Part shown: positions 1 through 64,000 of the stretch, piece after piece | Layout of the letters: each line of letters begins with the position of its first letter | How positions within the stretch are numbered: position 1 is the first letter of the stretch | Assembly (NCBI RefSeq): GCF_003018255.1 | Contig: NZ_CP027440.1 | Reading direction: 5' to 3' (one strand) | Source of the DNA: Escherichia coli | GTDB lineage: Bacteria; Pseudomonadota; Gammaproteobacteria; Enterobacterales; Enterobacteriaceae | DNA: 64,000 nt | The notes under the pieces: model-generated | Told to the model about the DNA's origin: nothing | The model's database searches: none | Seen by the model: only the letters and a program-made list of their open reading frames with translations | Position numbers and translations under genes: made by a program

Positions 1-147
1 CGCTGGCACGTAAGCATGGATGCTCTGATGGACATATCGGAAAGCGGCTACAGAAAGCGGAAGGGGTTGTTGAAGGCATGCTGATGATGCTGGATGTGAA
101 GCTGGAGATGGATCGGTATGTTGAGCGCGATTCAGTGACGGCATAAC
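1..147 (+). CDS. yicC: 3' end of upstream gene, probably YicC-family protein (partial, runs off window start)
   Basis: Frame 3 is open from nt 3 to TAA at 145-147 (…[30 protein letters not shown]); position upstream of dinD fits K-12 synteny; identity from memory only. Confidence 0.45.
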
Positions 148-152
148 GCGCA

Positions 153-184
153 TAAAAAACCGCAGTCATGAGGAAACTGCGGTG
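153..184 (-). terminator. Hairpin CCGCAGT-N9-ACTGCGG flanked by A-run (T-run on minus strand); possible bidirectional terminator
   Basis: Perfect 7-bp inverted repeat at 159-184 directly after the yicC stop; A6 on the plus strand precedes it. Confidence 0.4.
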
Positions 185-267
185 GAGAAATACGGCTTGC
201 CAATCAATCATGAAAAACGTAATCGCCTGATAATTATGCCACGAGACAAAGGACGGTGCACCCTGAA

Positions 268-282
268 TGGTCATAATGACCA
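268..282. repeat. 15-bp perfect palindrome TGGTCATAATGACCA, copy 1
   Basis: Exact self-complementary sequence; identical copy at 406-420. Confidence 0.8.
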
Positions 283-405
283 CTCAGACCATCAAGGCAA
301 CTATAACGAACATCGTTACAGTTGGAGCTTTTACCCCGTTGGGGAAAAGGTATTACGATAATGATGATACCTTTAGCAAAGCGTGAATCATCATTACGGT
401 AGGGA

Positions 406-420
406 TGGTCATAATGACCA
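406..420. repeat. 15-bp perfect palindrome TGGTCATAATGACCA, copy 2
   Basis: Exact repeat of 268-282. Confidence 0.8.
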
Positions 421-455
421 CACCTCCCCCCCCCACCGGAACAGGGAGGATGACC

Positions 456-470
456 TACGAAAATTTCGTA
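456..470. repeat. Palindrome TACGAAAATTTCGTA, copy A
   Basis: Perfect 15-bp palindrome with GGGAGG upstream and a C-rich tract downstream. Confidence 0.8.
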
Positions 471-572
471 AGTCCTACCCCGCACAAGGATTAAATAATC
501 ACTACAAGCGATTGATTAAACTTAATTATCGCGAATCGCGAGAATTAGCCCCGCAGAAACAAGGAAAGAAGA

Positions 573-595
573 ATTTTACGAAAATTTCGTAAAAT
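573..595. repeat. Palindrome ATTTTACGAAAATTTCGTAAAAT, copy B (23-bp perfect)
   Basis: Same core as 456-470, extended to a 23-bp perfect palindrome; C-rich tract follows. Confidence 0.8.
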
Positions 596-815
596 CCCCC
601 CACATCTCCCACGGTTGCCCGTTAAGTGCAAGCGCACAGGCACGACCTCATTAACCAGTTACCAGCGCTCACGCTCAAATATCCACAGGAACGGGGCTAA
701 ATCGCATTCTGGCGCAATGTTCACTGTCAGGGCGAGTATTCACCAGAAAACGTCATACAGGCTTACAGTCGGCTTAAAATTCGATAGGCGGATAACAGGG
801 CGTGGATTGGGAGGC

Positions 816-832
816 TTACGAAAATTTCGTAA
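816..832. repeat. Palindrome TTACGAAAATTTCGTAA, copy C (17-bp perfect)
   Basis: Same core; GGGAGG upstream and CCCCC downstream as in copy A. Confidence 0.8.
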
Positions 833-890
833 CCCCCTACACAAAAGTGCAGGTTACTACCCGAAAAGTGTAGTGCCATTGCTGGGGGCT

Positions 891-920
891 AAAAAAAACC
901 GCAGTGTGATAACACTACGG
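891..920 (-). terminator. Rho-independent terminator-like hairpin on minus strand
   Basis: Minus strand reads CCGTAGTGT-TATC-ACACTGCGG followed by T8. Confidence 0.5.
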
Positions 921-1170
921 CACGCCACCAAAGAAACATAACAAGGAATCAGCAATGAGTAATACCTGTAAGCCTTCGGGGTGATTGTAACACATGAGCA
1001 ATATTTTACCGGAAGCTGTTTTTCACTGGATCACGTATCGTTATGGGGATTCCCATATCGGAGAGCATCCACCAGCTTCATAACGGATAACCGAAAAATG
1101 ATAACGGTTAACCTGGAAAAAATTCCGGTGAATATTTGCCCTGACAGTTTCCATATCGGCGGCACACCTT

Positions 1171-1198
1171 AAAAAACCGTGTACACAAGGGTGTACAC
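1171..1198 (-). terminator. Hairpin from tandem GTGTACAC palindromes followed by T6 on minus strand
   Basis: GTGTACAC-AAGG-GTGTACAC at 1179-1198, with A6 at 1171-1176 on plus (T-run on minus). Confidence 0.45.
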
Positions 1199-1424
1199 AA
1201 TCAAAATCGTCATTACAGAAATCCCAGCAATGACGCTCCTTTGATGCAGATACTCAATGAGCAGATCCAGTAACGCCAATTCTTCCTTTTCAGCCTTCAC
1301 AAATGCCGCCCACTTAAACAGAGCGGCATTTTTCCTCCCCGCAACATTCAATTCTGTTTTGCGTGCCTGCTCCAGATTTTGCGATGTTTTTTTGCCCAGC
1401 GCAGTGAGAACGTGAGATACTTAC

Positions 1425-1444
1425 AACTGTATATAAACACAGTT
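1425..1444. promoter_or_regulatory. LexA (SOS) box upstream of dinD
   Basis: aACTGTatataaacACAGtt fits CTGT-N8-ACAG, about 45 nt upstream of the dinD start. Confidence 0.85.
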
Positions 1445-1487
1445 GTAGACTTACTTTCCTTGCAATCGATATCACATGGAGTGGGCA

Positions 1488-2312
1488 ATGAACGAACATC
1501 ATCAACCTTTTGAAGAGATAAAGCTGATTAATGCAAACGGAGCAGAACAATGGTCAGCAAGGCAACTTGGAAAACTACTGGGTTATTCAGAGTATCGTCA
1601 CTTTATACCTGTATTAACGCGCGCCAAAGAAGCTTGTCTGAATAGTGGTCACACAATTGATGACCATTTCGAGGAGATCCTCGATATGGTCAAAATTGGC
1701 TCAAATGCCAAAAGAGCATTAAAAGACATCGTACTCTCCCGCTATGCCTGTTACCTGGTAGTACAAAACGGCGACCCTGCGAAACCGGTTATTGCGGCAG
1801 GGCAAACTTATTTTGCTATCCAGACCCGACGGCAGGAGCTGGCTGACGATGAAGCTTTCAGGCAACTTCGTGAAGACGAAAAGCGTCTTTTTCTGAGAAA
1901 TGAGTTGAAAGAACATAACAAACAATTAGTTGAGGCAGCGCAGCAAGCTGGGGTAGCGACAGCTATCGATTTCGCCATATTTCAGAATCATGGTTACCGG
2001 GGGCTGTATGGTGGATTAGATCAGAAAGCCATCCATCAGCGGAAGGGGCTGAAAAAGAGTCAGAAGATCCTGGATCATATGGGTTCAACAGAACTGGCGG
2101 CTAATCTCTTTCGAGCTACCCAAACAGAAGAAAAACTCAAGCGGGATGGCGTGAATTCAAAACAGCAAGCTAACACCACACACTTTGACGTGGGTCGCAA
2201 GGTGAGGCAAACCATTCAGGAACTTGGCGGAACCATGCCTGAGGAGTTGCCGACCCCGCAGGTCAACATCAAGCAGTTGGAAAACAGTGTAAAAATTACA
2301 GAGAAGAAATAG
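1488..2312 (+). CDS. dinD: DNA-damage-inducible protein D
   Basis: ORF (track 1476..2312); MNEHHQPFEEIKLINANG… matches DinD as I recall it; LexA box upstream; ATG at 1488 gives 274 aa. Confidence 0.85.
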   Translation: MNEHHQPFEEIKLINANGAEQWSARQLGKLLGYSEYRHFIPVLTRAKEACLNSGHTIDDHFEEILDMVKIGSNAKRALKDIVLSRYACYLVVQNGDPAKPVIAAGQTYFAIQTRRQELADDEAFRQLREDEKRLFLRNELKEHNKQLVEAAQQAGVATAIDFAIFQNHGYRGLYGGLDQKAIHQRKGLKKSQKILDHMGSTELAANLFRATQTEEKLKRDGVNSKQQANTTHFDVGRKVRQTIQELGGTMPEELPTPQVNIKQLENSVKITEKK

Positions 2313-2603
2313 CAGAAACTAAAAACTCTTTTTGTTGATTGAGATACCCGATGCGTAAGCCAAAGTCCAGGTGCGGTGAACACAATGGCTAAACATTGCA
2401 CCTTTCTTTTCCACCCCTCAATTTTAACCTATTTTTTCTTATGCATTTTCTCAGACAAGAAGTCAGAAGAATGCATCTACGCTACAGAAAATAGCGATTT
2501 CACATAACTACAAGTTATCAATTTCCTCTCACCTTAAAAAATCTCAATCGTGACAATACGCACAAATCGCTACCCTGCCAGACAGATTTTTAGGGAGAGA
2601 ACC

Positions 2604-4995
<2,392 letters not shown>

Positions 4996-5025
4996 GAATC
5001 GTCTTTATTGCAGTGAATGACAGGT

Positions 5026-5784
<759 letters not shown>

Positions 5785-5838
5785 ACCTGATTTCAGTATC
5801 ATGCCCAGTCATTTCTTCACCTGTGGAGCTTTTTAAGT

Positions 5839-6114
5839 ATGGCACGCGTAACTGTTCAGGACGCTGTAGAGAAAATTGGTAACCGTTTTGACCTGGTACT
5901 GGTCGCCGCGCGTCGCGCTCGTCAGATGCAGGTAGGCGGAAAGGATCCGCTGGTACCGGAAGAAAACGATAAAACCACTGTAATCGCGCTGCGCGAAATC
6001 GAAGAAGGTCTGATCAACAACCAGATCCTCGACGTTCGCGAACGCCAGGAACAGCAAGAGCAGGAAGCCGCTGAATTACAAGCCGTTACCGCTATTGCTG
6101 AAGGTCGTCGTTAA
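5839..6114 (+). CDS. rpoZ: RNA polymerase omega subunit
   Basis: 91 aa, [29 protein letters not shown]…. Confidence 0.95.
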
Positions 6115-6132
6115 TCACAAAGCGGGTCGCCC

Positions 6133-8241
6133 TTGTATCTGTTTGAAAGCCTGAATCAACTGATTCAAACCTACCTGCCGGAAGACCAAATCAAGCGTCT
6201 GCGGCAGGCGTATCTCGTTGCACGTGATGCTCACGAGGGGCAAACACGTTCAAGCGGTGAACCCTATATCACGCACCCGGTGGCGGTTGCCTGCATTCTG
6301 GCCGAGATGAAACTCGACTATGAAACGCTTATGGCGGCGCTGCTGCATGACGTGATTGAAGATACTCCCGCCACCTACCAGGACATGGAACAGCTTTTTG
6401 GTAAAAGCGTCGCCGAGCTGGTAGAGGGGGTGTCGAAACTTGATAAGCTCAAGTTCCGCGATAAGAAAGAGGCGCAGGCCGAAAACTTTCGCAAGATGAT
6501 TATGGCGATGGTGCAGGATATCCGCGTCATTCTCATCAAACTTGCCGACCGTACCCACAACATGCGCACGCTGGGCTCACTTCGCCCGGACAAACGTCGC
6601 CGCATCGCCCGTGAAACCCTCGAAATTTACAGCCCGCTGGCGCACCGTTTAGGTATCCACCACATTAAAACCGAACTCGAAGAGCTGGGTTTTGAGGCGC
6701 TGTATCCCAACCGTTATCGCGTAATCAAAGAAGTGGTGAAAGCCGCGCGCGGCAACCGTAAAGAGATGATCCAGAAGATTCTTTCTGAAATCGAAGGGCG
6801 TTTGCAGGAAGCGGGAATACCGTGCCGCGTCAGTGGTCGCGAAAAGCATCTTTATTCGATTTACTGCAAAATGGTGCTCAAAGAGCAGCGTTTTCACTCA
6901 ATCATGGACATCTACGCTTTCCGCGTGATCGTCAATGATTCTGACACCTGTTATCGCGTGCTGGGCCAGATGCACAGCCTGTACAAGCCGCGTCCGGGCC
7001 GCGTGAAAGACTATATCGCCATTCCAAAAGCGAACGGCTATCAGTCTTTGCACACCTCGATGATTGGCCCGCACGGCGTGCCGGTTGAGGTCCAGATCCG
7101 TACCGAAGATATGGATCAGATGGCGGAGATGGGTGTTGCCGCGCACTGGGCTTATAAAGAGCACGGCGAAACCAGCACTACCGCGCAAATACGCGCCCAG
7201 CGCTGGATGCAAAGCCTGCTGGAGCTGCAACAGAGTGCCGGTAGCTCGTTTGAATTTATCGAGAGCGTTAAATCCGATCTCTTCCCGGATGAGATTTACG
7301 TTTTCACACCAGAAGGGCGCATTGTCGAACTGCCTGCCGGTGCAACGCCCGTCGACTTCGCTTATGCGGTGCATACCGATATCGGTCATGCCTGCGTGGG
7401 CGCACGCGTCGACCGCCAGCCTTACCCGCTGTCGCAGCCGCTTACCAGCGGTCAAACCGTTGAAATTATTACCGCACCGGGCGCTCGCCCGAATGCCGCG
7501 TGGCTGAACTTTGTCGTTAGCTCGAAAGCGCGCGCCAAAATTCGTCAATTGCTGAAAAACCTCAAGCGTGATGATTCTGTAAGCCTGGGCCGTCGTCTGC
7601 TCAACCATGCGTTGGGTGGCAGCCGCAAGCTCAATGAAATCCCGCAGGAAAATATTCAGCGCGAGCTGGACCGCATGAAGCTGGCAACGCTTGACGATCT
7701 GCTGGCTGAAATCGGCCTTGGTAACGCAATGAGCGTGGTGGTCGCGAAAAATCTGCAACATGGGGACGCCTCCATTCCACCGGCAACCCAAAGTCACGGA
7801 CATCTGCCCATTAAAGGTGCCGATGGCGTGCTGATCACCTTTGCGAAATGCTGCCGCCCTATTCCTGGCGACCCGATTATCGCCCACGTCAGCCCCGGTA
7901 AAGGTCTGGTGATCCACCATGAATCCTGCCGTAACATCCGTGGCTACCAGAAAGAGCCAGAGAAGTTTATGGCTGTGGAATGGGATAAAGAGACGGCGCA
8001 GGAGTTCATCACCGAAATCAAGGTGGAGATGTTCAATCATCAGGGTGCGCTGGCAAACCTGACAGCGGCAATTAACACCACCACCTCGAATATTCAAAGT
8101 TTGAATACGGAAGAGAAAGATGGTCGCGTCTACAGCGCCTTTATTCGTCTGACCGCCCGTGACCGTGTGCATCTGGCGAATATCATGCGCAAAATCCGCG
8201 TGATGCCAGACGTGATTAAAGTCACCCGAAACCGAAATTAA
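6133..8241 (+). CDS. spoT: Bifunctional (p)ppGpp synthase/hydrolase SpoT
   Basis: 702 aa with HD and RelA/SpoT domains; TTG start at 6133 (LYLFESLNQL…). Confidence 0.95.
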   Translation: MYLFESLNQLIQTYLPEDQIKRLRQAYLVARDAHEGQTRSSGEPYITHPVAVACILAEMKLDYETLMAALLHDVIEDTPATYQDMEQLFGKSVAELVEGVSKLDKLKFRDKKEAQAENFRKMIMAMVQDIRVILIKLADRTHNMRTLGSLRPDKRRRIARETLEIYSPLAHRLGIHHIKTELEELGFEALYPNRYRVIKEVVKAARGNRKEMIQKILSEIEGRLQEAGIPCRVSGREKHLYSIYCKMVLKEQRFHSIMDIYAFRVIVNDSDTCYRVLGQMHSLYKPRPGRVKDYIAIPKANGYQSLHTSMIGPHGVPVEVQIRTEDMDQMAEMGVAAHWAYKEHGETSTTAQIRAQRWMQSLLELQQSAGSSFEFIESVKSDLFPDEIYVFTPEGRIVELPAGATPVDFAYAVHTDIGHACVGARVDRQPYPLSQPLTSGQTVEIITAPGARPNAAWLNFVVSSKARAKIRQLLKNLKRDDSVSLGRRLLNHALGGSRKLNEIPQENIQRELDRMKLATLDDLLAEIGLGNAMSVVVAKNLQHGDASIPPATQSHGHLPIKGADGVLITFAKCCRPIPGDPIIAHVSPGKGLVIHHESCRNIRGYQKEPEKFMAVEWDKETAQEFITEIKVEMFNHQGALANLTAAINTTTSNIQSLNTEEKDGRVYSAFIRLTARDRVHLANIMRKIRVMPDVIKVTRNRN

Positions 8242-8247
8242 TGTTTT

Positions 8248-8937
8248 ATGAACCCAACACGTTATGCACGCATCTGCGAAATGCTCGCCAGGCGGCAGCC
8301 TGATCTGACCGTCTGCATGGAGCAGGTCCACAAACCTCATAACGTTTCTGCGATTATTCGTACCGCAGATGCCGTTGGTGTACATGAAGTTCATGCTGTC
8401 TGGCCTGGTAGCCGGATGCGCACCATGGCTTCGGCAGCTGCGGGTAGTAACAGCTGGGTACAGGTGAAAACGCACCGCACCATTGGCGATGCCGTCGCTC
8501 ATCTGAAAGGCCAGGGCATGCAGATTCTGGCAACCCATCTTTCTGATAACGCTGTCGATTTCCGCGAAATTGATTACACTCGCCCGACCTGTATTTTGAT
8601 GGGACAGGAGAAAACAGGCATCACGCAGGAAGCGTTGGCCCTGGCGGATCGGGACATCATCATACCGATGATCGGCATGGTGCAGTCGCTGAATGTTTCC
8701 GTTGCCTCAGCCCTCATTCTTTATGAAGCCCAGCGCCAGCGGCAAAATGCAGGCATGTACCTGCGTGAAAACAGCATGTTGCCGGAAGCAGAGCAACAAC
8801 GCCTGCTGTTTGAAGGCGGCTATCCGGTGCTGGCGAAAGTCGCAAAACGCAAAGGCCTGCCTTACCCCCACGTTAATCAGCAAGGCGAAATTGAAGCCGA
8901 TGCTGACTGGTGGGCTACCATGCAGGCTGCAGGGTAA
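8248..8937 (+). CDS. trmH: tRNA (Gm18) 2'-O-methyltransferase
   Basis: 229 aa SpoU-class methyltransferase; rpoZ-spoT-trmH-recG operon order. Confidence 0.9.
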   Translation: MNPTRYARICEMLARRQPDLTVCMEQVHKPHNVSAIIRTADAVGVHEVHAVWPGSRMRTMASAAAGSNSWVQVKTHRTIGDAVAHLKGQGMQILATHLSDNAVDFREIDYTRPTCILMGQEKTGITQEALALADRDIIIPMIGMVQSLNVSVASALILYEAQRQRQNAGMYLRENSMLPEAEQQRLLFEGGYPVLAKVAKRKGLPYPHVNQQGEIEADADWWATMQAAG

Positions 8938-8942
8938 GTGCC

Positions 8943-11024
8943 ATGAAAGGTCGCCTGTTAGATGCTGTCCCGCTCAGTTCCCTAACGGGCGTTGGCGCAG
9001 CGCTTAGTAACAAGCTGGCGAAAATCAACCTGCATACCGTGCAGGATCTACTCTTACACCTTCCCCTGCGCTACGAAGATCGCACCCATCTCTACCCCAT
9101 CGGAGAACTACTACCGGGCGTTTATGCCACGGTGGAAGGCGAAGTGCTGAACTGCAATATCTCCTTCGGCGGTCGGCGGATGATGACCTGCCAGATCAGC
9201 GACGGTTCCGGCATTCTCACCATGCGCTTTTTCAACTTCAACGCGGCAATGAAAAATAGCCTGGCGACAGGCCGCCGCGTGCTGGCCTATGGCGAAGCAA
9301 AGCGCGGTAAATATGGTGCGGAGATGATCCACCCGGAATACCGCGTGCAGGGCGATCTCAGTACGCCAGAGTTGCAGGAAACGCTAACGCCGGTTTACCC
9401 AACAACGGAAGGCGTAAAGCAGGCCACGCTGCGTAAATTAACCGATCAGGCGCTGGATCTGCTCGACACCTGCGCCATTGAAGAACTCCTGCCGCCGGAA
9501 CTGTCACAAGGAATGATGACGCTACCGGAAGCGTTGCGCACTTTGCACCGCCCGCCGCCGACGCTACAGCTTAGCGATCTCGAAACCGGGCAGCATCCAG
9601 CACAACGCCGTCTGATTCTGGAAGAACTGCTTGCGCACAACCTCAGCATGTTGGCGTTACGCGCTGGTGCACAACGTTTCCATGCCCAGCCGCTTAGCGC
9701 CAATGACGCGCTGAAAAATAAACTCCTCGCAGCCTTACCGTTCAAGCCAACGGGCGCACAGGCACGCGTGGTGGCGGAGATCGAGCGCGATATGGCGCTG
9801 GATGCGCCGATGATGCGCCTGGTACAGGGCGATGTAGGTTCCGGTAAAACGCTGGTCGCTGCCCTCGCCGCGCTGCGTGCGATTGCGCACGGCAAACAGG
9901 TGGCATTGATGGCACCAACCGAATTACTCGCCGAACAGCACGCGAATAACTTCCGCAACTGGTTTGCACCGCTCGGTATCGAAGTGGGCTGGCTCGCCGG
10001 TAAGCAGAAAGGTAAAGCGCGACTGGCACAGCAGGAAGCCATCGCCAGCGGTCAGGTGCAGATGATTGTCGGAACACACGCCATCTTCCAGGAACAGGTG
10101 CAGTTTAACGGCCTGGCGCTGGTGATTATCGACGAACAGCATCGTTTTGGCGTGCATCAGCGTCTGGCGTTATGGGAGAAAGGCCAGCAGCAAGGCTTCC
10201 ATCCTCATCAGTTGATCATGACCGCCACGCCGATCCCCCGAACGCTGGCAATGACTGCGTATGCTGATCTCGATACCTCGGTGATAGATGAGCTGCCGCC
10301 AGGCCGCACGCCAGTGACTACGGTCGCTATTCCTGATACCCGCCGTACCGACATTATTGACCGCGTGCGCCACGCCTGCATAACTGAAGGTCGTCAGGCA
10401 TACTGGGTTTGTACGTTGATTGAAGAGTCAGAGTTACTGGAAGCGCAGGCGGCGGAAGCTACCTGGGAAGAGTTGAAACTGGCGCTACCAGAGTTGAATG
10501 TTGGTCTGGTACACGGACGGATGAAACCAGCCGAGAAGCAGGCCGTCATGGCATCATTTAAACAAGGCGAGTTACACCTGCTGGTTGCCACTACCGTTAT
10601 TGAAGTCGGCGTTGATGTGCCTAACGCCAGCCTGATGATTATCGAAAACCCGGAGCGTCTGGGTCTGGCGCAGTTGCACCAGCTTCGCGGGCGCGTGGGA
10701 CGTGGTGCGGTGGCTTCTCACTGCGTGCTGCTCTACAAAACGCCGCTCTCTAAAACGGCGCAAATTCGTCTGCAAGTACTGCGCGACAGCAACGACGGGT
10801 TTGTGATTGCGCAAAAAGATCTGGAGATTCGCGGCCCTGGCGAATTGTTAGGCACGCGTCAGACGGGTAATGCTGAATTTAAAGTGGCGGATTTACTGCG
10901 CGATCAGGCGATGATCCCGGAAGTTCAGCGCCTGGCACGCCATATTCACGAACGTTACCCACAGCAGGCAAAAGCCCTGATAGAACGCTGGATGCCAGAA
11001 ACGGAACGTTACTCGAATGCGTAA
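8943..11024 (+). CDS. recG: ATP-dependent DNA helicase RecG
   Basis: Walker A GDVGSGKT, DEQH box; ATG at 8943 gives 693 aa. Confidence 0.95.
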   Translation: MKGRLLDAVPLSSLTGVGAALSNKLAKINLHTVQDLLLHLPLRYEDRTHLYPIGELLPGVYATVEGEVLNCNISFGGRRMMTCQISDGSGILTMRFFNFNAAMKNSLATGRRVLAYGEAKRGKYGAEMIHPEYRVQGDLSTPELQETLTPVYPTTEGVKQATLRKLTDQALDLLDTCAIEELLPPELSQGMMTLPEALRTLHRPPPTLQLSDLETGQHPAQRRLILEELLAHNLSMLALRAGAQRFHAQPLSANDALKNKLLAALPFKPTGAQARVVAEIERDMALDAPMMRLVQGDVGSGKTLVAALAALRAIAHGKQVALMAPTELLAEQHANNFRNWFAPLGIEVGWLAGKQKGKARLAQQEAIASGQVQMIVGTHAIFQEQVQFNGLALVIIDEQHRFGVHQRLALWEKGQQQGFHPHQLIMTATPIPRTLAMTAYADLDTSVIDELPPGRTPVTTVAIPDTRRTDIIDRVRHACITEGRQAYWVCTLIEESELLEAQAAEATWEELKLALPELNVGLVHGRMKPAEKQAVMASFKQGELHLLVATTVIEVGVDVPNASLMIIENPERLGLAQLHQLRGRVGRGAVASHCVLLYKTPLSKTAQIRLQVLRDSNDGFVIAQKDLEIRGPGELLGTRQTGNAEFKVADLLRDQAMIPEVQRLARHIHERYPQQAKALIERWMPETERYSNA

Positions 11025-11026
11025 AA

Positions 11027-11050
11027 GGCGGCGGTGAGAAGACCGCCGCT
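11027..11050. terminator. Hairpin between convergent recG and gltS
   Basis: GCGGCGGT-GAGAAG-ACCGCCGC inverted repeat. Confidence 0.5.
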
Positions 11051-11057
11051 TCATCGG

Positions 11058-12263
11058 TTAACCGGCAAAAATCGGCAACATTAAATACAGCTTAATCACC
11101 AGCGCGTTAACGATATCAATAAAGAACGCACCGACCATCGGCACTACCAGGAATGCCATGTGCGACGGGCCAAAACGTTCAGTGATCGCCTGCATGTTGG
11201 CGATTGCCGTTGGCGTTGCACCGAGGCCAAAACCACAATGACCCGCAGCCAGCACCGCCGCATCGTAGTTTTTGCCCATCATGCGCCAGGTAACGAAGAT
11301 GGCATACAACGCCATGAAGATGGTCTGTACCACCAGAATCGCCAGCATCGGCAGCGCCAGCGAAGCCAGCTCCCATAGTTTCAGCCCCATCAGCGCCATC
11401 GCCAGGAACAACGACAGGCTTACGTTACCCAGCACGGATACCGCACGCTCAAAGACGCGGTAAAAGCCCATCATTGACAGACCGTTGCTCAGAATCACGC
11501 CAACAAACAGTACACAGACGAAGGTCGGCAGTTCAAAAGCAGTGCCAGCCAAAAGTTGCGCAACAATTTTCCCCACCGTCAGGCAGATAGCAATCAGCGC
11601 GATAGTTTCAATCAGCACCAGCGAGGTGATCATGCGGCCCACATCCGGCTTTTCGAACGCCGTCGGGACTTCCTGGTCATCCGGAATACCGTTCGGCGTG
11701 GTGGAGTGTTTCACCAGATAGCGCGCTACCGGACCGCCAATCAAGCCGCCCAGCACCAGACCAAACGTCGCACAGGCCATCGCCACTTCCGTCGCATTGG
11801 TGAAGCCATAGCGTTCAATGAACAATTTACTCCACGCAGCGCCCGTACCGTGACCGCCGGAAAGCGTAATAGAACCGGCCAACAGCCCCATCAGCGGATC
11901 AAGCCCTAACAGGCTAGCCATACCAATGCCAATGGCATTTTGCATCACCAACAGACCAACAACCACAATCAAGAAGATGCCAACCACACGCCCACCGGCA
12001 CGCAAACTGGCAATGTTGGCGTTCAGGCCAATGGTGGCGAAGAAAGCCAGCATTAACGGATCGCGCAGGGACATATCAAAGTTGACTTCCCAGCCCATGC
12101 TTTTTTTCAGTACCAGTAGCGCCAGCGCCACCAACAAACCACCCGCAACAGGTTCCGGTATGGTGTATTTCTTCAAAAAGGAGACGGAATGGACCAACTT
12201 ACGCCCGAGCAGCAACGTCAGCGTTGCGGCAACAAGCGTTGCTAAAGTATCGAGATGAAACAT
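11058..12263 (-). CDS. gltS: Sodium/glutamate symporter
   Basis: 401-aa polytopic membrane ORF, ATG start at 12263. Confidence 0.9.
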   Translation of the reverse strand: MFHLDTLATLVAATLTLLLGRKLVHSVSFLKKYTIPEPVAGGLLVALALLVLKKSMGWEVNFDMSLRDPLMLAFFATIGLNANIASLRAGGRVVGIFLIVVVGLLVMQNAIGIGMASLLGLDPLMGLLAGSITLSGGHGTGAAWSKLFIERYGFTNATEVAMACATFGLVLGGLIGGPVARYLVKHSTTPNGIPDDQEVPTAFEKPDVGRMITSLVLIETIALIAICLTVGKIVAQLLAGTAFELPTFVCVLFVGVILSNGLSMMGFYRVFERAVSVLGNVSLSLFLAMALMGLKLWELASLALPMLAILVVQTIFMALYAIFVTWRMMGKNYDAAVLAAGHCGFGLGATPTAIANMQAITERFGPSHMAFLVVPMVGAFFIDIVNALVIKLYLMLPIFAG

Positions 12264-12541
12264 AGTTACTCCTTTGTATCCGCATCACTATTTCATACTC
12301 GTCATACTTCATCGCGCAGTGGCAACTTATGAACTATGACGGGTATCGAGTTATGCTTTCCTGGGTCAAATTCTCAGCTGTTAATGAACAAATGGCATGG
12401 ATTTTAAGCAGAAAAATACCAAAAGTTATATAAAAAAGTGCATTTATCTCATTTAAATATTTAGCAGAGGCCGTAGCAAACGTTTGCTTTTCTCTTTCGG
12501 TCAGCTAAAATGCCCGCTTTGCTACCACGGGATTGTTTTCG

Positions 12542-23044: not shown

Positions 23045-25363
23045 TTACAACGTAATTGTCAGCGCATTCCCTTGAGGAGTCACCACCAGTCCCTGCTCAC
23101 TTTCAGCCTGCGAACCGCCTTGCAGACCATTTACTTTCACAATATTGCGCAAGCACAGTGTCCAGTTCTTCGCCTCGCCCGTACCAGTCACAGTAATCGT
23201 GTTGCCAGTACGTGCTGCTTTTAAAGTAAAGATCACCGAACCGTCAGCATCGGGCACTTCACAGACGGCTTCATGCCCGTCTTGCAGATTAAAGAGGTGG
23301 AATGCCGTACCTTCGTGCCACGCGTAATCGGGACGTTGATCGTTGTTGCCCAGCGCCAGTAGGGTGTTATCACGCACATAAACGGGCAGACTCAGGAAGC
23401 TGTGCTGCTGTTTATGCCAGCGACTACCGTCGAGTTCATCGTTGTGCCACAGGTGTGTCCAGCGACCTTCCGGCAGGTAGAACTGCACATCGCCCGCTTC
23501 TGTGAACACAGGCGCAACCATCACGTTGTCGCCTAACATATATTGACGGTCAAGGTAATCACAAGCCGGATCGTCCGGGAACTCCATCATCATGGCCCGC
23601 ATCATCGGCGTACCCCGGGCGTTTGCACGTGCAGCTTCACGATACAGATACGGCATCATGCGGCATTTCAGTTGCGTGAAGAAGCGCACCACATCACAGG
23701 ACTCATCATCGTAGGCCCACGGCACACGATAAGATTTGCTGCCATGTAAACGGCTATGGCTGGAAAGCAAACCAAACGCGCACCAGCGTTTGTAAACGTG
23801 CGCCGGAGCGGTATTTTCAAAGCCGCCGATATCGTGGCTCCAGAAGCCAAAACCTGAAAGGCCAATAGACAAACCACCGCGCAGGCTTTCCGCCATTGAT
23901 TCGTAGTTAGCGTAACAGTCACCACCCCAGTGTACCGGGAATTTCTGCGCACCGACGGAGGCCGAGCGGGCAAACAAGACGGCTTCTTCCTCACCAACGG
24001 TGTCCTTGAGCACGTTCCACACCAGTTCGTTGTAGATGTACGCATAATGGTTATGCATTTTCTGCGGCTCGGAACCATCAAACCATTGAACATCGGTTGG
24101 AATACGTTCGCCAAAGTCGGTCTTAAAGCAATCAACGCCCATCGCGACCAGACCTTTCAGTTTGTCGGCGTACCATTTGCAGGCATCCGGATTGGTAAAG
24201 TCATAAATCGCCAGACCTGGCTGCCATTTATCCCACTGCCATAACGAACCGTCCGGGCGTTTGAGTAAATAGCCTTTCTCTTGTAACTCTTTAAAGACAG
24301 GGGATTTTTGCCCGATATAGGGGTTAATCCAGACGCAGATTTTTAGCCCTTTCGCTTTCAGGCGGCGGATCATCCCTTCCGGGTCCGGGAAAGTCAGCGG
24401 GTCCCACTCAAAATCGCACCACTGGAAGGCTTTCATCCAGAAACAGTCAAAGTGGAAAACATGCAGTGGCAGATTGCGTTCCGCCATACCATCGATAAAG
24501 CTGTTTACCGTCGCTTCGTCGTAGTTGGTGGTAAATGAAGTGGTTAGCCACAGGCCGAAGGACCACGCGGGCGGCAGCGCCGGACGACCAGTAAAACGGG
24601 TATAACGATCAAGTACCGCTTTCGGCGTCGGGCCGTCGATAACAAAGTATTCGAGATATTCACTCTCAACGCTGAACTGCACTTTGGAGACTTTCTCCGA
24701 TCCCACTTCAAAAGAGACGCATTGAGGATGATTGACCAGTACCCCATAACCACGGTTAGTCATATAGAACGGAATATTTTTATACGCCTGTTCAGTACTT
24801 GTGCCGCCGTCCCGGTTCCAGGTCTCTACCGTCTGGCCATTGCGCACCAGTGCAGTAAAGCGCTCTCCCAGACCGTAAACTGTTTCGCCAACGCCAAGAT
24901 CCAGCCGCTCAAACATATAATTTCGTTGACTATTCGTGTCCTGCACGTAGCCATTATTTTTCACCTGACTACCGGTAATACGTTCGCCGTTGTGCAGAAA
25001 ATCCAGTGACCAGAACTCACCTTTGCTGACACGCGCGCTTAAGTTGCCACTTTTAAACTCAGCATAACGTTCTGTGTTTTCGATTGTGACCTTCACATCC
25101 TGCAAAATATTGAGCGGATAATGAGGACCGTTATTCAGCGCCCCCTGAAAATGCTCAATCCGTACACCAACAATACCTTCCTGTGGGGAGAAAAAGCGCA
25201 GCGTAAATAAAGGTGTATCAAGCTGCCAGGTACGTTCACGCACATCACGGGGGGCAGCATAGACCACCATTTCATTACCCTGCTGTTCAACCTCGAACAC
25301 CTGAAGCGGGTGAATCAAATTGAGGCCAGGTTGAATCAACCAGTTTCCGTCGCTAATTTTCAT
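23045..25363 (-). CDS. yicI: Alpha-xylosidase (GH31)
   Basis: 772 aa, matches YicI by length and synteny with yicJ. Confidence 0.9.
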
Positions 25364-25372
25364 TGCCGTTCC

Positions 25373-26755
25373 TTAGTTCTGCACTTCTTGAGAGGTGAAT
25401 TGTTGCTGGCAACGGCGTTTGCCCTGAGCCAGCTGTTCCATAACGGTTTTCAGATTGTGCGTCGTGAGTGAGTAGTAGCGTTTAGCGATAATCGCGCTCA
25501 GCAAGTAACAGATCGCCGGAACAATCGTGAATAGCGCGATAATGATGCTAATCGTGGCGCTGTTCTGCGCTTTTTCTGCCGCATCATATCCGCCATAAGC
25601 CAGCATCCAGCCGATAAGAGCGCCGCCGAAGGCCAACCCCAGCTTGAGCACAAACAGCGTGCCAGCAAAACTGATCCCGGTCAGGCGTTTACCATTGCAC
25701 CACTCGCCGTAGTCGACGGTATCGGACATCATTACCCACTGGATAGGTGTCACCAGTTGATGCAACACACCAATCACGAAGATGAAGACAAACATAGTGA
25801 TGCTGGCCTGCATGGGAACAAAGAACATCGCGAGGCTAATCACTGCCAGCAGGGCGTTCGTCCACCAGAAGATAGTGACTTTACATTTCCAGTCGGTCAG
25901 CGGTTTCGCCAGTGCGGAACCAATCAGGTTACCCACGCAATAAGTGGTAAGAAAAGCGACAAACACTTCCGGCGTACCCAAAATCCATGTGACGTAATAC
26001 ATCATCGCCCCGCCGCGTACGCATACCGCCAGAATATTGAAAATGGTCAGGAAACCGACAATACGCCACTGGTCGTTTTGCCAGATATCACGTAAATCTT
26101 CCCGCATAGACGTCGTTGTAGGTGGTGCTTCAACGCGTTCTTTAGTGGTGAAGAAACAGAATGCCAGCATCATGAATGCCACCACGGAAAGGACCGCGAT
26201 ACCGCCCTGGAAACCGAGTGGTTTATTATCACCACCAATTAAATTAACCAGCGGCATCATCAGCACAGTAGAGAGCATGCCTCCCGCGGTCGCCAGCACA
26301 AAACGCCAGGATTGCAGCGAGATACGCTGAGTCGGGTCATTGGTGATTACACCACCCAATGCGCAGTAAGGGATATTAACGATGGTATAAAGTAAGGTAA
26401 GTAGGGTGTAAGTAATTGCTGCATAAATCATTTTTCCGTTCATACTGAGATCTGGCGTGCTATAGGCCAGTACACAGACGATCCCAAATGGCAGTGCGCC
26501 AAACAGTACCCACGGACGAAATTTACCCCAGCGAGAGCGCGTTCGATCGGCCAACAACCCCATGCAAGGATCGGAAATCGCATCCAGTGCACGAGCGACC
26601 AAAAACATGGTTCCGACAAATCCGGCAGGAATGCCAAAAATATCGGTATAAAAGAACATCGTATATAACATTACGTTATCGAAAATAATGTGGCTGGCGG
26701 CGTCTCCCATGCCATAACCAATTTTCTCTTTAACGGACAACACTTCACTCTTCAT
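25373..26755 (-). CDS. yicJ: GPH-family glycoside/cation symporter
   Basis: 460 aa from ATG 26755 (MKSEVLSVKEKIGYGMGDAAS…). Confidence 0.85.
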   Translation of the reverse strand: MKSEVLSVKEKIGYGMGDAASHIIFDNVMLYTMFFYTDIFGIPAGFVGTMFLVARALDAISDPCMGLLADRTRSRWGKFRPWVLFGALPFGIVCVLAYSTPDLSMNGKMIYAAITYTLLTLLYTIVNIPYCALGGVITNDPTQRISLQSWRFVLATAGGMLSTVLMMPLVNLIGGDNKPLGFQGGIAVLSVVAFMMLAFCFFTTKERVEAPPTTTSMREDLRDIWQNDQWRIVGFLTIFNILAVCVRGGAMMYYVTWILGTPEVFVAFLTTYCVGNLIGSALAKPLTDWKCKVTIFWWTNALLAVISLAMFFVPMQASITMFVFIFVIGVLHQLVTPIQWVMMSDTVDYGEWCNGKRLTGISFAGTLFVLKLGLAFGGALIGWMLAYGGYDAAEKAQNSATISIIIALFTIVPAICYLLSAIIAKRYYSLTTHNLKTVMEQLAQGKRRCQQQFTSQEVQN

Positions 26756-27047
26756 CTGCTTTTCCTTGATGCTATAGGGGTGCTGAGACCGATAACGCAT
26801 TTTGTAAACCATCCCTGCGAGAGCGAATATTCCGATATCTGGTTATTAATTTATGATTCTTGTTTTATGTGATCGTGGTAGCGTTAATTTCGCTCATATA
26901 TCATTGTAAAATATGAGTTTTATATGAACTATAATGTTTTCGTGATAATACGCTGCGTGTATTAGGCGGAAAAAACTGATCTGGGGGATGTAGAAACTCA
27001 AGGAAGTAGCTATAATGCGCCCCGCCTCCATGTAGCAATCGAGGCGC

Positions 27048-27142
27048 GGAAGATCGTCGTCTCCGGTGAGGCGGCTGGACTTCAAATCCAGTTGGGGCCG
27101 CCAGCGGTCCCGGGCAGGTTCGACTCCTGTGATCTTCCGCCA
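27048..27142 (+). tRNA. selC: tRNA-Sec (selenocysteine)
   Basis: 95 nt GGAAGATCGTCGTCTCCGGTGAGGCGGCTGGACTTCAAATCCAG…TCGACTCCTGTGATCTTCCGCCA with UCA anticodon; TATAAT at 27011-27016. Confidence 0.97.
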
Positions 27143-27194
27143 AAATGCCTCTTCTGAACTCTCCCGACGTCAACAACACTCCTTCGGAGGCGAC

Positions 27195-28232
27195 ATGTCA
27201 GACAAAGACTTAACCCAGCCCCCAGCAGGCGAGTTTATTATGTTTGCCAGCGGTGACGGAAGAGTGCGTGTTGAATGTCGCTTTGAGTCAGACACAATCT
27301 GGTTATCCCAGGCGGCAATGGCTGAACTGTACGATAAAGATGTTCGCACTATTAACGAACATTTAATCAATATATTTTCCGAAGGTGAACTTGTTCAAAA
27401 CTCAACCATCCGGAAATTCCGGATAGTTCGCCAGGAAGGAAAACGTCAGGTTTCCAGAGAGATAGACCATTACAACCTCGAAGCCATTCTCGCTGTCGGC
27501 TATCGCGTTCGCTCGCCTCGAGGCACGCAATTCCGCCAGTGGGCCACCCAGACGCTTCAGGAATACCTGATCAAAGGTTTTGTGATGGACGATGAGCGGC
27601 TGAAGAATCCGCCTGTCGGTTCATCGGTTGTGCCCGACTATTTTGATGAGATGCTTGAACGCATCCGCGATATTCGCGCCAGCGAGCGTCGGGTATATTT
27701 GCGGGTGCGGGAGATCTTTGCTTTAGCTGCCGACTATCAGCCATCACTAAAAGAAACCACGCAATTTTTTCAAACCATCCAGAATAAACTGCATTTTGCC
27801 TGTACCGGGCATACCGCTGCGGAACTCATCCACAAACGAGCAGATGCCAGCCAGCCGCACATGGGCTTGACCAGTTATAAAGGTGAAGAGGTACGTAAGG
27901 GCGACGTGACGGTGGCAAAAAATTATCTCACCCAGGATGAGGTCAGCGAACTTAATCGCGTGGTTAATATGTGGCTGGACTTTGCCGAGGATCAGGCCCG
28001 TCGTCGTCAGCAAGTCTTTTTGCGCGACTGGCAGGATAAGCTGGATCAGTTCCTGCAATTTAACGACCGAGAGGTTCTACAGGGCGCTGGTAAAATCAGC
28101 AAGAAAATGGCCGATGAAAAAGCGCAGGCGGAGTATGTTCAGTTTGCCGAACAACAACGGCGCTTAAAAGAAGCCGAAGGCGAGAAGGATATCGCTGGTT
28201 TGCTACAGTGGAATAAAGAGTCGAAAAAGTAG
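27195..28232 (+). CDS. RhuM-family protein (selC-islet cargo)
   Basis: 345 aa from ATG 27195 with GGAGG RBS; N-terminus …EFIMFASGDGRVRVECRFESDTIWLSQAAMAELY… is typical of RhuM family; track ORF starts at a GTG inside selC. Confidence 0.75.
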   Translation: MSDKDLTQPPAGEFIMFASGDGRVRVECRFESDTIWLSQAAMAELYDKDVRTINEHLINIFSEGELVQNSTIRKFRIVRQEGKRQVSREIDHYNLEAILAVGYRVRSPRGTQFRQWATQTLQEYLIKGFVMDDERLKNPPVGSSVVPDYFDEMLERIRDIRASERRVYLRVREIFALAADYQPSLKETTQFFQTIQNKLHFACTGHTAAELIHKRADASQPHMGLTSYKGEEVRKGDVTVAKNYLTQDEVSELNRVVNMWLDFAEDQARRRQQVFLRDWQDKLDQFLQFNDREVLQGAGKISKKMADEKAQAEYVQFAEQQRRLKEAEGEKDIAGLLQWNKESKK

Positions 28233-28338
28233 CCCGGAATCCCCCCAAACGCCATACGCAAAACCATTTGGGGGTACTTATGGGGTTACTCATTTATCAA
28301 ATTCAAAATATAAACATTAAATCAATAACTTAACCATC

Positions 28339-28375
28339 AAATGCGACTCCTGTGATCGCCAAAATGCCTCTTCAG
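28339..28375 (+). repeat. Imperfect direct repeat of the selC 3' end plus flank (att-like scar)
   Basis: gcgactcctgtgatcgccaaaatgcctcttcagtga matches 27121-27158 apart from a 3-bp gap and about 2 mismatches. Confidence 0.7.
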
Positions 28376-28439
28376 TGATCCCCATCCTGCTTATTTCTGA
28401 GCAACCTGACCCTGCTGATGTATCTGGTAGTATGACAGA

Positions 28440-28661
28440 GTGATTCGTTTTTCTTGCCGAGTGTACGAAAACGTCTTCCTTGCCACCGACTATCAACCGT
28501 CACTCAAAAAAACCTCTCTTTTTTTCAAGCTATCAAGAATAAGTTGCATTTTATCTGCACCGGACACCAGCCATCCATATATGGCTTTTACCTGCTACAA
28601 AGATGAAGAAGTGCATAAATGTGATGTTAAAACAATCAAAGAAAAATTACATGCGCAATAA
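28440..28661 (+). pseudogene. Internal fragment of a second rhuM-like gene
   Basis: …FLATDYQPSLKKTSLFF…YMAFTCYKDEEVHKCDVKTIKEKL aligns to residues about 170-250 of the intact copy at roughly 70% nucleotide identity; no start or N-terminal domain. Confidence 0.65.
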
Positions 28662-28801
28662 TTTCACTATAACATTATAATCCATGGTGAAAATAACACT
28701 GCACAAGGATTGTCATCATCAAACTCATCGGAACTATTTTTTCTGTCGTCATTGGTGTAATACTGATTGTAAGTATCCTTTCAGGAGATTATTTTTGCCG
28801 T

Positions 28802-29299
28802 GTGGGGCATGGAACTTGTAAAGCAGCCAAAAGCGCTAGGCATTTAATTGAAAGTAAAGAGAAAAACAGAAGTAGTCGCGTCAAAGTCTTTAGCACGCAT
28901 ATTAATTTGAGTCATCCAGCGGCATCCTGGCTAGCAACTCAAACTTGCGCTAACAATATATTCAATCTACTTCAAAACAATAATGCCATTTATTTATTCG
29001 AAAACGATAATAAAATTGAACTGCGAATGGGGTATGATTCTTTTTTTTCTATTGAAACGATTGATAAAATTAACAAAGAAAACATCAAAGAAATAAAACT
29101 AAAAAATGAGACAACATATGTTTCTCTTCCTAATCCAACCATTTTAATAACCACGACATCAACACCTGAACGACAGTTTTCTATTTCTGTTCTGGATGAT
29201 GATAACAAAGAAAATCTACCTACCGATACCGCACCTTGTTTTACAATTGGTATTCCTGATGAATATACTAAAGCCATAGAGTTATTGAACATTAAATAA
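28802..29299 (+). CDS. Hypothetical protein in AT-rich DNA, no recognisable family
   Basis: 165-codon ORF from GTG in very low-GC sequence; no clear RBS; first in-frame ATG at 29027. Confidence 0.3.
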   Translation: MGHGTCKAAKSARHLIESKEKNRSSRVKVFSTHINLSHPAASWLATQTCANNIFNLLQNNNAIYLFENDNKIELRMGYDSFFSIETIDKINKENIKEIKLKNETTYVSLPNPTILITTTSTPERQFSISVLDDDNKENLPTDTAPCFTIGIPDEYTKAIELLNIK

Positions 29300-29465
29300 T
29301 TAAATTTCATATTGAGTTTTTTTAAATACCATATGAATAATTGTTATATGTCATTATTTCCTCCATTCACTAAAACTGATTGATTACTCTACTCCCTCAC
29401 CGTCATCGGTAGTGGTATCCTTAACGTATATTGATGAAAAGACAAAACAGTATGCAGAGGGAAAA

Positions 29466-30389
29466 ATGGGTTCCACCAGAAAGGGGATGCTGAACGTTCT
29501 GATTGCCGCCGTGTTGTGGGGAAGTTCAGGGGTCTGCGCGCAATACATCATGGAGCAAAGCCAGATGTCGTCGCAGTTTTTGACTATGACGCGTTTGATA
29601 TTCGCCGGTTTGATTCTGCTGACGCTGTCATTTGTTCATGGCGATAAAATCTTTTCTATTATTAACAATCACAAAGATGCCATTAGTCTGCTGATTTTTT
29701 CCGTGGTTGGCGCGCTAACCGTACAGCTCACCTTTTTACTGACTATTGAAAAATCGAATGCTGCCACGGCAACGGTGCTGCAATTCCTCTCACCGACGAT
29801 TATCGTCGCCTGGTTCTCACTGGTGCGTAAATCGCGCCCGGGCATTCTGGTTTTTTGCGCTATTTTGACATCGCTGGTCGGGACTTTTTTATTGGTGACA
29901 CACGGTAATCCGACGTCATTATCGATCTCTCCTGCCGCGTTATTCTGGGGAATTGCCTCGGCATTTGCTGCGGCATTCTATACCACCTATCCCTCAACGC
30001 TGATTGCCCGCTATGGCACGTTGCCGGTCGTCGGCTGGAGTATGCTGATTGGCGGTCTGCTCCTGCTGCCTTTTTATGCCAGACAAGGGACAAACTTTGT
30101 CGTTAACGGCAGTTTGATTCTGGCGTTTTTTTATTTGGTGGTCATTGGTACGTCCCTGACATTTAGTCTGTACCTGAAAGGAGCACAATTAATTGGCGGT
30201 CCAAAGGCCAGCATTTTGAGCTGTGCAGAACCATTAAGTAGCGCGCTGCTCTCTTTGCTGTTGCTGGGGATCACATTCACATTACCGGACTGGCTGGGAA
30301 CGCTGCTGATTCTGTCATCAGTGATTTTGATTTCAATGGATTCCCGTCGCCGCGCCAGAAAAATAAATCGTCCGGCGCGGCATGAGTGA
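29466..30389 (+). CDS. yicL: EamA/DMT-family transporter
   Basis: 307 aa from ATG 29466, 10-TM-like hydropathy. Confidence 0.85.
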
Positions 30390-30392
30390 GAA

Positions 30393-31211
30393 TTACCAGC
30401 CAGGCACCGCGCCACCGTTAAAGATGGTTTCTGCCGCTTTAGCGACTTCGGATGATTGATAAGATTGCAGAAATTCCTTCACGTTTTCTGCATTCTTATT
30501 ATCTTCCCGTGCTACCAGAATGTTCACATACGGCGAATTTTTATCTTCAATAAATACGCTGTCGTGCACCGGAGAAAGTCCGGTCTGCTGAATGTAAGTG
30601 GTGCTGATAATCGCCACATCAACTTTGGGATCATCCAGTACGCGCGGGAGCTGCGCCCCCTCGAGTTCCATAATCTGCAAATGACGAGGATTATCGGTTA
30701 TATCCAGCGCGGTAGGTAATAACCCTTTTCCCTCTTTCAGAGTAATTAGCTTCTCTTTTTGCAACAGTAAAAGCGCACGACCAAGGTTGGTCGGGTCGTT
30801 GGGGATCGCCACTGTCGCGCCTTCTTTTATTTGCGCCACGGTTTTGATTTTTTTGGAATAACCCGCCATGGGGAAGACAAACGTATTTCCCACCGCTACC
30901 AGTTTATAACCATGCGCCTGATTATCTTGTTCAAGAAAGGGTCGATGCTGGAAGACGTTCGCATCAAGCTCGCCATGATTTGTCGCATCGTTCGGTAGCA
31001 ACGAACCGCTAAATCCTACCAGTTCAACATCGAGGCCATATTTCTCTTTTGCCACCTTTTTAGCGACTTCCGCGACATCTTGTTCTGCGCCATTAATAAC
31101 GCCCACTTTAATGTGCTTTTCATCGCTGCTGCTCTGGTCGCAACCTGCCAGCAGAATTCCTGCCAGTAATAATGCGGCCCCCGCCCGTAGATGATGTGTT
31201 GTCAGTTTCAC
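30393..31211 (-). CDS. nlpA: Lipoprotein 28 (methionine-binding lipoprotein family)
   Basis: 272 aa with lipobox LLAGC. Confidence 0.9.
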   Translation of the reverse strand: MKLTTHHLRAGAALLLAGILLAGCDQSSSDEKHIKVGVINGAEQDVAEVAKKVAKEKYGLDVELVGFSGSLLPNDATNHGELDANVFQHRPFLEQDNQAHGYKLVAVGNTFVFPMAGYSKKIKTVAQIKEGATVAIPNDPTNLGRALLLLQKEKLITLKEGKGLLPTALDITDNPRHLQIMELEGAQLPRVLDDPKVDVAIISTTYIQQTGLSPVHDSVFIEDKNSPYVNILVAREDNKNAENVKEFLQSYQSSEVAKAAETIFNGGAVPGW

Positions 31212-31420
31212 TTTTTTATCCTTTTTTTAATCGTTAACTGACTATAATGGCAAGATCACTACGATTTAAAAAACGAAAAGCTATCGAATAGAAGAAAAAG
31301 GTATATAAAACTGGCACTTCTTACTGACCACGCAAACACCTTTCGTACAGCATGATGAGAGCGGCAAAAGCAAACTACACTTATGCTTCATTCGATGCAC
31401 ATTTGCAGAAGGTTGCCGCT

Positions 31421-31714
31421 ATGAAGCCAACGATGCTACTCATGATTACCGTATTCCTGATTTTTCCAGCCATTTCTCAGGCCGAGTCGCCATTCAGTTC
31501 TCTACAGTCGGCAAAAGAGAAAACCACGGTATTGCAAGATTTACGTAAAATTTGCACGCCACAGGCGTCATTATCAGATGAAGCGTGGGAAAAGTTAATG
31601 TTGTCAGATGAAAACAATAAACAACATATACGCGAGGCCATCGTGGCGATGGAACGTAATAATCAGAGCAATTATTGGGAAGCGTTGGGTAAGGTAGAAT
31701 GCCCGGATATGTAA
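31421..31714 (+). CDS. yicS: Small secreted protein YicS
   Basis: 97 aa from ATG 31421 with signal peptide. Confidence 0.75.
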   Translation: MKPTMLLMITVFLIFPAISQAESPFSSLQSAKEKTTVLQDLRKICTPQASLSDEAWEKLMLSDENNKQHIREAIVAMERNNQSNYWEALGKVECPDM

Positions 31715-31754
31715 GAACGGCAACAACCACTGACCAACGCTTCTTTACCTGATA

Positions 31755-32945
31755 TCAGGATTTCTTCATTTTCACCTTTGCAGTCACCAACAATGCAGTC
31801 AGCAACATCAATGTGCCGGACAACATCAGCGGCGAAGTCAGACCAATGTTATCCAACACATAACCGCCGATTGCCGCACCGCAGGTGTTAGCAAGCTGAA
31901 TAACGGCCACCTGAATAGATCCAGCCTTTTCTGCCTGATCGGCCAATGAGCGAGTGATCCACGTTGACCAACCAACGGGAATTAAAGCAAAGGTCAGCCC
32001 CCAGATAATCGCCACACCAGTAGCAACAATTTTATCGCTTCCCCACAGCGTCAGTACCAGCGCGCTCAGGGCGAGCACAAACGGTGCGCCCGCTAAGGCC
32101 AGTTTCACCGAACGTTTGAGAATAAACGACGAAAGCGATGTCCCGACAAAGCTGGCGATACCAAAACTCAGCAGCACCAGGGTTAAGCCATCAACACCGA
32201 ATCCCGCCAGATTCATATACACTGGGCGAATATAAGTGAAAAAAGCAAACTGTCCGGCAAAGGACATAAAGATGGCGATCATCCCGGCCATCACTCCCGG
32301 ACGTTGTAATAAGCGGAAAGTATTTTGTTTCTGATGCGAAGGTTCACCTGGCAGCGAAGGCAGTGATTTGATAATCCAGAAAATACACAGCACGCCCATC
32401 GCCGCCGCCGCATTAAAGACATTGCGCCAACCGATAAGCTCGCCTAAAAAACTGCCCAACGGCGCAGCAATCACCAGCGCAATAGAAACCGCGCCGAAGA
32501 TCACCGACAGCGCCTTCGGCACCGTACGCGGCGGTACCAGACGCATGGTCAGCGACGCCGACATCGCCCAGAACCCGCCCAGCGCCAGCCCCAGACAGGC
32601 GCGACCGATTAACAGCAGACTGAATGAGTTGGCAAAGGAAACCAGCAAACAGGAAAGCGTCAGCAAAACGGCGAACAGAATGACAACGTAGCGGCGGTCA
32701 GTGGCCTGAATGGTCTGGGTAATAAACAAACTGGCAAACATCGCCACAAAGGCGGTCACGGTCACCGATTGGCCGGCAACCCCTTCCGAAATGCCTAAAT
32801 CCTGGGCCATTGGCGTCAACAAACTGACAGGCAAAAACTCAACGATAATCAGACAGGCGACGCAAAACGCCACCGAGAAAACGGCTGACCAGTTCGGTCG
32901 GGTGATGGCATTCGCGCCGCGGTTTTCAGCAATAAATTCACTCAT
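31755..32945 (-). CDS. nepI: Purine ribonucleoside efflux pump (MFS)
   Basis: 396 aa from ATG 32945 ([11 protein letters not shown]…). Confidence 0.85.
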
Positions 32946-33081
32946 GGTGTTACCCGTGGCATGTTTCAGGGGAAAAGCCGACCAGTCTAACATTGAAATG
33001 TGTGATGCATTTAACGTTTTTGCAACTTTTACGATGTTGCTTGAGCTGGAGTTAAGATCGAAACGGAACAGGGCAAAGATT

Positions 33082-33150
33082 ACCGGATGCGGCATGAACG
33101 CCTTATCCACCCTACAGGTCAGGCGCGGTCTGTAGGCTGATAAGACGAAG
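33082..33150. repeat. REP/BIME-type repetitive extragenic palindrome
   Basis: CGGATGCGGCATGAACGCCTTATCC… and inverted partner …GCGCGGTCTGTAGGCTGATAAGACGAAGCG. Confidence 0.7.
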
Positions 33151-33155
33151 CGGTT

Positions 33156-33608
33156 TTAATGCAGCCAGTGAACGCCCTCGGCAGGCTGAAAGAACGCGTT
33201 ATAGCGCATCTGAAAAGCATTAATATCCTGCATTTCAGGTTCGGTTTCGCGCAGAAAACCCAGCGCCAGCCTGACCTGAGCATCGGTAATGGGAGCGGCA
33301 AGGCGGGCTTTTTGTAAAATCCGATGCCATTGCAGCAAGTTCTGTTCGCTACCATCGACAATGACAATTTGCCAGATGAGCAACACCTGCGCGGCGTTTT
33401 GCAGGTGCGACTCATCCGGACGATGCAAATAACGTAAAAATTCGTCACCGGCTGACTTTCCCATTTGATCGACCATCGACTCCACGGGTACGACATCGAT
33501 ATTCAGCCGATCGCTGAGACGGCGAATCGCTTTTCTGGCCCCGGATGTCAGCACCCGAAAACCAACCACAAACACTACCGCCAGCGTGGCGAGCATTATC
33601 CAGATCAT
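33156..33608 (-). CDS. yicN: Uncharacterised protein YicN
   Basis: 150 aa from ATG 33608, N-terminal TM segment. Confidence 0.75.
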   Translation of the reverse strand: MIWIMLATLAVVFVVGFRVLTSGARKAIRRLSDRLNIDVVPVESMVDQMGKSAGDEFLRYLHRPDESHLQNAAQVLLIWQIVIVDGSEQNLLQWHRILQKARLAAPITDAQVRLALGFLRETEPEMQDINAFQMRYNAFFQPAEGVHWLH

Positions 33609-33660
33609 GAGTTCTCCTGCGTAATCAGAACTCATGATATCTGGAAAACCTCGCCAGTTA

Positions 33661-55464: not shown

Positions 55465-56715
55465 TTAGCGATCAGTTTCGGTGATCCACAGCTGGCCACC
55501 TTCCATCCACGCCAGCCATCGACCATCCGGCGAGAAGACCACGGCGTCCGCAGAAGGTGGATTGGCGTGGTTTTCGGTTAAATACTCAACCTCGCCGCTT
55601 TGCGCATGGGCGCAAGCAATTCGATTATCCAGCACAAAGCCCAACCATTCTCCTGATGGATGCCAGTTAAATGCAGACTGAATATCCGTTTTGTTATGGG
55701 TTAACTGGCGCGGCTCGCCGCCCTGTGGCGAGATAAGCCACAGTTGCACAATGCCGTTATCATCACGCATTAAAAACGCGATTTGCGTACCCTGCGGATT
55801 ACAGCGCACCCAGTGGCGCGGGACGTTGACTAATCCCGGATAAGCCCGATGGTGGGTAAAGGTTAAACGTCGCTGCACGACGCCACGCGGTGGCGCAGGC
55901 AGGGTTGTTTCCGTTCCGCTTAACGGCGCATCACCTGCCACTTTCCAGCCAGCTTCATCTTGCGGCAACTCGACAATAAACAGCTCCGGCACTTTCGCGC
56001 CCTTTGCCGAAAGTGTGTCGCCAATAAACGCCAGCGCGTGATTTCCTACCCATCCTTCTTCATAAGCACGATTGATTTCATTACTGCCAGGCTGCGGCGT
56101 GGGCGTTGTTTTACTCACCAGTACGCACCAGTGGCTACCGCTGTATTCACGCGGATGCTGCTTTTGTACGTTGACCGGGCCAAACGGTACCGCAACACCG
56201 ACATTTCGCAAATCCAGCGCCGGGCAGAGTTCATGCATTACATGGTCGTTATAGGTAAAGCTCACCCTTTCACCGTTCGGGCTAAAGACATGTACATGAC
56301 TGCCGCCACGCAGTGCTCCTGGGGTGTACGGCGCGGTAATATCCATTGCATCGAGATTGCTCACCTTGCCGCCTTCAACAATCACTCCGCGTCGATGATG
56401 GAAGTCGTAATGCCATGTTTCATCAGGATTTTCCGGGCCGTGGATGAAAACATATTTCTCTGACTTCGGATGAACGGTCACCACGCCGACGTACGCGCCC
56501 TGTGACGCGCGATAGATAACCTCGACCTCGCCGGTATGGATATTCACACGCTCAATGGTCTCGCCGGTAAACGACGCCCCTGAAGGACGCACGTCAAATA
56601 CCAACCACTGACTGTCGGGCGTCCAGGTATTGGTATTGGTGAGCAGGTGATTACGGAGAGCAAAGGTTATCTGTTTCATGGCGCGGTCCTGATACAAAAC
56701 GGGTCCCGCCATCAT
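55465..56715 (-). CDS. yidR: Uncharacterised beta-propeller-like protein YidR
   Basis: 416-aa ORF; true start may be the internal Met at MKQITFA. Confidence 0.75.
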   Translation of the reverse strand: MMAGPVLYQDRAMKQITFALRNHLLTNTNTWTPDSQWLVFDVRPSGASFTGETIERVNIHTGEVEVIYRASQGAYVGVVTVHPKSEKYVFIHGPENPDETWHYDFHHRRGVIVEGGKVSNLDAMDITAPYTPGALRGGSHVHVFSPNGERVSFTYNDHVMHELCPALDLRNVGVAVPFGPVNVQKQHPREYSGSHWCVLVSKTTPTPQPGSNEINRAYEEGWVGNHALAFIGDTLSAKGAKVPELFIVELPQDEAGWKVAGDAPLSGTETTLPAPPRGVVQRRLTFTHHRAYPGLVNVPRHWVRCNPQGTQIAFLMRDDNGIVQLWLISPQGGEPRQLTHNKTDIQSAFNWHPSGEWLGFVLDNRIACAHAQSGEVEYLTENHANPPSADAVVFSPDGRWLAWMEGGQLWITETDR

Positions 56716-56779
56716 ACTTCACAAGGACTTCACTTTCAGACAATAGTCTTTTGCCATCGTGATGAATGTGAGTGAAAAG

Positions 56780-57844
56780 ATGGAACATTTCGACGTGGCG
56801 ATTATTGGCCTCGGCCCGGCAGGTTCGGCGTTGGCGCGAAAGTTAGCAGGCAAAATGCAGGTGATCGCGCTGGATAAAAAGCACCAGTGTGGTACTGAAG
56901 GTTTCAGCAAACCCTGCGGCGGTCTGCTGGCACCGGACGCGCAGCGATCTTTTATTCGCGATGGACTGACGCTTCCTGTCGATGTGATCGCCAACCCGCA
57001 GATTTTCAGCGTCAAAACCGTCGACGTCGCCGCATCGCTCACGCGTAACTACCAGCGAAGCTATATCAATATTAATCGCCATGCTTTCGACTTGTGGATG
57101 AAATCTTTGATCCCCGCCAGCGTTGAGGTTTACCACGATAGTCTGTGTCGAAAAATCTGGCGTGAGGATAATAAATGGCATGTCATTTTTCGTGCAGACG
57201 GTTGGGAGCAGCATATTACCGCCCGCTATCTGGTCGGTGCCGATGGTGCCAACTCGATGGTGCGGCGACATCTCTACCCGGATCATCAGATTCGTAAATA
57301 TGTCGCCATCCAGCAGTGGTTCGCAGAGAAACATCCGGTACCGTTCTACTCCTGCATCTTTGATAATGCGATAACTGACTGTTACTCATGGAGTATCAGC
57401 AAAGACGGTTATTTTATCTTTGGCGGTGCCTATCCCATGAAAGACGGTCAGACGCGTTTCACGACGCTGAAAGAGAAAATGAACGCCTTTCAGTTCCAGT
57501 TTGGTAAAGCGGTGAAAAGCGAGAAATGTACCGTGCTGTTTCCCTCACGCTGGCAGGATTTTGTCTGCGGTAAGAACAACGCCTTTCTGATTGGTGAAGC
57601 GGCGGGATTTATCAGCGCCAGTTCGCTGGAGGGGATTAGCTATGCGCTGGATAGCGCAGAGATTCTGCGTTCGGTGTTACTGAAGCAGCCGGAGAAGAGC
57701 AACGCCGCCTACTGGCGCGCCACCCGCAAACTGCGTTTAAAACTCTTCGGCAAAATAGTAAAAAGCCGATGCCTGACCGCACCGGCTTTAAGAAAGTGGA
57801 TTATGCGCAGTGGTGTGGCGCATATTCCACAGTTGAAAGATTAG
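56780..57844 (+). CDS. cbrA: FAD-dependent oxidoreductase CbrA
   Basis: 354 aa from ATG 56780; dinucleotide-binding motif [12 protein letters not shown]. Confidence 0.8.
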
Positions 57845-59133
57845 CCAACGCGCTTCACATCGCCCACCAGCAGGATGTAAGAGAGCGCGCCAATCAACGC
57901 GACGGCGGAGATATAAACCAGTGCAGGTGCGAAACCGTAACCCTGCGCCAGGTACCCCACCACCAGCGGAACGGTGATGCCGCCCAGACCACCGGCAAAG
58001 TTAAACACGCCGCCGGTTAAACCAATCAGGCGCATCGGTGCCAGAGAAGAGACCAACGACCAGGTAATCGAAGCAAAACCGTTGCCGAAGAATGCCAGCG
58101 CCATCAGGCACATAATCATCATCGGATCGTTGGTGTAGTTCGCACCCATAATGCAGGTGGAGATCAGCAAGCCGCAGATAATCGGCGTTTTACGCGCAAA
58201 GCCCAGTGAAAAGCCCTTACGTACCAGCAGATCCGCGACCCAGCCTGAGAGCAGGACGCCAATAAACGCCGCAAGGAACGGCACTGTGGTCATAAAGCCC
58301 GCTTTCAGCGCCGTGATTCCTTTTTCCTGAGTTAAATAGTTCGGGAACCAGGTTAAGAAGAACCACAGTGTAGAAGCCACCGCAAATTGCCCAAGATAGA
58401 CACCGATCAGTTTACGATGGAACACCAGTTTCCAGTCTTTGGCTGTTAACGGCTGACGCGCCTCTTTCTTCACCGGCGCATCGCCATCCACCAGACCACC
58501 GCCATCACGAATGTAATCCAGTTCAGCTTTGCTGATGCCTTTGGTCAGACGCGGCGGCTGATAAACCTTAAACCAAATCAGCGACCAGATAATGCCGATA
58601 CCACCGGTGACAATGAACACCCAGTGCCAGCTCAACATCTCCTGAATCCAGATCAGCAGCGGAGTCAGAAACGCCAGACCGACAAACTGACCAGACGTAT
58701 AAAAACCAACGGCAGAAGCACGTTCATGTTCCGGGAACCAACTGGTTACCATCCGGTTATTGGTCGGGAACGCGGGCGCTTCGAAAATACCGGTTATCGC
58801 GCGCAGACCAATTAATGACATTAAGCCCGTGGCAAAGCCCTGGAATAACGTCGCCACTGACCAGCCAAATATCGCAATAAAATAAGTCACGCGTGAACCT
58901 ACGCGATCTAAAAACCAACCACCGGGGATCTGACATAGCGTATAAAGCCAGGCGAAGGCTGAAAATACATAGCCCATTTGCGCTTTAGTAATACCAAACT
59001 CTTCCTGAATATGGGCAGAAGCCACGGCCAGGTTAGCGCGGTCAACATAACAAATGACCACCGTAATAAAGATCATCACCAGCGTCAGATAACGCCGACG
59101 CCCCGGCTTTGCTGCATTAACGGGAATATCCAT
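57841..59133 (-). CDS. dgoT: D-galactonate:H+ symporter (MFS)
   Basis: 430 aa from ATG 59133. Confidence 0.9.
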
Positions 59134-59252
59134 AGCGAGCTTTCTCCAGATTTTGGGCATAGCGAAGCCGCTCACCATGCCCTGTAATTTACAGAGGGTT
59201 ATATTTTTGTATTACTGTTTTAGTGCCCGATGAGGGGCTTACGTGGCAGGAA

Positions 59253-60401
59253 TTACCACTCTGCTACGCTGTTATCTTCATGACGCCAGAGCGGATTACG
59301 CCAGTCCGGGGCATTTTTACTGAACTCAATAACTTTAGCTTCGTCGATTTCCACACCTAAGCCCGGTTTCGTTAATGGTTTAAAGAAACCGCCGACCATG
59401 CTGAAGTCTTCTTTGTTTTTCACAAAGTCGAGTAACTCCGCGCCTTTGTTGTAATGAATGCCCATACTTTGTTCCTGAAGTACGGCGTTATAGGAAACAA
59501 AGTCGATATGCAGGCAAGCCGCCAGTGCAATCGGTCCGAGCGGACAGTGCGGCGCAAGGGTCACGTCATAGGCTTCTGCCATTCCGGCAATTTTGTAGCA
59601 TTCGGTAATACCGCCCGCGTGGGAGAGATCTGGTTGCAGAATCGAAATACCACCCGCCTCCAGCACACGTTTAAAATCGAAACGTGAGAACATGCGTTCA
59701 CCCGCCGCCAGTGGAATATGCGTTTGTGCCGCCAGTTTCGGGTAGTATTCGGCTTGTTCCGCCAGCACCGGTTCTTCAATAAACAGTGGGCGATACGGCT
59801 CCAGTTCTTTAATCAGCACTTTCGCCATCGGCGCGCTGACGCGACCGTGGAAATCAAGACCAAACTCAATCTGATTGCCAAAAGCTTCACGAATTTGTGC
59901 CACGGTGTTGACCGCCGCATCTACCGCGCGGGAGTTATCAATTAGCCCCAGTTCTTCACAACCATTCAGTTTGAAGGTATCGAAGCCGATTTCGCGCAGG
60001 GTTTTTATGCCGTCGATAACATCCGCCGGACGATCGCCGCCGACCCAACTGTAGGCTTTAATTTTGTCGCGAACCAGGCCGCCCATCAGTTGCCAGACCG
60101 GCGCATTCAGCACTTTGCCTTTGATATCCCATAACGCCTGGTCGATCCCGGCGATGGCGCTCATCAGGATTGGACCGCCACGATAAAATCCGGCGCGATA
60201 CATCACTTGCCATAAGTCATTGATGCGCGATGGATCCTGACCAATCAAATAGTCACCCAGCTCGTGAACTGCCGCTTCCACCGTGCGGGCGCGGCCTTCA
60301 ATCACTGGCTCGCCCCAGCCGACCACGCCTTCATCGGTTTCAATTTTCAGGAACATCCAGCGGGGAGGTAAACGATACGTGGTAATTTTGGTGATTTTCA
60401 T
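59253..60401 (-). CDS. dgoD: D-galactonate dehydratase
   Basis: 382 aa, enolase superfamily. Confidence 0.95.
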
Positions 60402-61015
60402 TGCACTGCCTCTCGATACGCCTTAACAAATGCTGCTGCCTGCTGCGCGGTGCGTTCTACGGACTGCCCGGCGCGATAGAGATCGCTGCCTAAGCCCGCC
60501 CCTGCACAACCTGCGTCTATCCACTGCGCCAGGTTTTCTGGCGTCACGCCGCCAACGGCAAAGACTGCGATGTCCGGTGGTAATACCGCTTTTAACGCTT
60601 TGATGTATTGCGGACCAAAAGCCGATGACGGAAATATTTTCAGCGCCTGAGCGCCCGCGTCGAGCGCGGTAAAGGCTTCGGTCGCCGTCGCACAGCCGGG
60701 GCAGACGGTCATGCCGTAGCCCACCGCACGGCGGATCACTTCACTATGGATATTGGGCGTAACGATGAGCTGACAGCCCATTCTGGCGAGCGCATCGACC
60801 TGTTCAGGTTTGAGTACCGTACCTGCGCCAATCAACGCCTTGTCGCCATACGCATCAACGATGGCGGGAATGCTCTGCTCCCATTGTGGAGAATTCAGCG
60901 GGATTTCAACCGCGTCGAACCCGGCGTCAATCACCGCGCCAACATGTGCCAGTGCCTCGTCGGGCGTAATGCCGCGCAAAATGGCGATCAGCGGGAGTTT
61001 AGTTTGCCACTGCAT
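60398..61015 (-). CDS. dgoA: 2-dehydro-3-deoxy-6-phosphogalactonate aldolase
   Basis: 205 aa, KDPG-aldolase family. Confidence 0.95.
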
Positions 61016-61877
61016 GAGCGATGCTCCTTATACCAGCCTGAAATGCCGTGTCGCCTGCCACCGCCGTCACGTCGCAACCCATCGCCTGAAAGGCTTGCTG
61101 GTAGCGCACGGTCAGCGATGTTCCGGCGACAAGGGTGATGACTTGTTGATGGGTCACATAGTCGCGCATACTGGCGACCTCTGCGCCAATCAACAAACCA
61201 GAGAGAAATTCGCTGACCTGTTCGCGGGGAAGTGTTCCCAGCACATGCGAGGCGCGAACTTCAAAAAGCTGCGGCAATATGTCGGGAGCATTAAGGCCAC
61301 GCTCAAGACCAGCCGCGAAAGCATCGGCAGAGTTTTCCTGCGGCGGCAAACCTGCGCCAATCAATGAGTGATTTAACAGTAAATGATGTAATTCACCGGT
61401 CATCACGGTGCGAAAATCGTTAATTTGCTGGCTATCGGCCTGCACCCATTTGCAATGCGTACCGGGCATGACATAAAGAGAGGAAGGAGCGAGAGTGCGC
61501 GCGCCGATCAATTGTGTTTCTTCGCCGCGCATCACATTGTGGTTATCGTCATGAGAGACGCATAATCCGGGAATAATCCAGATATTGTCGCCAGCAGATG
61601 TTAATTGTTCGCCAATAGACGAAAAACGTGCAGGAACGGATAAATACGGCGCGACTTTCCAGCCGACATTGCTGCCGACCATTCCTGCCATTACCACTGG
61701 CGTATTCTCTTCACGCCAGTCGGTCGTCACTTCTGCTAACACCGCAGCCGGAGATTTTCCGTTCAGGCGCGTGACGCCTGCTTCTGATTGCCTGCTCTCC
61801 AGGCAGTGGTCGCCCTGATAAAGCCAGGCGCGCAGATTGGTCGATCCCCAGTCAATTGCGATGTAGCGAGCTGTCAT
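60999..61877 (-). CDS. dgoK: 2-dehydro-3-deoxygalactonokinase
   Basis: 292 aa. Confidence 0.9.
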   Translation of the reverse strand: MTARYIAIDWGSTNLRAWLYQGDHCLESRQSEAGVTRLNGKSPAAVLAEVTTDWREENTPVVMAGMVGSNVGWKVAPYLSVPARFSSIGEQLTSAGDNIWIIPGLCVSHDDNHNVMRGEETQLIGARTLAPSSLYVMPGTHCKWVQADSQQINDFRTVMTGELHHLLLNHSLIGAGLPPQENSADAFAAGLERGLNAPDILPQLFEVRASHVLGTLPREQVSEFLSGLLIGAEVASMRDYVTHQQVITLVAGTSLTVRYQQAFQAMGCDVTAVAGDTAFQAGIRSIAHAVAN

Positions 61878-62563
61878 GTGATTTCCTTTAACCTTCGTGT
61901 CGAGCTGGCAATCATGGTAAGCGCCGCCTGCTCTGCCGCATCGCCGTCCTGATGCCGTATAGCATCGAACAGCGCCTTATGTTCCTGGAGCGTTTGCGGC
62001 ATGTTGGCCTCATCGCCCATCCAGGTTCGTTCAAAAACCGCCCGCTGCAGCGAACTGATCGCAATGCTAAGTTGCTGTAACACCGGGTTATGCACCGACT
62101 GCAGCACCGCCTCGTGGTAGCGAATATCCGCTTCGTTAAACGCTTCGCGGTCCTGATTGTTGGCAATCATCTCGTTCAGCGCCGATTCAATCTGCGCCAG
62201 ATCGCTGGAAGTCGCGCGCTCTGCTGCCCAACGGGCAATCGCCGGTTCCACCAGATTTCGCACTTCGCTCATGGCACTGATAAGCCGTGGGTCGTAGTCG
62301 TTTTCCAGCACCCATTGCAGTACGTCAGTGTCGAGGTAATTCCACTGGTTACGCGGTGCCACAAACGCGCCGCGATAACGTTTCATTTCAATCAGCCGCT
62401 TCGCCATCAGCGAACGGAACACCTCACGGATGATGTTGCGCGAGGTTGCAAACTCCTCACAGAGTTCCGCCTCAGCCGGAAGCGGCGAGCCTGGCACGTA
62501 TTTACCGTGAACGATCTGTTTACCCAGCGTAATGACTATGCGATCGGTTTTATTGAGAGTCAT
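61874..62563 (-). CDS. dgoR: GntR/FadR-family repressor of the dgo operon
   Basis: 229 aa with N-terminal winged HTH. Confidence 0.9.
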   Translation of the reverse strand: MTLNKTDRIVITLGKQIVHGKYVPGSPLPAEAELCEEFATSRNIIREVFRSLMAKRLIEMKRYRGAFVAPRNQWNYLDTDVLQWVLENDYDPRLISAMSEVRNLVEPAIARWAAERATSSDLAQIESALNEMIANNQDREAFNEADIRYHEAVLQSVHNPVLQQLSIAISSLQRAVFERTWMGDEANMPQTLQEHKALFDAIRHQDGDAAEQAALTMIASSTRRLKEIT

Positions 62564-62840
62564 GGAGAGTCCTTGTGCTCTGTATGTTCTTCTCTACTTT
62601 ACCCCGATCGATGCATAACGCGGCAACTTTGTAGTGCCAGCGTGATGACGTTCGCGTTTGCCGCGTGCGTAATGTAGTACAAAATTATATTGTTGTACTA
62701 CAATTTAGATCACAAAAAGAACAATGCATAAAAAAATGACATGCGTCGGGCAGAAATCTGAAAAGGGATATCAGGCGCTAAACAGGAGGAAAAGAAGAGT
62801 ATGCTTTCAACGGCTTAGCTACTCGTTTAAAGGATTAATC

Positions 62841-63497
62841 ATGAAGTTGAATCTTAAGGGATTTTTTAAGGCTGCCGGTTTGTGTTCTTTGGCATTTGCG
62901 TTGACCGGATGTATCACCTGGGGATTGGTTTCCAATACTGCAGGCCGTCCACATGCCGAGCAATGGCGGTCAGACACGATTAAGGGTTTATCGCTGGCTG
63001 AAGACAGTAACGGTACGAAAGGCTATGTTTTTGTTGGTGAATCGTTGGACTATCTGTTGACCACCGGCGGCGGTGAGGTGGTTAAAATGCTGAACGATCC
63101 GGCAATTCATGGTGAAAGAATCACCGTTTCTGATAACGCGAAATTTATTTTAAGCAGCAGTAATAAGAAATTCTCTGGTGCTATTACGCTCTATTACGAC
63201 TGGAACAACGAAGAAGATAAGGCACTGGCAACACAATATGGTTTTATTTGTGATACCCGCCGTTGTACATGGATGCTGGACGGCCTGAAAGGCTCTATCC
63301 ACCAGAAAAATAAAAAAGCGGATTACTCAAACGTGATGGTTTTCCATCAACCCTTTACGGTGGGATTTTATGAGTACAAAGCATCAGATGGCGTTCCGCG
63401 CGGCCTCGTTAATGCGCTGCTGCCAGTCACTCTTACGCTGGATATAGTAACGTCACCACTCCAGTTCCTGATTTTATGCACGACCAGAAATTGTTAA
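62841..63497 (+). CDS. yidX: Lipoprotein YidX
   Basis: 218 aa from ATG 62841 with lipobox LTGC. Confidence 0.75.
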
Positions 63498-63540
63498 TCG
63501 CTGCGGGCAAACGCATTCATGCCGTTTGCCCGTTCACTGA

Positions 63541-64000
63541 TTAATTCAGCACATACTTCTCAATAGCAAATGCCACGCCATCTTCAAGGTTAGATTTGGT
63601 GACAAAGTTCGCCACTTCTTTCACCGAAGGAATAGCGTTATCCATCGCCACACCGACGCCTGCATATTCAATCATTGCGATGTCGTTTTCCTGATCGCCA
63701 ATCGCCATGATTTCTTCCGGTTTAATACCTAACACGTCGGCCAGTGATTTCACACCCGTACCCTTGTTAACGCGTTTATCGAGGATTTCGAGGAAGTACG
63801 GCGCACTTTTCAGCACGGTGTATTTTTCTTTCACTTCCTGCGGAATACGCGCGATGGCCTGGTCGAGGATGGCAGGTTCATCAATCATCATCACTTTCAG
63901 GAACTGGGTATTGGGGTCCATTTTCTCCGCTTCGCAGAACACCAGCGGAATGGTGGCAACGAAAGATTCATGCACCGTGTAGTAGCTGATATCTCGGTTG
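63541..64000 (-). CDS. yidA: HAD-family sugar phosphatase, C-terminal part (runs off window end)
   Basis: Cof-type HAD motifs (…MAIGDQENDIAM…) on the minus strand; N-terminus beyond 64000. Confidence 0.8.
   Translation of the reverse strand, partial: NRDISYYTVHESFVATIPLVFCEAEKMDPNTQFLKVMMIDEPAILDQAIARIPQEVKEKYTVLKSAPYFLEILDKRVNKGTGVKSLADVLGIKPEEIMAIGDQENDIAMIEYAGVGVAMDNAIPSVKEVANFVTKSNLEDGVAFAIEKYVLN

Follow-up and report, generated by a model that had tools for sequence, protein, structure and literature searches.

Natural C14 form of the dinD LexA operator in an Escherichia coli genome, with modestly weaker LexA binding predicted than in K-12

The window, that is, the whole 64,000-nucleotide stretch of Escherichia coli contig NZ_CP027440.1 (assembly GCF_003018255.1) that was analysed, carries dinD near its 5' end, with the conserved synteny yicG-ligB-gmk-rpoZ-spoT on the 3' side of the gene. 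Positions 1-1269 are part of an integrated element inserted at the 3' end of yicC, and yicC itself is absent from the window. This part of the element includes the C-terminus of a Q-type antiterminator (1-146) and three ACGAAAATTTCGT palindromes (457, 578 and 818). The copy of the element in O145 RM9154 encodes Rha, GIY-YIG, Icd-like, primase, SSB and ProQ/FinO genes, three PerC-family genes and Q, a gene content that looks satellite- or PICI-like. Strain-specific deletions at the junction remove 1, 12 or 16 nt of the residual yicC tail. Part of the element is matched in 142/5426 genomes, and the matches that cover the first 6 kb of the window most fully are at most 98.2% identical. The dinD promoter region starts directly past the junction, position 1270 being 155 bp 5' of the LexA box of dinD; from 1270 on, the window aligns with the K-12 yicC-dinD intergenic region, and the offset of the box from dinD is equal in the two. 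The features of the locus are as follows, where HI is the Berg-von Hippel heterology index calculated from 18 K-12 boxes (PMC3009722 Table 4).

About 1259-1270, plus strand: right (attR-like) junction of the integrated element, gagcagatcca joined to GTAACGCC (junction comparison; similarity to island-free E. coli from 1270).
1392-1397, plus strand: putative -35 element TTGCCC, 18 bp 5' of the putative -10, placed tentatively on a 4/6 match to TTGACA, with no tool support.
1413-1421, plus strand: putative extended -10 element TGaGATACT (by eye; motif conserved in distant homologues).
1425-1444, no strand assigned: LexA operator (SOS box) of dinD, AACTGTATATAAACACAGTT (19/20 identity and colinearity with the K-12 box; HI 2.65; enrichment over shuffles).
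1427-1442, no strand assigned: CTGT-N8-ACAG core of the dinD box (sequence read).
1438, plus strand: variant base C, T in K-12, at LexA-contacted operator position 14 (alignment; allele counts; PMC5999292).
1478-1481, plus strand: Shine-Dalgarno GGAG inside the conserved ribosome-binding block ACATGGAGTGrGCrATG, with 6 nt between it and the dinD ATG (sequence and homologue comparison).
1488-2312, plus strand: dinD coding sequence, 274 amino acids, Bro-N domain (tblastn; Pfam PF02498; RefSeq annotation).

Elsewhere in the window, a 7.3-kb insertion relative to K-12 lies between yicH and yicI (15765-23021) and encodes a lyxose-isomerase-like cupin, a ROK kinase, two class-II aldolases, PTS IIC/IIB/IIA components and a PRD/Mga-type regulator. 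We take this insertion to resemble the ExPEC-associated frz operon. The tRNA-Sec gene selC (27048-27142) is directly followed by a RhuM-family gene (27066-28229), and a 2.3-kb segment by selC (27048-29436) stands in place of K-12 yicT-setC. K-12 yidI and glvGBC-yidP are missing from the window, at ~47640 and ~51920, and a ROSE_2 RNA thermometer (RF01832, 96.6 bits) maps to the minus strand at 54819-54891 in the ibpA/ibpB region.

Read directly, the dinD box of the window and the orthologous site of K-12 MG1655, AACTGTATATAAATACAGTT (NC_000913.3 3817697-3817716; positions 2698-2717 of the K-12 locus L001), differ at one base within the box, a T-to-C change at window position 1438, which is operator position 14 (19/20 identical in alignment). 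The earlier note had claimed a one-base difference from the K-12 operator. This is borne out: the K-12 box given there is correct, as both the MG1655 sequence and the published list of LexA boxes (PMC3009722 Table 4) give it in that form, and the promoter alignment has T in K-12 where the window has C. Just outside the box, the window further has T at 1422 where K-12 has C, GT at 1445-1446 in place of AC, and C at 1450 in place of T. A LexA operator is described structurally as an inverted CTG/CAG pair exactly 10 bp apart in a 20-bp imperfect palindrome (PMC5999292). In the window, CTGT occupies 1427-1430 and ACAG 1439-1442, which places the inverted CTG and CAG motifs at this 10-bp spacing within such a palindrome, and 43 nt separate the box from the ATG at 1488 in both the window and K-12. 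The site is the orthologue of the K-12 dinD operator and has the structure of a LexA operator. Across the 64-kb window, ACTGTATNNNNNNACAGT with at most one mismatch matches twice, at the dinD box and at a tisB/istR box, against 0.14 matches expected from shuffles, and the same two sites are the only ones with HI < 7; the dinD box is therefore not a chance match. The tisB/istR box (TACTGTATAAATAAACAGTA, 44620-44639, minus strand, HI 0.74) is identical to its K-12 counterpart, and the istR sRNA (Rfam RF01400, 44440-44569) that adjoins it identifies the tisB/istR locus.

The dinD box begins 3 nt past the TGaGATACT motif. A strict sigma-70 consensus scan of the dinD upstream region returned no promoter, and no mapped dinD transcription start was found in the literature searched, including PMC2577331. 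The upstream regions of the Pectobacterium and Salmonella dinD homologues are unalignable save for two islands, GAAyGTGrGATAyT, at equal distance from the start codon, and ACATGGAGTGrGCrATG. Placement of the putative promoter is supported by this conservation, because TGnGATAyT is kept upstream of dinD in distant homologues. With this layout, transcription would putatively start near 1428, within the box, and the substitution at 1438 would fall near transcript position +10, away from the core elements of the promoter. On inspection of the sequence, no Dam, Dcm or EcoKI site and no -10 hexamer is gained or lost through the substitution. The box palindrome was called 'terminator-like' by the consensus scan, which was taken as a false positive from the dyad symmetry of the operator.

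The DinD protein of the window is 100% identical to that of JNE23-011 and 97.8% identical to that of K-12 (tblastn). Two dinD coding alleles occur in E. coli (region 1517-2312; clusters of 882 and 1467 members), at ~97-100% vs ~84% amino acid identity to the window. The two share one promoter and part at a recombination breakpoint ~30 nt past the start of the gene. In many genomes (B2, O157:H7) the match to the window ends at ~1520; the window dinD belongs to the K-12-like class. Homologues with 75-83% identity are widespread in other genera (loci L124, L125/L126, L129 and L127), often beside mobile-element genes (integrase, AbiEii, DUF927/DUF4224). Those of Pectobacterium, Salmonella and the Yersinia-like type lack a LexA box, their best sites having an HI of at least 17.9. 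The motif GAAyGTGrGATAyT is common to these copies, and some carry a TGTGGGATA-N4-TATCATACA palindrome, which suggests that the box-less homologues may answer to a different regulator. The Yersinia-like copy is syntenic (dinD-yicG-ligB), and the Citrobacter copy is flanked by ibpB and yidE and has a box of its own, CACTGTAAAAATATCCAGTA. A contig end in a metagenome-assembled genome labelled 'uncultured Lentisphaeria' (L070, CAJMAW010000127.1) carries a dinD promoter of the E. coli K-12 type together with codons 1-43 of the gene, and differs from K-12 by one base over ~130 bp upstream of the start codon; this fragment is most likely E. coli contamination.

Promoter alleles were typed across 5426 complete E. 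coli genomes by means of 30-mers in which each 28-base megablast seed spans both 1422 and 1438. The haplotype of the window (1422T, 1438C) occurs in 214 genomes and that of K-12 (1422C, 1438T) in 3348, while 1422T with 1438T is found in 12 and 1422C with 1438C in 806, Nissle 1917 and NU14 among them. The dinD region was matched in 4705 genomes, ~325 of which fall outside the four typed haplotypes. C14 is thus present in at least 1020/5426 genomes (~19% of all, 23% of the 4380 typed) and T14 in at least 3360. With 214 + 806 genomes carrying C against 3348 + 12 carrying T, C14 is a segregating polymorphism: a common natural allele outside K-12-like lineages. A sequencing or assembly error, or a mutation private to the source isolate, is a prior possibility for any single-base difference and has nothing further in its favour here. 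The identical 30-mer recurs in 214 genomes, the 20-mer with the K-type upstream flank is present in 806 more, and JNE23-011 is 100% identical to the window over 381 bp; these observations refute that reading, to which we assign practically no probability.

Haplotype sampling resolved two families of dinD promoter. One, represented by the window and JNE23-011, IHE3034 and SWHEFF_58, has 1401G-1404G-1438C-1445G-1446T-1450C-1459C, and the other, represented by K-12, O157:H7, OkiPb01678 and O145 RM9154, has A-C-T-A-C-T-T at those seven positions. C14 is also found on a K-type background in FDAARGOS_497, which brings the promoter backgrounds that carry it to at least three: that of the window and JNE23-011, that of IHE3034 and SWHEFF_58, and the K-type one of FDAARGOS_497. 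Its occurrence on the K-type background implies that the substitution has recombined or arisen more than once. The island-bearing genomes OkiPb01678 and O145 RM9154 have T14 at the dinD promoter, and the island junction and the promoter haplotype of the window were found together in no sampled genome. A scan of species-representative genomes with AACTGTATATAAANACAGTT gave at least 120 matches, mainly to generic LexA boxes in taxa such as Vibrio, Pseudoalteromonas and Shewanella. No Escherichia outgroup that could polarise T14/C14 was among the 80 titled loci of the 120 matches listed, and a cluster-member lookup for outgroups returned E. coli and Shigella names only. The dinD promoters of other genera were set aside for this purpose, the Pectobacterium, Salmonella and Yersinia-like copies having no LexA box and the Citrobacter copy lying at another locus with a different box.

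Predicted binding strength was compared by HI under four schemes. The K-12 and window dinD boxes score 2.14 and 2.65 with all 18 boxes, 2.95 and 3.32 with dinD left out of the matrix, 3.09 and 4.70 with a symmetrised half-site matrix, and 3.73 and 5.24 with a symmetrised matrix and dinD left out. In all schemes of this scoring with a LexA matrix, proposed in the earlier note as a check, the window box outranks those of recA, sulA and lexA and stands far above dinB and polB; its HI is also better than those of the yebG and dinI boxes. In published work, functional LexA boxes span HI values of ~1.8 to ~13, and the K-12 dinD box, with an HI of 2.2, is associated with 9.8-fold induction by AZT and 12-fold lexA dependence (PMC11228462). 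The window box (2.65, 3.32, 4.70) lies inside that range. Scoring of 25-mers with flanks penalised the GT flank of the window and was given no weight (17 sequences; positions outside the listed contacts 14-18). C14 occurs in four native K-12 boxes (lexA box 1, yebG, uvrD and polB), and in lexA, yebG and polB it is accompanied by A15. Among the 120 matches to AACTGTATATAAANACAGTT listed from the genomes of other species, the free base is T in 50, A in 45, C in 20 and G in 5; judged from these counts, C at position 14 is tolerated and less favoured than T or A. From the matrix estimates, which suggest a ~1.5- to ~5-fold effect, C14 would weaken LexA binding.

The behaviour of position 14 has been measured on a consensus operator, in which all sixteen combinations of residues 14 and 15 were assayed for LexA dissociation and in-vivo promoter activity (Culyba 2018; PMC5999292). 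LexA contacts the bases at residues 14-18, five per half-site, and residue 15 outweighs residue 14 (PMC5999292). The series falls into two groups by residue 15 (A/C vs T/G), of which A or C favours slower dissociation; half-lives range over 1.9-492 s, and peak promoter activity can be predicted from the half-life of dissociation (r = -0.99; PMC5999292). Irrespective of residue 15, LexA holds T14 more tightly than any other base, G being the weakest, a preference ascribed to the thymine methyl in a hydrophobic pocket of LexA (PMC5999292). Position 14 is not a neutral spacer, because it is contacted by LexA and T14 binds tighter than C14 (PMC5999292). By class, the K-12 dinD operator is 'TA' and that of the window 'CA', and the latter, since it keeps A15 and CAG, still belongs with the slowly dissociating operators. 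The earlier note had reasoned that the conserved half-sites are intact and that LexA binding should therefore be preserved. The expectation stands, given the conserved spacing, an HI of 2.65 vs 2.14 and the C14-A15 pair in lexA, yebG and polB, although the argument from intact half-sites is too simple for a position that LexA contacts and at which T is held more tightly than C (PMC5999292). LexA binding at the C14 box is predicted to be preserved and modestly weaker than at the K-12 box.

We consider it probable (roughly 0.85) that the window carries the dinD LexA operator in a natural C14 form that is functional and, by prediction, modestly weaker than that of K-12. This reading draws on the sequence, orthology, allele frequencies and matrix scores obtained here, and takes the direction of the position-14 effect from published work on other operators; how the promoter is laid out, and how dinD expression would change in the source strain, are parts that we infer. 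A LexA dimer would bind the CTGT-N8-ACAG palindrome, which directly follows the probable extended -10 and covers what is probably the transcription start, and would there block initiation at dinD or promoter escape. After DNA damage, RecA-stimulated self-cleavage of LexA would release dinD transcription. With C14, one half-site would lose the thymine methyl contact, so that LexA would leave somewhat faster than from the K-12 box, and dinD might be slightly leakier, with slightly earlier or stronger induction, from a box that would still be among the stronger of the regulon. The flank differences at 1422, 1445-1446 and 1450, which vary together with C14 in most carriers, could shift promoter strength independently, and the integrated element that ends 155 bp 5' of the box could add read-through transcription into dinD.

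Two other readings give the substitution a larger role. That it disables the operator and leaves dinD free of LexA control in the source strain would agree with a contacted position at which T is preferred (PMC5999292), yet neither of the CTG/CAG motifs is altered, nor is A15, the HI is far below those of the functional weak boxes dinB and polB (published 9.4 and 13; PMC11228462), C14-A15 is present in the functional K-12 lexA, yebG and polB operators, and the same pair falls in the slower-dissociating synthetic group (PMC5999292); we regard loss of control as very improbable. It is somewhat less improbable, and still unlikely, that T14/C14 is an adaptively tuned, lineage-specific knob, with B2, the lineage of the window and related lineages keeping a faster-releasing dinD operator, and hence earlier or higher levels of DinD, a modulator of RecA filaments, and K-12-like lineages keeping the tighter T14. 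Such tuning would amount to cis-regulatory micro-evolution within the SOS timing hierarchy. C14 is frequent and tied to lineage, and position 14 alters both the LexA off-rate and peak in-vivo activity in a reporter system (PMC5999292), while the C14 of FDAARGOS_497 fits recurrent mutation and a short recombination tract alike. However, no sign of selection is seen in the present data, the predicted effect of C14 is small, and C14 is linked with several neutral-looking SNPs in a dinD region that is ~94.5% identical between lineages, as in ordinary divergence.

Natural variation of a functional operator, the reading that we prefer, matters little in itself, as this SOS box is a textbook example of LexA binding and its variant already stands on record as a frequent allele in more than 1000 public genomes. 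It does show that K-12 operator sequences are not to be assumed for all E. coli. Since LexA contacts position 14 and the base there has been measured to influence the off-rate, SNPs of this kind could yield differences between strains in the timing of SOS genes, and the T14/C14 pair would be a handy natural case on which to test the off-rate model of that timing.

Three kinds of known operator can be set beside that of the window. The K-12 dinD (pcsA) operator, AACTGTATATAAATACAGTT, is orthologous to it, lies at an equal distance from the ATG in the same flanking promoter region, and has identical CTGT/ACAG motifs and A15. The window differs from it in that C14 loses the inner A7:T14 symmetry, whereas the outer dyad (ACAACTGT...ACAGTTGT) is lengthened by the flank SNPs at 1422, 1445-1446 and 1450, and in that the integrated element takes the place of yicC upstream. 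The synthetic 'CA' operator (PMC5999292) carries the T14-to-C substitution at the same position with A15 kept, and provides the only direct experimental information on this substitution for LexA dissociation and promoter output; it is otherwise a perfect consensus within the recA promoter, whereas the dinD box is also off consensus at positions 1, 12 and 20. The native K-12 C14-A15 operators, lexA box 1 (TGCTGTATATACTCACAGCA), yebG (TACTGTATAAAATCACAGTT) and polB (GACTGTATAAAACCACAGCC), share the right half-site CACAG with the window and belong to LexA-regulated genes, and they deviate from consensus at more positions and are weaker overall than the dinD box of the window.

Follow-up and report, generated by a model that had tools for sequence, protein, structure and literature searches.

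The UUG start codon of spoT in Escherichia coli and its conservation in related species

The UUG start of spoT, its inefficiency and its conservation are already known from curated annotation and from papers, and the original report of the spoT sequence (Sarubbi et al. 1989) reportedly also proposed a UUG start. What is added here is a quantitative confirmation over about 5,400 Escherichia coli genomes, 80 species and eight distant homologues. Published work on non-AUG initiation covers its stimulation by polyamines, its dependence on IF2 and IF3, and the relative insensitivity of UUG to ppGpp. The closest described systems are cya (cyaA) and gshA, which like spoT have an inefficient UUG codon and a normally placed Shine-Dalgarno (SD) sequence, and for which polyamine stimulation has been reported. 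In the case of gshA, replacing UUG by AUG increased basal GshA synthesis 3.0-fold and reduced the polyamine stimulation from 2.4-fold to 1.1-fold (PMC4405209). The spoT gene is itself listed among the genes with an inefficient UUG or GUG start that are stimulated by polyamines (PMC4405209, PMC7177335), a claim for which both papers cite Terui et al. 2012 (PMID 22138225), and Table 1 of PMC7177335 gives it as a UUG/GUG start with a normally positioned SD. By its start codon and the position of its SD, spoT fits the polyamine modulon class 'inefficient initiation codon'. UUG has been described as phylogenetically conserved in cyaA and spoT, with the cyaA codon reported to be conserved in gammaproteobacteria, and as the non-AUG codon least sensitive to ppGpp (PMC5499595). 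Furthermore, a TTG start has been chosen deliberately to hold plasmid-borne SpoT low (PMC6917717). The first-pass annotation of the DNA analysed here had referred to a known use of UUG for spoT, and PMC4405209, PMC7177335 and PMC5499595 do already describe this start.

A further parallel is infC, which encodes IF3 and has an AUU start; like the UUG of spoT, this is a phylogenetically conserved non-AUG start for a regulatory protein, whose level it sets or regulates (PMC5499595). The infC mechanism is established, with IF3 discriminating against its own AUU codon, whereas no comparable feedback has been demonstrated for spoT, and the UUG of spoT is a canonical start while the AUU of infC is near-cognate. 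Unlike cya and gshA, spoT is operon-internal and begins 18 nt after the preceding stop codon, so that a hand-over of ribosomes from rpoZ could contribute to its translation. With regard to genome-wide surveys of start sites, spoT is not mentioned in the main text of the Ribo-RET paper, and spoT/b3650 was not found among the entries listed in the TRAINSPOTTER N-terminomics tables.

The locus and its initiation site

The window, the 64,000-nucleotide stretch of E. coli DNA that was analysed here, carries a spoT locus from which that of E. coli K-12 (b3650, NP_418107.1) does not differ substantially: the start-region sequence, the 702-aa product, the TTG codon and the rpoZ-spoT-trmH-recG context are the same, and the window represents another E. 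coli strain with accessory genes elsewhere. The gene order gmk-rpoZ-spoT-trmH-recG is also that of K-12 (b3648-b3652). The features of the locus are as follows.

5161-5784: gmk, annotated ATG start, 207 aa
5773..5802, plus strand: sigma-70 promoter-like match TTGGCA-18-TATCAT upstream of rpoZ, a consensus match only
5839..6114, plus strand: rpoZ, coding sequence of the RNA polymerase omega subunit, ATG start, TAA stop at 6112-6114, directly upstream of spoT
6115..6132, plus strand: rpoZ-spoT spacer of 18 nt, TCACAAAGCGGGTCGCCC, with no start codon, promoter or terminator
6124..6127, plus strand: weak Shine-Dalgarno-like GGGT, at -9 to -6 from the TTG, with RGGT or RGG in most relatives
6133..6135, plus strand: spoT start codon TTG (UUG), from sequence, annotation, comparison and literature
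6133..8241, plus strand: spoT coding sequence, bifunctional (p)ppGpp synthetase/hydrolase, 702 aa
8248-8937: trmH
8943-11024: recG

The spoT open reading frame at 6133-8241 comprises 2109 nt, that is 702 codons and a stop. In E. coli it shares its reading frame with rpoZ, the two being separated by the TAA and six sense codons (TCA CAA AGC GGG TCG CCC). Since neither an ATG, GTG or TTG nor a near-cognate start is found among these six codons, TTG 6133 is the sole start that yields the full-length protein, just as the first-pass annotation had stated. Its distance of 19 nt from the rpoZ stop is correct if counted from base to base, but the untranslated spacer itself is 18 nt long. Similarly, the N-terminus that it gave, LYLFES, is right from the second residue on; since initiator tRNA decodes UUG as formyl-Met, the first residue should be read as (f)Met, and the N-terminus of SpoT is (f)Met-YLFES rather than the literal translation. 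The next canonical starts in the frame come at codon 50 (GTG, 6280) and codon 59 (ATG, 6307).

The initiation site has a Shine-Dalgarno-like element that is weak but present and lies at a workable distance from the TTG. Its predicted duplex with the anti-SD has an energy of -5.9 kcal/mol in the window, the median over the 80 species described below being -3.9 kcal/mol, and an RGG motif recurs in the upstream sequences of the relatives. No stable RNA structure was found at the spoT start, either in a single-sequence fold, which was no better than that of shuffled sequences (z = 0.13), or with RNAalifold on a 22-species alignment, which returned 0 consensus pairs for the start region; on the basis of these two results we rejected an RNA structure that occludes the start. 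A promoter or terminator internal to the rpoZ-spoT spacer was rejected as well, since no promoter-like or terminator-like site was found between the two genes. The promoter-like match at 5773..5802 is a possible source of an rpoZ-spoT co-transcript; the scan that produced it returned 2 sites where 3.0 are expected in shuffled sequences, which is no evidence on its own.

The length of the rpoZ-spoT spacer is 17-30 nt in the 80 species, most commonly 18-19 nt, and a short spacer of constrained length would be compatible with a hand-over of ribosomes from rpoZ. Its phase varies, with a length modulo 3 of 0, 1 and 2 in 33, 30 and 17 species, respectively, and the reading frame that rpoZ and spoT share in E. 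coli thus looks incidental.

The encoded protein is, by its domains, its orthology and its synteny with K-12 spoT, the long RSH enzyme SpoT. Pfam HD_4 covers residues 26-175 (E 7e-54) and RelA_SpoT residues 235-345 (E 1.7e-42), both well in excess of the gathering cut-offs, and Pfam HD covers residues 45-144. The C-terminal regulatory domains follow as TGS (388-447), RelA_AH_RIS (459-541) and ACT_4 (622-699). Solved Rel/SpoT structures (e.g. 7qpr, 1vj7, 6s2t and 8acu) align from SpoT residues 6-13.

Conservation of the start codon and alternative starts

Within E. coli, the region 5700-6700 of the window matches 5,424 of 5,426 complete genomes at 95% identity or more; the match is chromosomal in every case, the genes that it overlaps are annotated as gmk, rpoZ and spoT, and that to strain JNE23-011 is 100%. 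The RefSeq PGAP annotation of the closest strain starts spoT at the base that corresponds to 6133, and so does the curated K-12 MG1655 record (b3650, NP_418107.1, 3822400..3824508), the K-12 sequence around the spoT start being identical to that of the window. Sequence, open reading frame, annotation and the cross-species alignment described below thus all place the beginning of spoT at the TTG that the first-pass annotation had named. Fixation of this codon was tested by megablast of a 53-nt query (6108-6160), with the TTG at query positions 26-28, against the 5,426 complete genomes. The megablast seed is an exact 28-mer, and a single substitution in the TTG means that a genome cannot be seeded. 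The query matched 5,423 of the 5,426 genomes, with an identity of 99% or more in 5,416, and one genome with a spoT locus gave no match. The TTG start of spoT is fixed in essentially all E. coli.

The cross-species scan used one genome per species and comprised 80 loci, from Enterobacterales and two Photobacterium. In this set of related species, whose counts are descriptive and do not stand for independent events, the codon aligned to SpoT residue 1 is TTG in 79/80 and GTG in 1/80, the single exception being the endosymbiont Ca. Steffania. An alternative start upstream is absent in most of the 80 species, and eight of them have an in-frame stop 3 nt before the TTG. Among the first 120 codons there are 13 that are conserved as Leu; codon 1 alone is represented by a single codon (79/79 TTG), while each of the remaining twelve uses 3-6 synonymous codons, and the share of TTG among the other Leu codons of the 80-species set is 6.5%. 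Since only start codons occur at codon 1, with no synonymous drift, it behaves as a start and not as a Leu codon. It is such comparative data, and not the presence of a TTG as such, that identify the true start.

At the nucleotide level, the first eight codons of spoT (6133-6160 in the window) show unusually high conservation across genera. All of the 22 aligned species have TTGTA, and GAA, AGC and AAT in the early codons are each present in at least 89% of the 80 species. The nucleotide conservation of this stretch exceeds what the amino acids need and may reflect a constraint on the initiation region, and part of the TTG invariance could reflect such a general constraint.

More distant relatives were sampled by a search of 50%-identity cluster representatives, and the DNA was read for eight homologues with 54-72% identity. 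Many full-length SpoT-like proteins align 1:1 with E. coli SpoT at the N-terminus, with the pattern M-x-x-F/Y-x-x-L. Of the eight homologues, six begin with ATG, one with TTG and one with GTG, and each has an in-frame stop 3-42 nt upstream of the start. Six of the eight have rpoZ upstream; the other two lack it and start at the same residue. Because the aligned first residue is also the start in these distant homologues, the N-terminal position of SpoT is ancient. The TTG itself is, on this comparison, a feature fixed in the Enterobacterales/Vibrionaceae lineage, most of the distant homologues sampled using ATG. An alignment of N-termini with SpoT orthologues had been proposed as a check on the TTG, with a downstream ATG start as the outcome that would speak against it; the orthologues begin at the aligned first residue, mostly with ATG.

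These data bear directly on the alternatives to a start at TTG 6133. SpoT might start downstream, at GTG codon 50 or ATG codon 59, with the preceding 49-58 codons as a leader; these are the next in-frame GTG and ATG, and 6307 is what ATG-only gene calling would choose. However, residues 1-49 combine conservation of the protein with variation at synonymous sites in the 80 species, which is a coding signature, and a start at codon 50 or 59 would lose the beginning of the HD hydrolase domain, given that HD_4 extends from residue 26 and HD from residue 45 and that the Rel/SpoT structures align from residues 6-13. The distant homologues begin at aligned residue 1, and SD-like sequence is absent upstream of both GTG 6280 and ATG 6307. 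We therefore rejected the downstream starts, which are extremely improbable. We attach just as little weight to initiation at the near-cognate CTG codon 3 (6139), with the TTG untranslated or merely adjacent. This codon is in frame 6 nt downstream of the TTG and would share the same SD, but it is replaced by ATT, ATC, CTT or TTA in 10/80 species, while codon 1 is only TTG or GTG, both of them canonical; the efficiency of CUG is about 1-2% of that of AUG, compared to 10-100% for GUG and UUG (PMC5499595). The ATG of the distant homologues, moreover, stands at aligned residue 1 and not at residue 3, and the CTG start was rejected on these three grounds. Finally, readthrough of the rpoZ stop could yield SpoT, wholly or in part, as a fusion to omega, with the TTG as an internal Leu codon, as the common frame of rpoZ (5839-6114) and spoT (6133 onwards) and the six sense codons between them would allow. 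However, the phase of the spacer is not conserved among the 80 species; tandem stops follow rpoZ in many species (TAATTAA, TAATTAG, TAATAA), in addition to the further in-frame stop directly before the TTG in the eight species mentioned above, and the two distant homologues that have no upstream rpoZ start at the same residue. TAA is also an efficient stop codon, which counts against readthrough. With the phase not conserved and extra stops common, the fusion was rejected, and the chance that it is made is minute. Taken together, sequence, annotation, comparison, domains and literature indicate that translation of spoT genuinely begins at TTG 6133, to which we assign a probability of roughly 96%.

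Given that the TTG is the start, its invariance might nevertheless have no regulatory meaning and be due to a tolerated weak codon, to a sequence constraint over about 25 nt or to shared ancestry. The strong nucleotide-level conservation of the first eight codons is in keeping with this, as is the relatedness of the 80 species, the counts from which are not independent; and the prevalence of ATG among the distant homologues means that SpoT can function without a TTG start. On the other hand, synonymous sites in codons 2-8 vary in 6-34% of the species, while the TTG changes only to GTG. Some 5,400 E. coli genomes share the fixed TTG, in contrast to the nlpA start of this window, for which both ATG and GTG occur within the species. 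The published TTG-dependent polyamine stimulation also argues for a functional consequence. On balance we consider it unlikely that the invariance of the TTG has no regulatory meaning, while giving this explanation appreciable weight.

Other start codons and accessory segments in the window

Placing PGAP annotations on the window by BLAST yielded 58 coding sequences. The start codon is ATG in 54 of these, TTG in spoT, and GTG in nlpA and in a hypothetical coding sequence at 28802-29299; ysdE stands apart. The GTG start of nlpA is situated as follows.

31209..31211, minus strand: nlpA GTG start, with AAAGGA upstream and an in-frame stop 15 nt upstream

The first-pass annotation had named nlpA and, with less confidence, yidL as further genes with non-ATG starts. 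For nlpA this is true in the window, but the GTG is a strain allele: K-12 has ATG, as does JNE23-011, otherwise the closest strain. Of the roughly 5,367 E. coli genomes that bear nlpA, at least 697 have the GTG allele, from which PGAP annotates the gene. For yidL the suggestion did not hold. The gene is annotated from ATG 51060, both in K-12 and by PGAP, and this codon is preceded by a good Shine-Dalgarno sequence, GGAGGG; the sole in-frame alternative upstream is GTG 51030. The yidL product has 297 aa in K-12 and 288 aa in JNE23-011, and the difference is C-terminal.

In ysdE (24 aa, K-12 b4798), at 45159-45164 on the minus strand, the annotated ATG is ATA in the window owing to a single G-to-A change, and an in-frame TTG lies one codon upstream. 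Judging from these letters, the small ORF would in the window strain either have lost its start, use AUA or start at UUG. As for gmk, the mechanical list of open reading frames extends the gene to GTG 5104 (226 aa), compared to the annotated ATG at 5161 (207 aa). A longest-ORF rule thus makes some genes too long, in the same way as a rule that accepts ATG alone cuts spoT short.

Two segments of the window concern gene content. An eight-gene cluster at 15807-22750 (minus strand), between yicH and yicI, encodes a D-lyxose/mannose isomerase, a ROK kinase, two aldolases, fructose-type PTS components IIC, IIB and IIA, and a BglG-family antiterminator. Between spoT and tRNA-Sec the window has about 7.1 kb more DNA than K-12, in keeping with an accessory insertion of the cluster when compared to K-12. 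Downstream of tRNA-Sec (selC), at about 27048-29299, lie a RhuM-family gene and the hypothetical coding sequence with the GTG start (28802-29299), at a position where K-12 has yicT and setC. Since selC is a known integration hot spot, this segment is probably an island remnant.

A probable role of the UUG codon in SpoT synthesis

We propose that the UUG at 6133 is read by initiator fMet-tRNA, giving a 702-aa SpoT that begins Met-Tyr-Leu-Phe-Glu. Because the 18-nt spacer contains neither promoter nor terminator, spoT would be transcribed together with rpoZ, and ribosomes would initiate at a site that is free of structure and has both a weak Shine-Dalgarno sequence (GGGT, -9 to -6) and a weak start codon. 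The level of SpoT would be low relative to that of the co-transcribed omega subunit, and according to the literature it may be adjustable through factors affecting initiation at non-AUG codons. Low, tunable synthesis of SpoT from the rpoZ-spoT transcript is therefore the likely role of the UUG start; for the quantitative effect on the SpoT level, as for any regulatory role, we infer from the sequence or draw on published work.

A more specific and rather doubtful proposal, which we put forward tentatively, is that UUG is a lineage-specific regulatory device that would set the SpoT:omega ratio and provide translational feedback in the stringent response. The codon is fixed in essentially all E. 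coli and present in 79 of the 80 species, whereas AUG prevails among the distant homologues sampled, and its position 17-30 nt beyond the rpoZ stop, together with the weak SD, would set the ratio. As for the feedback, initiation at UUG reportedly responds to polyamines and is less affected by ppGpp than that at any other non-AUG codon. If the proposal is true, UUG could sustain synthesis of the ppGpp hydrolase at high ppGpp; even so, this reading would extend a suggestion already hinted at in PMC5499595.

For annotation, the lesson is that an ATG-only call strips SpoT of its first 58 residues, including the start of the catalytic HD domain, in line with the warning of the first-pass annotation that such calls truncate genes of this kind. 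As to the biology, SpoT is the ppGpp hydrolase that relA+ cells cannot do without, and basal ppGpp is set by how much of it is present relative to RelA. A weak and conserved start codon would be one factor that holds the amount of SpoT low.

Follow-up and report, generated by a model that had tools for sequence, protein, structure and literature searches.

The window analysed here (the whole stretch of DNA, 64,000 nt of Escherichia coli, GCF_003018255.1 NZ_CP027440.1) carries the E. coli selC locus in the order yicI-yicJ-selC ... yicL-nlpA-yicS-nepI, and behind selC it holds a short segment with a single gene, rhuM, whose origin and present state are the question that this locus raises. A first-pass annotation, made from the sequence alone, had taken the segment to be an islet left by a larger island that had integrated at selC. 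The explanation that we favour, and that we consider likely, is that 27143-28343 is the stump of an eroded CP4-type selC island, left by one deletion and probably locked in place, in which rhuM is expressed by read-through and has been kept as useful. The features on which the argument is built are listed here by position in the window.

27048-27142, + strand: selC (tRNA-Sec, anticodon TCA), intact (ARAGORN; Rfam RF01852, 83.8 bits)
27121-27154, + strand: attL copy of the repeat, made of the last 22 nt of selC plus 12 nt, AAATGCCTCTTC (repeat alignment)
27143-27185, + strand: left-arm remnant of 43 nt, from the integrase-proximal side, AAATGCCTCTTCTGAACTCTCCCGACGTCAACAACACTCCTTC (homology to selC-to-int leaders)
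27185/27186, no strand: deletion junction; on its left the island-arm homology stops, and on its right the native rhuM-upstream homology starts at cGGAGGCGAC
27186-27194, + strand: Shine-Dalgarno sequence of rhuM (GGAGG) and spacer, kept
27195-28232, + strand: rhuM, intact, 345 aa (Pfam PF13310; PADLOC PDC-S05)
28233-28343, + strand: right arm of the island, 111 nt, kept after rhuM in at least 8 genera
28267-28287, + strand: arm repeat TTTGGGGGTACTTATGGGGTT, 76 nt before the core
28344-28373, + strand: DR2, the attR, i.e. the displaced 3' end of selC minus TTCC, plus 12 nt of the old flank
28446-28649, + strand: older layer, a frameshifted rhuM pseudogene fragment covering RhuM aa 166-245 (~80% nt identity to 27730-27808)

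The tRNA-Sec gene and the 345-aa RhuM gene just 3' of it (27195-28232) were correctly recognised in the first-pass annotation, as indicated by ARAGORN, Rfam, the ORF itself and its match to Pfam PF13310. The repeat of the selC 3' end that it described downstream of rhuM is also real, but its limits are 28344-28373 instead of the 28339-28375 that had been given, and the selC flank included in it amounts to 12 nt (27143-27154) and not to 20. The alignment that had been proposed as a check, of 27121-27154 with 28344-28373, rendered 30 identical positions out of 34 with one 4-nt gap, distributed in two exact blocks of 14 and 16 nt, CGACTCCTGTGATC and (C)GCCAAAATGCCTCTTC, between which only the selC copy has TTCC. 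A search of the 64-kb window at 0 mismatches rendered two occurrences of each block and no more, and a third copy of the selC end was not found between 28400 and yicL. The repeat stops exactly at the divergence of TGAACTCTCC, which is of island type, from AGTGATCCCC, the old host flank, as recombination at attachment sites predicts. Moreover, DR2 is the attR of the 68-kb selC island of CFT073 and of PAI I of strain 536, including the 4-nt gap, and this identity supports the att-site duplication by integration at selC that had been proposed. The downstream flank of DR2 is the same in CFT073, 536 and the window, and other large islands end alike. The repeat flanking selC islands has been described as the 16-bp TTCGACTCCTGTGATC (PMC6174562).

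Both ends of the islet resemble island arms. On the left, the selC-to-int leaders of CFT073, of a second locus (L006), of a LEE-type strain (L004) and of E. albertii (L018) are homologous to 27143-27185, with ~74-90% identity of the 43-nt remnant to other arms. Beyond +43 these leaders run on as TAATCCCTTGTATATCAG... towards int, and the window switches at 27185/27186 to GGAGGCGAC-ATG of rhuM. Homology of the window to the native region upstream of rhuM begins only 10 nt before the ATG, and the window has neither the promoter-like upstream motif TCTGGCATACTA nor DUF4942, the backbone or int. Since the native homology starts only at -10, a single deletion (27185/27186), running from +43 of the left arm to -10 of rhuM, took away the integrase, the backbone, DUF4942 and the promoter of rhuM itself. 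On the right, a second repeat of selC islands, TTTGGGGGTACTTTAGGGGGT / TTTGGGGGTTCTTATGGGGGT, has been described (PMC6174562), which lies close to either end of the island and on the right precedes the core by 76 nt, and the arm repeat of the window has the motif and the spacing seen in GIselC17584/1 and EPI-I (TTTGGGGG...ATGGGG type). The stretch 28267-28287 is probably an arm-type site at which a recombinase binds.

The gene rhuM begins 52 nt behind selC and is the sole ORF of 27143-28343 (1201 nt), where an ORF search detected no integrase, in agreement with the integrase-less islet of ~1.2 kb that had been put forward. The remark that setC follows selC in K-12 holds for K-12-type genomes, and so does its absence here, since tblastn detected no setC-like sequence in the whole window. 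The G+C content of the rhuM region (0.47-0.54) is like that of its surroundings and the islet as a whole, at ~50%, is not atypical, low values (0.29-0.39) being found only in the older layer at 28500-29400. An intact tRNA gene on the 5' side, a bounding repeat of the tRNA 3' end, homologous arms and variable presence among strains were found, but a tyrosine integrase by the tRNA gene and an atypical base composition were not. The islet is a degenerate derivative of a selC island of the kind integrated at tRNA genes by P4-type integrases, and not a functional member of that class.

A comparison of the selC-yicL interval across genomes, which had also been suggested in the first-pass annotation, together with a comparison of 80 rhuM loci from species-representative genomes, rendered CP4-like parents of this islet. 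Full parents with the order selC-int-CP4-like backbone-DUF4942-rhuM-arm-attR were found in Salmonella, E. albertii, Serratia, Yersinia and Hafnia. The derivation of the islet from a larger island is supported by the presence of this parent in other genomes and by the fact that both ends of the islet are island arms. The complete parents are three contigs, one of Salmonella enterica and the others from metagenomes (L094-L096), in which a backbone encoding YfjT, DUF905, DUF932, antirestriction, RadC, CbeA/CbtA, DUF5983 and DUF4942 proteins is followed by a rhuM 94% identical to that of the window, the arm and the selC core; the order at the E. albertii locus is selC-truncated int-DUF4942-rhuM. 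Among the 80 loci, a module made up of rhuM, an arm of ~111-123 nt (…AAAAYCATTTGGGGG…ATCAAATR) and CGACTCCTGTGATC recurs across genera, having been found in Escherichia E69 (L011), Yersinia ruckeri, Pseudescherichia, Hafnia, an Erwinia MAG and Serratia, and it is conserved in the Salmonella contig as well. In ~30 loci the promoter-like motif lies ~55 nt upstream of the rhuM ATG, and in several of these a DUF4942 gene lies just upstream of the motif. The attR-proximal terminal gene of the parent island is thus rhuM, which is not a natural neighbour of selC.

The E. coli RefSeq set rendered no parent that has both an integrase and these arms, and the full parents come from other species and from the divergent lineage L011. 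This lineage is labelled E. coli E69, and its yicL region is only 86% identical to that of E. coli. It carries three copies of the selC end in a row (L011 204-2063): the middle layer consists of DUF4942 tail-promoter-rhuM-arm-DR, and the next layer starts another, older rhuM, in which the upstream homology is lost at almost the same -10 position as in the window. Some islands keep the end of rhuM, its last 43 nt, beside the same right arm, behind a retron and other defence-type genes (L007/L009-type islands). In two of them (L007 4798-7932 and L009 2798-5932) the attR-proximal genes encode an AAA ATPase, a retron-type HNH endonuclease and a DUF2441 protein, which suggests that the island end serves as a hotspot for defence cargo that can be exchanged. 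SPI-3-like genes come after the selC core in the Salmonella contig; the sequence that follows attR there (L095 9150-9215), AACTCTCCCGACCTCAACAAAA, again resembles an island left arm, and therefore SPI-3 seems to begin with an older left-arm remnant. In Klebsiella aerogenes (L097/L098 7105-9038) the yicJ-selC locus has a rhuM 94% identical to that of the window, which comes after genes for DUF6680 and SymE-type toxin proteins, and has no integrase and no right arm.

The history that we propose is as follows. A CP4-type island with a P4-family tyrosine integrase entered the 3' end of selC, so that selC was restored with the copy of the tRNA end that the island brought (attL) and the original selC end, together with its flank, was displaced downstream, becoming DR2. 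The parental order was selC-int-backbone (DUF932, antirestriction, RadC, CbeA/CbtA, DUF5983, DUF4942)-rhuM-111-nt right arm-attR, from which the single deletion described above left the present arrangement. The comparisons demonstrate these structural steps, namely the integration, the parental order and the deletion, whereas the locking of the islet, the read-through of rhuM and its usefulness are inferred.

The whole islet arrangement was found, with 98-100% identity, in 843 of 5426 complete E. coli genomes, including ATCC 11775 and ST131 strains (rhuM itself was found in 845), and the spacing between selC and rhuM is identical in the four islet genomes inspected; the label given by PGAP to the identical gene is 'virulence RhuM family protein'. 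On the other hand, ~3300 genomes, K-12 and BL21 among them, have only an internal rhuM fragment of ~160 nt between selC and setC, 97% identical to 27554-27622 and fused to a decayed island left arm (L002 3244-3483), which is the vestige of an earlier rhuM islet. In other genomes selC is occupied by LEE, by P4-like satellites or by integrase islands, and one of the islands with a 43-nt rhuM tail stands in front of a K-12-type vestige, showing that new islands displace old layers downstream. Neither an "empty" B2-type site, with selC joined to 28374..., nor a tandem of large island, DR and islet was found in any of the 5426 genomes, and the islet and the large islands are thus alternative fillings of the same selC/DR2 site.

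Beyond the islet the window continues with the rhuM fragment, a 165-aa ORF and yicL. The fragment (28446-28649) is located directly beyond DR2 and represents an older integration layer that had been missed in the first-pass annotation. The ORF (28802-29299; PGAP hypothetical WP_000509808.1) occupies a stretch with 29-39% G+C at the place where K-12 has setC, is kept in all the B2-type flanks seen, and rendered no match in Pfam, NCBIfam, PHROGs or PADLOC. On the other side of selC, the yicH-yicI interval (15807-22750) carries a cluster of genes for a sugar PTS, an aldolase, a ROK kinase, an isomerase and a BglG-type antiterminator, which is shared with CFT073 (L010) and is not present in L005/L006-type genomes; we take it to be the 'frz' operon of ExPEC.

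The RhuM-domain homology on which the first-pass annotation depended is clearly present: residues 70-323 of the protein match PF13310 Virulence_RhuM (E 5.7e-118, model 1-250 of 252), and identity to annotated RhuM proteins is 66-94%. The protein also matches the PADLOC PDC-S05 model PDLC04852 (E 2.8e-173, profile 1-339 of 346); searches in NCBIfam and PHROGs rendered no match, and nothing significant was found among PDB sequences with either the single protein or a 41-sequence profile. The family is large, with 29,152 clusters at 50% identity and 51 records in the phage collection, mostly of temperate phages, and its longer members have added Bro-N or Cro/CI-type HTH domains. Expression in E. 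coli B of a cold-seep PDC-S05 gene with a RhuM domain, a single distant homolog described in a preprint, has been reported to lower the EOP of T7 and T5 by ~1000-fold and that of T4 by ~10-fold (bioRxiv 10.1101/2024.09.26.614923). RhuM was predicted by Anantharaman et al. to be a toxin domain of R-M-linked defence loci, and is found embedded in type I R-M operons (PMC3710099); in 12 of our 80 loci rhuM overlaps an hsdR-like gene. The earlier remark on the poorly defined function of RhuM now holds only in part, the family being a candidate defence family of PADLOC with one protective homolog.

The AlphaFold model of RhuM (pLDDT 86.5) is made up of three parts and includes a helical domain with the invariant residues R161, E164, N197, K242 and N243, for which there is no recognisable solved relative, and a long C-terminal helix. 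RhuM would have been retained as a useful single-gene anti-phage protein, in which the N-terminal domain would bind DNA and the helical domain would be the effector, and single-gene anti-phage defence is the most likely candidate for its role. A Fic/Doc fold, implied by the name 'Fic family' in some annotations, was rejected upon finding no Fic/Doc match in Pfam and none among the PDB fold matches; the relation between RhuM and Doc has been described as one of fusion and not of homology (PMC3710099).

Integrase-less rhuM stumps similar to that of the window have been detected in other genera, and the joints are diverse. In Hafnia the integrase is fused at about codon 20 to the final third of DUF4942; in Erwinia the second half of DUF4942 is fused to the left arm; in Huaxiibacter the left arm is fused to the last codons of DUF4942; in Pseudescherichia the promoter is kept within a 249-nt leader; and in Yersinia ruckeri rhuM is preceded by an IS element and by what is left of DUF4942. 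Such stumps arose through different deletions. The flanks fetched for the 26 loci that have tRNA-Sec before rhuM contain no P4-type integrase in 23 cases. It is possible, although we hold this only tentatively, that a widespread family of selC islands has rhuM as its selected payload, that attL-rhuM-attR stumps of these islands have repeatedly been produced by different deletions in Escherichia, Hafnia, Erwinia, Huaxiibacter, Pseudescherichia and Yersinia, and that in E. coli of B2 type the gene has been rewired to the tRNA-Sec transcript while still serving in anti-phage defence as a single gene, or else as a toxin-like module with an addictive effect.

No sigma-70-like promoter or terminator was found on the + strand of the selC-rhuM interval, folding indicates that the leader is unstructured (z = +0.85), and the GGAGG of rhuM has been kept 43 nt behind tRNA-Sec. 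A hairpin created by the junction and masking the ribosome-binding site was considered and rejected, as folding gave no stable structure. Given the kept GGAGG, an interval with neither promoter nor terminator and an unstructured leader, read-through from the selC promoter appears to be the likeliest source of rhuM expression, and the gene would now be transcribed in this way. As it has lost its own promoter, rhuM could also be silent. That it is a relic, whose intactness reflects no more than a recent deletion or hitch-hiking, would agree with the removal of the native promoter region, with the finding of no promoter-like site upstream and with the decay of rhuM to a fragment at this locus in K-12-type genomes. 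We regard this as unlikely, however, because rhuM is intact in the 843 genomes while the locus differs by up to ~2%, the ribosome-binding site has been kept and no terminator or stable structure is found behind selC. Besides, three islet alleles, each set against the window, differ by 19 synonymous and 5 non-synonymous changes, which argues for continued constraint on rhuM.

As an eroded stump, the islet would be unable to move alone and is probably locked, since it has no int, the left-arm sites are gone and the attR core lacks 4 nt. It could be thought, instead, that the islet is non-autonomous yet mobile, in the manner of a CIME, and that a related integrase acting in trans excises or transfers it: both att cores are present, with their exact blocks of 14 and 16 nt, the right arm and its arm repeat are intact, and at selC, as at other tRNA sites of E. 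coli, related integrases are frequent. This is quite improbable. The cut of the left arm to 43 nt has removed the left copy of the arm repeat (at ~+134 in full islands), the junction is identical in all the islet genomes examined, and the empty site that excision should leave is the one found in none of the 5426 genomes. TTCC is missing from the attR core, so that, as we infer, excision by a crossover in the first block would leave selC 4 nt short. Blum et al. reportedly found, in 1994, a truncated selC after excision of PAI I in strain 536.

It is very improbable that rhuM is an ancestral chromosomal neighbour of selC and DR2 the scar of another, departed island. Part of the survey is consistent with such an origin: 26 of the 80 species-representative loci have tRNA-Sec upstream of rhuM and in the same orientation, 16 of them within 1 kb. 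In Proteus, Morganella, Providencia and Photorhabdus, rhuM comes after selC with neither the arm or repeat nor the promoter motif, and in these genera it may be a long-standing neighbour with a different history. The K-12-type vestige, too, ends up behind attR as ordinary flanking sequence upon integration of a new island. At this locus, however, the arm homologies contradict an ancestral neighbour, because rhuM lies between attL and attR with the left arm of the island before it and the right arm after it; furthermore, several genera have full islands ending in DUF4942-rhuM-arm-attR, and the native promoter of rhuM is gone from the window. As to chance similarity between the two copies of the repeat, for which nothing but their short length can be adduced, its probability is negligible, since the two exact blocks adjoin each other in conserved order, many genera have this repeat equally far behind rhuM, and the sequence of DR2 is conserved at the ends of known selC islands, of which it is the right boundary in many further genomes.

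As a degenerate islet at a tRNA site, the feature is of a known kind, and it leaves island biology unchanged. What is modestly new is that rhuM is a conserved terminal gene of CP4-type selC islands, that integrase-less rhuM stumps recur in several genera, and that the rhuM of E. coli has been left promoter-less behind tRNA-Sec. The locus offers a clean, datable case of the erosion of a tRNA island to one kept gene, and the older rhuM fragment just past attR shows that successive integrations pile up behind selC. As for the gene itself, which has long been a 'virulence' gene by label, its position at the end of these islands, together with the PDC-S05 assignment, argues that it may be defence cargo rather than a virulence factor. 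Since the gene is intact in 843 strains and K-12 has only a vestige of it, E. coli allows a direct test of the defence hypothesis, as well as of the unusual reliance on the promoter of a tRNA gene. What is refined is how this common ExPEC locus is annotated.

With respect to known systems, a CIME is an att-flanked, cis-mobilizable remnant without recombination genes, and the islet resembles it in being bounded by attL and attR and in having no integrase, but differs from it in the truncated left arm, in the damaged attR core and in showing no sign of mobility among the 5426 genomes. In SPI-3 of Salmonella rhuM is associated with selC as in the window, the gene order at selC being sugR-rhuM-...; the cargo of SPI-3 (an autotransporter, a regulator and mgtCB) is absent downstream of selC and rhuM in the window. 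The selC-rhuM vestige-setC arrangement of K-12 has the same position, but unlike the window it has ~160 nt of rhuM, no right arm, no DR2, setC next to it and a different leader. At the protein level, DdrC of Deinococcus radiodurans, a winged-helix and helical-bundle protein that binds DNA breaks, rendered TM-scores of only 0.28-0.38 with 9-13% identity and has no sequence relationship to RhuM; the resemblance is a lead and not a sign of membership. PADLOC PDC-S05 is, like RhuM, a single-gene system, with a full-length HMM match and with relatives near type I R-M genes; its anti-phage activity is that of the cold-seep homolog only, the RhuM of the window being a candidate. The selC islands of E. 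coli with a P4-type integrase (PAI I 536, CFT073, Tia-PAI, AGI-3/EPI-I, GIselC17584/1 and SHI-2) use the same insertion site as the islet and have the same TTCGACTCCTGTGATC repeat and TTTGGGGG...GGGG arm repeat (PMC6174562); they are, however, of 17-77 kb, with an integrase, with virulence or metabolic cargo and with rhuM lost, whereas the islet has 1.2 kb and rhuM only. Finally, the CP4-like DUF4942-rhuM islands (L094-L096, E. albertii L018, Serratia L024 and Y. ruckeri L025) keep the backbone and, behind DUF4942, the rhuM promoter that the window has lost, and have in common with it a rhuM of 87-94% identity, the same right arm and the same attR core, placed equally far from rhuM.

What the first reader, a model, noticed from the sequence alone, without database searches (positions are those of the whole stretch)
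28376..29465. Second rhuM remnant and an AT-rich orphan ORF: layered decay of selC-inserted DNA
Directly after the att-like repeat lies an internal rhuM fragment (28440-28661, about 70% identical to the intact copy and missing both ends), followed by about 700 bp of very AT-rich DNA with a 165-codon ORF (28802-29299) that has no recognisable family and no good RBS. This suggests at least two successive acquisitions at selC with subsequent deletion. The AT-rich segment is of foreign origin and likely H-NS-silenced; whether the ORF is expressed is unknown.
Basis: seen in the sequence. Interest (0 to 1): 0.45.

Follow-up and report, generated by a model that had tools for sequence, protein, structure and literature searches.

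The report
selC island relic with mis-annotated gene
The stretch between the selenocysteine tRNA gene and yicL in this E. coli is leftover DNA from old island insertions: a dead fragment of a rhuM gene, then a real but uncharacterised small membrane-protein gene whose annotated start is probably wrong; this is ordinary island decay, and the likely AUC start codon is the only unusual point.

Summary
Window 28440-28661 is a rhuM pseudogene fragment: 71% DNA identity to the intact copy, z=32 against shuffles, tblastn E=3e-12, with a 35-bp deletion and a frameshift. It lies just after a 30-nt copy of the selC 3' end (28344-28373). After it comes 33% GC DNA with an ORF that matches no Pfam, NCBIfam, PHROGs, PADLOC or PDB family.

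Comparison supports serial insertions at selC. Other strains have further islands stacked upstream, and K-12 has a different rhuM fragment plus setC.

The ORF is not junk. It occurs in 1103 of 5426 complete E. coli genomes, always beside yicL, and one source names a member of its protein cluster Aec81. Diverged homologs give dN/dS of about 0.2. This constraint extends 28 codons upstream of the annotated GTG (28802), through a transmembrane helix.

An AAGGA motif, 8 nt, then a start codon is conserved in every homolog. The start is ATG or GTG in distant homologs and ATC/ATT in the Escherichia-type genes. The likely CDS is therefore 28718-29299: 193 aa, AUC start, N-terminal membrane anchor, four conserved cysteines. 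Its function is unknown, and H-NS silencing could not be tested.

About 15% of sampled carriers have a truncating +1 allele. Interest is low to moderate.

The parts
27048..27142 (+). selC (tRNA-Sec), the integration target. Its 3' end plus 12 nt downstream (27121-27154) is the sequence repeated at 28344-28373.
   Evidence: ARAGORN; Rfam RF01852, 83.8 bits.
27195..28232 (+). Intact rhuM (345 aa), the only gene of a 1.2-kb mini-island bounded by selC and the att-like repeat. No integrase is present.
   Evidence: PADLOC PDC-S05 E=2.8e-173. RefSeq calls it 'virulence RhuM family protein'. The same selC-rhuM-repeat layout is found in 844 of 5426 genomes.
28344..28373 (+). Degenerate direct repeat (attR-like) of the selC 3' end. 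It matches all 30 positions of the 34-nt original and has a 4-nt gap.
   Evidence: No third copy was found between 28376 and 29500.
28398..28661 (+). rhuM pseudogene fragment, equivalent to about aa 136-245 of 345. The significant core is 28446-28649; 28398-28445 is assigned only from a MAFFT alignment. It has a frameshift, a 35-bp internal deletion, and no start or end.
   Evidence: RefSeq does not annotate it in this haplotype.
28705..28709 (+). Shine-Dalgarno-like AAGGA, 8 nt upstream of the proposed start codon. It sits at the same position in all homologs (tGGA in one lineage).
28718..29299 (+). Proposed true CDS of the Aec81-like gene: 193 codons with an ATC (AUC) start. It has an N-terminal hydrophobic helix (about 28724-28786) and cysteines at residues 27, 34, 77 and 174.
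   Evidence: The frame is open from 28697. dN/dS is 0.16-0.41 for the 32 codons before the GTG and 0.14-0.21 after it. Met1 of the distant homologs P0036 and P0037 aligns with this codon. All seven E. coli alleles sampled have ATC here. AF2 predicts a helix over residues 2-21.
28802..29299 (+). It is probably an N-terminally truncated annotation.
   Evidence: The GTG is GTA in L004 and CCG in L006.
29437..29465 (+). Right edge of the variable segment. From about 29437-29441 onward the sequence is shared with K-12 and other E. coli, 25-29 nt before the yicL ATG at 29466.

Best explanation
Window 28376-29465 is the oldest surviving layer of DNA that accumulated at the selC tRNA integration site, in the E. 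coli lineage that carries this haplotype.

Shown:
- selC is followed by a 1.2-kb integrase-less rhuM mini-island.
- That island ends at a degenerate copy of the selC 3' end.
- Next come a dead fragment of a second, more diverged rhuM and one intact AT-rich gene. The conserved chromosome resumes about 25 nt before yicL.

Inferred history: a rhuM-bearing element lay next to this AT-rich gene early on. A later selC-targeted element with its own rhuM integrated upstream and created the att repeat. Deletions then removed the 5' part and the end of the old rhuM and everything in the newer element except rhuM.

The surviving gene is real, and one source names a member of its protein cluster Aec81. 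I infer that translation starts at the AUC codon at 28718, behind a conserved AAGGA, and not at the annotated GTG at 28802. The product would be a 193-aa protein with an N-terminal membrane anchor or signal sequence, followed by a roughly 165-aa beta-rich domain with four conserved cysteines. A near-cognate start codon (about 1-2% of AUG efficiency in reporter assays) and 33% GC DNA both predict low expression.

The biochemical role is unknown. My best guess is a membrane-anchored envelope protein, dispensable in culture, whose domain faces the periplasm and is held by two disulfide bonds.
For: Layering:
- The att repeat and the two rhuM copies are confirmed.
- Strains 2017.09.02CC and SCU-485 carry a primase-helicase island between selC and a partial selC copy that starts at window position 27113, directly before the same rhuM.
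- Strains VTB97379v and C 691-04A carry other islands whose similarity to the window resumes at 28252 and 28190.
- K-12 has a different rhuM fragment (aa 121-187) plus setC.
- A diverged Escherichia-like contig (L004, yicL 94% aa identical) has selC, rhuM fragments, the same gene, then yicL.

The gene is real:
- It is present full-length at 95% identity or more in 1103 of 5426 complete genomes.
- Homologs of 73% and 61% aa identity sit in different genomic contexts.
- dN/dS is 0.20 and 0.18 against them, with 12-27 stops in the other two frames.

The start:
- The 32 codons before the GTG encode a conserved hydrophobic helix and have dN/dS of 0.16 against L004.
- The GTG is not conserved.
- No in-frame ATG, GTG or TTG lies between the upstream stop and the helix in the window, nor before the helix in L006.
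- AAGGA or tGGA, 8 nt, a start codon, then AAA/AAG align in all lineages. The start is ATG (P0036, P0054), GTG (Entomohabitans P0037), ATC (window) or ATT (L004, L006).
- AUC and AUU initiate at 1-2% of AUG in E. coli reporters (Hecht et al., bioRxiv 10.1101/063800).

Four cysteines lie at equivalent positions in all lineages.
Against: - There is no expression or proteomic evidence.
- Only infC and pcnB are confirmed non-canonical starts in E. coli, so an AUC start has a low prior.
- Six of 40 evenly sampled carriers, including type strain ATCC 11775, have a +1 insertion after 29152 that truncates the protein. SCU-485 has several indels. The gene is therefore dispensable and is being lost in part of the population.
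- The charge distribution argues against a periplasmic domain: net +1 before the helix and +6 in the 30 residues after it. By the positive-inside rule this favours a cytoplasmic domain, in which case the four cysteines could bind a metal instead.
- The order of the insertion events is inferred. The window's rhuM remnant shows no special similarity to the K-12 or L004 remnants, so its origin cannot be traced.
Confidence: 0.65

Rival explanations
1. The AT-rich ORF in E. coli is itself a relic. The ancestral ATG was lost (ATG to ATY), the gene is no longer translated, and the selection signal only reflects history before inactivation.
For: There is no canonical start before the membrane helix. 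Truncating alleles occur in about 15% of sampled carriers and in SCU-485. The gene is absent from about 80% of E. coli. It sits next to an undoubted pseudogene.
Against: All three Escherichia-type lineages carry ATY, so the change predates their split. Since then they have accumulated dS of 0.8-3 with dN/dS of 0.1-0.2 and no stops in 193 codons, while the other frames hold 12-27 stops. The AAGGA and its 8-nt spacing are also kept. A dead gene would not show this pattern.
Confidence: 0.2
2. The database annotation is right: a soluble 165-aa protein starts at GTG 28802, and the upstream open frame is fortuitous.
For: PGAP annotates it this way in over a thousand genomes. GTG is a canonical start.
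Against: GTG 28802 is GTA in L004 and CCG in L006. No SD-like motif precedes it (sequence). The 32 upstream codons are conserved as a hydrophobic helix with mostly synonymous changes against L004: 15.7 synonymous and 15.3 non-synonymous differences over 23.7 and 72.3 sites. Distant homologs begin with M-K, then a helix at the aligned position.
Confidence: 0.1
3. The gene is read from ATG 28684 through a shift in the T6 run (28739-28744), either by programmed frameshifting or by phase variation. That would give an ATG-initiated membrane protein.
For: Database variants (P0024, P0026, P0031, P0033) with one T fewer fuse MVKITLHKDCHHQTHRNYF to the helix.
Against: P0024 and P0026 also carry a second homopolymer contraction in the T run at 29041-29048 that truncates them. 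This looks like long-read homopolymer error. None of the seven loci sampled varies in the T6 run. The ATG frame is not conserved in L004 or L006, whereas the AUY frame is.
Confidence: 0.05

Closest known systems
selC-associated genomic islands of E. coli (AGI-3 of APEC BEN2908, LEE, selC-A of EAEC 042) and Salmonella SPI-3
   Same: Insertion is at the 3' end of tRNA-Sec with a direct repeat of that end. The 21-bp repeat in EAEC 042 is described in PMC7058095. A rhuM gene lies near selC, as in SPI-3 (own knowledge). The ORF's protein cluster carries the source name 'Aec81' (UniRef Q5I3I4). From my own knowledge that name comes from the AGI-3/selC record of BEN2908 (Chouikha et al. 2006, cited in PMC12928451; the paper was not readable here).
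   Different: Here there is no integrase, no virulence or metabolic cargo and no large island. Only a 1.2-kb rhuM mini-island and a 1.1-kb relic remain. The relic behaves as fixed backbone in its lineage, present in 1103 genomes at 95% identity or more.
RhuM family (PADLOC candidate defence family PDC-S05)
   Same: The intact copy is a full-length member (E=2.8e-173). The fragment matches profile positions 164-241 (E=7.6e-6). A comparative-genomics paper proposed RhuM-like proteins as toxin domains that accompany restriction-modification and PrrC loci (PMC3710099).
   Different: The fragment covers under a third of the protein, is frameshifted and internally deleted, and cannot be functional.
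E. coli genes with non-canonical AUU start codons (infC, pcnB)
   Same: A near-cognate AUY codon sits behind a good Shine-Dalgarno motif at the position where homologs have AUG or GUG. It is conserved across diverged lineages.
   Different: The start is not experimentally shown. The codon is AUC in E. coli, which is not among the confirmed natural cases. No autoregulatory logic like the IF3-infC loop is evident.
K-12 selC-yicL interval (rhuM pseudogene plus setC)
   Same: Same chromosomal slot and same left and right junctions (27157 and about 29437). A rhuM fragment follows selC directly.
   Different: K-12 keeps a different part of rhuM (aa 121-187), has no att repeat, and carries the sugar efflux gene setC where this window has the Aec81-like gene.

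Membership tests
RhuM family (PADLOC PDC-S05), for the fragment 28398-28661 | Significant match to the family profile or to an intact member | tested here: met
   PDC-S05 E=7.6e-6; tblastn E=3e-12 to the window's intact RhuM; DNA z=32.
RhuM family (PADLOC PDC-S05), for the fragment 28398-28661 | Complete, uninterrupted reading frame of about 340 aa | tested here: not met
   Only about aa 136-245 are represented, with a 35-bp deletion and a frame change. It is a pseudogene.
tRNA-gene-associated genomic island (selC) | Location at the 3' end of a tRNA gene, bounded by a direct repeat of that end | tested here: met
   selC is at 27048-27142. The repeat at 28344-28373 matches 27121-27154.
tRNA-gene-associated genomic island (selC) | Integrase or other mobility gene | tested here: not met
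   No ORF other than rhuM and the Aec81-like gene lies between selC and yicL. Integrase- and primase-bearing islands occupy the site in other strains.
tRNA-gene-associated genomic island (selC) | Variable presence among strains and deviating base composition | tested here: met
   Present in 1103 of 5426 genomes and replaced by setC in K-12. GC is 0.33 against 0.51 for the window. The intact rhuM itself is not deviant (0.50).
Aec81-like protein family (uncharacterised; defined here) | N-terminal Lys, then a hydrophobic helix, a C-x6-C motif and two further conserved Cys; about 190-205 aa | tested here: met
   Alignment A8; cysteine positions 27/34/77/174, 29/36/81/188 and 28/35/80/182; profile E-values of 7.5e-12 and 1e-11 to P0036 and P0037.
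Genes with non-canonical (AUY) initiation codons | Comparative signature: SD at proper spacing, no canonical alternative, and homologs with AUG/GUG at the aligned codon | tested here: met
Genes with non-canonical (AUY) initiation codons | Experimentally mapped initiation at the AUY codon | not testable with these tools
   Needs initiation-site ribosome profiling, N-terminal proteomics or reporter fusions.
H-NS-silenced xenogeneic DNA | AT content well above the genome average | tested here: met
   GC is 0.27-0.36 across 28450-29500.
H-NS-silenced xenogeneic DNA | H-NS occupancy and derepression in an hns mutant | not testable with these tools
   No ChIP or RNA-seq data are accessible here.

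The most novel reading that the evidence does not exclude
The Aec81-like gene is a functional gene that has kept an AUC/AUU initiation codon across diverged Escherichia lineages, while its distant relatives use AUG or GUG. That would make it a rare natural non-canonical start in E. coli, beyond infC and pcnB. It would hold a small, taxonomically restricted membrane protein with four conserved cysteines at very low expression. The gene is mis-annotated, 28 codons short and missing its membrane anchor, in over a thousand genomes.
Probability: 0.45. Interest if true: 0.5.

Novelty: new member of a known kind. Interest (0 to 1): 0.3.

Why it matters
The main result is housekeeping.

Two points have some wider use. 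First, a hypothetical protein annotated in roughly a fifth of complete E. coli genomes, including the type strain lineage and major ExPEC lineages, is probably annotated with the wrong start. The annotation drops its membrane anchor because gene callers do not consider AUC. Second, if the AUC start is real, it adds a natural, evolutionarily conserved near-cognate start to a very short list in E. coli, and it could be tested with a simple reporter.

The protein family is tiny: Escherichia, Entomohabitans and a few metagenome contigs out of 1.8 billion representative proteins. It has no known fold relatives, so it is a clean example of a taxonomically restricted gene under selection.

Tried and rejected
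- Family searches on the 165-aa and 193-aa forms and on the distant homologs found nothing significant in Pfam, NCBIfam, PHROGs, PADLOC or PDB sequences. A 14-bit FliL hit on P0037 (E=0.031) covers the membrane helix and was treated as noise.
- Rfam found only tRNA-Sec in 26700-29700.
- Promoter and terminator scans were at chance level, and no promoter-like site lies upstream of the gene.
- I tested whether the window's rhuM remnant is the same relic as the K-12 or L004 remnants. It shows no specific similarity to either, so a shared origin is unproven.
- I looked for a third att-like repeat marking the right end of the oldest layer. None was found.
- tblastn against phage and plasmid collections gave no real hits. 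The single 'plasmid' hit is a 4.9-Mb record, i.e. chromosome-sized.
- The species-representative genome scan returned only Entomohabitans teleogrylli.
- A rhuM-plus-ORF two-gene module was considered, because rhuM fragments precede the gene in both the window and L004. It was not adopted, because the other three contexts lack rhuM.
- The Chouikha 2006 AGI-3 paper could not be read.

Full report
**Setting.** The window is an Escherichia coli chromosome segment. The local gene order is yicI (23045-25363, -), yicJ (25373-26812, -), tRNA-Sec selC (27048-27142, +), an intact rhuM (27195-28232, +), the finding (28376-29465), yicL (29466-30389, +) and nlpA (-). The finding lies in the variable slot between selC and yicL.

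**Check of the observation.**
- A 30-nt copy of the selC 3' end lies at 28344-28373. It matches 27121-27154 at all 30 positions apart from a 4-nt gap.
- Immediately downstream, 28440-28661 aligns with 27690-27930 of the intact rhuM at 71.1% identity over 201 ungapped columns. There is one 35-bp deletion, and the score is z=32 against shuffles.
- At protein level the intact RhuM matches aa 166-245 at 28446-28649 (E=3e-12), with a second HSP in another frame.
- The 73-aa translation hits the PADLOC RhuM family PDC-S05 at E=7.6e-6, against 2.8e-173 for the intact copy.
- A MAFFT alignment suggests weaker similarity back to about 28398.
- GC is 0.40 in the fragment and 0.33 over 28662-29465, with 300-nt windows down to 0.27. 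rhuM, yicL and the whole window are at about 0.50.
- The 165-codon ORF (28802-29299, GTG start) is there. PGAP annotates it identically as 'hypothetical protein' in other genomes.
- It has no significant match in Pfam, NCBIfam, PHROGs, PADLOC or PDB sequences.

**Distribution and layering.** The segment 28200-29500 is present, at 80% coverage or more, in 1102 of 5426 complete E. coli genomes. The ORF region itself is in 1103, always full-length, at 95% identity or more, and beside yicL. Carriers include the type strain ATCC 11775, a strain named ST95-32 and an O6:K2:H1 strain. The exact layout of the window, selC then rhuM then the repeat, occurs in 844 genomes.

Other carriers show additional layers:
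- Strains 2017.09.02CC and SCU-485 have a primase-helicase island between selC and a partial selC copy. That copy begins at the equivalent of 27113 and directly precedes the same rhuM.
- Strain VTB97379v has a CP4-like island with a YeeU/CbtA toxin-antitoxin pair. Its similarity to the window resumes at 28252.
- Strain C 691-04A has an island with a retron-associated HNH gene that ends at 28190, inside the end of rhuM.
- K-12 has neither the att repeat nor this ORF. There selC is followed by a different rhuM fragment (aa 121-187, annotated as a rhuM pseudogene) and then setC. Similarity to the window resumes only at about 29437-29441, 25-29 nt before the yicL start.

I found no third att copy at the right edge. 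I also found no specific similarity between the window's remnant and the K-12 or L004 remnants. The order of events is therefore inferred, not shown.

**The ORF is a real gene and extends further upstream.** A search of 5.8 billion proteins found E. coli copies plus two diverged homologs: P0005 at 73% and P0015 at 61% identity over the 197 aligned residues. P0005 lies on a contig with the selC end, a fliB-like methylase gene, rhuM fragments, the ORF, and a yicL that is 94% aa identical. This looks like a related Escherichia lineage. P0015 lies near an integrase gene and has no yicL.

The three sequences align without gaps over 197 codons. Nei-Gojobori dN/dS is 0.20 (window vs L004), 0.18 (window vs L006) and 0.09 (L004 vs L006), with dS of 0.8 to above 3. 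The two alternative frames contain 12-27 stops.

The frame is also open upstream of the GTG to 28697. There it encodes RIVIIKLIGTIFSVVIGVILIVSILSGDYFCR, a hydrophobic helix conserved in both homologs. These 32 codons give dN/dS of 0.16 against L004. The annotated GTG is GTA in L004 and CCG in L006.

**Start codon.** No in-frame ATG, GTG or TTG lies between the upstream stop and the helix in the window, nor before the helix in L006. A profile search of 1.84 billion representative proteins added only two distant relatives. These are P0036 (205 aa, from a metagenome) and P0037 (199 aa, Entomohabitans teleogrylli, between a ygiQ-like radical SAM gene and dkgA). A later search added P0054, a third relative close to P0036. 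All three begin M-K-(K/G), followed by the helix and the same C-x6-C motif. Their first codon aligns with the window's ATC at 28718.

The DNA upstream shows the same pattern in every lineage: AAGGA (tGGA in P0036 and P0054), 8 nt, a start codon, then AAA/AAG. The start is ATG in P0036 and P0054, GTG in Entomohabitans, ATC in all seven E. coli alleles sampled, and ATT in L004 and L006.

The most economical reading is that the CDS is 28718-29299 (193 aa) and initiates at AUC. In reporter assays AUC and AUU initiate at 1-2% of AUG, and only infC and pcnB are confirmed natural non-canonical starts in E. coli (bioRxiv 10.1101/063800). The claim is therefore unusual. It rests on comparative evidence only, and I put it at roughly even odds.

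Topology is ambiguous. Four conserved cysteines and a signal-like N-terminus suggest a periplasmic, disulfide-bonded domain. The charge balance points the other way: +1 before the helix and +6 in the 30 residues after it, which by the positive-inside rule suggests a cytoplasmic domain.

Neighbouring genes differ in all five contexts, so there is no conserved partner. The gene is absent from the phage and plasmid collections. Its function remains unknown.

**Signs of loss.** Six of 40 evenly sampled carriers have a match one base longer. In ATCC 11775 the extra base is an A inserted after 29152, which truncates the protein. RefSeq annotates 122 aa from the GTG there, and the protein cluster member that a source names 'Aec81' is also 122 aa. 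SCU-485 has several indels and no annotated plus-strand CDS. The gene is thus dispensable and inactivated in some lineages, while intact in most.

**Comparison with what is known.** The locus behaves like other selC-associated islands. The name 'Aec81' links it, from my own knowledge, to the AGI-3/selC record of APEC BEN2908 (Chouikha et al. 2006, cited in PMC12928451). That paper could not be read here. Comparative genomics has proposed RhuM-like proteins as toxin domains that accompany restriction-modification loci (PMC3710099), and they form the PADLOC candidate family PDC-S05. The fragment here is plainly non-functional.

**Verdict.** The finding is real and its interpretation is mostly right, but this is an ordinary kind of locus, already present and annotated in many genomes. 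The additions from this analysis are as follows. The 'orphan ORF' is a conserved gene under purifying selection. It belongs to a very small enterobacterial family. Its annotated start is probably 28 codons too far downstream, which cuts off a membrane anchor. Its likely initiation codon is AUC. H-NS silencing and expression remain untested.

Noticed in passing
L001 (NZ_AP025214.2) 1-2995 and L014 (NZ_CP053245.1) 1-1000; equivalent to an insertion at window 27113: In some carriers a primase-helicase and DUF5375 island lies between the true selC and a partial selC copy that directly precedes rhuM. These genomes therefore hold three selC-end copies in tandem, and the window represents the empty site for that island.
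   Followed up: partly
L003 (K-12 BW2952) 2177-2338: K-12 carries a different rhuM fragment (aa 121-187 of the intact protein, about 76% DNA identity) directly after selC, followed by about 400 bp of AT-rich DNA and setC. It shows no specific similarity to the window's remnant.
   Followed up: yes
L004 187-1404 (Logan SRR7532981 contig) and L012 6002-7216 (E. coli CUPF09): A fliB-like flagellin lysine-N-methylase gene sits at the selC-yicL slot on the minus strand. In L004 it is inserted between the first few codons and the later fragments of a rhuM gene. In CUPF09 it sits next to yicL without the Aec81-like gene, and yicH rather than yicI/yicJ lies before selC.
   Followed up: partly
window 28739-28744 (T6) and 29041-29048 (T8): Database variants with one T fewer in the T6 run fuse ATG 28684 to the membrane helix, and two of them (P0024, P0026) also carry a contraction in the second T run. 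These are probably long-read homopolymer errors. The window's uninterrupted T8 is itself unusual: five of the six other alleles sampled have a C at 29047.
   Followed up: partly
window 29152 (equivalent position in L013, ATCC 11775): An A insertion truncates the Aec81-like protein. Six of 40 evenly sampled carriers have a match one base longer, and the insertion was verified in ATCC 11775. It is not in a long homopolymer, so it is probably a real lineage-specific inactivation.
   Followed up: partly
protein cluster of P0001: Some 58-90-aa fragments of this protein carry the source name 'pas-pac-pac sensing his kinase'. This is an evident annotation error that has spread among E. coli records.
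   Followed up: no
window 28233-28343: The 110 bp between the rhuM stop and the att-like repeat contains a C6/G5 inverted repeat (ccccccaaacg...catttggggg). It is retained at the end of unrelated islands in other strains, where similarity to the window resumes at 28252 or 28190. It may be a conserved island terminus or the rhuM terminator.
   Followed up: no
window 28693-28666, minus strand: A promoter-like site with an extended -10 (TTTTCA, 16 nt, TATAGT, preceded by TG) points away from the Aec81-like gene and towards the rhuM remnant. The overall count of such sites is at chance level.
   Followed up: no
window 34900-35350 and 22600-23050: Two further AT-rich stretches (GC 0.31-0.38) appear in the composition profile outside the finding. 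They were not examined.
   Followed up: no
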